48,901 bases of DNA from Polyangiales bacterium (GCA_038231275.1 JBBRLQ010000046.1:1-48901); one strand, 5' to 3'. Positions 1-48,901 are shown, counted from the first letter of the stretch. The notes: generated from the sequence alone by a model not told the origin. Translations and numbers: made by a program.

Positions 1-303
1 CGTGAGGCCGGCCGCGATGCCGAAGTGCCCGGCGCCCAGCGCGACGCCGGCGGCGAGACCGAACGCCAACGACGCCCAGCTCACCGCGTTGGCGCTGATC
101 CCGAGGCGAACGCACGCGTCGCCGATCGGGCCCAAAATCCAATGAACCATCTCCATCGGAGCCTTGCCGACGAGGACGCTCTGCCCCTCCCGCTCCACGC
201 GCTCGCTCCGCGCGCGGCCACGCATGGCGACGCGCGCGGCGTACGCGATCGCCGCGAATGCGACGATCGCGAGCAGCGTGGCGGAAGCGGCGAGATCGAT
301 CAC
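1..303 (-). CDS. CDP-alcohol phosphatidyltransferase family protein (5' part; runs off window)
   Basis: Not in the ORF track. Manual translation from GTG at 303 (GTGA overlap with the upstream stop) gives MIDLAASATLLAIVAFAAIAYAARV...LGPIGDACVRLGISANAVSWASLAFGLAAGVALGAGHF, matching the 'GIxPNxxT/S' N-terminal region of this family. It lies downstream of ino1. The catalytic motif would be outside the window. Confidence 0.7.
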   Translation of the reverse strand, partial: MIDLAASATLLAIVAFAAIAYAARVAMRGRARSERVEREGQSVLVGKAPMEMVHWILGPIGDACVRLGISANAVSWASLAFGLAAGVALGAGHFGIAAGLT

Positions 304-1361
304 GCGACCTCCCTCGCCCTGTACCTCCCGAGCGCGATCTCGCGCGAGCCGTTGGCCGCCGAGTCGTACGCGGCCTCGATGAGCTCGACGCAGCGGAGCG
401 CCTCCTCGGCGTGCGAGCCGGTGAGGTCGCGCCGGTCGATCGCGCCGCCGAACTCGCCGAGCATCGTGGCGAACCAGGCGGAGTGGCTCGCGTCCATCCA
501 GTGCGACGCGATGCTCTCTTCGTGGGTCGTCCACTTCGTCTTCGCGGGGCGGTCCGGAGAGTCCATGACGCTCACCTCGACCGCGTCGTCCTCGACGCGA
601 ATCGCTCCGCGATCGCCGTGGAGCGTGTAGATGACGCGGCGCACGCCGGCGGTCCATGTAAGGTGCACGTTTGCGATGCCGGTCGGGAAGGTGACCGTCG
701 CCGAGAACGTGTCCTCGGTGTCGAACGCGCGACTGTCCATCTTGGCGGTGATCGCCGTCGGCAGCGCGCGCATCCACTCGAACGCCAGGTAGAACGTGTG
801 GCTGCCGTGATCCATCGCGATTCCGCCGCCCGAATAGCGGCGCTCGCGACGCCAGCTCTCGTTCCACTCCGGAACCCCGCGCGCATGCGTGCTGCGGAAC
901 GTTTGGAGCGTGACCTGGTGGACGTCGCCGATCGTCCCTTCGTCCAGCACCTTCCGCACGGCGCGGATCACCGGCGCGTGCTTGTAGTTGTGGGCGGGGA
1001 AGATGACGCGGCCCGCGCGGCGCGCGTCGTCGAGCATGGCGCGCGCCTCGGTGGTGCTCGTCGCGAGCGGCTTCTCGCAGAGCACGTGGAGGCCGCGCGA
1101 GAGCCCTGCGCGTGCGATCTGCGCGTGCGCGTACGGAGGCGTCGTCACGTCGAGAAAGTCCAGCGACTGCGCCTCTGCGGCGAGCAGCGCCGTGTGGTCC
1201 TCGTAGAGCCGGACCCCCGGGATCGCCCGCGCCGCAGCCTCGCGCCGCGCCGCGCACGTGTCGGCGACCGCGACGATGTCGAAGTCTCCGCGCGACCGAT
1301 AGGCGGGCAAATGCCCGTTCTCGGCGATGAACCCGAACCCGACGATCGCACCCTTGCGCAT
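300..1361 (-). CDS. Gfo/Idh/MocA family NAD(P)-dependent oxidoreductase
   Basis: AIVGFGFIA Rossmann start, HVLCEKP motif, GGGIAMDHGSH motif. Start moved to ATG 1361. Confidence 0.92.
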   Translation of the reverse strand: MRKGAIVGFGFIAENGHLPAYRSRGDFDIVAVADTCAARREAAARAIPGVRLYEDHTALLAAEAQSLDFLDVTTPPYAHAQIARAGLSRGLHVLCEKPLATSTTEARAMLDDARRAGRVIFPAHNYKHAPVIRAVRKVLDEGTIGDVHQVTLQTFRSTHARGVPEWNESWRRERRYSGGGIAMDHGSHTFYLAFEWMRALPTAITAKMDSRAFDTEDTFSATVTFPTGIANVHLTWTAGVRRVIYTLHGDRGAIRVEDDAVEVSVMDSPDRPAKTKWTTHEESIASHWMDASHSAWFATMLGEFGGAIDRRDLTGSHAEEALRCVELIEAAYDSAANGSREIALGRYRAREVA

Positions 1362-1404
1362 GTTCGTCCTGACGCCTTTCTTCTCGACGCTTCTCGACGC
1401 TTCT

Positions 1405-2718
<1,314 letters not shown>

Positions 2719-2814
2719 CTGAGCCTCCGTGTCTTCTCCACCACAACCGATTGCGATGCCCCCATCCGTAGACGCGTTTCGCGATCTTGTTACAGTCGAG
2801 CGACGGTAATCACG

Positions 2815-5400
2815 ATGTGGCCGCTCATCCGATTCGTTTCCCTTCGCCACATCGCGGCCGCGAAGATCCGTTCACTCCTCACGCTGCTCGGCGTCGCGCT
2901 CGGCGTGGCCATGCTCGTAGGGATGACCGCCGCGAACGGAGCGGTTCTGTCGTCGTTCGAAGAGATGGTCGACCGAGCGTCCGGCAAGGCCGATCTCGAA
3001 GTGACGGGCGACGAGTCGGGCGTCGATCAGGCGCTCGTGGATGAGCTAGGTGGTCACACAGAGCTGATGGCGCACGTCGCGGGGCGGATCGAGCAGACGT
3101 CGTTCCTCGAAGGATCGGCGGGAGGAGGAGGCGGCGGCGAGCCCGGTGAGCGCGTCCTCGTCTTGGGAGTCGACTTTCTCGGCGACAAAGCGTTCTTGCC
3201 GTTCAAGACGGAGAGCGGCGCCGACGCGATCGCCGATCCCCTCGCGTTCCTGAACGATCCGGAGGCGATCCTCGTCAGCGACACGCTCGCGAAGGCGCAC
3301 GGCCTAAAGGCCGGATCGAAGCTGAAGCTCCGCACCGCGCAGGGCATGACCGAGTTCCACGTCGAGAGCGTGCTCGCCGAGACCGGCAAGAGCCAGGCGT
3401 TCGGCGGGCAGCTCGTCATCCTCTTCCTCGACGCCGCGCAGCTCGCGTTCGCGCGCGAGGGGCACGTCGACCGCATCGACATCCAGCTCGCCAGGGGCGT
3501 CACGCCCGAGGACGCGATCCCGAAGCTGAAGGCGATCGTCGGGACGCGCGGCGAAGTGGCGCGGCCCGAGGCGCGCGGGACGACGGTCGCCGGGATGACC
3601 GCCAGCTTCCGCCTCGGCCTGCAAGCGCAAGCGCTCCTCGCGCTCCTTGTGGGGATGTTCCTCATCTACAACGCGGTGAGCGTCTCGGTCGCGCAGCGGC
3701 GGCGCGAGATCGGAATCCTGCGGAGCCTCGGCGTCACGCGCTGGGCCGTCACGCGCGTCTTCCTGGTCGAGGCGCTCGTGCTTGGCGTCATCGGCGGCGC
3801 GATCGGCGTCTTCCTCGGCGATCTCCTCGCGAAGGTCGTCGTCGCGCAGTTCGCGCCGGCGGTGTCGCGCTTCTACCAGAACATCCCGACGCCGGTGCCG
3901 CACGTGACGGTGAAGCTGGCGCTGTCGGGCGTCGCCGTCGGCCTCGTGGCGACGCTCTTCGCGGCCTACGTGCCGGCGAGGCGCGCCGCGCACACGAGCC
4001 CCGTCGAGACGCTGCGCCGCGACTTGCACGCGCAAGCGGCGGCGCGGCCCCCGGTGAAGCTCATGCTCGGCGTCGGCGTGGCGCTCGCGGCGGTGGCGCT
4101 CGCCATCACCAAGGTACATGTACTCTACATTGGTTTCGCATCGATTTTTCTCCTGACGATCGCCGCGGCGCTCGCGACGCCCATGGCGGTGGTGCTCTTG
4201 TCGCGTCCGGCGGCCATCCTCGCGCAGAGGACGCTCGGCCTGTCTGCGCGGCTCGGCGTGGACAACGTGTCGCGCGAGCTCGGTCGGAGCGCGCTGACGG
4301 CGTGCGCGCTGGTGCTCGCCACGTCGATGAGCGTGACCGTCGCGTGCTACGCGCACTCGTACGAGGCGAGCTGCATGGCGTGGGTGGAGCAAGCGGTGCC
4401 GGCGGACGTCGTCATCACCGCGGGCTCGCCGCTCGCCGATCGCAACGCGCTGCCGTTCGCCGGCGATCTTGGCGAGAAGGTGCGGGACATCCCGGGCGTC
4501 GTGGACGTCGATCTCGTGCGCTCGCTCACCGTGCCGTACGGGCCGTGGCGCGTCGAGCTGGCCTCGCTCGACACGCGCACGTACCTGAAAAATCCCGTCC
4601 AGCTCGTCTTGGACGGTCCCAAGCCGCTCCCGCTCGACGCGCTCGAGCACGAGCCGAGCGTGCTCATCAGCGAGAACTTCCACGCGCGCACCGGCCTCCG
4701 CGCGGGCGACACCCTAGAGCTCCCCTCCCCTACCGGCGCGCACCGCTTCAAGATCGTCGCCGTCGTCGTGGACTACTCGAGCGATCAGGGCTGGATGCTC
4801 GTCGATCGGAAGTACATGATCGAGTTCTGGAAGGACTCGCGGGTGGAGGCGATCGATCTCTACACGGCGCCCGGCGTCGATCCGTACGCGGTCGCGGCCG
4901 CGGCGCGGAAGCGGCTCGCCGAGACGGGCGAAGGCGGGATGTTCGTGACGACGAACGCGGCGCTGAAGGACGAAGTGCGCCACGTCATCCGCCAGACGTT
5001 CGAGATCTCGAAGGCGAGCGAGGTCGTCGCGCTCTTCGTCGCGGTGCTCGGCGTCATCGGGACGATGCTCGCCGCGGTGATCGATCGCATCCGCGAGATC
5101 GGTGTTTTGCGCGCGATCGGGGCGACGCGCCGTCAGATCCTGTTCGCGGTGATGGCGGAGGCGGGCTTCCTCGGTGTGTGCGCGGCGCTCGTCGGCACGG
5201 CCGCCGCGATTCCGTCGGCGCTGCTCTTCGTCGACACCGTGGGGTTTCAGGCGACGGGATGGAGCGTGCCGTTCCGGTTTCCGACGATCGCGGTCGTGCG
5301 CACGGTGTCGGCGGTGGTGCTCTTCTCGATGGCGTCGGGGTTCTTCCCGGGATGGCGCGCGGCGCGCCTCGAGATCACGAGCGCGCTCGCCTACGAGTGA
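2815..5400 (+). CDS. ABC transporter permease, duplicated FtsX/MacB-like (LolC/E-type)
   Basis: RSLLTLLGVALGVA start, two QRRREIGILRSLG / DRIREIGVLRAIG motifs, two sets of TM helices, ends PGWRAARLEITSALAYE. Confidence 0.92.
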   Translation: MWPLIRFVSLRHIAAAKIRSLLTLLGVALGVAMLVGMTAANGAVLSSFEEMVDRASGKADLEVTGDESGVDQALVDELGGHTELMAHVAGRIEQTSFLEGSAGGGGGGEPGERVLVLGVDFLGDKAFLPFKTESGADAIADPLAFLNDPEAILVSDTLAKAHGLKAGSKLKLRTAQGMTEFHVESVLAETGKSQAFGGQLVILFLDAAQLAFAREGHVDRIDIQLARGVTPEDAIPKLKAIVGTRGEVARPEARGTTVAGMTASFRLGLQAQALLALLVGMFLIYNAVSVSVAQRRREIGILRSLGVTRWAVTRVFLVEALVLGVIGGAIGVFLGDLLAKVVVAQFAPAVSRFYQNIPTPVPHVTVKLALSGVAVGLVATLFAAYVPARRAAHTSPVETLRRDLHAQAAARPPVKLMLGVGVALAAVALAITKVHVLYIGFASIFLLTIAAALATPMAVVLLSRPAAILAQRTLGLSARLGVDNVSRELGRSALTACALVLATSMSVTVACYAHSYEASCMAWVEQAVPADVVITAGSPLADRNALPFAGDLGEKVRDIPGVVDVDLVRSLTVPYGPWRVELASLDTRTYLKNPVQLVLDGPKPLPLDALEHEPSVLISENFHARTGLRAGDTLELPSPTGAHRFKIVAVVVDYSSDQGWMLVDRKYMIEFWKDSRVEAIDLYTAPGVDPYAVAAAARKRLAETGEGGMFVTTNAALKDEVRHVIRQTFEISKASEVVALFVAVLGVIGTMLAAVIDRIREIGVLRAIGATRRQILFAVMAEAGFLGVCAALVGTAAAIPSALLFVDTVGFQATGWSVPFRFPTIAVVRTVSAVVLFSMASGFFPGWRAARLEITSALAYE

Positions 5401-5626
5401 GCGCAGACGCTGCTCCCCATACGGCGAGCGCGAGGACCGCGCCCGGCCCCGCGACGAAGAGGAGCACGCGCGCGACGACGAAGAGGAGGCCGGCGGCGAG
5501 CGCCCAGGGCGGGGTGTGCGGGCCCATCGCGAGCAGCTTTCCGCCGAACCCCCACGCGTCGAGGACCCGGCCGAGAACGATCTCGAGGATCGCGAGCGAG
5601 AGGAGCGCGATCGCGGCGCGCTTCAC
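5375..5626 (-). CDS. small membrane protein
   Basis: 83 aa with 2-3 hydrophobic segments. GTGA-coupled to the upstream gene. Overlaps the permease 3' end convergently by 26 bp. Confidence 0.65.
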   Translation of the reverse strand: MKRAAIALLSLAILEIVLGRVLDAWGFGGKLLAMGPHTPPWALAAGLLFVVARVLLFVAGPGAVLALAVWGAASALTRRRARS

Positions 5627-6789
5627 GAGCGTGCTCCCGCCGATGCTGGCAGCTTCGCGCGCGCGGTGGTCATCGCGAGGAGGATCGCGTCGCCGAGCGG
5701 ACCGCCGGTGGCGAATCGCCGCGCCCCTCCCCGGTCGATCGGCGCGCCGAAGAGGTGCACGGTCGCGTAGAGCCTCCCGAACCGCCCCGCATCACCGTGG
5801 ATGCGTGCGCCCGCCAGCGCGAAGCCGGTCGCCGATACGCCGTAGCCGAAGAGCATCGGTCCCGAGTCGATGTCGCCGTGTCCGTCATGGCCGCCATGTC
5901 CGGCGGGGTATTCGCGCATGACGCCGAAGCCGAGCACCGAGTGGTCCAGCTCGCGCGTCGCGGCGTCCCAGAGCGCACGCGACAGCGCGTGATCGGCGAA
6001 CGACACGAAATACACCGCCAAGAGCGTCCCCGAACCGCGCGCGGCGTCGCGAGGCGCGCCGGACCCCGGCTCCACCGCTTGCACGAGCAGGCCATTCGCC
6101 GGATCGATGTACCTTGCACGTATCATCCCGAGCGCCCGCGCCACCGTGGCGTCGTGGACGTCCTCGCCCACGGCCATGTCGCGCAGCGCGATCGACGCGA
6201 TCGCGGCGGTGTTGTCGACCGGGTAGATTTCGCCGGGATACGTCTCGACGAGGCCGAGCGGCGACGCGTCGAGACGGCGTGCCAGCGTGCGCGTGATGCG
6301 ATCGCCCAGCGCCGCGTGACGCGAAGTCGGATCGACGAGCCGGTGCATCCCGATCGCGAGGTTCAAGTAGCCGAGGTACGCCACGTGCCCGCGCTCGCCG
6401 TCGAGCGACGCGATCCCTTCCTCGCCCCACGACCGCGCGTCGAACGCAGCCCCCGCCGCCGCGAGCATGCGCGCGATGCAGGCGTCCATCCGCGGCCCGT
6501 ACGTTGCGGCCAGCTCCGGGTGCGCCAGCGCGACTTGGCCGATGCCCATCGTCGCCATCATCTGCGCGCCGAAGACCCACTCGCCATCGAACAGCTCCGA
6601 GCCGGTCCCGAACGACGCCGCGTCCACCGGCGCGTCGAGCCACGTCGCGACGCCCTGGACCAGCGCCTGTTGCGTCGCCGCGTCGTCGTCGTACAGCGAC
6701 GCCGCGCCCCGCGACGAGACTCGCGACGGAACGAGCGCGACCCCTACGACGAAGGCCACGAGCGACAAGACCACGCGTGCGGTTCGCAT
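5623..6789 (-). CDS. secreted/membrane-anchored helical-barrel protein, possibly linalool dehydratase/isomerase-like
   Basis: N-terminal hydrophobic signal. Motifs ETYPGEIYPVDN, REYP and DIDSGP..GYGVSATGF. Family assignment is from recall and tentative. Confidence 0.5.
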   Translation of the reverse strand: MRTARVVLSLVAFVVGVALVPSRVSSRGAASLYDDDAATQQALVQGVATWLDAPVDAASFGTGSELFDGEWVFGAQMMATMGIGQVALAHPELAATYGPRMDACIARMLAAAGAAFDARSWGEEGIASLDGERGHVAYLGYLNLAIGMHRLVDPTSRHAALGDRITRTLARRLDASPLGLVETYPGEIYPVDNTAAIASIALRDMAVGEDVHDATVARALGMIRARYIDPANGLLVQAVEPGSGAPRDAARGSGTLLAVYFVSFADHALSRALWDAATRELDHSVLGFGVMREYPAGHGGHDGHGDIDSGPMLFGYGVSATGFALAGARIHGDAGRFGRLYATVHLFGAPIDRGGARRFATGGPLGDAILLAMTTARAKLPASAGARS

Positions 6790-6880
6790 GCCCGTTCGAC
6801 GTACAACCCCTGCCGAACGTGCGACCTCTCACCACGACGGCGCGACCGTTCGCGCCGGAATCAGGCCAATTCAGACCAAT

Positions 6881-7648
6881 TCAGGCGGCCTGACCGCGGA
6901 TCGCGTCGGAGTAGCGGACGTCGGCGTCCGGCGAGAGAACGACGCGCACGTACTGGAGGAGCACCCGCGCGTAGCCGAACGGCTGAAGCTCCATTCGCCG
7001 GCTCGAGGTCATCGCGGTCAGCGTGCGATCGTACGCGAAGCGCGCCGGCCGCTTCTTGTAGAGACCCGCGAGGATCGACCACTCCTCACCGAGCGTTCGC
7101 CCCTCGTGGAACCCGCCGAGCTCGTCGAAGACCGCGCGCGTCACGAACATCAGCGCGCTCATCGCCTTCGCGCGCGCGATCGGGAGCGCGCGCACGTGCT
7201 CCCAGAAGATCCACCAGAGCTGGGCTTTCACACCACCCTCGAGCGAGGACAGGCCGGTGAAGCCGCCTTCGTACCCCTCCTCGTCGCACAGCTGCGCGAT
7301 GCGCGACAACGCGTCGACCGGCATGAGCGTATCGGCGTCGACGAAGACGAGGATCCTCCCCTGCGCGAGCGCGGCGCCGAGGTTGCGCGCGCACGCCGCC
7401 TTTGGCTCGCCGCAGCCGACGAGGCGCACGCCGGCGCCAAGGACGAGCGCGCGGAGCGACTCGGCCGTCCCATCCGTGCTCGCGTTGTCGACGACCAGGA
7501 TTTCGACCGGCGTGTCATCGAGGTGCGCGCCGGGCCTTCGTGCGAGCGCGCGGGCCGCGGCGAGCGCAGCCTCGACCGTGCGCGCGAGGAGCGCCTCTTC
7601 GTTTCGCGCCGGGATGACGACGGTGATCGACTTTTCCGTGGGCGCCAT
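6881..7648 (-). CDS. glycosyltransferase family 2
   Basis: ITVVIPARNEE, ILVVDNASTDGT, ARNLGA, FVDAD (DxD), TSSRR. Start ATG 7648. Confidence 0.93.
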   Translation of the reverse strand: MAPTEKSITVVIPARNEEALLARTVEAALAAARALARRPGAHLDDTPVEILVVDNASTDGTAESLRALVLGAGVRLVGCGEPKAACARNLGAALAQGRILVFVDADTLMPVDALSRIAQLCDEEGYEGGFTGLSSLEGGVKAQLWWIFWEHVRALPIARAKAMSALMFVTRAVFDELGGFHEGRTLGEEWSILAGLYKKRPARFAYDRTLTAMTSSRRMELQPFGYARVLLQYVRVVLSPDADVRYSDAIRGQAA

Positions 7649-7866
7649 AACGGACCCCCTTCGGCTTGGACAGTGCGACCGTCGTGCCGTCGCCGCGCCC
7701 GCTCGAAATCGGGTGGTTCTCGCCCGCAAAGGCCCTATCACTGAAGAGGAGCGCGGATCCGGCCGGATCCAAGCCTGGTCCGCGCGATTCTGCCGCGTCT
7801 TTGAACATTTCCACCCTCGGCCTCGTCTGCCTCGTTGGACGAAAGTCTGCAGGAGCCTCCCGCACG

Positions 7867-8658
7867 ATGAACCGCCGCCTCGCACGCTTCGCCGCCTCCG
7901 CCGCCGTCCTCGGCGCGTCCGTCCTCACCCCAGCCGCCGCGCGCGCCGATGGACCGTCCGCCGACGAAATCGCGAAAAAGTCGCTCGAGCACGACACGTT
8001 CGGGTTCGAGGGCTCGCAGATCAAGGCGCGCCTCGTCCTCGTCGAGGCCGACGGCCGCACGCAAGAGCGCGCGTTCGAGGGCATCAGCAAGAAGGGCACC
8101 GACACCCTCATCCGCAGCGTCATCCGCTTCACGGCGCCGGCGACGATCGCGGGCACGAGCTTCCTCATGATCCAGCACCAAGGCGCGCCGGACGAGCAGC
8201 ACATCTACCTCCCGCGCATGAAGACCACGCGCCGCATCGGCGGCACCGGCGAGCGCGAGGGGAGCTTCATGGGGAGCGACTTCAGCTACGCCGATCTCGA
8301 GCGCAAAGATCTGCGCGAGGCGACGTACAGCCGCTTGCCCGACGACGCCGTCGGCAAGGAGACGTGCTTCCACATCGAGGCCGTCCCCAAGACGCAGAGC
8401 GCGTACGGCAAGCTCTCGCTGTGGATCCGCCAGAAGGATTTTCTCCCGCTGCGCGTGCAGATGTTCGACAAGGAGGGCAAGCTCCTGAAGACGACGTTCA
8501 CGCGGCGCATCAAGGACGTCGACGGCAAGCCGGTCGTGGTCGAGACGCACACCGAGAACGCGCAGACGAACCACAAGACGGATCTGGTGATCGACGAGAT
8601 CAAGTTCCAGGCGGATCTCTCCGACGCGCTCTTCACGCCGGCGGCGCTGTCGCACTGA
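7867..8658 (+). CDS. outer membrane lipoprotein-sorting protein (LolA-like fold)
   Basis: Signal peptide ending AARA. Motifs RFTAPATIAGTSFL, IYLP...RRI, SFMGSDFSYADL, FTPAAL. AGGAG upstream of ATG 7867. Confidence 0.88.
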   Translation: MNRRLARFAASAAVLGASVLTPAAARADGPSADEIAKKSLEHDTFGFEGSQIKARLVLVEADGRTQERAFEGISKKGTDTLIRSVIRFTAPATIAGTSFLMIQHQGAPDEQHIYLPRMKTTRRIGGTGEREGSFMGSDFSYADLERKDLREATYSRLPDDAVGKETCFHIEAVPKTQSAYGKLSLWIRQKDFLPLRVQMFDKEGKLLKTTFTRRIKDVDGKPVVVETHTENAQTNHKTDLVIDEIKFQADLSDALFTPAALSH

Positions 8659-8672
8659 TATCGTCGGCGGAG

Positions 8673-10199
8673 ATGCGCCGCGGCCCGCGACTTCCGGTCT
8701 TTGCGATCGTCGCCCTCGTCGTCGCCGCCCCAGCGCGCGCGTGGGCAGGGGACGAGGTGATCGACGATCCGATGCTGCGGCCGACCCCGACTCCGACTCC
8801 GACTCCGACTCCGACTCCGACTCCGACTTCGACTCCGACCCCGACGCAGCTCTGGCGCCTCTCCGTCTTCTCGCGCGGCGCGACGCAGACCTCCTGGGAC
8901 GATCTCCCCGGCGGCGGCAAGGACGTCGTCGAGTGGCGCACGCGCGCGATCCTCTCCGCCGGCGACAAGCCATCGAACCGCATCAAATGGGAGATCGGCG
9001 TGCGCTTCGACGCCCTCGCGCGCACGCAAAAACGAGGCGATCCCGCGATCACGTTCGAGGCGCGGCCGTGGGAGGCGTACCTCGACGTCGCGCCGGCCGA
9101 GCGCCTTCGGTTGAAGGTCGGAAATCAGATCCTGTCGTGGGGACGCCTCGACGTCGGGAGCGCCGCCGACGTGCTCGGCGCGTACGATCTGCGCGAGGGT
9201 CCCGCGATCGACATCGACGCCCTCCGCATTCCGACGCCGACCGCGACGGTGACGTGGTTCCCCGTCGACGCGTTCCAGCTCGACGTCGGGTACACGCCAT
9301 TCTTCACGCCGCACCGCTTCGACGTCGCGGGCACGAATTACGCGCTCGTCGGCCCGAACGCGCCCGCCGCCGTCGCCGCAGCGTTTTCGAAGCTGCGTGG
9401 TCAGCTCGACCCGTCCAGCTACGCGACGGTGGCCGCCGATTTCGCGCGCGTCAACGGCCCCGACGCGCGCCCCGACAACGGCGAGCTCGGCACGCGTGCG
9501 ACGTGGCGCACCGGTCCGTTCGATCTCGGGTTCACGTACGGCTTCGTGCGATCGAAGGTGCCGACGATCACGCTCGCGCCGGATCTCGTCACGCTCCTCG
9601 GCAGCGCGAACCCCGATCTTGCCGCCGCGGGCAGGGTCAACGCCATGGTCCAGAACGGCGAGCACCTCGTCACGACGAGCTACGATCGCTACCACCAATT
9701 CGCGCTCGATCTCGAGGGCACCGCGGGCTCGTTCACCCTCGCCGGCGAGGTTGGCGTGTCTCCGGAGCGAACCCTCTTCGTGCGCGATCCGGACAGCGGC
9801 TTGCCCCAAGCCGTACGAACGCCGGTGATTCAGACGGGCCTCAAAGCGACGTACGCGAAAGAGGAGACCTTCGCGATCAGCGCAGAGGCGAGCGTGATCA
9901 CCGCCACGCAAGGCACCGGCGCCTCCTACTTCGTCATGGGTCCGCACCGACGCATCGGCATCGCCTTCCTCGCGGTGCACGACGAGCTCGGCAGGCACGT
10001 CCTCGACGCGGCGGCGCTCGGCACGAGCAGCGGCCCGTCGATGTCGATCATCCCGCGCTACGGTTACAAGCTGACGAACGCGTTTGTCGCAGGCGTCGGC
10101 GCGGCCATTTTCGGAGGCCCACGCGGAGACGACGGCTCCCTCGCGACGGCGCAGCGCGGGCTCGATCAAGTGTTCGCATACGTCGATCTACGTCTTTAG
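8673..10199 (+). CDS. putative outer-membrane beta-barrel protein (DUF1302-like)
   Basis: Signal peptide ending ARAWA, PT-repeat linker, EAYLD...LKVGNQILSWGRLD motif, alternating beta-strand pattern. Follows the LolA-like gene. Confidence 0.7.
   Translation: MRRGPRLPVFAIVALVVAAPARAWAGDEVIDDPMLRPTPTPTPTPTPTPTPTSTPTPTQLWRLSVFSRGATQTSWDDLPGGGKDVVEWRTRAILSAGDKPSNRIKWEIGVRFDALARTQKRGDPAITFEARPWEAYLDVAPAERLRLKVGNQILSWGRLDVGSAADVLGAYDLREGPAIDIDALRIPTPTATVTWFPVDAFQLDVGYTPFFTPHRFDVAGTNYALVGPNAPAAVAAAFSKLRGQLDPSSYATVAADFARVNGPDARPDNGELGTRATWRTGPFDLGFTYGFVRSKVPTITLAPDLVTLLGSANPDLAAAGRVNAMVQNGEHLVTTSYDRYHQFALDLEGTAGSFTLAGEVGVSPERTLFVRDPDSGLPQAVRTPVIQTGLKATYAKEETFAISAEASVITATQGTGASYFVMGPHRRIGIAFLAVHDELGRHVLDAAALGTSSGPSMSIIPRYGYKLTNAFVAGVGAAIFGGPRGDDGSLATAQRGLDQVFAYVDLRL
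8781..8846 (+). repeat. hexanucleotide tandem repeat (CCGACT)n encoding a Pro-Thr linker
   Basis: 11 units, 7 of them perfect CCGACT (8787-8828). In frame. Confidence 0.95.
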
Positions 10200-10202
10200 T
10201 GC

Positions 10203-10910
10203 TCAGTTGGTGTTGGCGACGCTCACGCAGCCGCGGTGGACGAAGTACCAGTTCGGATGCCCGGCCGGCGGCTCGGGATCCCGGACGAGCACCCATTTTC
10301 CGTCGCGCGTCACGTAGCGCCACTTCAGCAGCTTGCCGTCGGGGATCTCGCCGACTTGGTTGCGCGGCGTCGCGGGGATCCGCCACGGCGCGACGTTGCC
10401 GTACCCGTTGCGATCGACGCAGCCCGAGCCGGCGTAGTGCATCCGCGTCTCCGAGCCGTCGCCCGCCAGCTGGTTGTGCTCGCCGTTGGTGTACGTCCGC
10501 ATGAAGTGCGGCGTGTCGATCTCCTGGGGCGAGCCGCAGCGCGCGCCAGCCTCCGTGCGTCCGGGGCGCGTGTCCTTCGCGCCCACCCACGCGCAGTGAT
10601 CGAAGCCCTCGCCGAAGAGGTAGCCCCAGCGGTAGGACACACCGTTGGGATTGCCGGGACCGCGGGAGAACTGCGCGTTGCCTTGCACGTCGTCGGTCCA
10701 GCCGGGGTACGCGTTGCCGATGACGTACGAGTTCGGCGCGTACGAGATGGTGGTGATGGCGTCGACCTTCCGGACGGAGAGGGCGTCGTCGCTAGCACCA
10801 ACCGCCTCGTCCGAGCCGTCCGCGCCGGAGCATGCGACGAGGGCAACCAGCGGAATGACGCCGAGTGCGCGAGCGATGTGTGGGCGGCGTGCGATCCAGG
10901 TGCGGCTCAT
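10203..10910 (-). CDS. hypothetical lipoprotein
   Basis: LVAC lipobox followed by an acidic 'EAVGASDDAL' leader. Trp/Tyr-rich beta domains with paired Cys. Confidence 0.8.
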   Translation of the reverse strand: MSRTWIARRPHIARALGVIPLVALVACSGADGSDEAVGASDDALSVRKVDAITTISYAPNSYVIGNAYPGWTDDVQGNAQFSRGPGNPNGVSYRWGYLFGEGFDHCAWVGAKDTRPGRTEAGARCGSPQEIDTPHFMRTYTNGEHNQLAGDGSETRMHYAGSGCVDRNGYGNVAPWRIPATPRNQVGEIPDGKLLKWRYVTRDGKWVLVRDPEPPAGHPNWYFVHRGCVSVANTN

Positions 10911-10924
10911 GACCTAAACGAGAA

Positions 10925-10940
10925 AGCAGCGGTCGTGCCA
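10925..10940 (-). promoter_or_regulatory. sigma54 (-24/-12) promoter candidate
   Basis: Minus strand reads TGGCACGACCGCTGCT (GG-N10-GC; consensus TGGCACG-N4-TTGC), 14 nt upstream of ATG 10910. Confidence 0.65.
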
Positions 10941-11057
10941 AGCGGTTTCCCGCAGAAATGCCCTGGATCAGCGCGGCCCCCACTCGCGAGCAACCACGGC
11001 AAGCGCGCGCGTGCGCGAAGCGGCTCTAGAATCCAGTCTCCGCGGCGCTTGGACCCC

Positions 11058-13733
11058 TCAGCTGATCGAGCGATACAGGCTCGCCACCGCTTCGTCGATC
11101 TTGTCGACGTCCGCGCCGCCGGCCTGCGCCATGTCCGGGCGTCCGCCGCCCGAGCCACCGACGTGGGCGGCGACGGTCTTGATCAGATCGCCCGCCTTGT
11201 AGCGGTCGGTGAGCGACTTGCTGACCGTCAGGACGAGCGACGCCTTCGGTCCGTTGACGGTCCCGACGAGGACCACCGCGTCGCCGAGCTTGTCGCGCAG
11301 CTTCTCCGCGAGCTCGCGCTGCGTCGCGGCGTCCATCGCGTCGACCTTGATGGCGAGCGCCTTGCCGCCAGGAATGTCGCGCGCGGCCTTGAGCATGTCG
11401 TCGATGCCGCCGCCGCCGGAGCCGCCCATCGCGAGCTTGCGCTTGAGATCGGCGACTTCCCTTTCGAGCGCGCGATCGTGCTCGAGGAGCTTCTCGATCC
11501 GCTCGGCGAGGTCGTGGGTGCCACTTTTCGCCGCCTTCGCGGCGGACTTGAGCCCACCTTCGAGCTGCCGCACGTACGCGAGCGCGTTGAGGCCGGTCGC
11601 CGCCTCCATGCGCCGCACGCCCGCCGCGACGCCGCCCTCGCTGACGATCTTGAAGAGTCCGATCTCGCCGAGCGCGCGCGCGTGGGTTCCGCCGCAGAGC
11701 TCCACCGAGTCGCGCGTCATCGTGAGGACGCGCACGACGTCGCCGTACTTCTCTTCGAAGATGGCCATCGCGCCGGACTTCTTTGCCTCTTCGATCGGCA
11801 GAACCTGCGTCTCGACTGGCGCGTCGGTGAGGATCTTCGCGTTGACGAGATCTTCGATCTTCGCGATCTCTTCGGCCGTCACGGCCTTGCCATAGGAAAA
11901 ATCGAAGCGCAGGCGATCGGGCGCGACGAGCGAGCCCTTCTGCTGCGCGGACTCGCCGAGCACGAGGCGGAGCGCCCAATGGAGGAGGTGGGTGGCCGTG
12001 TGGTTGCGTCGCGTGGCCGTGCGGCGCGCGTGGTCGACCGTGAGGCGGACCTTGTCGCCGACCTTGAGCTCGCCCCACGCGATCTTTCCGAGGTGGACGG
12101 TGAGGCCTATGACCGGCTTCTGCGTGTCGAGGACCTGGACCTTCGCGCCGTCCGAAGTGATGGTCCCGCGATCCCCGACCTGACCGCCTGCCTCGCCGTA
12201 GAACGGCGTGACGTCGGTGACGACGCCGACCTCTTCGCCCTCGCGCGCGGATTCGACGAGCGCGGCGCCGCGGGTGATGGCGACGATCGTGCCCTCCCCT
12301 TCTTCGCGCTCGTAGCCCGAGAAGCGCACGGCGGTCCCTTTTGCGAGCGCCTTGCGCCACACGTCCTCGACGGCTTCTTCGCCGACCTTCGAGCCTTCGC
12401 TGCGCGCGCGCTGCTCTTCGAGCGCCTTGTCGTACCCCGACGTGTCGACGCCGAGATCGCGCTCTTTTGCGATGACCTCGGTGAGATCGAGCGGGAAGCC
12501 GTACGTGTCGTAGAGCTTGAACGCCATCTCGCCGCCGATGACCGTGCGGTTGGACGAGCGCATCGCCGCGACCTCCTCGTCGAGGATCTTGAGGCCGCGA
12601 TCGATCGTCTGACGGAAGCGCACCTCTTCTTGCTCGGTGACGCTGAGGATCAGCTCTTTGCGCTGCACGAGCTCCGGGTAGTGCTCGCCCATGAGCGCGA
12701 CGACCTCGCCGGCGACCTCATGGAAGAACGGGCGGCCGATGCCGAGGCGATGGCCGTGGCGGATGGCGCGGCGCATGACGCGGCGGAGCACGTACGGACG
12801 GCCGGCGCGATCGGGGAAGACGCCTTCGGCGATGAGGAACGCCGTGGTGCGCGCGTGATCGGCGATGACGCGCATCGAGACGTCGTCGTCCCCGCCCGAG
12901 CCGAAATATTTCTTCTTCGAGATGTCCGCCGCCTTGTCGACGAGCGCGCGCAGGAGGTCGGTGTCGTAGTTGCTGGTGACGCCCTGGAGCACGGCGGCGA
13001 CGCGCTCCAGGCCGGCGCCGGTGTCGACGCACGGCTTGGGGAGCGGCTCGAGCTTGGCCTCGCCGTCCACGACGCTGCGCTCGAACTGCATGAAGACGTT
13101 GTTCCAGATCTCCATCCAGCCCTTGCCATCGGACCCGGGCTCTTCGTTGAAGGTGGAGAGATCGCAGCCGTCGCCGTGGTACCAGTGGATTTCGGTGCAC
13201 GGTCCGCAGGGGCCGATGTCGCCCATCTGCCAGAAGTTGTCCTTCATTCCCATCGAGATGATCTTCTCGTCGGGGTAGCCGGTGACCTTCTTCCAGATCG
13301 CGCGCGCCTCGTCGTCCGCCGGGAGGCCGGCCTCGCCGCCGAAGACGGTGACGCACATTTTTTCCGCGGGGAGGCCGTACGTCTTGGTGAGGAGCTCCCA
13401 CGCGTACGCGATCGCTTCTTCTTTGAAGTAGTCGCCGAACGAAAAGTTCCCGAGCATCTCGAAGAAGGTGTGGTGGCGCGCGGTGACGCCGACGTTCTCC
13501 AAGTCGTTGTGCTTGCCGCTGATGCGGATGCACTTCTGGCTCGAGGTCGCGCGCGTATAGGGGCGCACGTCCTTGCCGGTGAACACGTCCTTGAACTGGA
13601 CCATGCCGGCGTTTGTGAACATCAGCGTCGGATCGTTCTGGGGAACGATCGGCGAGCTTGGGACCACTTCGTGGCCCTTCTGCTTGAAGAAATCGAGGAA
13701 CGCCGCGCGGACGTCCGAGGCGGTCTTGGTCAT
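11058..13733 (-). CDS. alaS: alanine--tRNA ligase
   Basis: DPTLMFTNAGMVQFK, HHTFFEMLGNFSFGDYFK, DTGAGLER, NHTATHLL, ELCGGTH, GGSGGGRPDMAQAGG. Confidence 0.99.
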   Translation of the reverse strand: MTKTASDVRAAFLDFFKQKGHEVVPSSPIVPQNDPTLMFTNAGMVQFKDVFTGKDVRPYTRATSSQKCIRISGKHNDLENVGVTARHHTFFEMLGNFSFGDYFKEEAIAYAWELLTKTYGLPAEKMCVTVFGGEAGLPADDEARAIWKKVTGYPDEKIISMGMKDNFWQMGDIGPCGPCTEIHWYHGDGCDLSTFNEEPGSDGKGWMEIWNNVFMQFERSVVDGEAKLEPLPKPCVDTGAGLERVAAVLQGVTSNYDTDLLRALVDKAADISKKKYFGSGGDDDVSMRVIADHARTTAFLIAEGVFPDRAGRPYVLRRVMRRAIRHGHRLGIGRPFFHEVAGEVVALMGEHYPELVQRKELILSVTEQEEVRFRQTIDRGLKILDEEVAAMRSSNRTVIGGEMAFKLYDTYGFPLDLTEVIAKERDLGVDTSGYDKALEEQRARSEGSKVGEEAVEDVWRKALAKGTAVRFSGYEREEGEGTIVAITRGAALVESAREGEEVGVVTDVTPFYGEAGGQVGDRGTITSDGAKVQVLDTQKPVIGLTVHLGKIAWGELKVGDKVRLTVDHARRTATRRNHTATHLLHWALRLVLGESAQQKGSLVAPDRLRFDFSYGKAVTAEEIAKIEDLVNAKILTDAPVETQVLPIEEAKKSGAMAIFEEKYGDVVRVLTMTRDSVELCGGTHARALGEIGLFKIVSEGGVAAGVRRMEAATGLNALAYVRQLEGGLKSAAKAAKSGTHDLAERIEKLLEHDRALEREVADLKRKLAMGGSGGGGIDDMLKAARDIPGGKALAIKVDAMDAATQRELAEKLRDKLGDAVVLVGTVNGPKASLVLTVSKSLTDRYKAGDLIKTVAAHVGGSGGGRPDMAQAGGADVDKIDEAVASLYRSIS

Positions 13734-14866
13734 CTTGAGGAACGTACGTTTAGCACATCCTCGTAGAGGTCGTCGTAGGCGGCTGCGACCACGAAAGGCC
13801 GGAATTTCTCGTGGTAGAGGGCCCTGCCTTGGTCGCCGGCGTCGCGCGCGGCCGACTTGGAGAGGACGACGCGGAGGAGCTCGTCAGCGAGGGCGTCGGC
13901 GTCACCCGGCGGGACCATGCGGAGCGGTGCCAGGGTCTCGAGCGGACCGTCTTTGCACGCGACGAGCGGGATGCCCAAGCTCATCGCTTCGAGGAGGACG
14001 AGCGGCACGTCGACCTTGCCGTACAGGTCGTCGACCGGAAAGGCGATGACGCTCGATGCCGCGAGGAGCGCGGGCATGTCGTCGATCTCACCTACCAGAC
14101 GCGTACGTGAATCCACCCGTGCGGCCGCGAGGGCGCCGAGGAGCTCGTCCTTCGCCGCCGCGGCGCCGCGCGTCTTCGGTCGGCACGCGAAGACGATCGT
14201 CGCTTCGGGCACCGCCTTCAAGACGCGTGGGATGGCGCCGGCGACCGTCTCGGCGCCACGCGAGACCTCGAGGTCTCCGGGATAGAGGATGACCGGCCCC
14301 GCGCCGAGATCGTAGCGAGCCCGCGTCGCGGCGATGCGCGCGTCGTCGGGCGGATCGGGCGCGGCGGCGCACGGCGGAATGACGCGGATCGCTTTTCCGC
14401 GCACGCCTGAGCCGATCAGGCGACCGCGTGTCCATTCGCTGAGAACGACGACCACGTCGCCGAAGAGCCAGCGTCCGATCCCGTCGAAGCTCCGCGGCGC
14501 GCTCGCCACGGTCTGGATGACGGGGCCGTCCCAGCCGGCTGCGGCGCGTACGCGCTTAGCGATCATGGCCGCGGTGGACGAGGCCGGGTTCGGCGCGAAG
14601 ACGAAGTGCCACAGATCGTGGGGATCGCCGAGCGCGAGCCGGCGGAGCACGCGCGCGTTCGAGAGGAGCGCCGGCGAGAAGCGGCCCGGATCGGTGTAAA
14701 TCGCCTCGCTATTGACGCGCGGCCCGATGCGCGGCGCGCCGGGCGTGGTCATCACCGTCGGCTCGGCGCGCGTCAGGTTGGCGGCGACGTCGCGGACGAG
14801 GTTCTTCGAGCCGTCGTGCCATGGCGGCGCGATCGGCTTGGAGACGAAGAGAACACGATGCGCCAC
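13730..14866 (-). CDS. glycosyltransferase family 4 (GT-B)
   Basis: PLVLLEAMSLGIPLV motif and PPGDADALA. Stop overlaps the alaS start (ATGA). Confidence 0.88.
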   Translation of the reverse strand: MAHRVLFVSKPIAPPWHDGSKNLVRDVAANLTRAEPTVMTTPGAPRIGPRVNSEAIYTDPGRFSPALLSNARVLRRLALGDPHDLWHFVFAPNPASSTAAMIAKRVRAAAGWDGPVIQTVASAPRSFDGIGRWLFGDVVVVLSEWTRGRLIGSGVRGKAIRVIPPCAAAPDPPDDARIAATRARYDLGAGPVILYPGDLEVSRGAETVAGAIPRVLKAVPEATIVFACRPKTRGAAAAKDELLGALAAARVDSRTRLVGEIDDMPALLAASSVIAFPVDDLYGKVDVPLVLLEAMSLGIPLVACKDGPLETLAPLRMVPPGDADALADELLRVVLSKSAARDAGDQGRALYHEKFRPFVVAAAYDDLYEDVLNVRSSR

Positions 14867-14911
14867 GAGAGGCGCGACTCTATCACTCCTCTCGGTTCGA
14901 CGTTCTCGGCG

Positions 14912-15535
14912 CTACTCGGACTCCTCCGCTTGGGCCGCTTCCCAAAGCTCGATGAACTTCGCGCGCACCGACGGGTCCAGGTCGATCTCCAGGCTGCGCG
15001 GCAGACGTGCAGCTCGAACGAGCTCGAGGACGTCGGCGAGGTCTTTGAGCCGGTGCGGCGCGCTCATTCCAGAAGCGAGCTTCAGCTCCAGGAGGCAGGC
15101 GAGCGGAAGAAACGCGCCGTGCTCGCCCTTGCGCGCGACCCTTTCCGGATCCGGAAACTGCACAGCCTTCGGTTTTCCATCGCCCGGGTAGTCCCCCGCG
15201 ATGAGCACGTCGATCGTGACGCCGTTCTCCGTGTCGCGTAGCCCCTTGCTGCCGGGGAACTTCTCGACGTACCCGCGCCCGAGGACACGCGCCTTTAGGT
15301 CGGCGAGCCCGTCGCGCGTCAGGAGGACGTCGACGTCGGATGTAACCCGGCGGTAGCCGTATTCGTTGAGCGCCATGGCGCCGGCGATCGCGTACGGGAT
15401 CTTCGCCTCTTCAAGGATGGCGGTGAGCTTGAGGAGGGCCTTGTGAACGTCGGCGTCACCCATGAAGAATCTCCCGGCGCACGCCACGCCGTCCCAGAAC
15501 GCCGCCTCTCCCGACGATCGCGCGCCTGCGGACAT
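14912..15535 (-). CDS. nucleotidyltransferase-superfamily protein
   Basis: IPYAIAGAMAL..YGYRRVTSDVDVLL (G..DxD), later IDVL and LKLASG...RLKDLADV. Confidence 0.75.
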   Translation of the reverse strand: MSAGARSSGEAAFWDGVACAGRFFMGDADVHKALLKLTAILEEAKIPYAIAGAMALNEYGYRRVTSDVDVLLTRDGLADLKARVLGRGYVEKFPGSKGLRDTENGVTIDVLIAGDYPGDGKPKAVQFPDPERVARKGEHGAFLPLACLLELKLASGMSAPHRLKDLADVLELVRAARLPRSLEIDLDPSVRAKFIELWEAAQAEESE

Positions 15536-15620
15536 CTCTCGAAGCGTAGCACGCGAGCCTGCGGTCCCGGCGCTGCCGACGTTGGTCAGGCGCCGGCCAA
15601 CTCGCTGCGCCGCCCGTCGC

Positions 15621-16055
15621 TCACAGAGGCTCGATGTTGGACACTTCGAAATAGACGCGCACCCCGTCGAGGTAGAGCGGGTTCGCGGCAGGAAGGTAGG
15701 CCTCGCTCTTCACGCTGGCCTTGATGACGTAGATTTTTTCGAGCGGGCTCACCGGCTTCTCGGGCGGGACGATGGGCTTGCTGGCAAAGGCGACAATCGT
15801 GATTCCCAGGCCGGTCGTCCCTGGGCAGCGCAGGATTTCCCACTCGTGCGCGCTCTTGATTTGCAGGACCCGCGCCATGTCGTTGGCCTGCCCGGTGAGG
15901 TCCCCGGAAGCATCGTCGGTGAGGCCGGGGATGCTCGGGCACCACGAACGCGTCGGCGGGCGTTCGGGGAGTGGCTTCGGGGGCGAGAGGCTGAGGGGCG
16001 GCGGGGTGGCCGAGCATCCCGCGAGCACGAAAAGAGCCACGACGCACCACCGCAT
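15621..16055 (-). CDS. hypothetical lipoprotein
   Basis: MRWCVVALFVLAGC lipobox followed by a Pro-rich linker. Confidence 0.6.
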   Translation of the reverse strand: MRWCVVALFVLAGCSATPPPLSLSPPKPLPERPPTRSWCPSIPGLTDDASGDLTGQANDMARVLQIKSAHEWEILRCPGTTGLGITIVAFASKPIVPPEKPVSPLEKIYVIKASVKSEAYLPAANPLYLDGVRVYFEVSNIEPL

Positions 16056-16119
16056 GGCAGCGTCTGACGGGATACGCGCGTCGGAATTCAAAGGACGAGA
16101 AAATGCGTCGATTTAGTCG

Positions 16120-16539
16120 TTGTGGGCACCGGCGGCGAGCCACGCAGTGACCGCTTGTGCGGCGGCGGTGTTCGCGACGGCGTTGTCTTTCGGCATCGGC
16201 CCGCCGAACCACGCGAGCGGCGATCGCTGCGGGTCCCCGAGCGTGGAGGATGATGGGCTCGTCGTGCTCACGAGCCCCGCGGCGACCAGGCCGCTGAAGC
16301 ACGTCGTCTTCGTCGTTCCACACTTGAAGCCGGAACGCGGCGACGTCACGACGCTCACTCTGCCTGGCGGGGTCACCGTGCGCTTCAGCGGCCACGACGT
16401 GCGCCACGCGGACGGCCGCCAACTTCAGCGTGTCGGGCTCGTCCCCGACCTCCACGCGCGGCCGACACTCGAAGGGGTGCGAGCGGGCCGCGACGAGGTC
16501 CTCGAGCACGCGCTCGTGTTCCTGAGAACGGGGAAGTGA
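16120..16539 (+). pseudogene. S41 family peptidase C-terminal fragment
   Basis: GDVTTLTLPGGVTVRFSG...DGRQLQRVGLVPD...PTLEGVRAGRDEVLEHAL is the S41 tail. The DLRxN and catalytic-Ser regions are absent and the ORF is only 139 aa. Confidence 0.6.
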
Positions 16540-16633
16540 GCGACCCGCCTCCAGATCGGCGAGCCGGGCGCGCGTCAGGAGGACATTGGCCAGCTCGGGG
16601 AAGCTCGCCCCCGACCGAGCGTATATTGCCGGG

Positions 16634-17023
16634 ATGGCCGTCCAAGGAACCACGACGCAACGTCCATGGGTCGCGCCCGTCGCGTCGCTTGCCCTCGTCG
16701 GTCTCGGAATTTTTCTGCTGAAAGTGTGCGTCTACGACGTGCTGGAGGCCGCCAAACGCCACGAGGCGACGGTGAGTCTGAGCTTCAAGGGCGTGCTCGT
16801 CGCGCCTGTGTTCATCGCCGTCGGCGTCGTCGCTTCGGTGGTCTCGTTCTCGGGCGCAGGCGTCCGCCAGGGGACGTCGGGCTGGAGCGCGCGCTTCACC
16901 AACCCGCATACGCGCCGGCTGAGCCCGCTCGGCTGGGGGATCGCCTTCGCGCTTCTCGGTGCCGGCGGCCTTCTCTACGTGTGGCTCCAGTCGCAGCTGC
17001 GGGCGCTCGGATATGACGTCTGA
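16634..17023 (+). CDS. hypothetical membrane protein (3 TM)
   Basis: Three hydrophobic segments, ends LRALGYDV. Confidence 0.7.
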   Translation: MAVQGTTTQRPWVAPVASLALVGLGIFLLKVCVYDVLEAAKRHEATVSLSFKGVLVAPVFIAVGVVASVVSFSGAGVRQGTSGWSARFTNPHTRRLSPLGWGIAFALLGAGGLLYVWLQSQLRALGYDV

Positions 17024-17513
17024 TGGAGGCGCGCCCTTTCGCGGGGCACCTGCGGCCGTGGTCACCCCCATCGCCCTGCGCTACGTGGCCTGTACTTGGT
17101 TCGCGCCGCTGCAGCTCGCGGCCCTCGCGGCGATCTTCGTGTGGGCGAGCGCGGGCGGGCTCATGCAGGCGAAGGCGATGCCGTGGGCGGGCGTTTTCTT
17201 CGCGCTCCTCGCGATCATCAAGCTGCCCGTCGTCACCCTTCGCGCGCGTGTCGAAGGTGGCTACGTCGTGGTCGACGGCTACCAGTGGCCGGGCGCACAG
17301 ACGCGCTGGAGCTGCACGCTCGCCGAGGCGACGGACTTCGTCGTCGAGGTCACGGGCAGCGGTCGCCACACGTTCCGCCGCCTCGCGCTGCGAACGACCG
17401 ACGGCAAGGTGTGCCCGCTGACCCAAAATGCGTACGCGGCCGTCGCGTGGCCACACCCCCGTATCGCGGCGCGGCTGACCGCGTGGCTGGCCGCCGCGCG
17501 CGGCGGACGCTGA
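17013..17513 (+). CDS. hypothetical membrane protein (2 TM plus beta-rich soluble domain)
   Basis: Two TM helices then a beta-rich tail. Overlaps the upstream gene by 11 nt. Confidence 0.6.
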   Translation: MTSDGGAPFRGAPAAVVTPIALRYVACTWFAPLQLAALAAIFVWASAGGLMQAKAMPWAGVFFALLAIIKLPVVTLRARVEGGYVVVDGYQWPGAQTRWSCTLAEATDFVVEVTGSGRHTFRRLALRTTDGKVCPLTQNAYAAVAWPHPRIAARLTAWLAAARGGR

Positions 17514-17639
17514 CACTGCACCTACTGCCCGGGCGGCTTCGGGCGCTCCGCCGGCTCGAGAGGACCGTCAGCGACCGCCCGCCGCCCCGAACAAGCGTCC
17601 GTGGCGCCGGCGGAAGCCGCTGTGTAGAGTGGTCCGCGA

Positions 17640-19076
17640 ATGGGCGAGCCGCTCTCTACAACCGAGGTGGCGCGTCTGGCGGCGCTGCGCTCGCAGGAGA
17701 TCCTCGATTCGCCCCGCGAGCGCGCGTTCGACGACATCGTTCAGCTCGCGCGGTTCGTGTGCGGCGTCCCCATGGCGCTCGTCTCGCTCGTCGACGAGAA
17801 CCGGCAGTGGTTCAAGGCGCGCGTTGGGCTGCCGATGACGGAGACACCGCGTGAACAGTCGTTCTGCGCGCACGCGCTCGGCTCGCACGAGCCGCTGATC
17901 ATCGAGGACACGCACGAAGACCCTCGCTTCGCCGAGAACGTGCTGGTCCTTGGCGGTCCGGAGATCCGCTCCTACGCGGGCGTGCCGATCTACGTCGATG
18001 ACGGGGCCGTCGCCGTGGGGACCCTCTGCGTCCTCGATCGCGTCCCGCGAAAGCTCAGCGCCGAGCAGCTCACCGCGCTGACCGCCCTCGCGCGCCGCGT
18101 CGAAACCGAGCTACGCCTACGGAAGAGCGCGAGGATGGCGCCGGCCAACGAGGCCGCGACCGTCGGCCCGGGCGTGGCCACCGGCGCCTCGCTGAGACCG
18201 GGCGCGCTTGGCCTGTCGGAGAACGACGTGGTCGGAGCTCGCTACCGTATCGAGCGATTGCTCGGCGAAGGCGGGATGGGCCGCGTCTATCTCGCGACCG
18301 ATTCGATCGCCGGAGGGCGTGTGGCGCTCAAGATCATGGCGGGCGTTTCGGCCGCGAGCAGCGAGTCGCTCGAGCGCTTCGTGCGCGAGGCGCGTGTCCT
18401 CCTTCGGATACGAAGCGCCAACGTGGCGCGGCTCCTCGACGCGGGCAACCTCGAGGACGGCGCCCCGTATTTCGCGATGGAATACCTCGACGGTCACGAC
18501 CTGAGTCACGAGCCAGTGCCGATGCCTCCGGCGGCTGCGCTCGCGCTCGCGCTTCAGGCATGCGACGGCGTTGCCGCGATTCACGACGCCGGCGTGGTGC
18601 ATCGCGATCTCAAGCCGGGCAACCTCTTCCTCACGCGCGACGGCGACCTGACCACGCTGAAGATCCTCGACTTCGGCATCGCGAAGCTCGCCCGCGGGCA
18701 GGACGCCGGCGACCAGGAGGTGGCGGACGGATTGCTCACCGGCGCCGTCACGGTTCTTGGCACGCCCCGCTACATGTCGCCGGAGCAGCTGCTCTCGTCG
18801 CGCGACGTCGACGCGTCGACGGACATCTGGGCGCTCGGGATCCTCCTCTACGAGCTTCTCACGCACGAACACCCGTTCGAAGGGACCTCCATCACGGAGA
18901 TCTGCGCGAGCATCTTCCTGAAGCAGCCGCGCCCCATGCGGGAGCGCGCCCCGGCGATCCCCGCGGCGCTCGACGAGGTGGTGCTCCGATGCCTCGCGCT
19001 CGAGAAGAAGGATCGATGGCCGACGGTGCGCGCGCTACGCGACGCGCTGGCGGACGTTGGCAAGGCGCTTGACTAG
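17640..19076 (+). CDS. GAF-domain serine/threonine protein kinase
   Basis: N-terminal GAF (EVARLAAL..ILDS..FDDI..SFCAHA..YAGVP..GTLCVLD). Kinase motifs LGEGGMG, VALK, HRDLKPGN, DFG, GTPRYMSPE. Confidence 0.95.
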   Translation: MGEPLSTTEVARLAALRSQEILDSPRERAFDDIVQLARFVCGVPMALVSLVDENRQWFKARVGLPMTETPREQSFCAHALGSHEPLIIEDTHEDPRFAENVLVLGGPEIRSYAGVPIYVDDGAVAVGTLCVLDRVPRKLSAEQLTALTALARRVETELRLRKSARMAPANEAATVGPGVATGASLRPGALGLSENDVVGARYRIERLLGEGGMGRVYLATDSIAGGRVALKIMAGVSAASSESLERFVREARVLLRIRSANVARLLDAGNLEDGAPYFAMEYLDGHDLSHEPVPMPPAAALALALQACDGVAAIHDAGVVHRDLKPGNLFLTRDGDLTTLKILDFGIAKLARGQDAGDQEVADGLLTGAVTVLGTPRYMSPEQLLSSRDVDASTDIWALGILLYELLTHEHPFEGTSITEICASIFLKQPRPMRERAPAIPAALDEVVLRCLALEKKDRWPTVRALRDALADVGKALD

Positions 19077-19111
19077 GGGGGGCGAGCCCAGGAGCTGGTA
19101 CCTTCTCGCCC

Positions 19112-19507
19112 ATGACGAGACACGCCTCCTGTACCTGCGGCAAGCTCACCGTCACCTGCGAAGGCGAGCCGGGGCGCCTCTCGATGTGCCACTGCACCGC
19201 CTGCCAGAAGCGCACGGGCAGTATCTTCGGCGTCCAGGCGCGCTTCCCCACGGACAAGGTCACGATCGCGGGGCTCTCGACCGAGTACGTGCGCATCGGC
19301 GACGAGGGCGGGCGCGTGAGCTCGCACTTCTGTCCGACGTGCGGATCGACGGTCTTCTGGGAGATCGACGCGATGCCGGGCGTCGTCGCGGTGGCGGTCG
19401 GGGCTTTCGCGGACAAGGACTTTCCGCCGCCGAAGGTCGCGGTGTATGTCGAGCGCCGTCCCGAGTGGGCGAAGATGCCGGCGCTCGCCGCGATCGACGT
19501 GGAATAG
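19112..19507 (+). CDS. GFA (CENP-V/glutathione-dependent formaldehyde-activating) family protein
   Basis: CTCG...CHCTACQKRTG...FCPTCGS zinc ligands. Confidence 0.93.
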   Translation: MTRHASCTCGKLTVTCEGEPGRLSMCHCTACQKRTGSIFGVQARFPTDKVTIAGLSTEYVRIGDEGGRVSSHFCPTCGSTVFWEIDAMPGVVAVAVGAFADKDFPPPKVAVYVERRPEWAKMPALAAIDVE

Positions 19508-19565
19508 GCGTCACGCGCGCCTCGGGCCGGCTTGGAATCGGACCGCTAACGGAGGGAATTCGAAG

Positions 19566-19916
19566 ATGGCCGTTCACTACCTGGAAATCGTCAGCAACGA
19601 CGCCGACACCCTGACGGGGCTCTACGAGCGCATGCACGGCCTCTCCTTTGGTCCCCCCGACGCGGATCTCGGCCAGGCTCGCGTCGCGACGCGCGCGGAT
19701 GGAAGCCTGGTGGGCATCCGGAAGCCCCTGGCCGCGCACGAGCACCCGATCATGCGGAGCTACCTCGCCGTCGAAGACATCCAACGCGCCGCAAAGGCGG
19801 CCGAGGAAAATGGCGCCACCATTGCTTATCCTCCGACCCGACAAGGACAGCGGGGGACATTCGCCATCGTCATCCAGGGGGACGTGCAACACGGACTCTG
19901 GCAACGCGAGCGCTAA
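19566..19916 (+). CDS. VOC/glyoxalase family protein
   Basis: VHYLEI start, YLAVEDI, GTFAI...HGLWQ. GGAGG upstream. Confidence 0.85.
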   Translation: MAVHYLEIVSNDADTLTGLYERMHGLSFGPPDADLGQARVATRADGSLVGIRKPLAAHEHPIMRSYLAVEDIQRAAKAAEENGATIAYPPTRQGQRGTFAIVIQGDVQHGLWQRER

Positions 19917-19926
19917 GGTGAGCGGA

Positions 19927-22281
19927 ATGAGGACGCACCATCATCTCATGGCCGGGTTCCTGCTCGCCGTCGTCGCGTGCGGGGGGAGCGATTCCGCGGG
20001 TGGAGGCACTTCGGGAGGCGAGCCCGACGCGTCGATGGGCGGCGATGGCGGTCCCGGCGGCGGAGATGCGGCGGCGGACGGCGGCGTGGATGGCGCGGCG
20101 ATCGATGGCGGCGCATGCGCCATGGATGCGGCGATTCACGTCGCGCCCGACGGCGCCGGAGCCTCGTGCTCGTGCGCGAGCCCATGCCCGCTCGAGGCCG
20201 GCCGCGATCTCGCGCGCACGCGGATCGCCGGCGCGGTATCCGACGTCGTCGTGGAGCTCGCCGATGGCGTGTATCGACTGGCGAGCACATTCACGCTCGG
20301 CGCGGCGGACTCCGGCGCGAACGGGCACGCGATCGTGTACCGCGCGGCGGCGGGGGCGAGCCCGGTGCTGTCGGGGGCGCGCGTCGTCACCGGATTCGCT
20401 TTGGTCGCGGGGGGCGTCTACTCCGCGGCGGTGCCGGCGGGAACGCGCTCGCGGCAGCTCTACGTGAACGGTCGCCGCGCGACGCGCGCGCGCGGGCCGG
20501 CAACCCCGGCGGGGTTCACGAAGACGGCGAAGGGGTTCGCGCTCGGCGACGCCGCGATCGCGGGCTGGGCCGATCGCACGAAGCTCGAGGCGGTGGGGAC
20601 GACGGCGTGGAAATCCTTCCGCTGCCCGGTCGCGTCGGCCGACGTCGCCGGCGGCCTGGTGCTCGCCGATCCGTGCTGGACCTCGTCGCAGCAGCAGGCG
20701 GGCTACACGTTCGACGCGGTGGCCTGGCTCGAGAACGCGCGCGAGCTCGTCGACGAGCCGGGCGAGTTCTTCCTCGACGAGGACGGAGCCAAGCTCTTCT
20801 ACGCGCCGCGCGCGGGGGAAGACGTCACCACGGCCCTCGTCGAAGTACCCGTCCTCGAGGCGCTCGTGACGGGCGACCGCGTGCACGACGTCGCGTTCGA
20901 AGGGATCGGCTTCGCGCACGCGACGTGGCTCGGGCCGAGCGGCGCCGACGGGTACGCGTCGCTGCAGGCGTCGTTCACGACGCGCGGCGGCGCGCTCACC
21001 AAGGCGCTCGCGAACGTGACGATGCACGCCGCCGATCACGTGCGCTTCACCCGCTGCCGCTTCTCTCACCTCGGCGGCGCGGCGCTCGCGTTCGAGGTCG
21101 GTGCGCATGACAACCTCGTCGAGCTCTCGCGCTTCGAGGACGTTTCGGCCGCTGCCGTCATGATCGGCGACGTCACCCGCGAGGACGATCACCACCCGAA
21201 GGATCCCGCGCTCGTCGTGCACGACAACACCGTGCGCGGCTCGTACGTCACGCGCGCCGGCGCCGAGTACTGGGACGCGCCGGGCCTCTTCGTCGGCTAC
21301 ACGACGCGAAGCACGCTCAGCGGCAACGAGCTGTTCGATCTTCCGTACACCGGCATCTCCGTCGGTTGGGGGTGGGGCTCGGTCGACGTCGGCGGCTCCG
21401 GTGGCTACACGACGCCGTCCACCTCGCTCGCGAACGTCGTCGAGAAGAACCTCATCTCGCATCACATGCGCGTGCTCCGCGACGGCGGCGGAATCTACGT
21501 GCTCGGCGCGCAAGCGGGCGCAACGATGCGCGGCAACGGGATCGCCAACCAGGGCAACGCGTACGGCGAGCTGTACCTGGACAACGGGACGCAGGGCTAT
21601 TCGGTCACCGGCAACGTCTCGCTCTCGACGGCGAAGGACGACACCCCGTCACCCGATCCCGATCGCGCGTACTGGATGTACCTCCAGGTCTTCGCCCCGG
21701 TCGCGAAGAGCAACGTCGTGAGCGGCAACTTCGCCTCCGACGCGACGCTCTACACGCCAAACCCGATCGACCCGTCGAACCAGGTCACCAACGCCGCCCT
21801 CGCGTCGTCCGATCCGGTCAGCGTCGCCGCGATCGTGGCCGCCGCGGGCACGCCGCTCCGCTCACCTGAAATCGGCCGAGGTAAGCCCGCCACCGCCTCC
21901 TCAACCTACGACACCGGCCACGCCGCAGCTGCCGCCAACGACGGGAGCGCGTTCGACGGCTGGTCGGCCGCCGCCGGCGACACGAAGGCGTACTGGCAAG
22001 TGGACCTCGGCGCCGACATGAACGTGGACGCCGTCGAGATCGTGACGCGCTGGGCGCTCGATCAGCCCGAGACGCGCCGCAGCTTCCGCGTCCTCGGGTC
22101 GAGCGACCCGACGTTCGCCACCTCGGTCGTCCTCGGCGCCGTGGACGCGACGGGCCTGCCCCATCGCGCCATCTACGCCGCCGACTTCACGCCGCCCGCG
22201 AGAGCGCGCTACCTGCGCGTCGAAAAGACGGCGCCCGAGTATTTCTACATCGCCGAGGTGCGCGTCCACGGAACGCCGTAA
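19927..22281 (+). CDS. lipoprotein: right-handed beta-helix glycosidase (GH141-like) plus C-terminal F5/8 (discoidin) domain
   Basis: VVAC lipobox. GGxYRL..DSG, QLYVNGRRATRAR, LENARELVDEPGEFFLD, DLPYTGISVGWGW, DGGGIY, LYLDNG. C-terminal GKPATASS..ANDG..YWQVDLG..ARYLRV..AEVRV. Confidence 0.8.
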   Translation: MRTHHHLMAGFLLAVVACGGSDSAGGGTSGGEPDASMGGDGGPGGGDAAADGGVDGAAIDGGACAMDAAIHVAPDGAGASCSCASPCPLEAGRDLARTRIAGAVSDVVVELADGVYRLASTFTLGAADSGANGHAIVYRAAAGASPVLSGARVVTGFALVAGGVYSAAVPAGTRSRQLYVNGRRATRARGPATPAGFTKTAKGFALGDAAIAGWADRTKLEAVGTTAWKSFRCPVASADVAGGLVLADPCWTSSQQQAGYTFDAVAWLENARELVDEPGEFFLDEDGAKLFYAPRAGEDVTTALVEVPVLEALVTGDRVHDVAFEGIGFAHATWLGPSGADGYASLQASFTTRGGALTKALANVTMHAADHVRFTRCRFSHLGGAALAFEVGAHDNLVELSRFEDVSAAAVMIGDVTREDDHHPKDPALVVHDNTVRGSYVTRAGAEYWDAPGLFVGYTTRSTLSGNELFDLPYTGISVGWGWGSVDVGGSGGYTTPSTSLANVVEKNLISHHMRVLRDGGGIYVLGAQAGATMRGNGIANQGNAYGELYLDNGTQGYSVTGNVSLSTAKDDTPSPDPDRAYWMYLQVFAPVAKSNVVSGNFASDATLYTPNPIDPSNQVTNAALASSDPVSVAAIVAAAGTPLRSPEIGRGKPATASSTYDTGHAAAAANDGSAFDGWSAAAGDTKAYWQVDLGADMNVDAVEIVTRWALDQPETRRSFRVLGSSDPTFATSVVLGAVDATGLPHRAIYAADFTPPARARYLRVEKTAPEYFYIAEVRVHGTP

Positions 22282-22331
22282 GGCCGCCCCCCGCCGTCCA
22301 CGCGGTCGCGGGAAGAAATTCGACGAGGCGG

Positions 22332-22358
22332 TGTAACGAATCGGCGGCTGCCGAGACT
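22332..22358 (+). promoter_or_regulatory. ECF sigma promoter candidate
   Basis: TGTAAC-N17-GACT upstream of the AGGAG RBS of the MAPEG-sigma-anti-sigma unit. AAC in the -35 element is typical of ECF promoters. Confidence 0.4.
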
Positions 22359-22381
22359 CATGGGCAAAAGGAGCTCGCCTC

Positions 22382-22822
22382 ATGAACCTTACATCGAACC
22401 CCGCGTTCGTCGCCTACGCCGTCTCCCTCATCGTCCTGAGCCTCAACCTCCTCGTTTTATGGGCATACAGCGGCGGCGTCCGCGGCAAGACGAAGACGAC
22501 GCCAAACAAGGAGGACGGCGGGCGGGGCGCCGCGATCGTCGAGTCGGATCCGCCGGACGTGGCGCGCGTGCTTCGGGCGCACAAGAACGCGATGGCGAAC
22601 ATCGTCCCGTTCGCGATCCTCGGCCTCATCTACGTGCTCTCGGGCGGAAGCGCAGCGGTCGCGATGGCGGTCTTTGGCGTCTTCACCTTCGCGCGCATCG
22701 CGCACTCGTTCGCGTACCTAGGCGGAAAGCAGCCCTGGCGCAGCGTGTTCTTCGCCGTGGGTCTGCTCTCGACCGTCGTCCTCATTGGCTTCATCGTCCG
22801 CGCGCTCGCCGTCGCGGCGTGA
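22382..22822 (+). CDS. MAPEG family protein (microsomal glutathione S-transferase-like)
   Basis: NKED..DVARVLRAHKNAMANIVPF, ARIAHS, QPWRS. 4 TM. AGGAG RBS. Confidence 0.9.
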   Translation: MNLTSNPAFVAYAVSLIVLSLNLLVLWAYSGGVRGKTKTTPNKEDGGRGAAIVESDPPDVARVLRAHKNAMANIVPFAILGLIYVLSGGSAAVAMAVFGVFTFARIAHSFAYLGGKQPWRSVFFAVGLLSTVVLIGFIVRALAVAA

Positions 22823-22875
22823 GCGGCGGATGCATTCTGCTTGTCGCCGGCGCGAGGTAGGACGATCCTCCGCCG

Positions 22876-23505
22876 GTGCCTTCGAGCGCGACCCCCGACG
22901 ACGACGCAGCGTTGCTCGCGCGCTTGCGCGATGGCGACGAGGACGCGTTCCGGCAGCTCGTTCGCGCGCTTCACGGCGCGCTAGTTCGGTTGGCGCTCGC
23001 CTTCGTTGGCTCGCAGGGGGCCGCGGAGGAGGTCGTGCAGGACACGTGGATGGCGGTGATCGCGGGGCTCGACAAGTTCGAGGGGCGTGCCAGCCTTCGA
23101 ACGTGGACCATCGGCATCCTCGTGAACCGCGCCAAGACGCGGGGCGTGCGCGATCGGCGGACCGTGCCGTTCGCGCCGCAGGTGGACGAGGGCGACACGT
23201 TGGAGGACCATCGCTTCAGCGCCGCGGGGACCTGGTCGTCGCCGCCCTCCGCGTGGGACAAGGCGCCGGAGGCGCTGACGCTGCGCAAGGAGGCGTGCGA
23301 GCAGATCGAGATCGAGCTCGCCAAGCTCCCGCCCGCGCAGGGGACGATCGTGATGCTGCGTGACGTCGAGGGCTGGGACGCCGCAGAGGTGTGCAAGGCG
23401 CTGGAGATCAGCGAAGCGAATCAGCGCGTGCTCCTCCACCGCGGGCGCGCTCGTCTTCGCGCTGCGCTCGAGCACTACCACTCGGCAGAAGGGCGGAAGA
23501 GCTGA
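22876..23505 (+). CDS. ECF RNA polymerase sigma factor
   Basis: AEEVVQDTW, FEGRASLRTW, LRDVEGW..EVC..LEISEANQRVLLHRGRARLR. Confidence 0.95.
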   Translation: MPSSATPDDDAALLARLRDGDEDAFRQLVRALHGALVRLALAFVGSQGAAEEVVQDTWMAVIAGLDKFEGRASLRTWTIGILVNRAKTRGVRDRRTVPFAPQVDEGDTLEDHRFSAAGTWSSPPSAWDKAPEALTLRKEACEQIEIELAKLPPAQGTIVMLRDVEGWDAAEVCKALEISEANQRVLLHRGRARLRAALEHYHSAEGRKS

Positions 23506-23744
23506 TGTACCTCTGCCGCCAAGCCACGAGGCACATGACCGAGGCGCGCGAGGGCACGCTCGCGGGCGCCGATCGGATGTGGTTCGGGATCCACATGGTG
23601 ATCTGCGCGCACTGTCGCGCGTACCGGCGTCAGCTCGATCTGACGGTCGCGATGGCGAAGGAAGTGCCGAGCGAGCCGGTGCCGGACAAGGTGGAGGAGC
23701 GCCTCGTCGAGGCGTTCCGCGCGCGCAAGACCCCGAAGGACTGA
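23505..23744 (+). CDS. zinc-binding anti-sigma factor (zf-HC2)
   Basis: C...HMVICAHC (HxxxCxxC). TGATG coupling to the sigma gene. Confidence 0.9.
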   Translation: MYLCRQATRHMTEAREGTLAGADRMWFGIHMVICAHCRAYRRQLDLTVAMAKEVPSEPVPDKVEERLVEAFRARKTPKD

Positions 23745-23758
23745 CGCGGCAGGACGGA

Positions 23759-24637
23759 CTACTTCTGCCCCGCGGCCTGCGCGAGGCCGCGATCGGCGCC
23801 GCGCATCGCGCTCTCGACCGCGCCGTCGACCGCCCGATCCTGCAGCTCGGCGACGCGCCCGGAGTTTGAGAGCACCTGCGCGCTGTCGACGGTGGTGGCC
23901 GCGCCGGAGAAGGTCCCTTGAAGCGTCTGCTGCGGGACCTTGCGGACCGCGAACTCGACCTGCGCTTGGAACATGACGTTGCCGTTCGACGAGCCCTGAT
24001 GGAGACGCGTGATCGTGCCGTCGAGCATGAGCACCGGGATCTTGCGATCGCCCGCCTGCTTCACGAGCGACGCGTCCGCGGTCTCGACGAGGAACGCGCC
24101 TTTGAGCGTCGCGGCGCGCGCGTGGGCGGCGCTGCGCATGACGCCGCCGAGCGACTCGCCGCGCACGCTCGTCGCGTTCTTCATGTTGCCGAGCTGCACG
24201 ACGTAGCGCGCGTTGCCGATCGTGGGAGCGGCGGCGGCGGCGGCAGCGGCGGCAGCGGCGGCCTTGCCGGAGAGGACGTCGATGCTCGCGCGAAGCTGCG
24301 ATTTGACCGCGCCGCTCGACTCGCTCGAGATGTGCTTCTTGAGCACGGGGATCGCACCGTCGTCCCCGACCTGCGCGAGCGCGGCGGCGGCAGCGGCGCG
24401 GACAGCCGGGTGAGAGTCGTCGAGCGCGCGCTCGAGGACGAAGCGCGCGTCGGCCGGCTTGGTCTTGCCGAGGAAGAGCGCGGCGCTGACGCGGACGCGG
24501 AAGTCGGGGCCCGTGAGGAGATCGGTCTTGATGGTCGCGGCGTCCTGCGCAGGCGAGATCCCGGCGCCCCCGCAGACGATCCCGCCGGCGAGCACGACTC
24601 GGAAAACAACCTGGAGGCACGAGCCCGTGCGACCCAT
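23759..24637 (-). CDS. secreted HEAT/PBS-repeat protein
   Basis: Signal peptide, DFRVRVSAALFLG, LDDSHPAVRAAAAAAL, poly-Ala linker, C-terminal alpha/beta domain. Confidence 0.8.
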   Translation of the reverse strand: MGRTGSCLQVVFRVVLAGGIVCGGAGISPAQDAATIKTDLLTGPDFRVRVSAALFLGKTKPADARFVLERALDDSHPAVRAAAAAALAQVGDDGAIPVLKKHISSESSGAVKSQLRASIDVLSGKAAAAAAAAAAAAPTIGNARYVVQLGNMKNATSVRGESLGGVMRSAAHARAATLKGAFLVETADASLVKQAGDRKIPVLMLDGTITRLHQGSSNGNVMFQAQVEFAVRKVPQQTLQGTFSGAATTVDSAQVLSNSGRVAELQDRAVDGAVESAMRGADRGLAQAAGQK

Positions 24638-24850
24638 CGACCTTCTCACTGCACCTCGTTTTCGCGGAAGAAAGGGCGCGTCCAAGCCGCGAGCAATACG
24701 AAGGCGTCGCGTTCGCTCTCGATCCTCTTCACTCTACAAGCCCGCCGGGGGTGAGCAAACCCAGATCCAAGGGACCTCTCGATTGGAAGGCATGTTGTGG
24801 GATGGGTTCGTACCTTCAGCATACGCGCGCGCGTCGAACATTCCGCCCGT

Positions 24851-24884
24851 CTGAGAATCGAGCGCAGCGGAGCGAAACGTTCCT
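24851..24884 (-). repeat. short dispersed repeat, copy 1
   Basis: Minus strand AGGAACGTTTCGCTCCGCTGCGCTCGATTCTCAG, matching 42677-42716. Confidence 0.6.
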
Positions 24885-24900
24885 CGAGTAGAAACGGTCA

Positions 24901-25443
24901 TCACAAGAGCGACTTCACCTCGTGCTCGATCTCGGTGTCCTCGCCGTCGTGGTAGCCGAGGTGCACGAACCGCACGATGCCATAGGAATCGAGCACGAAC
25001 GACGCCGGCATCTCTTTGGGTTGCCACGTGCCGGCGAGCTTTTTGCCGTCGTCCCACACGATCTCGAACTTTCCATCATAGGTCGCGAGGAACTCTTCGA
25101 TTCCGCTCGCGTCGTCGTCGAGGCTCACGCCGACGATCGTCGCCCGGCCGGCATATTTCTCGGCGAGCTTCTCGAGTTGCGGGAACGCCTTTTTGCAGGG
25201 CTCGCACCACGTCGCCCAAAAGACGACCACGACGATTCTGCCGCGCTCACCGGCGAGATCGAACGCCGGGCCGCCGATGACACGGTCGCGGGAGAAAGAC
25301 GGGCCAGGCTTGCCGACAAGCGGATGACTGAGCTCTGCGCGCGTCGGACCTTTGCCGTTCGCGCACGCCACGCTCGCGGTCACGAGGACGAGGAGCGCTA
25401 CACATGAGGCGAAACGCGACCACGGCATGGGCTTTTCCGTCAA
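24901..25443 (-). CDS. TlpA-family thiol-disulfide oxidoreductase (lipoprotein)
   Basis: FWATWCEPC, VGVSLD, MPASFVLD. VAC lipobox-like. Start uncertain (TTG overlapping the radA stop, or a nearby ATG). Confidence 0.92.
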   Translation of the reverse strand: MTEKPMPWSRFASCVALLVLVTASVACANGKGPTRAELSHPLVGKPGPSFSRDRVIGGPAFDLAGERGRIVVVVFWATWCEPCKKAFPQLEKLAEKYAGRATIVGVSLDDDASGIEEFLATYDGKFEIVWDDGKKLAGTWQPKEMPASFVLDSYGIVRFVHLGYHDGEDTEIEHEVKSLL

Positions 25444-26801
25444 CGCAGCGCCGCGTCCACCGCTTCGGCGAGCGTGCGGACGCCGACGATCTCGAGCCCC
25501 GGCGCGGCGGTCGGCGCGCGCGCCTCGCTCGACGCCGGAACGATCGCGCGGCGGAAACCCATTTGCTGGGCCTCTGCGAGACGAGCTTGCGCGCGTGCGA
25601 CGCCGCGCACCTCACCGGCGAGGCCGATCTCACCGAACGAGACGGTGTACGCGTCGACCGCACGATCGCGAAGGCTCGACGCGACCGCGAGCGCGACGGG
25701 GAGATCGATCGCAGGCTCGTCGACGCGAATCCCGCCGGCGACGTTGACGAACACGTCTGCCGACGTGAGCGCGAGTCCGGCTTTCCTCTCGAGCACGGCG
25801 AGGATCATGGCGAGGCGCGCACCGTCGACGCCGTTGCACGTACGACGACCGCTTCCGGCGGCGAAAGGAGCGACGAGCGCCTGCACTTCGACGAGCATCG
25901 GGCGTGTGCCTTCGCTGGTCGACGCGATGACGCTGCCCGGCGCGTCCTTGGGCCGCTCGGCGAGGAAGAGCGCGCTGGGATTCGGCACCTCGCGCATGCC
26001 CTCGCTGGTCATCTCGAAGACGCCGATCTCGGTTGCGCTTCCGAACCGGTTCTTCAGCGCTCGCAGCGCGCGGAACGAGTGTCCTCGCTCGCCTTCGAAC
26101 GCAAGGACGGTGTCGACGAGGTGCTCGAGGACCTTGGGGCCGGCGAGCGCGCCGTCTTTGGTGACGTGCCCGACGAGGAACGTCGCGATGCGATCGCGCT
26201 TGCTGCGCTCGACGAGGCGCGCGGCGACCTCGCGCAGCTGGCTCACGGTGCCTGCGGCGCTCTCGAGATCGGGGACGCGCACGGTTTGGACGCTGTCGAG
26301 GACGAGCGCGGTCGGCTTCGCGTCTGCGATCACGCTCTCGATGATCGACAGATCGTTCTCGGCCAAGACGAGCAGCTCGTCGGCGACCATGCCGAGCCGT
26401 CGCGCGCGCGCCGCGGTCTGGCCCGCGCTCTCCTCGCCGGAGACGTAGAGCGCGCGGCAGCCCTTGTGCGCGAGGCCGGCGAGCGCTTGAAGGAGCAGCG
26501 TGGATTTCCCGACGCCGGGATCGCCGCCGAGGAGCGTGACGCCGCCGAGGACCGCGCCGCCGCCGAGGACGCGATCGAGCTCGCCGATGCCGGTGGGGAT
26601 GCGCGCGGCTTGATCGGCGTCGATGTCTTTGACCGGCTTCGCCGCGCTCGCCGTGGACCGCCCACCGGGAGACGACGAGCGCTTGGGCGCCGCCTCTTCG
26701 ACGAGCGTATTCCACGCGCCGCACGACGTGCAGCGCCCGACCCATTTCGGGAAGAACGCCCCGCACGCCTGGCAGACGAACTGCGTGACCGGCTTGGCCA
26801 T
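25440..26801 (-). CDS. radA: DNA repair protein RadA/Sms
   Basis: CQACG..WVGRCTSC zinc finger, GGDPGVGKST, YVSGEES, KNRFG, GEIGLAGEVR. Confidence 0.98.
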   Translation of the reverse strand: MAKPVTQFVCQACGAFFPKWVGRCTSCGAWNTLVEEAAPKRSSSPGGRSTASAAKPVKDIDADQAARIPTGIGELDRVLGGGAVLGGVTLLGGDPGVGKSTLLLQALAGLAHKGCRALYVSGEESAGQTAARARRLGMVADELLVLAENDLSIIESVIADAKPTALVLDSVQTVRVPDLESAAGTVSQLREVAARLVERSKRDRIATFLVGHVTKDGALAGPKVLEHLVDTVLAFEGERGHSFRALRALKNRFGSATEIGVFEMTSEGMREVPNPSALFLAERPKDAPGSVIASTSEGTRPMLVEVQALVAPFAAGSGRRTCNGVDGARLAMILAVLERKAGLALTSADVFVNVAGGIRVDEPAIDLPVALAVASSLRDRAVDAYTVSFGEIGLAGEVRGVARAQARLAEAQQMGFRRAIVPASSEARAPTAAPGLEIVGVRTLAEAVDAALR

Positions 26802-26802
26802 C

Positions 26803-27444
26803 TCAGCCGGTCGTGCAGATCTTCGTCGGGCCGACCATTCCGGATTTGCATTTGACGCCCGACGGGCAGTCGCCGTCGGCGCCGCACGTGCGGTGGCAGC
26901 CGACGTTGCTCTTCACGAAGCCGGAGGGACACTGCCCGTTGACCGGCTGCGTGAAGATCGTGTTGCCGCCGGGGTTCGGGGGAGGGGCGCCGCCGCTGCT
27001 GCTACTCGTGGCGCCGCCGCTGCTGCTCGTCGCGTGACCGCCTCCTCCGCCACCACCGCCACCGATGACCGGGACGGGCGCGTTGGTGAAGGCGTTCTCG
27101 GCGATCCATCCCATCTTGCGCGCGCCGCTCGACGGATCGTCGAACGTGACGAGGAACGAGTCGCTCGTCTGCGCGATCTGGGTAACCGTCGTCCCTTGCG
27201 GAACGGTCGTGATCGGCGGGCCGTCGGGCGGAGACTTGCGCGCCACACCGTCTTTGAGGAGCGTCCCAGGCACGTCCTTCAGCTTCTTTTCGTACGGGTA
27301 GCGCGTGATTTCGCTCGTGTTGACGGGCGCACCCTTCGTCGCCGACGCGTCGGGCGCTTTGCCCGCGCTACCCATGCTCTCCGGGCAGCCCCCGAGGATC
27401 GCGAGCGCAAACGCAGAGAACGCCGAGGCGACGAGGATGCGCAT
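26803..27444 (-). CDS. SH3-like lipoprotein with Cys-rich tail (paralog 3)
   Basis: LGGC lipobox. ITRYPYE..RKSPPDG..FLVTFDDP..MGWI..AF core, Gly/Ser linker, 6-Cys tail. Confidence 0.85.
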   Translation of the reverse strand: MRILVASAFSAFALAILGGCPESMGSAGKAPDASATKGAPVNTSEITRYPYEKKLKDVPGTLLKDGVARKSPPDGPPITTVPQGTTVTQIAQTSDSFLVTFDDPSSGARKMGWIAENAFTNAPVPVIGGGGGGGGGHATSSSGGATSSSSGGAPPPNPGGNTIFTQPVNGQCPSGFVKSNVGCHRTCGADGDCPSGVKCKSGMVGPTKICTTG

Positions 27445-27460
27445 GTCGAATTCTCCTCGC

Positions 27461-28216
27461 CTAGCGGCAAAGGCCCTTCGTGCAGCGCTTGTTCCCGCAC
27501 TCGGGGCCGCGCGTGCACTTCATGTGGCACATCTTGTCGTCGAGGAGCGAGTAGTTGCCCGGGCACGCGCCGCCGGTCGGGGAGATGACCGGACCGGAGC
27601 CGCCGCCACCGCCGCCGCCGCCTCCACCACCGCCGCCACCGCCGTCGGAGCCGCCTCCGCCGCCGCCGCCGCCTCCACCACCGCCGCCACCTCCGCCACC
27701 ACCGCCGCCGCCTCCGCCGGCATCGGTCGAGTCGCTTCCGCCACCGCCGCCACCACCGCCGCCGCCGCCGGCGTCTTTCTTCGGGGGAGGCGTCCAGTGA
27801 CCGCCGCCCGTCGGAGCGGCAACCGCCGCAGTGAACGCGTCGTCGGTGATCCAGCCCATCATGCGCTTGCTGGTGCTCGGATCGTCGAACGTGATGAGGA
27901 AGGAGTTCGAGGTCTGGGAGATTTTGATGACGTTCGCGCCCGCGGGGAGCGTGGAGACGGTCGCGCCGTCGGGAGGCGACTTGTGGACGACGACGCCGTC
28001 GCGCACGGTCGTGGCGGCCTCGTTGTCGATTTTCTTTTCGTACGGGTAACGCGTGATGTCGTCGCTGTTGGTCGGGGGCGCGTTGGCCGACGCCGAAGCG
28101 CCGCCCTCACCGCCGCCGTCGGCCGCGTCGGTCTTCTTTTTCGGGCAGCCGGTCACCGCGAGGGCGACGGCGAGAACCAGAAGAGCATTCCACCTAGAGG
28201 AGCTTCGCATCGTCAT
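27461..28216 (-). CDS. SH3-like lipoprotein with poly-Gly linker and Cys-rich tail (paralog 2)
   Basis: VTGC lipobox, same core motif. GGAGAGG upstream of ATG 28216. Confidence 0.85.
   Translation of the reverse strand: MTMRSSSRWNALLVLAVALAVTGCPKKKTDAADGGGEGGASASANAPPTNSDDITRYPYEKKIDNEAATTVRDGVVVHKSPPDGATVSTLPAGANVIKISQTSNSFLITFDDPSTSKRMMGWITDDAFTAAVAAPTGGGHWTPPPKKDAGGGGGGGGGGGSDSTDAGGGGGGGGGGGGGGGGGGGGGGGSDGGGGGGGGGGGGGGGSGPVISPTGGACPGNYSLLDDKMCHMKCTRGPECGNKRCTKGLCR
27597..27772 (-). repeat. GGC/GGT/GGA trinucleotide tract encoding three poly-Gly runs
   Basis: Plus strand (CCG/CCA/CCT)n, translating to long Gly runs in paralog 2. Boundaries approximate. Confidence 0.9.
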
Positions 28217-28246
28217 CCGCCTCTCCAATCGAGCGTCTCGCGTCGT

Positions 28247-29146
28247 TCAACGCATCTTGCAGTAGCCGCCGCGCGTGCAGAACACGCCGGGGCCGAACAC
28301 AGCGCAGTCACCATCTTTGCCGGGCGTGCAGGTGTGATGGCACTTGCCGTCGGGCTGACCCATCTTGAACCCGGCCGGGCATGTGCCGCCCGCGCCGGGC
28401 TCGACGACCATCGGGCCGGGGTTCCCGCCGCCGCCGCCACCTGCGTCCGCCGTCGCACCACCGCCGCCCGCATCGGTCGTGGCGGGAGGTGCCGCCGCGT
28501 CCGTCGTGGTCGGCGTCGGGGTGGGAGCTCCGGAGTCGGTGGTGGCCGGGCGCACGATGGCCGAGCAATTTTTCACCGTCGCGCCGGCGCCGCCGTCATG
28601 CGTGGCGATCTGCGCAGTTCCGGTGCACGCCTGGCCGCTCGGGCAGTCGCCGTCGGCTTTGCAGACCTTGCCGCAGAAGATCTCGTCGCCGACGAGCTGC
28701 GTCTGCCCCGCCGGGCACGGGCCCTTGGGAACGACGATTCCGGGCGGGTTGAACGCGTCCTTGATGACCCACCCCATGAGGCGCTCGCTGGCGTTCTTGG
28801 GGTTGTCGAACGTGACGAGCGCGTATTTGTCGTGGCCGGCAATCTGGACGACGTTCGTTCCCTTGGGCAGCGTCGCGACGATCTCGCCCGAGGGCGGAGA
28901 CTTGCGGATGTTGTTCGCCGACCACTGCACGGTCGCGGCCTGGTGATCGATGACGGTCTCGTCGGGAAAATGGGCCACCGTCTGCGCGTTCACCGCCTCG
29001 GGCCCCGCCACCGTCGCGTCGGCGGCGCCTGCTTCGGCGTCGGAGGAAGCGTCCGCACCGGCCCCTGGCTTCTTCGGACACCCTGCGAGCACGCAGAGCA
29101 TCGCGAACAGGCACGGAACCGACAGCCACCGCCGCATCGATCGCAT
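28247..29146 (-). CDS. SH3-like lipoprotein with two Cys-rich modules (paralog 1)
   Basis: LAGC lipobox. VAHFPDE..IRKSPPSG..LVTFDNP..LMGWV..AF core, two Cys clusters. Confidence 0.85.
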   Translation of the reverse strand: MRSMRRWLSVPCLFAMLCVLAGCPKKPGAGADASSDAEAGAADATVAGPEAVNAQTVAHFPDETVIDHQAATVQWSANNIRKSPPSGEIVATLPKGTNVVQIAGHDKYALVTFDNPKNASERLMGWVIKDAFNPPGIVVPKGPCPAGQTQLVGDEIFCGKVCKADGDCPSGQACTGTAQIATHDGGAGATVKNCSAIVRPATTDSGAPTPTPTTTDAAAPPATTDAGGGGATADAGGGGGGNPGPMVVEPGAGGTCPAGFKMGQPDGKCHHTCTPGKDGDCAVFGPGVFCTRGGYCKMR

Positions 29147-29251
29147 CGTGGGGGCCACGGTCACACGCTCCGCGAACGAGATCAAGCGCTAGGGACAAGA
29201 CGCCCCGACAAGACGCGTCACTCCCCTGCCGTGCACGCGAGAGGCGTCGAA

Positions 29252-30637
29252 TCAGCGCGCCGCGTAAATTCCCTTGTCGGTGGCGAACCAGACCGAGCCG
29301 TCGCCGCCGATCGCTGGGGGGGTGACGATCGCCTCGGCGGGCGTCGTGAACGATTGGCGGATGTTGCCGTCGCGGTCGACGAGACGAAGCTCGCGGCCGA
29401 TGGTGAGGGCGACTTCTCCGCCGTCGAACGCCGTGACGAGCGTGCGCGCGGTGGGCGCTTGCGACCACTGCACCTTGCCGTCTTGAATCGCGGCGAAGCC
29501 GGTCCCCGCCAAGTAGATGCGCCCGCCGCCTCCTTCTACCGGAGGCTGGAGCACCTCGAACGGCACGGTGATTTGCGCCGTGTCGGTGCCTTGGAGCGAC
29601 ACGAGGTGAAGCTTCGTCTTCCACCGCGCGGTCATCTCGCCGAAGCGGAGGAAGAGATCGAGATCCGGCTGGTAGGGGCCGCGCCAGTGCAGATCGTCCA
29701 CCGCCGGAACGCCCTCGGCCTCCAGCAGCGCGATCGTGCTGTCGATGATCGAGACGTCGTAGGGCGCGAACCCGACCTTTGCAGTATGCAACTTCTTGAG
29801 GAACGACTGCGCGTCGGCCTCGGGCGCGTAGACGCGGAGCTCTCCGGACGTCGAGAGCGCGACGATCTCGCTGTTGCGCGTGATGGCGCCGAGACCCCAC
29901 GCGTCCTTCATGACGTCGCCGCCGAGGAGCTTCTTCGCCGGCGAGCCGGGGACGAGGTGGTTGGCGACGAGCTCGAGCTGCTGCGGGGTCCTGTCGCCGT
30001 GGTTGCCCTCCATCGCCTCTTGGTTGACGACGAAGATGGAGTCGGCGGTGACGTGCGTGGCCCACACGCGGCCCGCGCGGCCCAGCGGGACGAAGACGCT
30101 GAGCGCGGCCCGCGTGCCTGTAAAATCGTACTCGTCGAGCGCGTGGAACACGCCGGTGCGCGTCGCGAAGGTGAGCCCGGCCGACGTGCTGCGCGGAACG
30201 CTGCCGACGTGCTTGCCGGACAGATCGAAGATCCACGCCGCGTCGGCCCCGCGAAGGACCAGGTGCCGATCGTCCGGCGCGACCAGCAAGTGCTCGATCC
30301 GCCCGAGAGGCCGAGCGGCGAGCGGCCCCGTGAGCGCGTCGAACGCCACGATGCGCGCGAGCGGCCCGAGCGTGCGACGCGCCACGTGCGTGCGCGAGGC
30401 TCGCGTCCCATCGACCCACGGGGTCACGTAGGCATTGCCGCTGGTCGTCGTGGTCGTCATGGCGTCGGCCTTTGGAGGGGGAGAAGCAGAGGCAGATGGA
30501 GCAAGGCGTGGTGGTTGCGGGGTCTGCGAGGGCGCACCGTCGGAGGGAGTGTCGGGTCCCGCGGTGCCGATCGAGCGCGGCCCCGGCTTGCACGCCGCCA
30601 AGGACAGCGCGAGCACGGCGACGCGCGCGCCGTTCAC
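29252..30637 (-). CDS. lipoprotein with PQQ-like beta-propeller features
   Basis: GTG 30637 (GTGA overlap) gives MNGARVAVLALSLAAC lipobox. C-terminal IVTPPAIGGDGSVWFAT..IYA and DGKVQW are PQQ-repeat-like. Confidence 0.75.
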   Translation of the reverse strand: MNGARVAVLALSLAACKPGPRSIGTAGPDTPSDGAPSQTPQPPRLAPSASASPPPKADAMTTTTTSGNAYVTPWVDGTRASRTHVARRTLGPLARIVAFDALTGPLAARPLGRIEHLLVAPDDRHLVLRGADAAWIFDLSGKHVGSVPRSTSAGLTFATRTGVFHALDEYDFTGTRAALSVFVPLGRAGRVWATHVTADSIFVVNQEAMEGNHGDRTPQQLELVANHLVPGSPAKKLLGGDVMKDAWGLGAITRNSEIVALSTSGELRVYAPEADAQSFLKKLHTAKVGFAPYDVSIIDSTIALLEAEGVPAVDDLHWRGPYQPDLDLFLRFGEMTARWKTKLHLVSLQGTDTAQITVPFEVLQPPVEGGGGRIYLAGTGFAAIQDGKVQWSQAPTARTLVTAFDGGEVALTIGRELRLVDRDGNIRQSFTTPAEAIVTPPAIGGDGSVWFATDKGIYAAR

Positions 30638-33600
30638 GTGTCGCTCACCTTTCGCGTCGGAGCCGGAGCGTCCTTCAGCCACGCGTGGAAGTTGTTCGCC
30701 AAGAACTGAAGGTCCTTCTTCTCGAGCGTCGTGCGAAGTGTCTTCACGTGCGTCGTGGCGTGCTCGGTGAAGGTCGGCTGACCGAGCGCGTACAAGAGGA
30801 GCGACTCGTCGAGCTCGGTCTTGAGGAGCGGAAGCTCGAGCGGCGGCGTCGGCAAGAGCAGCGGGTGCGTCCCTGGACGCGACGCGACGACGTTGACGAA
30901 GATGTGATGCCCGGTCGGCACTGCCGCAGGCGGCGTCGCCCCGGTGAACGTGTTCTCGAGCTCGAAGAGCGGAAAGAAGCACACGAAGATGCGCCGAACG
31001 TGCGGTTTGTCGTGCGACCTTCCGGCGGGCGACCCGGGCGGGTCCATCTCGATGACGAACTGCTTCGTGAAGATGTTCGCGTCTTGGCAGAGCGTCTGGA
31101 TCGACTTGAAGACGACCGCCTGCCCCATCGCGTTATTGTCGGCCGCCGTGAGGCGCACCATGAACTTGATGCGAATCATCAAGAGGCCGTCGTAGATCTT
31201 CGCGGCCGGCGTGGCGGAGCCGATGTCGGCCACGGCCTTCTTGTACATCCGCTCGACCACCGCCTCGTCCTTGCCCATGCTGTAGAGGGATGCCTCGCAG
31301 CGGTTCGAGGCGTGCACCGCGAAGCCGGGGAAGATGGCCTTGTACGGATCGGGGTTGCCAGGAATCAGCTCGCAGAACGGGCGCTCGTAGACCATCTTGC
31401 CGCCGGTCGCGGGCGCGAGATTCAGCGGGAAATAAGGCTTCGCGTCGACCATCTTCGCGAAGTCGGCGCGCTCGGTGACGGCGCTCGCGTAGCCCCAGTA
31501 GTGGCGGAGGCGCGGCTTGTTGTTGCTGTTCATCACCGACGGCCCGTCGGTCCCGAACGGGCGCGTCGCGGCGCTGTCGACCGCGTACTGGTTCCACGAC
31601 GCGTAGGAGCGACCGATCGTCGGATGGCCTTCGATGTAGTCGTCGGGCCACCCGAGGACGTGGCCCATCTCGTGAGCGAGCGTGAAGCGGTTGGTGCCTG
31701 CGTCCTGCCCCGTCTCGGCGTCGTCGGGCGGCGCCCACACTGGGCCGATGTCCCCTTTGAACATCGTGACGGTGTGCGTGCTGCAATTCGCCCCCGCGCG
31801 CGCCAACGGATCGGCCGACTTCGTGTAAAGGATCCGCATCGCGTTGGTGAAGGTCTTCGGGACCTCGGCGAAGAAGTGCCGGACGCGCACGACGCGTGCG
31901 TTCGCGGCGACCGCGCCATCGGGGGCCAGCACCAGCTCCGCCGGCTTGCGATTGGCAGGCGGCTGGTTGGGGTGCGCCGGGTGCGTCTGATCCCAGCGCT
32001 CGGCGGCGGCGTTCAGGAATGGAAACGCGTTCTCGCCGTCGGCGCCGATCTGGTTGTCGAAGAAGATCGGCACCCACGACAAGAGGTGGACGAGCTTCAC
32101 GTCGGTCCCGCCGACCTGGTGCTTCACGTCGTCGGAGACGTCGATGAGGTGCTGAAGCGACCGGCCCTTCGGCTGCCCGAGAAAATCCGGCATCGTCGGG
32201 TTGCCCGTGAGCAAATCGACCATGCGGTGTTGGTCGTCGAAGTCGTTGGCGAGCGCGGCGAGCGCGCCGACGCCGTCGGTCTTTCCGAACGCCGCGCCGG
32301 CCGACGCCTGGATGCGCTTCTCGCGCAGCGAATAGACGATCCCTTCGTGGAACACGATGCGCGTGACGCGATCGACGCCCTCGCCGCCCAGGATGACGGC
32401 GTCCTCCGCGGGGAGGTAGTTGCGCGGGAGCTTCGTCTTCCAGTAGTGCGGCTTCTTGGGATCGGGCTCGCGGATGTGGAGCAGGTGATCGAGGAGCGTG
32501 ACGCGCGCGTCCTTCTTCAGCTTGATGGGGTCGAAGGTGCCGGCGGCGAGGAGCGCGTCGTCGAGGTGGAACTGGAGCGGCTCCTTCTTCGTCGTCGCCT
32601 CGGTGCGCATCGCCGAGAACTCTTTTCGCTGCGGGAAGCCGTGGCCGTCCTCCTTGGTCCACGCCTGCATGCCCTTGGAGTGCCACTCACGGGGCAGGAG
32701 GTACCGCTCCTCGCGTTTGACGCTCGGCTCGGTCGATCTGATCGTGACCTTGTCCTTCGCCGCCGCCTTCGAGAGATCGATGGTGGCGTGCGACGTCGAG
32801 CCTGCGGTCCCCGTGAGGAAGACGTAGTCGAACGTCGACTTGGCGAGATTCGCCTTCGTGCGCTCGTGGAGGAGGTACACGGTGCCGTCGTCGTCGAGCG
32901 CGGTGCCACCGGCGGTGCGGCTGTCCGATCCGGTCGCGGGACCACTGAGCGCCCGCGTGCCCATCGCCTGCACGACCAGACCCGGCGGCACGGGCTTTCG
33001 CTGCTTCGCCTTGAGATCGTAATACGAGTAGCGGACGTACGAGCGGAAGAGACCCTGATCGACCTGCACGAGCCACGGCTTGCTCGGCTCGCCGTACGCG
33101 CGGAGCTCGAGATCGTCATAGACGAGGACGCCGGAGGTGCCGAATTTCGTCTTCTTCGGCGACTCCTTGAAGCCACCTTGCTTCACCTTCATGAAGCTCG
33201 CCCACAAAGGCAGGCGCAGGAGCTTGCGCTTCTCGACGAGCGCCACGTCCTTGAAATTCACCCACTCCATCTTCTCGAGATCGAGCCACGCGTCGCCGCG
33301 CGCGACGTCTGCCGTGGGCACGAATGCGCCCTTTCCGTCGGGAGCGAGCGGCCGCCACGCGAGCGCCCACGTGCTTCCGGCGACCTCCTCTTTCCCGTCG
33401 AGGGTGAAGTTGATCCACGAGACGCCGTCGGTCTGGCTCGGCTCGCCGAGGACCGGCGGCACGCTGCGATCGGAGACGCAGAAGATGTAGAACTGGTGGA
33501 TGGGGAGCGGCTGATCGCTGTCCTTGATGGGGTGGAAGAATTGCCCCTTCAGGATGAAGCGCGCGCGGCCGAGCGGGACGACGTACGCGCCCGCGGCGGC

Positions 33601-33651
33601 ACCGCCAGACGCGCCGGTCGGCATGAACGTGTTCGGGAGCGGATCGGTCAC
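30634..33651 (-). CDS. large protein with zinc metallopeptidase (HExxH) domain
   Basis: TLAHEMGHVLGWPDDY (HExxHxxGxxD) and a downstream SVM Met-turn-like motif. No signal peptide. Confidence 0.75.
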   Translation of the reverse strand: MTDPLPNTFMPTGASGGAAAGAYVVPLGRARFILKGQFFHPIKDSDQPLPIHQFYIFCVSDRSVPPVLGEPSQTDGVSWINFTLDGKEEVAGSTWALAWRPLAPDGKGAFVPTADVARGDAWLDLEKMEWVNFKDVALVEKRKLLRLPLWASFMKVKQGGFKESPKKTKFGTSGVLVYDDLELRAYGEPSKPWLVQVDQGLFRSYVRYSYYDLKAKQRKPVPPGLVVQAMGTRALSGPATGSDSRTAGGTALDDDGTVYLLHERTKANLAKSTFDYVFLTGTAGSTSHATIDLSKAAAKDKVTIRSTEPSVKREERYLLPREWHSKGMQAWTKEDGHGFPQRKEFSAMRTEATTKKEPLQFHLDDALLAAGTFDPIKLKKDARVTLLDHLLHIREPDPKKPHYWKTKLPRNYLPAEDAVILGGEGVDRVTRIVFHEGIVYSLREKRIQASAGAAFGKTDGVGALAALANDFDDQHRMVDLLTGNPTMPDFLGQPKGRSLQHLIDVSDDVKHQVGGTDVKLVHLLSWVPIFFDNQIGADGENAFPFLNAAAERWDQTHPAHPNQPPANRKPAELVLAPDGAVAANARVVRVRHFFAEVPKTFTNAMRILYTKSADPLARAGANCSTHTVTMFKGDIGPVWAPPDDAETGQDAGTNRFTLAHEMGHVLGWPDDYIEGHPTIGRSYASWNQYAVDSAATRPFGTDGPSVMNSNNKPRLRHYWGYASAVTERADFAKMVDAKPYFPLNLAPATGGKMVYERPFCELIPGNPDPYKAIFPGFAVHASNRCEASLYSMGKDEAVVERMYKKAVADIGSATPAAKIYDGLLMIRIKFMVRLTAADNNAMGQAVVFKSIQTLCQDANIFTKQFVIEMDPPGSPAGRSHDKPHVRRIFVCFFPLFELENTFTGATPPAAVPTGHHIFVNVVASRPGTHPLLLPTPPLELPLLKTELDESLLLYALGQPTFTEHATTHVKTLRTTLEKKDLQFLANNFHAWLKDAPAPTRKVSDT

Positions 33652-35603
33652 GGCGCGCCTCCGTCCGCGTCAGTCGGCTCCGGCGCGCCGACGTCTTCGG
33701 CGGGGGCATCCTTGTTGTCGATCCAATATTCGTTGAGCGTCCCCGAGTCGCCCATCTCCGCGTGCTCGGCGGCCTTCACCCGCTCTTGGAGCTCTGGCAG
33801 CTTCGCGAACTCGAACAATTCGTACGGGTCGCCATCGTCGTTGCAGACGACCTTGTACGCGTGCGTGAGCGGCAGGTGCTCGAAGAAAATCTCCACGCGC
33901 TCCTTGTCGTTTGCGCGGCCGTCGCTGGCGAGCTTCTTTTCCCGCTTGATCGTGCCGTCGTCGCTCTCGAGGACGTACGTGTGCGGGAGATCGTCGGCCT
34001 CCTTCAGCTTGATGGGGAAGCGCAAAATGAGATCGTGGCTCAGGTCCGCGCCGCCCTGGCACGGGCATTTTTTGGCGACGGTCTTGTAGGCCGAGCAGCG
34101 GTACGGCGGGTTGTCGGGATCGGACACCGTCGGGAGCGGGCCGGACTTCGACTTGCACGGCCCGAGGCTGCGCAGCTTGCACGGAAGCGCCTTCGGTCCC
34201 GCGGCGCCGTCGAACACGAACACGACGGCGCGGCGGCTCTCGCGATCCTTTACGCTGATGCTGAGCGGATTGAACTCGCCGCAGCCCATGAAGGGCGCGT
34301 CGCCGATCTTCTCGAATTTGCCCTTGGGGATGGGCTTCCTCGTGACGCGCTTGGCGTACGCGAGGAAGAGCTCTTTGCGGCCCGCCTTGCCGAGGAAGTC
34401 CGCCGGAGGGAGCGGCGCTTGCTCGGCGGGCTTGTCCGGGTAGTCGCCGGCCTGGAAGCGGCGGATGGCCTGCTTGGTGGCCGCGTCGCGCACGCCGTTC
34501 TCGGGCACCGCGTGGCCGGCGTCGTCGGTGACGCCGAGCGCGTTCATCATGTGCTGCGCCTCTTCGAGGTCCCACTTCTCTTTCCAATTCGGGCCGTCGG
34601 CGGTGCCGGAGTAGAGTTCCTCCCACGCGTCGGCGTCGTGCGTGAAGAGCGCGAAGACGGCCTTGGCGCGGCGCTCGGAAAGCTCCTTGTTCAGCGCGTC
34701 GGGGCCCGCGAGATCGGTGTGGCCGAAGACCATGCCCTTGCGACCGTCGTCGGCCGACAAATCCTCGGCGATCCCTGCAAGCGTCTCGGTCGCGTCGCGC
34801 TTCACGAAGCTTCGACCGAAGGAGAAATGCGCGCCCGGAATCTCGTGGCACTTGAAGTACGGCGTGATGACGAGCGTGCGGGGGACCGTGCACTCGAGGG
34901 ACACCGGCTGCGTCACGCCGTCGCCGATTTCGCGGACGATGGACGTGGGATCCGTGATTTTCTTCGGATCGCGCGGCTCCTTCCAGCGCGGGCGGAGCTT
35001 CTCGCGCGCGGCGTCGAGGCTGACGACCGCGGCAGACGCGAAGCCGGCGGCGACCCCGTCGATGCGCGCGATGCCTGCGCCGTTCGTGGTGACGACGCGC
35101 TTCGCGCCGAGGACAATGTACGCGATGTCGAGGCCGTCGATCGCGTCGCCGACCTCGTCGACGACCTCGAGCGAGAACCACGTCGTGTCGATCGCCGTCG
35201 GCGGGGGCGCGCGGAGCGGTGGCGGCGTCGCGACGCTCGGGGCGTGAACCGGCGCGGGCATCGCGAGGCCCGAGTCCAGCTCTTCGACGCGCAGGCGTCC
35301 GTCGCGCGTCGCGTCGACGAGGGCGTGCTCGATCTCGCGCCAGTGCGGCCCCGTAGCCGGTACGTCGAGATCGGCGACCTGTCCCGAGAGCGCTCCGTAC
35401 ATCGCGACGATAGCGCGCCCCAGCTCGTCGCCGCCGGAGTGCGACGCCGCGAAGAAGACGAGCGAGCGGATCGCCAGCGGGCCTCCCTGCGCGGCGCGCG
35501 CGGGCTGCGGCGTGCGCGACTCGTCGGAGGTCGGCAGCCACACGCGCCAGGACCGCCCGAAGTTGTCCCGGAACGCCCACTCCCTCTGGCCGCGCAGTCC
35601 CAC
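33648..35603 (-). CDS. OmpA-C-like protein with inserted peptidoglycan-binding domain and beta-sandwich modules
   Basis: GHTDLAG..NKELSERRAKAV ... GCGEFNP..SRRAVVFVF, split by AQHMMNALG..NGVRDAATKQAIRRFQ. Upstream WFSLEVVDEVG..TTNGAGIAR module. Start uncertain. Confidence 0.8.
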   Translation of the reverse strand: MGLRGQREWAFRDNFGRSWRVWLPTSDESRTPQPARAAQGGPLAIRSLVFFAASHSGGDELGRAIVAMYGALSGQVADLDVPATGPHWREIEHALVDATRDGRLRVEELDSGLAMPAPVHAPSVATPPPLRAPPPTAIDTTWFSLEVVDEVGDAIDGLDIAYIVLGAKRVVTTNGAGIARIDGVAAGFASAAVVSLDAAREKLRPRWKEPRDPKKITDPTSIVREIGDGVTQPVSLECTVPRTLVITPYFKCHEIPGAHFSFGRSFVKRDATETLAGIAEDLSADDGRKGMVFGHTDLAGPDALNKELSERRAKAVFALFTHDADAWEELYSGTADGPNWKEKWDLEEAQHMMNALGVTDDAGHAVPENGVRDAATKQAIRRFQAGDYPDKPAEQAPLPPADFLGKAGRKELFLAYAKRVTRKPIPKGKFEKIGDAPFMGCGEFNPLSISVKDRESRRAVVFVFDGAAGPKALPCKLRSLGPCKSKSGPLPTVSDPDNPPYRCSAYKTVAKKCPCQGGADLSHDLILRFPIKLKEADDLPHTYVLESDDGTIKREKKLASDGRANDKERVEIFFEHLPLTHAYKVVCNDDGDPYELFEFAKLPELQERVKAAEHAEMGDSGTLNEYWIDNKDAPAEDVGAPEPTDADGGAP

Positions 35604-35606
35604 GCG

Positions 35607-35895
35607 TGCAGGCTAAATCACCGAACCTGATTCTCGTTCGAGAATCAGGCTCGGCGCTTTAGATCCAACCCAAGTGGGGCGACACCCCCTCGTCGCGGTC
35701 GCGACGAGCCTCCCCATCATCGCCTTCGGCGACTCGTGCTTTGCACGAGAAATCACGCTCAATCTCTCCCCGTGCGTCCGCACGGGCTGCCGAAGGCACG
35801 TGGGGTGGTTCCGACGCGCAGCGGCGGAGGGGCGAAGCCCCACAAGACGGAAACTAAATGAGGGAGCATCATCAGCTCCCTCATTTAGCCATGCA
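35607..35895. repeat. multi-hairpin palindromic intergenic element (MITE/REPIN-like or structured RNA)
   Basis: Terminal IR TGCAGGCTAAAT / ATTTAGCCATGCA. Perfect 11-bp (35626-35649) and 14-bp (35854-35888) hairpins flank an ~170-bp imperfect inverted duplication. Confidence 0.8.
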
Positions 35896-35954
35896 CACCC
35901 GTCGCGCATAGGTCCCCAAATGGATGACACGGCGTGGCGCGCGCCGATCGCGCG

Positions 35955-37370
35955 TCACACCGGGCGCGTTCTACGCAGAAAATCACGGAGAACGGCGAGG
36001 GTCTCGTACACGACGCCCTCTTGGTACCGGTACGCCATCTCTTGCCCCATCGGCACGAGGACGGACAACGACTGCCTCCGCGACCGCGCCGCCAGCTCCT
36101 CGAGCTCGCGGACGATCTCCTCGATCCGCGCGCGGTGAGCCGGAGTGTCGTGCGCGTGCGCCGCCTCTTCGGGGGTCGCGCGGGCGATGTCACCGAGCGT
36201 CGTCGTCGGACCGAACAGCGCGCCCAGCTCGGCTTCGAGCTTCACGCGCGCCGCGTCGATCCGCCACAGACGAAAGCGGTGCCCGAAGCCCATCGCGTTA
36301 AAGAGGAGGCTCACGGCCATCAGGATGTACGCCCAGTTCGCCGGCGGCATCACGTCGACGAGCCACGGCACGTACTCGTCGGCGAGCTCCGGCCCCTCTT
36401 GGTCGAAGAAACCGCGCGCGGCCGAGGCGAGCGGGAGGCCGGTCGTATTGGCCGTCTCCTTGTTGTGGCGGATGAAGTCGGGGAAGCGGCGTGACAGCAC
36501 GGTCATGAGATCGAGCGTCGCCGAGCGGCCCGCGCAGCCGTTGCCGAGGACGAGCGTCTCGAGGCGCAGGACGCGCTTGTCCTCGTTGGGGATCATGTGG
36601 ACGACGTCGAACTGTCCCGCCCCGATTCGTCCGGTGCGGAGGTGGGGGATGCGCCGCGCGATCACGTCGGCGTGCGCCAGGCCCACGATTTGAAGCTCGC
36701 CCGCGCGGAGCGTCTGCCCGAGCCACGGCGCGTCCTCGTCGACGACGACGAGCGCCGCGTCGAGCCGCCCATCCTTCGCCATCGCCACCGCGTCGGGCGT
36801 CGCGACGTGCCTCAGGTCCACGCCGAGCGCCGCGAGGTCCGGGAGACCGAACACTTGTTGCGCGAGCCGGGCCGACGCGCTCCCTTCGAGGCCGACGCCA
36901 ATCTTCGCGTGCGCGAGCGCGGCGGCACCGGCGATCGTGTCGCCGTTCTTCGCGAGGAGGAACACGCTGTCCGATTTGGCGAGGCGGCCGATGAGCTCGA
37001 GGCCACCTTGCGCGTCGATCTCGCCGTCCTGCGCGAGCGCGAAGGCCGTGTCGCACGATCCGCGCGCCGCGCGAAGGCGCTCCACGTTCTCGAACGAGCC
37101 TGCGCTCGGAACGTTCACGAGCTTGCCGCTCCCCTTCGCCGCGACGTCGGCGAGCTCCGCCACCAGCGCGTTCGCGCTCCCGTCGGCCGGCCCCGAGAGC
37201 ATCCGCGCGTCGAGTCGGTGCAAATTGCGATGGAGGTTCAACTGCGACACGATCGCCGCAAGCGCGAGAAGCAGGAGGACGCCCGCGCCGATGCGGACGA
37301 GCACCGTGCTCCAGTGGTGCGCGCGCGCGCCGGCCTTCGGGACGAGCTGCCGGTCGAGGTTCTTGCTCAC
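35955..37370 (-). CDS. TAXI-family solute-binding-like membrane protein
   Basis: N-terminal TM, SAGSFENVERL, ALAQDG, IGVGLEGS, GRLDAALVV, PLASAARGFF, then a C-terminal TM and cytoplasmic tail. Confidence 0.75.
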   Translation of the reverse strand: MSKNLDRQLVPKAGARAHHWSTVLVRIGAGVLLLLALAAIVSQLNLHRNLHRLDARMLSGPADGSANALVAELADVAAKGSGKLVNVPSAGSFENVERLRAARGSCDTAFALAQDGEIDAQGGLELIGRLAKSDSVFLLAKNGDTIAGAAALAHAKIGVGLEGSASARLAQQVFGLPDLAALGVDLRHVATPDAVAMAKDGRLDAALVVVDEDAPWLGQTLRAGELQIVGLAHADVIARRIPHLRTGRIGAGQFDVVHMIPNEDKRVLRLETLVLGNGCAGRSATLDLMTVLSRRFPDFIRHNKETANTTGLPLASAARGFFDQEGPELADEYVPWLVDVMPPANWAYILMAVSLLFNAMGFGHRFRLWRIDAARVKLEAELGALFGPTTTLGDIARATPEEAAHAHDTPAHRARIEEIVRELEELAARSRRQSLSVLVPMGQEMAYRYQEGVVYETLAVLRDFLRRTRPV

Positions 37371-37407
37371 GCCGCCAGCCTCCTCTGCCGTCGCCCCCGC
37401 CCCGCGC

Positions 37408-38892
37408 TCACTTCGTCTCTTCGGGTGGCCGCAAGAACCGGCGGCTGCACGTGTCCGCGGCCTCGGCGGTCTTGGCGCTCAAGACACACTGGTACCACGC
37501 GTTGTTGCCGTATTTCAGGCACCCCGACACCAGGTTCAGGAGCGCCGAGTCCTCCGGCGCGCGTTGATGGAGCGTGTTGACGCGCTTCAACGCCTCGCTG
37601 CACAGCTCCGGATCGAGGCGCGTGCGAAAGTCGCGATCCTCGGCCGGCGTCATCCCCGCGGCCGGCTTGGCGGACGCGCTCGGGCGGGGTGCGGCGTCGC
37701 TCGTGGGGTCGAACTTCGGATCACGCGACGGCTCTTCGTTCTGCTTCCCGCACGACGAGCACCCGGTCGTGAAGAGGAGCGCGCCGAGCGCGATCGTCGT
37801 GAGCCACCTTCGAAGCAGCGAATAGCCCTGGCGCACGAGCGGCAAGCTCGTCGACTCGTTCTTTTGGTGAGCTTGCGCGTTCTCACCGGGGCCGAAATTG
37901 ATCGCCGGCACGCCGAGGGCGGAGAACCTCGCTACGTCGGTCCACGCCTGCTTCGGCTCGACGTGCGTGACCCCGCACTTCATGAGGTGTTGCACGAGAG
38001 GGTGGGTCGCCGAGGGCATCGCTGCCGGCGAAAGATCGGTGAACTCCACTGTGGCGCGATCGCCCACCAGCCCACGCAAATACGCCATCGCCTCTTCGAG
38101 CGAGCCGGTCGGCGCGAAGCGGTGATTCACGTTGAGCACGAATTTGTCGGGCACCACGTTGCGGCCGCGCCCGCCGTCCTTCGCCTGCGTCACCGTGGTC
38201 ACCGTGCGGTAGACGAGGCCGTCGATCTCGACATCCTTCGGCGCGAGCGCGGCGAGCTCGGTGAGAAACCCCGCGGCGGCGGTGACCGCGTTGTTTCCCT
38301 CCCACGGCCGCGCGCTGTGCCCCGTCTTCCCCTCGAACGTGATCTGCGCGTGCACCGAGCCGTTGCAGCCAAGGTGGAGCTTGTTGTCGGACGGCTCGAG
38401 GCACACCGCGAGATCGACGCCCGCGAGATCGGGATCCTGACGAAGGACCTCGCCGAGCTCGTTCTCCGCGTACGGACCCTCTTCCCGTGCGTAGAAGACG
38501 AGCGTGAGCTGACAGGGGAGGTCCGACAGGTCCAGGGTCTCCGCGAGGACGATCATCACCGCGAGGCCGCTCTTCATGTCCGACGCGCCGGAGCCGTAGC
38601 AGCGATCGCCGTCGATGCGCGCGGGGCCGTTCTCGGTGCGGACGGTGTCGAGGTGGCCGACGAGCGCGATCTTCGGGCCGCGACGGCGCGTGAGCGGGAC
38701 GACCAGCGAGTTGCCGTAGCGGCGCGCGCTGCCGCTCGGGAGCTTCGAGAGGCGCGCCTGAACCGAGTCGCAGATCGCCTCTTCTTCGCCGATCGGGGAT
38801 GCGATCGAACAGAGCCAGAGGAGGGTCTCTTCGACCCGCTCCTGGCCGAGCACGTCGCTCAGATCCTGGGTGCGGCGATCGGCGGCGCTCAC
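37408..38892 (-). CDS. dapE: succinyl-diaminopimelate desuccinylase (M20) with C-terminal lipoprotein-like extension
   Basis: LVGHLDTV, GASDMKSG, REEG, LEPS, HSARPW, WTDVARF, GPG..AQAH..NE. GTGA-coupled to dapD. Confidence 0.92.
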   Translation of the reverse strand: MSAADRRTQDLSDVLGQERVEETLLWLCSIASPIGEEEAICDSVQARLSKLPSGSARRYGNSLVVPLTRRRGPKIALVGHLDTVRTENGPARIDGDRCYGSGASDMKSGLAVMIVLAETLDLSDLPCQLTLVFYAREEGPYAENELGEVLRQDPDLAGVDLAVCLEPSDNKLHLGCNGSVHAQITFEGKTGHSARPWEGNNAVTAAAGFLTELAALAPKDVEIDGLVYRTVTTVTQAKDGGRGRNVVPDKFVLNVNHRFAPTGSLEEAMAYLRGLVGDRATVEFTDLSPAAMPSATHPLVQHLMKCGVTHVEPKQAWTDVARFSALGVPAINFGPGENAQAHQKNESTSLPLVRQGYSLLRRWLTTIALGALLFTTGCSSCGKQNEEPSRDPKFDPTSDAAPRPSASAKPAAGMTPAEDRDFRTRLDPELCSEALKRVNTLHQRAPEDSALLNLVSGCLKYGNNAWYQCVLSAKTAEAADTCSRRFLRPPEETK

Positions 38893-39719
38893 ACCGAGAC
38901 TCCGAAGTCGCGGAGGGCGGCGTTCAAGCTCACCTTGCGATCCGTCGACGCGTTGCGCGTGCCAATGACGAGCGCGCAGGGCACGCCGAACTCGCCGGCC
39001 GGGAATTTCTTCGGACGCGTGCCAGGGATGACGACGCTGCGGGGCGGGACGTGCCCTTTCGACTCGACCGGCACCGTCCCGGTCACGTCGATGATGGTCG
39101 TCGACGCGGTGAGGACCACGCCGGCGCCGATCACCGCCTCGCGTCCGACTCGCACGCCCTCGACGACGATCGCGCGCGAGCCGATGAAGCAGCCGTCCTC
39201 GATGATCACCGGACGCGCGCCGGGCGGCTCGAGGACGCCGCCGAGGCCGACGCCGCCAGAGAGGTGGCAGTCCTTGCCGACCTGCGCGCACGAGCCGACG
39301 GTCGCCCAGGTGTCGACCATCGTGCCGGCGCCGACGCGAGCGCCGATGTTGACGTAGCCGGGCATGACGATGACCCCGGGCTCGCAGAACGCGCCGCGAC
39401 GCACCACCCCGGGAGGCACCACGCGCACGCCTTGCGCGGCGAGGCCGGTCTTGAGCGGGATCTTGTCGTGGAACTCGAAGGGACCGGCCGTCCATGTCTC
39501 CATCTTGCGGAGCGCGAAGTAGAGGAGAATGGCCTCCTTTACCCAGGCGTGGACGGTCCACTCTCCGCCGTCTTCCGCCGGCGGCGACGCGACGCGGAGA
39601 TCGCCTCGGTCGAGCAGCTCGATCGCGGCCTCGACGGCGGCGGCGTGGGGCGCGGTGGCGAGTTTGGCGCGATCGGTCCATGCGGCCTCGACGAGGCCTC
39701 GGATCTCATCCGGCGACAT
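38889..39719 (-). CDS. dapD: 2,3,4,5-tetrahydropyridine-2,6-dicarboxylate N-succinyltransferase
   Basis: WVKEAILLYF, DKIPLK, MVDTWATVGSCAQVG, HLSGGVGLGGVLEP, TDRKVSLNAALR. Confidence 0.98.
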   Translation of the reverse strand: MSPDEIRGLVEAAWTDRAKLATAPHAAAVEAAIELLDRGDLRVASPPAEDGGEWTVHAWVKEAILLYFALRKMETWTAGPFEFHDKIPLKTGLAAQGVRVVPPGVVRRGAFCEPGVIVMPGYVNIGARVGAGTMVDTWATVGSCAQVGKDCHLSGGVGLGGVLEPPGARPVIIEDGCFIGSRAIVVEGVRVGREAVIGAGVVLTASTTIIDVTGTVPVESKGHVPPRSVVIPGTRPKKFPAGEFGVPCALVIGTRNASTDRKVSLNAALRDFGVSV

Positions 39720-39730
39720 GGACGTGGACG

Positions 39731-40519
39731 TTAGCGCACTACGGGGAGGGAGAGCACCACTTGGCGCTCGCTCGCGGCGAGGCGGCCGCCCATGGCACGC
39801 GCCGCGTCCTCGAGGATCGAATCGGTCGGAGGGATGCGCCTCATCACGCGCGTCGTGACCGAGGGATGCGCCATCGACGACGCGTCGGCGGCGGTGACGG
39901 TCAAGGTCACGTTGGGGGTCTCGCAGCGCGCGATGACGGTGAGATCGCGGACGCCGGCGGTTCTCACGCGCACGAGCGCGCCGCCGAGGATTCGCGCGAC
40001 CACGTGCGGATCGGCGAGCACGACGCACGCTGCGTCGTCGGTGACGACGTGCACGAGGATCCCCTCCGACGACGGCGGGACGCTGCCCGCCATGCCGAGC
40101 GCCGCGCGCGTCAGCTCCGCAAGCGACAGCTCGCCGAGCTTGGCCGTGTGCGCGCGCTCGGACAGATCCAGCAGATCGACGGCCGCGTCGAGCTCGATGC
40201 GCACGCTCGCGAGGACTTGCTCGAGCGCAAGGCGCGCGCGGGTCTCCACGGCGTCGGTCCCTGCCTCACGGAGCGCCTGCTCCAATGCGTCCAGTCGATC
40301 GCCCGCATATGCGGCGAGGTCGACGCGCGGCGGGCTCGGGTTGCCGTCTAACGCGGCGCGCAGCACGCCGCAGCTCGCAACGAGCTCGGGCAGCAACGTC
40401 GCGAGGACGTCGGACCCCACGCGCGGGCTGCGCAGGAGCGTTTCAAGGTTGTGGACCGCGGCGAGTGCGTCGCGGACCTGCCCCCATGCGGAGGCGTGAG
40501 CCGATTCGTTTTTGGTCAT
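39731..40519 (-). CDS. hypothetical protein, degenerate histidine-kinase-like fold
   Basis: VHNLETLL helix, VLADPHVVARIL, VTLTV, ARAMGGRL, VVLSLP. N and G boxes not recognisable. Confidence 0.55.
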   Translation of the reverse strand: MTKNESAHASAWGQVRDALAAVHNLETLLRSPRVGSDVLATLLPELVASCGVLRAALDGNPSPPRVDLAAYAGDRLDALEQALREAGTDAVETRARLALEQVLASVRIELDAAVDLLDLSERAHTAKLGELSLAELTRAALGMAGSVPPSSEGILVHVVTDDAACVVLADPHVVARILGGALVRVRTAGVRDLTVIARCETPNVTLTVTAADASSMAHPSVTTRVMRRIPPTDSILEDAARAMGGRLAASERQVVLSLPVVR

Positions 40520-40558
40520 TGGGGAAGCCGAGCTTCCCCCCCTGACCCGTAGTCTACA

Positions 40559-40990
40559 TCATCCGGCGACGGGCGCGACTTCCGAAGCGGCGAAGAAGTA
40601 GCCGATCTCGATCTTCGCGTTGTCGAGCGAATCTGAGCCGTGCACTGCGTTCTCGCCGACGTTCGAACCGTAGAGTTTGCGGATGGTCCCCGCCTCGGCC
40701 TTCGCCGGGTCGGTGGCGCCCATCACGGTGCGGTATTGTGCGACCGCGTTGTCACGCTCGAGCACGGCAATGACGACCGGCGAGCGCGTCATGAACTGGA
40801 CGAGCTCTCCGAAGAAGGGGCGCGCCTTGTGGACGGCGTAAAATCCCTCGGCCACCTGCCTGGAGAGATGGGTGCGCTTCAGGGCGACGAGGGTGAAGCC
40901 GCTTTCCTCGAGCTTGGCGAGGACGTGCCCCGCTTTGTTCTTTTCGACGGCGTCCGGCTTCACGATGCAAAGGGTGCGTTCAAGGGCCAT
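40559..40990 (-). CDS. ndk: nucleoside diphosphate kinase
   Basis: ERTLCIVKPDAV, FYAVHKARPFF, MGATDP, NAVHGSDS. Confidence 0.99.
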   Translation of the reverse strand: MALERTLCIVKPDAVEKNKAGHVLAKLEESGFTLVALKRTHLSRQVAEGFYAVHKARPFFGELVQFMTRSPVVIAVLERDNAVAQYRTVMGATDPAKAEAGTIRKLYGSNVGENAVHGSDSLDNAKIEIGYFFAASEVAPVAG

Positions 40991-41068
40991 GTTTTGCCGC
41001 TCTCTCTAGAGGAGGACGCCCAAAAGTGCAAGACGACGTCGCGAATTCGCGGGTAGTCTCCTAGCCGA

Positions 41069-42658
41069 ATGGCAAAGCTCGAGACGGACGTCGTCGTCAT
41101 CGGGGCGGGGCACAACGGCCTCGTCGCGGCGCTGCTCCTCGCCCGAAAGGGGCTCCGCGTCCACGTCGTGGAGGACAAAGGCGTCGTCGGCGGCGCCGTG
41201 CGCACCGAGCGTCCGTTCAAGAAGGCGCCCGAGCTCGGCATCTCCACCGGCGCGTACCTCCTCGGCCTCATGCCGCCGGAGCTGCTCCGCAAGCTCGGCA
41301 TCGACATCCCCACGCGCCGCCGCGATCCCCACTATTTCCTGCCGACGACCGACAACCGGTACCTCATGTTCGGCTCCGACGCGGCGAGCACGAAGCACCA
41401 GTTCATCGAGTTCTTCTCGGAGGCCGACTGGCGCGCGAACGAGGCGATGATCGACGAGATCGCCAAGATGCGCGACGACATCGCGCCGACGTGGCTCATG
41501 GAGCCGGTGTCGATCGAGCAGACCGCCGATCGCTACGTGAGGCCCGAGCTCCGCGAGGCGTTCGTCAACCTCTGCCGCGGCAGCGTCGGCGCGTACCTCG
41601 ATCGCTTCGAGTTCAAGAGCGATCTCGTGAAGGCGATGTACGCCACGACCGACGGTTTCTCCGGCGTGTACGGCACCTGGGACACGCCCGGCACCGGGAT
41701 GAATTTTCTCGTCCACAACATGTGCCGGCTGCCCGGCGCCGACGGCACGTGGATGCTCGTCGAAGGCGGCATGGGCACGATCACGCAGCGCCTCGCCGAC
41801 GCCGCGAAGCGCGCGGGGGCCGTGATCGAGACCGGCCGCGGCGTCGCCAAGATCCTCGTCCAGGGGAACGTCGCCAAGGGCGTCGCGCTCGTCGACGGCA
41901 CCGAGATCGACGCGAGCGTCATCGTCTGCAACGCCGATCCGTTCCGGATGCGCGCGATGGTCGGCGACGAGAGCCTGCCCGCCGAATACACCGAGCGCCT
42001 CGACATGTACGCGACGAAGCCCGGCTCGACGTTCAAGCTGAACCTCGCGATGAAGGGCCTCCCGAAGTTCACGTGCTGCCCCGACGACAAACGCGTGTAC
42101 GGCCCGACCATCCATCTGTTACCGGACGAGAAGGACGTCATCCGCACGCTGAAGGATGGCTTCGCCGAGGTGCAGGCCGGCAAGCTCCCGTCGTTCCCGA
42201 CCATCGAGTGGTACATCCACACGACCGTCGATCCGACGCTGCGCGACGCCGAGGGCCACCACAACTCCGCGCTCTTCGTGCAGTGGGCGCCGTACGAGCT
42301 CGCAGGCGGCAAGAAATGGGAGGACGAGGAGGCCGGCTTCGTGAAGCACCTCCTCTCCATCTGCGATCGCTTCGCGCCGGGCACGAGCGATCTCGTCGTC
42401 GACTACTTCGCGCTCCACCCGAAGAAGATCGAAGAGCACTTTGGAATCACGCGCGGCCACATCCACCACGTGGACAACGGGTGGGGGTTCTCCGATCGTC
42501 TCCCGATCACGACGCCGATCGCCGGCCTCTATTCGTGCAGCTCCGGGTGTCATCCGGCCGGCGCAGTCATCGGCGCGGCCGGCCACAACGCCGCGGCCCG
42601 CGTCGTGAGGGACATGGAAGTCCGTCTCGAAGAGACCCTCGCGCAGGTGAAGCGCTGA
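41069..42658 (+). CDS. phytoene desaturase-like FAD-dependent oxidoreductase
   Basis: VIGAGHNGLVAA, EGGMGTIT, GHIHH, GLYSCSSGCHPAGAVIGAAGHNAA. Confidence 0.9.
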   Translation: MAKLETDVVVIGAGHNGLVAALLLARKGLRVHVVEDKGVVGGAVRTERPFKKAPELGISTGAYLLGLMPPELLRKLGIDIPTRRRDPHYFLPTTDNRYLMFGSDAASTKHQFIEFFSEADWRANEAMIDEIAKMRDDIAPTWLMEPVSIEQTADRYVRPELREAFVNLCRGSVGAYLDRFEFKSDLVKAMYATTDGFSGVYGTWDTPGTGMNFLVHNMCRLPGADGTWMLVEGGMGTITQRLADAAKRAGAVIETGRGVAKILVQGNVAKGVALVDGTEIDASVIVCNADPFRMRAMVGDESLPAEYTERLDMYATKPGSTFKLNLAMKGLPKFTCCPDDKRVYGPTIHLLPDEKDVIRTLKDGFAEVQAGKLPSFPTIEWYIHTTVDPTLRDAEGHHNSALFVQWAPYELAGGKKWEDEEAGFVKHLLSICDRFAPGTSDLVVDYFALHPKKIEEHFGITRGHIHHVDNGWGFSDRLPITTPIAGLYSCSSGCHPAGAVIGAAGHNAAARVVRDMEVRLEETLAQVKR

Positions 42659-42676
42659 CGGCCTCGACGGCTCTTC

Positions 42677-42716
42677 AGGACCGTTCCGCTCCGCTGCGCT
42701 TCGCTCGACTACTCAG
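42677..42716 (+). repeat. short dispersed repeat, copy 2
   Basis: AGGACCGTTCCGCTCCGCTGCGCTTCGCTCGACTACTCAG, matching the reverse complement of 24851-24884. Confidence 0.6.
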
Positions 42717-43279
42717 CGTGCCTTCGCGTAGAGTTGCACCGCGACGTCGCCGCTTCCCCTGTCGGCATGGAGCTCGAGGAGGTACGGGGTGTCGGGGTCC
42801 GGGCAGATCGGCGGCTTGCCGATGGTGGGCGTGGTGTCGTCGTCGCCGTCCTCGGCGACCAGGGATGGCGCGCTCCCCTTCGCGGTCTTCCACAAACGGA
42901 TGTCGAAGTCGGCGACCTTGCCGTCCGGCGAAAATCCGACGATGACGTAACACGTGCCGGCGTGGAGGGTGACCTCGGCCTTGGCGCGGCCCTTCGCGTC
43001 GAGCGTCGCCGTGAAGGCGGGCCCCTCGGCCGTCATTCCCGACGCGAACCACGCGCTCGTCTCCTTGAGCCCTTGCGCGAGCACAGCGGCGGGCGCGGCG
43101 GAGGTCCTCGCGGCGGGCGCGGCGCTCGCAATTGCGAAGGCCGCGTCGCTCGGACCTCCGACGGTCATGCCCGGCGGGGCGGAGGTCGTCCCCGGGACCG
43201 GCGGCGGCGGCGGCGCTCCGCCCGCGCACGCGGCAAGGAGCACCATCGAAGGAAGCGAGAGGATCGCACGAAAGCTCAT
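42713..43279 (-). CDS. lipoprotein with PPC-like beta-sandwich domain
   Basis: LAAC lipobox, GTCYVIVG..DFDIRL..LVAED..CP pattern. GAGGAG upstream of ATG 43279. Confidence 0.75.
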   Translation of the reverse strand: MSFRAILSLPSMVLLAACAGGAPPPPPVPGTTSAPPGMTVGGPSDAAFAIASAAPAARTSAAPAAVLAQGLKETSAWFASGMTAEGPAFTATLDAKGRAKAEVTLHAGTCYVIVGFSPDGKVADFDIRLWKTAKGSAPSLVAEDGDDDTTPTIGKPPICPDPDTPYLLELHADRGSGDVAVQLYAKAR

Positions 43280-43314
43280 GTCGCTCCTCATATCAGGCAG
43301 TAAACTTCGACGCC

Positions 43315-44745
43315 ATGCGAAGGCTCGTCTCCACCGTCGCGGCGTCGATCATGCTCGTTGCGTGCGGCGCCGGCCCATCCCCGACTCCGGTAGCTGCCAC
43401 GGCGTCCACGCCCGCGGCGATCGCCGACGCGGCGCCTCCGCCTCCCAAACCCGAGCCCACTCCGACGACGTCGAAAGAGATCGCGCTGGCGACGATCAAG
43501 AAGCTCGTGGCGCACGACTTCGAAGGCGTCACGTCGACGTTCGGGCCAAAAATGCAGGGGGCGGTCACCAAAGAGCAACTCGCCGGAGTGTGGGCGCAGG
43601 TCGAGGGGGCGAGCGGAAACTTCGTTGGAACGAGCGACGTCGTCGAGCACGGGACGACCACGGACGACGTCGTCATCCTCACGGCGACGTTCGAGAAGGG
43701 CGAATTCGAGGTGACCGTCGCGGTCGCGAAGGACACGCGCGCGCTCGATGGGCTCGTGATGCGCCCGAAGATCCCGCACGCCTTCCCGCCGCCCGCCTAC
43801 GCCGATCGCGCGGCATTCACCGAACGCGAAGTGACCGTGGGCTCCGCGCCATGGGCGCTGCCGGGGACGTTGACCGTGCCGAAGGGGGCGAAAAGCAAGG
43901 TGCCGGGCGTCGTCCTGATTCACGGCTCCGGTCCCAACGATCGCGACGAGACGATCGGCGGCGTGAAGCCGTTCCGCGATCTCGCGTGGGGCCTCGCGTC
44001 GCGCGGCGTCGCGGTCCTGCGCTACGAGAAGCGGACGCGCGCGCACGCGGCGGAGATTGGCCCGATCGCCGAGGATCTGACGCCTAAGGAGGAGGTGGTG
44101 GACGACGCCGTGCTCGCCGTGCGCCTGCTCGAATCCGACGCGGCGGTCGACCCCAAGCGAACGTTCGTCCTCGGCCACAGCATGGGCGCAACGTTTGCGC
44201 CGCGCGTCGCCGTCGCCGCGCCCGAGATCGCGGGCCTCGTGCTCGTCGCGGGAATGACTCGGCCATTGGAAGACGTGATCCTCGAGCAGCATCGCTACCT
44301 CCTCGGCCTCGGCAGCGTGCCGCAGGAGCAGGCGAAGCAGTTTCTCGAGAAGCTCGAACGTCAGGTCAAGAACGTGAAGGACCCGAAGCTCTCGCCGGCG
44401 ACGCCGTCGACCGATCTCCCGCTCGGCGTCGGTGCGAAGTACTGGCTCGATCTGCGCGGCTACGATCCGGCGGCGGCCGCCGCGGCGGTGAAGAAGCCCG
44501 CCCTCGTCTTGTGGGGCGCGCGCGATTTCCAGGTGCGCCAGGCCGATTTCGCGCGCTACGAGAAGGCGTTCGCGGGGAGGAAGGACGTCGTCCTGCGCAC
44601 GCTCCCGGGGATCAGCCACGCGCTCACCGCGGCGCCGCAGGGAGCCCCGCCGATGAGCACGCCCGACGAGTACGAGGCCGACGCCAACGTCGATCCGATC
44701 GTCGTCGACGCGATCGCCCGGTTCGTCGATCCGCATAAACGCTGA
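43315..44745 (+). CDS. alpha/beta-hydrolase lipoprotein with DUF3887-like N-terminal domain
   Basis: LVAC lipobox, LPGTLTVP, HGSGPNDRDE, LRYEKR, GHSMG nucleophile, RDFQV, ISH. Confidence 0.9.
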   Translation: MRRLVSTVAASIMLVACGAGPSPTPVAATASTPAAIADAAPPPPKPEPTPTTSKEIALATIKKLVAHDFEGVTSTFGPKMQGAVTKEQLAGVWAQVEGASGNFVGTSDVVEHGTTTDDVVILTATFEKGEFEVTVAVAKDTRALDGLVMRPKIPHAFPPPAYADRAAFTEREVTVGSAPWALPGTLTVPKGAKSKVPGVVLIHGSGPNDRDETIGGVKPFRDLAWGLASRGVAVLRYEKRTRAHAAEIGPIAEDLTPKEEVVDDAVLAVRLLESDAAVDPKRTFVLGHSMGATFAPRVAVAAPEIAGLVLVAGMTRPLEDVILEQHRYLLGLGSVPQEQAKQFLEKLERQVKNVKDPKLSPATPSTDLPLGVGAKYWLDLRGYDPAAAAAAVKKPALVLWGARDFQVRQADFARYEKAFAGRKDVVLRTLPGISHALTAAPQGAPPMSTPDEYEADANVDPIVVDAIARFVDPHKR

Positions 44746-44751
44746 GGCTCC

Positions 44752-45534
44752 TTGTCCTCGCTCTTCCGGAACGCCGCCGTCGTGCTCGCATTCGTCGGCT
44801 TTCCGGCGTGCGCGCAGAAACCTACGCGCGTGATCGACGAGCCCGTCTGGGTCAGCGCTCCGTCGCCACGAGATGTCGGAACCACCTGCGCCGACGTGCA
44901 CGACGCCCGCGCCTGTTGGGGCTCGCAGGAAGGCAGCCTCGTGGTGGTGCCGCGGTCGCTGCCGACGGCCGGGGTCGCGTGGCGTTGCGTCGGGCATGGA
45001 GAGTCGCGCCGTTGCCGTCGGCGATCGGGGACGACCGGCGCGTTCGTGTGCGACGGAGGCGCGTGCGCCCAGGATCACCCGCGGATGCCCGACGACGGCG
45101 AATGGGAGTGCTTCGAGCGCGACGGAGCCGTCGCGTGCCTGGGTGGCGAGGCTGCGGCGGCCGTCGTCGGCGGGCGACGCGATGAGGCGTGGATTTGCGG
45201 CGTTCGGCGAACGCATGCCGACGCCGGAGGGCCCGCGTCGGCGCCGGCTCGCGTGTGCGTCGATCTCGCGCCCGATCGGCCGGACGACGCGGGGTTCGGT
45301 CAGTGCGCCATTGCACATCGCCCCGCGGGTGCGCGGCAGATCTGTACGCCGAGCAAGACCACGAGCCTAGGCGCGTCGTGCGGTGGTGCCGGCGGCGCGA
45401 CGTGCCCGCCTGGCGCCGCGTGCGTGACGAGCGTCTGCGTCCCTGCCCGCGTTCCCCTCGGCGAGTGCTGGCAGGACACGGATTGCGCGGAAGGCCAGGC
45501 CTGTGTGTTCGCGACGTGCGCGAGGCGATCGTGA
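44752..45534 (+). CDS. Cys-rich putative lipoprotein
   Basis: Hydrophobic leader ending FPAC, many Cys, ends CWQDTDC..C...C. TTG start uncertain. Confidence 0.7.
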   Translation: MSSLFRNAAVVLAFVGFPACAQKPTRVIDEPVWVSAPSPRDVGTTCADVHDARACWGSQEGSLVVVPRSLPTAGVAWRCVGHGESRRCRRRSGTTGAFVCDGGACAQDHPRMPDDGEWECFERDGAVACLGGEAAAAVVGGRRDEAWICGVRRTHADAGGPASAPARVCVDLAPDRPDDAGFGQCAIAHRPAGARQICTPSKTTSLGASCGGAGGATCPPGAACVTSVCVPARVPLGECWQDTDCAEGQACVFATCARRS

Positions 45535-47522
45535 CGCGACGCGACGCGGCCCTGATGTCCGCGCTCGCCGGCGCCGTGGCGTTCGCAGGGTGCCGGGAAG
45601 AACCCTCGACCATCACCTGGGTTCTGCGCGCTGGATCGGCGGAGATCGATCTACGGCGCGCGCGCTGGGAGCCCGCGGGCGCAGTGAGGACCGCGCGTCG
45701 GATCGGCGGGGCTCGCCTCGAGCTCGAGCTACGGCCCGGTTTCCGCGGCGACGTGCGCGTCGAGACGGAAGGCGCTTGCTCGGTCTCCGCCACGTTCGAC
45801 CGGCCCGACGTCCGGACCACCGATGTGGCCGCGCGCGTCGTGCTCCCGGAGTGGGTCGCGGGGGCCGGCTACGATCGCGACGTCGAGATCGTGGCGACAT
45901 CGGGCTGCGCGGAGGCGGCGCTCCCCTCCATCGAGTGGCACGTCACGAGCGGCGCGTCCCCTCTCGACGTGACCGACGATGGCCACCGCGTTCGTGTTCA
46001 TACGCCGAGCCTCCAGGCCGTGCTCGCGACGGCCGGCGCCTCCCTGCCCTCGTGGGGAATCGTGCCCATTTCGCCGCGCACTCAAGGTCGAATCACGCTG
46101 GAGGCGCGATTTGCCGTGGGCTCGGCCAGCGCGACGCGCACCGTGGAGGTGGTGGCCGGATCGCGCGCGACCGGAGTGCCCACCGTGGCGGCGGGCGGGC
46201 CGTTGTACCTCTTCGGTGAGGGATGGACCGCTCAGCCGGACGTTCACGGACGCGCCCCGGCGCTGTCGAGCACTGGCGGATTCACGCAAGTGGACACGCG
46301 GACGCCGGGCCGCTTCGTCCTCGTCGACTCTGCGAGTCGCCGTCTCGGCGTTCGCTTCGGCCGCTACGACGAGATGCCTCTCGATTGTTCGCGCGCGGAG
46401 TGCCACCGCGACGTCGGCCAGACGATCGAAGCGAGCGCCATGACGCACGTGTTCGAGCGCGGTCTCGTCGGAGCGCTCGGCGACGATTACCGCCCGGCGT
46501 GCGCCGTCGCGTGCCACGCGCTCGGCGAGCCCGGTCAAGACGACGGCGGGTTCGTGCATCTTGCACGCATCTTCTCTGCCCGCCTGCCCGCCGCACCCGA
46601 CGCCGACTGGTTCGCCGAGATGCCGCGCGCGCTCCGTCGCACGTCGGGCGTCGGATGCATGGCGTGCCACGGCCCGGCCGCGATCCCCGAGTCTGACGCG
46701 CGCTGGAGCATCCTGCGAGCCAGCGTGTGCGCGACCTGCCATGACGCGCCGCCCAAGTACGGTCACGTCGCGGCGTGGCAATCCTCGGCCATGGCGACGT
46801 CGGACCGCACACCGGAGACGCGCGTTGGCGAGTGCGCGGCGTGCCACACGACCGCAGGATTTCTCGCCGCGATCGGCGCGCGCAAGGCCATCGCGATTCC
46901 GGCAGAGGCCGGGGCCCTCGGTATCTCGTGCGCGGCGTGCCATTCGCCGCACGCAAAAGACTCCGGGGTGTCGTTGGTCCGCGTCGTCGCCATTCAAGGT
47001 GATTTCGGTGGGAAGCCGCTCGGCTCGAGCGTGGTGTGCGTCGCGTGCCACGGCGGACGTGCGGTGGCGTCGAAGAGCGACTTGCCGCGCGCGACCGCTG
47101 CGCTCTTGGCGCTGGCCCCCGGCCCGCACGCGACGGATCGCGGCTGCCTCGCGTGCCATGGCGCGCCGCGGGATCCCAAGGCGAGCGTGCATGGGGCCGG
47201 CCACGCATTCAAGGCGAACCCCGCTTCGTGCCGCCCGTGCCACACGGACACGCCGAAGGAGCACGTCGACGCTGGCAGCCAGACCATCGCGCATCGCGCG
47301 AACGCACTCTTTGAATCGCTCTTACGTCGCGGCCTCGTCGTCGCTGCCGGCGGCGTCACGCCTCACAGTGGGACGTCGTACGCGATCGCCACGACCGCGG
47401 ACGCCGCGCTCGCCGAGGCCGTCCGCAAGGTCGCGCTCGTCCGCGACGATCGCGCTGCAGCGTCGCACAACGCCGCCCGCGCACGCGCGCTCCTCGACGA
47501 AGCGGAGCGCGCGCTACGCTGA
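45531..47522 (+). CDS. multiheme cytochrome c lipoprotein
   Basis: Seven CxxCH motifs (CMACH, CATCH, CAACH x2, CVACH, CLACH, CRPCH) plus CSRAECH and CAVACH. GTGA-coupled start, FAGC lipobox. Confidence 0.88.
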   Translation: MTRRDAALMSALAGAVAFAGCREEPSTITWVLRAGSAEIDLRRARWEPAGAVRTARRIGGARLELELRPGFRGDVRVETEGACSVSATFDRPDVRTTDVAARVVLPEWVAGAGYDRDVEIVATSGCAEAALPSIEWHVTSGASPLDVTDDGHRVRVHTPSLQAVLATAGASLPSWGIVPISPRTQGRITLEARFAVGSASATRTVEVVAGSRATGVPTVAAGGPLYLFGEGWTAQPDVHGRAPALSSTGGFTQVDTRTPGRFVLVDSASRRLGVRFGRYDEMPLDCSRAECHRDVGQTIEASAMTHVFERGLVGALGDDYRPACAVACHALGEPGQDDGGFVHLARIFSARLPAAPDADWFAEMPRALRRTSGVGCMACHGPAAIPESDARWSILRASVCATCHDAPPKYGHVAAWQSSAMATSDRTPETRVGECAACHTTAGFLAAIGARKAIAIPAEAGALGISCAACHSPHAKDSGVSLVRVVAIQGDFGGKPLGSSVVCVACHGGRAVASKSDLPRATAALLALAPGPHATDRGCLACHGAPRDPKASVHGAGHAFKANPASCRPCHTDTPKEHVDAGSQTIAHRANALFESLLRRGLVVAAGGVTPHSGTSYAIATTADAALAEAVRKVALVRDDRAAASHNAARARALLDEAERALR

Positions 47523-47564
47523 GGTCCTCCCCCAAGTCGGCGTCCGAGTGCGAGCTGCTGGCGC

Positions 47565-48275
47565 TCAATTCGCGACGTCGGCAGGGCACGCGATCGCCGC
47601 GCAGTTGCCCTTCGACTTGTCGGGCTCATTGCCTTCGAAGTCTTGACAACACTGGTTCGCGGCAAGACAGCACGCCTCGTCGTAGCTCGGATTGCCGTTC
47701 TGGCAGCTGGGCGGGCGATCGTTCGTCTCGTTGCACGAGCCCCATGAGCCGTCGGGCAAGCACGTCTGCTTTCCCCAGTTGCAGGCGATCGGCGTGTCGC
47801 ACCAGCGCACGGCGTTGGGGATGCAAGCGCAGTTGGGCGGCGGGGGAGGCGGGGGAGGCGGAGGCGGGGTCGTGGTTCCCCCATCGCCACCGGTCACGCC
47901 GCTGGCGCACGACGTCGACTCGCCGCTGCACGCCCCCCACACGGAGAACTCGCCCTGCTTGGCGCACGCCTGGGTTCCGTCGTGGCACCCGTTGCCATTG
48001 CGCTTGTCGATGGGCACCGTCCAGCACGGGCGCGTCGCCTCCGCGCAGCCGCATCCCGAGAGATCGCCGGAGCCGGGCGCGCAATGCAGGACCGATGCGT
48101 CGGCGCCGCTCCCCGCGAAACCGCCGCTGGTGCTTCCCGAGCTGCTGCCGCCAGATGTGCTTCCGCCTCCGGCCGGGTCTCGGAATCCTGTATCCGTTCC
48201 CGAACCACCGCACGCCGCGATCACAAAAACCCCGGCGAAGCACACGACGGCGCACGAGACCCTGGAGATCTTCAT
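47565..48275 (-). CDS. Cys-rich lipoprotein
   Basis: IAAC lipobox, Gly/Ser linker, repeated C..G.Q.C....WG.C modules, poly-Pro linker. Confidence 0.82.
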   Translation of the reverse strand: MKISRVSCAVVCFAGVFVIAACGGSGTDTGFRDPAGGGSTSGGSSSGSTSGGFAGSGADASVLHCAPGSGDLSGCGCAEATRPCWTVPIDKRNGNGCHDGTQACAKQGEFSVWGACSGESTSCASGVTGGDGGTTTPPPPPPPPPPPNCACIPNAVRWCDTPIACNWGKQTCLPDGSWGSCNETNDRPPSCQNGNPSYDEACCLAANQCCQDFEGNEPDKSKGNCAAIACPADVAN

Positions 48276-48288
48276 AACGAGCTCATGA

Positions 48289-48304
48289 CGCAACCACCGT
48301 GCCC
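48289..48304 (-). promoter_or_regulatory. sigma54 (-24/-12) promoter candidate
   Basis: Minus strand reads GGGCACGGTGGTTGCG (GG-N10-GC), 13 nt upstream of ATG 48275. Confidence 0.6.
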
Positions 48305-48453
48305 GCCGCAAGTGCTCGTTGAGAGGAGCAGCGACGGGCCGAAGGTGTCTCAGGCGAGCACCCATGCAGCGCGTCCGATCCAGGCTCGACGCCTCGACGA
48401 GCTGGAAACATCCCGCGCGACTGCAATTTCGCGGCGCGCGCGATGAGCGTTCG

Positions 48454-48900
48454 TCAGCCGCCTTCGAGCTTTTTCACGTAGCGCGCGCGCGTGTGAGGAC
48501 GGAAGCCGGCGCGCACGTATAGGTTCGCGGCGCGCGCGTGGTCGGTCTCCACCTCGAGATCGACCGCGTGACAACCGCGCGCGCGCATGACGTCGAGCGC
48601 AGCCTCGAGGAGCCTGCCGCCGGTCGCGCGGCCCCGCAGCTCCGGCACGATGTACAGCTCCTCGAGCCACGCCGCCGCGCCGCCGTGCTCGAGCGTCCAG
48701 GTGAACGAGAGGTAGGCGACACCGACCGCGCGACCGTCGGCGCGCGCGCGCGCGAGGAGCACTGCCGCGCGAGAGGGATCGGCGAGCGCGCCGTCGAGGG
48801 CCACGTCCACCGGCGTGACGGGCAGGTCATGCTCGATGAGCTGCGCCACGAGGAGCGCGCGCGCGTCTGCGCGATCGGCGAGCGTGGCCGCGCCAATCAC
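48454..48900 (-). CDS. GNAT family N-acetyltransferase (5' end may lie outside the window)
   Basis: WLEELYIVPELRGRATG, LEV...ARAANLYVRAGF. Confidence 0.9.
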   Translation of the reverse strand: MIGAATLADRADARALLVAQLIEHDLPVTPVDVALDGALADPSRAAVLLARARADGRAVGVAYLSFTWTLEHGGAAAWLEELYIVPELRGRATGGRLLEAALDVMRARGCHAVDLEVETDHARAANLYVRAGFRPHTRARYVKKLEGG

Positions 48901-48901
48901 G

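Follow-up and report, generated by a model that had tools for sequence, protein, structure and literature searches.

The cassette and its surroundings

The window, the whole 48.9-kb contig (48,901 nucleotides) of a Polyangiales bacterium, carries three minus-strand genes, g1, g2 and g3, all present as ORFs where the earlier note had placed them (Table 1). The chaining of the three genes by GTGA stop/start overlaps, which that note had claimed, can be read directly from the sequence at both junctions. Third-position G+C is high in all three genes, as in real genes (0.90 in g1 and 0.91 in g2), on a contig with a G+C content of 69%. In all six other genomes where g2 is full-length, it is preceded by a g1-like or peptidoglycan-binding (PG-binding) gene, and in five of these six a g3-like gene comes after it. 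As the gene order recurs, the arrangement is not a product of chance.

Table 1. Positions of the cassette genes, their domains and the flanking features in the window.
Feature	Position	Strand	Description and basis
g1	33648..35603	(-)	651 aa; ORF, Pfam OmpA, AF2 model
g1 residues 1-110	35274..35603	(-)	hypervariable N-terminal domain, beta-hairpin and three helices
g1 residues 139-249	34857..35189	(-)	CnaB/transthyretin-like beta-sandwich; VIA-align Z 8-10
g1 residues 250-467	34203..34856	(-)	OmpA-like domain, interrupted by insert
g1 residues 330-417	34353-34616	(-)	insert with PG_binding_1/SleB-N-like fold
g1 residues 468-601	33801..34202	(-)	Cys-rich linker and C-terminal beta-sandwich
GTGA overlap, g1 stop/g2 start	33648..33651	(-)	read from sequence; Shine-Dalgarno-like GGAGG upstream
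g2	30634..33651	(-)	1005 aa; ORF, homolog alignment, AF2 model
g2 residues 28-201	33049..33570	(-)	transthyretin-like beta-sandwich; VIA-align Z about 6 (3uaf, 2igl), modest
g2 residues 490-728	31468..32184	(-)	candidate metzincin-like catalytic domain; homolog motif and fold comparison
g2 zinc motif	31636-31674	(-)	HEMGHVLGWPDDY
GTGA overlap, g2 stop/g3 start	30634..30637	(-)	read from sequence; Shine-Dalgarno-like AGGTGA upstream
g3	29252..30637	(-)	461 aa counted from GTG overlapping the g2 stop
g3 signal peptide and lipobox	30590-30637	(-)	
g3 residues 343-461	29255-29611	(-)	conserved C-terminal region, possibly PQQ/BamB-like
Intergenic region upstream of cassette	35604..35954	(-)	holds two perfect inverted repeats
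Inverted repeat, distal	35854-35888		14-bp arms, then T-rich tail
Inverted repeat, proximal	35626-35649		23 nt ahead of g1 start

The inverted repeats upstream of g1 may serve as an operator or may terminate transcription of the gene upstream. A consensus sigma-70 scan of the region upstream of g1 revealed no promoter-like site. The neighbours of the cassette in the window are housekeeping genes, for example radA, ndk and a DapE-like gene.

Profile matches to vgrG, PAAR and hcp are absent from the contig, as had been claimed for the window, and no T6SS gene lies on it. The source genome (G000) does contain matches to Hcp, TssC, Phage_base_V (nine), PAAR (three) and DUF2169, all off this contig; its T6SS matches (TssC, Hcp, VgrG, PAAR and DUF2169) are spread over contigs C25, C31, C14, C2, C34, C28 and C48. 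As the T6SS of the source genome lies elsewhere, the cassette is an orphan, and as there is no T6SS gene in the 48.9-kb contig we assume delivery in trans.

Architecture of the three proteins

Profile searches on the three proteins and structure searches on g1 and g2 gave a clear OmpA-like result for g1 and a modest metzincin-like result for g2. For g1, 91 homologs were found, and 75 homologs were scanned for domains. In two of the 75, a PAAR domain replaces the g1-type N-terminal domain and the rest of the g1 architecture follows. Structure matches of the first beta-sandwich in the g1 model (AF2, pLDDT 88.8) include 6fwv_B (Z 10.3) and 8bdw (Z 9.3) by VIA-align, and Pfam gives CarboxypepD_reg matches in 4/75 homologs and Big_1 matches in 5/75.

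The earlier note described g1 as a split OmpA protein with PG-binding modules, and this description is correct, because a partial Pfam match, a whole-domain structural alignment and a SleB-N-like insert come together in one region. Pfam OmpA (PF00691) scores above its gathering cut-off (29.2 bits against 27.2) with only profile positions 2-65 of 98, at residues 260-321, and it matches all 75 homologs. Residues 243-467 of the model align to whole OmpA-like domains (3td3, Z 12.5, rmsd 3.1, 117/120 residues). The motif GHTDLAGPDALNKELSERRAKAV contains D297 and R312, invariant in the OmpA-like domain, which we take to be the residues that bind the peptide stem. Score, fold and the invariant Asp and Arg thus all place g1 in PF00691. 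For the modelled insert, the PG-binding domain at the N-terminus of SleB is a structural match (Z 8.8). PG_binding_1 (PF01471) matches residues 345-385 below threshold (16.4 bits, cut-off 23) and is found at E<=1e-3 in 25/75 homologs; the insert is PG_binding_1-like and outside PG_binding_1 membership. In the linker that follows, C475 is invariant and C483, C503 and C513 are at least 90% conserved. This C-terminal part, linker and beta-sandwich, is missing from the g1-g2 fusion proteins examined.

Neither g1 nor g2 carries a recognisable export signal, which again agrees with the earlier reading. Alternative upstream starts do not exist, as the preceding in-frame stop is three codons away in g1 and six in g2. 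Judged by start positions, N-terminal charge and hydropathy, neither protein has positively charged residues followed by an N-terminal hydrophobic segment, and no 19-residue window resembles a transmembrane (TM) segment (Kyte-Doolittle maximum 1.51 in g1 and 1.21 in g2). No Sec, Tat or TM signal was found on them in the source genome or across the aligned families.

The zincin site claimed for g2 was located at HEMGHVLGWPDDY, and H660, E661, H664, P669, D670 and Y672 are invariant in 19/19 aligned homologs. The protein thus contains the HExxHxxGxxD zinc-binding motif, with H660, E661, H664 and D670 all invariant. A candidate for the Met-turn is M707, with conservation of at least 90%. The catalytic domain in the g2 model (AF2, pLDDT 83) matches MMP-9, mirolysin, ulilysin, astacin and snapalysin at Z 5.3-6.2, which is modest and below a clear level. 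The g2 profile found 560 representatives at E<=1e-3 in 1.84 billion, and no Pfam family matched g2 at E<=0.1.

Snapalysin (M7) and immune inhibitor A (InhA, M6) are the closest enzymes. The family profile of g2 aligns AHETGHVLGLPDHY of snapalysin (1c7k, E 0.0036), the same segment is aligned in InhA (4yu5, E 0.12), and the snapalysin structure matches g2 residues 522-724 (Z 5.3, rmsd 3.4, 114 residues). Both are Sec-secreted extracellular proteases, whereas g2 lacks a signal peptide, and its catalytic domain is preceded by about 490 residues of beta-sandwich domains and followed by about 280 residues. The protein scores far under the curated family cut-offs and is a member of neither (22.1 bits against 110.8 for M6, NCBIfam TIGR03296, and 12.8 against 300 for the M7 snapalysin model). 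We expect g2 to work like the M6/M7 enzymes, though it stands outside the curated families.

The identification of g3 as a lipoprotein also stands. Its N-terminus, VNGARVAVLALSLAAC, is a signal peptide ending in the lipobox LSLAAC, whose Cys recurs in at least 90% of the 10 homologs aligned. A Pfam search of g3 itself gave no match. Its homolog at locus L026 gave a PQQ_2 match below the cut-off (E 1.6e-5), and PQQ_2 also matches the genes downstream at L032 (E 8e-8) and L036 (E 1e-6). We propose that g3 is a periplasmic immunity protein.

The proposed binding between g2 and g3 was tested by modelling. Complexes of g2 (480-1005) with g3 (17-461) gave a median score of 0.60 (runs 0.60, 0.68 and 0.29), above the best of three controls at 0.00, with at least 37% of contacts in common between runs and a partner pLDDT of at least 79. 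The mark of the test is reached by 116/157 solved complexes and 2/215 mismatched pairs; scores that pass at or below 0.60 belong to 18 of the 157 solved complexes and to both passing mismatches. The pair reached the class of weak support, in which a prediction is more often wrong than right unless it has a good prior, so contact between g2 and g3 is tentatively suggested by these models.

Linkage to T6SS genes, fusions and decay in relatives

The families of the trio adjoin vgrG, RHS, DUF2169, DUF4123, PAAR or TagH genes in some relatives. In a genome of the same genus (G236, locus L025), one strand carries a vgrG (contig C29, at 30.8 kb), an RHS gene, two small genes, a DUF2169 gene (E 1e-78) and a 354-aa gene, directly followed, with short or no gaps, by homologs of g1, g2 and g3. 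A homologous pair, DUF2169 with a 362-aa gene, follows three vgrG genes on contig C25 of the source genome. In G298 (L030), a vgrG fragment lies about 800 nt past the g3 homolog, at the contig end. More distant g2 relatives of 1500 aa retain the trio as a PG_binding_1 protein, a zincin and a PQQ_2 protein; ten genomes had matches to them, and in 3/3 loci scanned a DUF4123 adaptor gene adjoins. VgrG, PAAR, TagH-FHA or DUF2169 also lies beside at least 5 of 16 further g1-family loci, a floor because 129 of the 160 ORFs listed there were scanned. Besides these five, the loci with T6SS linkage are L025, L030, L031, L032 and L036. As the adaptors found are DUF2169, DUF4123 and TagH, the system indicated is a T6SS rather than an eCIS.

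The majority of homologous loci have no T6SS gene nearby. Within roughly 8 kb on either side, no T6SS marker was found at four of the six other g2 loci (L026, L027, L028 and L029) or, in the 129/160 ORFs scanned, at 11 of the 16 g1-family loci. At most g1-family loci g1 is conserved and the downstream genes are unrelated, which is the swapping of downstream genes that the earlier note had named as a check.

A scan of 25 long g2 relatives found OmpA at the N-terminus of 11 and PG_binding_1 in three. In the long relative P0242, a g1-like stretch at residues 112-361 (against g1 residues 247-529; 30% identity, E 6e-25) is joined by a g2-like stretch at residues 638-1301 (against g2 profile positions 303-965). 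The longer relatives with these domains, 14 of the 25, are g1-g2 fusions.

TssC was found in 21/24 genomes with a g1-family match (the unpublished genome G388 among the 21) and in 6/7 with a full-length g2, against 181/401 in the order sample; this co-occurrence overstates the link, because a T6SS is frequent in this order, at 45% of the sample, and genomes that share ancestry cannot count as independent cases. There are exceptions. G315, 97% complete, has the full trio yet no TssC and no Phage_GPD (VgrG) match, and G306 and G307 have g1-family matches with neither TssC nor Phage_GPD matches. The distribution is patchy, with g2 in 7/401 genomes and g1 in 24/401. Identity within the genus is 58% for the g1 core, 30% for g2 and 25% for g3, a divergence typical of toxin/immunity pairs. 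In G325 the cassette has decayed: g1 is truncated near residue 424 and g2 is reduced to a 136-aa C-terminal remnant (profile E 7.8e-10), while the g3 homolog is intact (E 4.9e-138).

A proposed orphan T6SS cassette

The earlier note had proposed a cassette of adaptor or co-effector, toxin and immunity protein. The comparative evidence, namely the T6SS linkage, the PAAR fusions and the g1-g2 fusions, supports this, and we consider it probable that the trio is an orphan T6SS cargo cassette of a co-effector or carrier (g1), a protease toxin (g2) and an immunity lipoprotein (g3). As expected of an effector and its immunity gene, g2 lacks a Sec or Tat signal and is directly followed by a gene for an envelope-targeted product. 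The toxin would be a zinc metalloprotease with a metzincin-like fold and an HExxHxxGxPDxY site as in snapalysin and InhA. We suggest that g1 is secreted with g2 bound to it and docks on the VgrG/PAAR spike through its hypervariable N-terminal domain, perhaps with the help of a DUF2169-type adaptor encoded elsewhere. Its OmpA-like and PG_binding_1-like modules would hold the protease at the peptidoglycan in the periplasm of the attacked cell; alternatively, they may bridge toxin and spike, as do the LysM proteins of vgrG loci. The periplasm-facing g3, with a C-terminus that may be beta-propeller-like, would bind g2 and shield the producer and its kin.

The scarcity of T6SS genes near most homologous loci, the trio of G315 without a detectable T6SS and the radA, ndk and DapE-like neighbours in the window would all suit a housekeeping cell-envelope module. 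Here g1 and g2 would form a peptidoglycan-tethered protease that reaches the cell's own periplasm by an unrecognised route, with g3 a lipoprotein regulator or inhibitor, and the module would serve in sporulation, gliding or the remodelling of the wall and not in attack; an endogenous wall enzyme of this kind could well have PG-binding modules and a lipoprotein partner. We think this improbable. It leaves g1 and g2 without any Sec, Tat or TM signal, here and across their aligned families, and makes the PAAR fusions and the adjacency to DUF2169, DUF4123 and vgrG pointless. The patchy distribution, the fast divergence of g2 and the lineage that dropped the toxin and retained g3 fit a weapon and not a core function. 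A review of myxobacterial killing names, in its available text, several other contact-dependent or contractile systems (PMC10433427), and the cassette could be cargo of one of these: an extracellular contractile injection system, outer-membrane exchange, or Tad-like or T3SS-like predation machinery. In favour of such cargo, no T6SS gene is linked to the cassette in the source genome, and G315 has neither TssC nor VgrG matches. Every linked marker found is nevertheless T6SS-specific (DUF2169, DUF4123, TagH with T6SS_FHA_C, and VgrG with a Gp5 C-terminal domain), which makes such cargo improbable, though less clearly so for an extracellular contractile injection system. The toxins of outer-membrane exchange are themselves lipoproteins, whereas g1 and g2 carry no signal.

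The T6SS has well-known PG-binding accessory proteins, and TagL is described, in the portion of the source available, as having three transmembrane helices and a periplasmic C-terminus (PMC13584744). The OmpA-like PG-binding fold of g1 is shared with TagL and the evolved TssL anchors, and it resembles the PG-binding domain of TagL (5m38, Z 12.2, rmsd 2.0, 109 residues). It is nonetheless very improbable that g1 is a TagL-like structural accessory anchoring the producer's own T6SS to the cell wall, with g2 and g3 mere neighbours. The OmpA fold of g1 matches many non-T6SS proteins equally well, and g1 has neither a TM segment nor a signal peptide by which it would be anchored. TagL and evolved TssL are membrane-anchored structural accessories of the firing cell, whereas g1 is soluble, shares translational coupling with g2 and forms one protein with it in relatives, and can be fused to PAAR, which puts a g1-type protein on the expelled spike tip.

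T6SS cargo effectors with a secreted PG-binding co-effector and a lipoprotein immunity protein are known already, and the cassette proposed here is a variant of these. The nearest toxin, by description and not by sequence, is the C-terminal metallopeptidase of VgrG2b from the Pseudomonas aeruginosa H2-T6SS, with its immunity protein PA0261 (Wood et al. 2019, PMC6899460). In the published text available, a TTR-like linker precedes this domain, its toxicity is confined to the periplasm, and an envelope-targeted immunity protein counters it. Like it, g2 is an HEXXH zinc peptidase with a transthyretin-like domain ahead, proposed as a T6SS toxin that acts from the periplasm, and in both the immunity gene, a proposed one in the case of g3, lies immediately downstream and encodes an envelope-targeted product (a lipoprotein in Enterobacteriaceae). 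The VgrG2b peptidase is covalently fused to VgrG, whereas g2 is a separate protein with an M6/M7-type HExxHxxGxPDxY site and a separate PG-binding protein encoded ahead of it. PA0261 also differs from g3, a 461-aa and perhaps propeller-like lipoprotein.

For g1, the nearest precedents are the LysM and PG_binding_1 domains of vgrG loci, which stand alone or are fused to toxins (Commun Biol 2023, PMC10673891). According to the available text of that study, they are encoded by their own gene upstream of the toxin or at the toxin N-terminus, sometimes near classic adaptors, and a LysM protein is required for effector binding to VgrG. Like them, g1 is dually encoded, separate here and fused in 14/25 long relatives. 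The same text does not contain the word OmpA, has no OmpA-like domain in its list and reports PG_binding_1 solely in gamma-proteobacterial families. In contrast, g1 combines a split OmpA, a PG_binding_1-like insert, a beta-sandwich and a Cys-rich linker, has a variable or PAAR N-terminus in its family, and comes from Polyangia-type myxobacteria.

A broader proposal, which we put forward with more doubt than belief, is that Polyangia-type myxobacteria have in the g1 family a general T6SS wall-tethering carrier that has so far gone undescribed. Its conserved core of beta-sandwich, split OmpA with PG_binding_1-like insert, and Cys-rich linker would be mounted on the spike by an exchangeable N-terminal or PAAR domain and would bring interchangeable toxins, fused or encoded downstream, to the peptidoglycan of the target. 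The two domains that the fused forms lack, the C-terminal sandwich of g1 (residues 525-601) and the transthyretin-like N-domain of g2 (residues 1-200), would then be a non-covalent docking pair. The metzincin-like domain of g2 would act not on peptidoglycan but on proteins by which the outer membrane is tethered to the wall, and would cut these.

Organisation of the cassette and its proteins

The cassette lies on contig C46, a 48.9-kb sequence that makes up the whole window, in a 9.28-Mb genome (G000; 164 contigs, 69% G+C). Its three genes, g1, g2 and g3, are chained by two GTGA overlaps, as the earlier note had described. The 350-nt intergenic region 5' of g1 contains two perfect inverted repeats, the farther of which is likely to be the terminator of the preceding gene, while the nearer could be an operator or attenuator. 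The overlaps and this upstream region together suggest that the cassette is probably under a control region of its own and translationally coupled within. A consensus promoter scan found no sigma-70-like promoter; the terminator-like matches of the same scan, mostly on the opposite strand and within genes, were disregarded.

Features of the cassette, its flanks and its predicted proteins
Feature	Position	Strand	Description
g1	35603..33648	minus	ORF, 651 aa
g2	33651..30634	minus	ORF, 1005 aa
g3	30637..29252	minus	ORF, 461 aa
GTGA common to g1 stop and g2 start	33648-33651	minus	GGAGG upstream
GTGA common to g2 stop and g3 start	30634-30637	minus	AGGTGA upstream
Inverted repeat 1	35854-35888		14-bp arms, 7-nt loop, T-rich tail; about 65 nt past the upstream gene's stop
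Inverted repeat 2	35626-35649		10-11-bp arms; 23 nt ahead of g1 start
Three tandem paralogous lipoprotein genes	26803-29185	minus	312, 255 and 213 aa; directly downstream of g3
g1 N-terminal domain	residues 1-110		hairpin plus helices, AF2 model; disordered linker next
g1 CnaB/transthyretin-like sandwich	residues 139-249		AF2 model
g1 complete OmpA-like domain	residues about 243-467		3td3 Z 12.5, 117/120 residues aligned; TagL 5m38 Z 12.2
g1 helical insert within OmpA-like domain	residues 330-417		like SleB N-terminal PG-binding domain, Z 8.8
g1 Cys-rich linker	between OmpA-like domain and C-terminal sandwich		AF2 model
g1 C-terminal sandwich	residues 525-601		AF2 model
g2 transthyretin-like domain	residues 28-201		structural match Z about 6, modest
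g2 metzincin-like catalytic domain	residues 490-728		structural matches, modest Z

The g1 product had been described as lacking a signal peptide yet carrying peptidoglycan-binding modules, and both parts of this description hold. The protein has neither a signal peptide nor a transmembrane segment, no earlier start fits into its ORF, and its AF2 model (75 homologs as input; pLDDT 88.8, pTM 0.74) matches the folds of such modules. Pfam recognised only the first two thirds of the OmpA domain (residues 260-321), with a sub-threshold PG_binding_1 match at residues 345-385. The conserved motif is GHTD..G....N.ELSERRA, and D297 and R312 are invariant. Foldseek with the g1 model returned OmpA and CnaB and nothing further.

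For g2, the absence of a signal peptide and the presence of a zincin site were likewise upheld. Its conserved N-terminus has no hydrophobic signal, and H660, E661, H664, P669, D670 and Y672 are invariant among 19 aligned homologs; the sequence of the zinc site is HEMGHVLGWPDDY. No Pfam family matched, NCBIfam gave a weak M6-domain match (residues 656-730), and the family profile aligned the zinc-site segment to snapalysin (E 0.0036) and immune inhibitor A (E 0.12). The AF2 model (pLDDT 83, pTM 0.77) gave Z-scores for residues 490-728 of 6.1 with MMP-9, 5.9 with mirolysin and ulilysin, 5.8 with astacin and 5.3 with snapalysin, all modest. Foldseek with the whole g2 model found only tandem beta-sandwich pilin and adhesin proteins at a TM of about 0.1, which is uninformative. 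The top ESM Atlas score, 0.80, was under the level that counts, so its M10 and M6 clusters are leads only. The VgrG2b effector domain was not among the 50 matches listed in a wide structural search, an absence that carries no weight.

The lipoprotein assignment of g3 also stands. Its N-terminus, VNGARVAVLALSLAAC, contains a lipobox whose Cys is shared by at least 90% of the 10 homologs aligned, and its conserved C-terminus resembles PQQ/BamB propeller blades, with PQQ_2 matches in homologs and not in g3 itself. The public gene call (P0111; 402 aa, 29252-30457) starts at an internal ATG and so lacks the signal peptide and lipobox, both conserved, which begin from the GTG at 30637. A longer g3 (576 aa, start 30982) was rejected because its added part runs into the g2 coding frame, and because homologs begin at the lipobox signal.

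Association with the T6SS

To our knowledge, myxobacterial T6SS effectors beyond Myxococcus are barely charted. The trio is linked to T6SS genes in a genome of the same genus, G236, where vgrG, RHS, two small genes, DUF2169, a 354-aa gene, g1, g2 and g3 follow one another on one strand. The window's own genome has a T6SS auxiliary island elsewhere (G000:C25:56000-76000). There, three vgrG genes in tandem (899, 930 and 921 aa) are followed by a lipoprotein and by a DUF2169 + 362-aa pair that matches the pair in G236; the slot taken in G236 by the trio is filled instead by a TPR-repeat protein at least 1556 aa long. The trio thus stands in an effector position in G236, whereas in the window's genome it is an orphan. 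Both DUF2169 and DUF4123 have been characterised as families of T6SS adaptors (PMC10673891).

The wider families show the same association at some of their loci, and the survey of gene neighbourhoods that the earlier note had suggested did place T6SS genes beside them. A vgrG fragment follows the trio in G298. The g2 relatives of 1500 aa are flanked by a PG_binding_1 protein on the upstream side and a PQQ_2 protein on the downstream side, with a DUF4123 gene adjacent in all three loci scanned. VgrG, PAAR, TagH-FHA or DUF2169 was present in the fetched stretch at five of 16 further g1-family loci (L054, L055, L062, L065 and L069), in a scan that covered 129 of the 160 listed ORFs. In two of the 75 g1 homologs (P0061 and P0065) the N-terminal domain is replaced by a PAAR domain with a Gly-rich linker, and the architecture that follows is the same. 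In L055 (G041:C142) a 288-aa protein with an N-terminal PAAR and a small C-terminal zincin, HEYGHTLGLADDY, is encoded at 11957-12823, directly after vgrG and beside the g1-family gene; its zinc site is of the g2 type.

TssC is found in 21 of 24 g1-family genomes (including the unpublished G388) and six of seven g2 genomes, the overall figure being 181 of 401. T6SSs are widespread in the order, however, and genomes of relatives are not independent data points, which weakens this excess as evidence of a T6SS link. Several other results point the same way. No T6SS gene was found on the 48.9-kb contig, so the stated absence of vgrG, PAAR and hcp was correct, and none is nearby at most related loci. 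G315 (97% complete) carries the trio with no TssC or Phage_GPD match, and G306 and G307, with g1-family matches, have no match to either. The weak fold and family matches of g2 also count against the cargo reading. DUF4123 gave no match in G000, but control genomes were equally silent and the result is uninformative. On balance, we consider it fairly probable, on comparative sequence evidence, that the trio is a T6SS cargo cassette.

VgrG (Phage_GPD) matches numbered 109 in G377 (10.5 Mb), 46 in G298 (8.6 Mb) and 2 to 21 in the other genomes compared.

Candidate toxin, immunity protein and co-effector

The three-gene observation was confirmed, and comparative genomics, fusions and decay patterns support its interpretation as an effector and immunity module. 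Identity within the genus is 58% for the g1 core, 30% for g2 and 25% for g3. Downstream genes are unrelated at most g1-family loci, several of which then have RCC1/PQQ-type propeller proteins. G325 has a decayed cassette (L068, G325:C368, 7380-10268) in which g1 is truncated near residue 424, g2 is reduced to a C-terminal remnant of 136 aa in another frame (profile E 7.8e-10) and an intact g3 homolog follows (E 4.9e-138). The assembly is fragmented (760 contigs), and the decayed copy may be an assembly artefact; tblastn with g2 and nine close homologs found no match at this locus, so the remnant is seen by one match of the family profile only. The window's genome also has a second g3-like lipoprotein of 464 aa (G000:C34, L049 10412-11806), which shares 42% identity with g3 over its last 120 residues. 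Neither g1 nor g2 is next to it, a vgrG at the end of the contig is about 5 kb away, and the gene resembles one for an orphan immunity protein.

Complex modelling of g2 with g3, another suggested check, lends weak support to an interaction. The pair (g2 480-1005, g3 17-461) had a median score of 0.60 against 0.00 for the best of three controls, with at least 37% of contacts in common between runs and partner pLDDT of at least 79. Of 157 solved complexes 116 reached the mark, as did two of 215 mismatched pairs, but the range at or below 0.60 holds 18 of the solved complexes and both passing mismatches.

Fusions connect g1 to g2. N-terminal to the zincin part, 11 of 25 long g2 relatives scanned have OmpA and three have PG_binding_1. 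In the fusion protein P0242, residues 112-361 match g1 247-529 (30% identity, E 6e-25), spanning the split OmpA domain and Cys-rich linker, and residues 638-1301 align with g2 profile positions 303-965. The fusions examined lack the g1 C-terminal sandwich and the first 200-300 residues of g2. As both are absent there, this hints that the two parts may dock non-covalently in the split form.

The nearest functional parallel to the cassette is the C-terminal metallopeptidase of VgrG2b. It carries an HEXXH site and is preceded by a TTR-like linker; its toxicity is confined to the periplasm, and its immunity protein is targeted to the envelope (PMC6899460). For g1 it is the LysM and PG_binding_1 domains of vgrG loci, stand-alone or toxin-fused, where a LysM protein is needed for VgrG-effector binding; that study (PMC10673891) lists no OmpA-like domains and places PG_binding_1 in gamma-proteobacteria only. 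TagL-type anchors share a fold with g1, but are membrane proteins (PMC13584744). Neither the g2 family nor the g1 architecture is described in the papers reached by topical full-text searches, although supplementary tables of PMC10673891 and PMC11148199 might list relatives.

The cassette would be a compact case of a candidate periplasm-acting metzincin toxin with a large propeller-type lipoprotein immunity protein. In it, g1 would be a secreted peptidoglycan-binding co-effector with separate, toxin-fused and PAAR-fused forms, and since g1 fusions exist, they predict interacting surfaces. The case also illustrates how relatives alone can tie an orphan cassette to a secretion system. If g1 acts as a carrier placing interchangeable toxins at the target's peptidoglycan layer, T6SS biology would gain a targeting principle; otherwise the cassette is one more effector-immunity pair.

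Distribution and neighbouring genes

A word-indexed search gave 19 g2, 91 g1 and 6 g3 homologs, the nearest of g1 and g2 labelled Polyangiaceae, Byssovorax, Sorangium and Nannocystaceae. For nine g2 homologs out of the 19, a g1 homolog has a longest contig of equal length, and in the Byssovorax record the locus tags of the two are next to each other. An exhaustive profile search (1.84 billion searched) found 560 cluster representatives of the g2 family at E<=1e-3, 159 of them at E<=1e-30. Across the 401 genomes of the order sample, full-length g2 is present in seven, the G298 copy being split by a TGA, and the g1 family in at least 24; partial g2 matches, within proteins of about 1500 aa, are present in 10 genomes that belong to another bacterial family. 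Upstream of full-length g2 there is a g1-like or PG-binding-domain gene in all six other genomes, and downstream a g3-like gene in five, the exception being G041. A scan of species-representative contigs gave 601 pattern matches, one of which was a true locus, on the contig already known from G299.

The lipoprotein genes downstream of g3 encode Gly-rich linkers and Cys-rich C-termini, one with a weak WAP-type four-disulfide match, and have further paralogs on contigs C3, C6 and C32. They were set aside as cassette members, with a counterpart in none of 13 related loci compared. In G315 a second OmpA/PG_binding_1 protein (623 aa) is encoded 5 kb from the trio (L027, G315:C31, 3-6238), followed by genes of 377, 305 and 742 aa without a family match.
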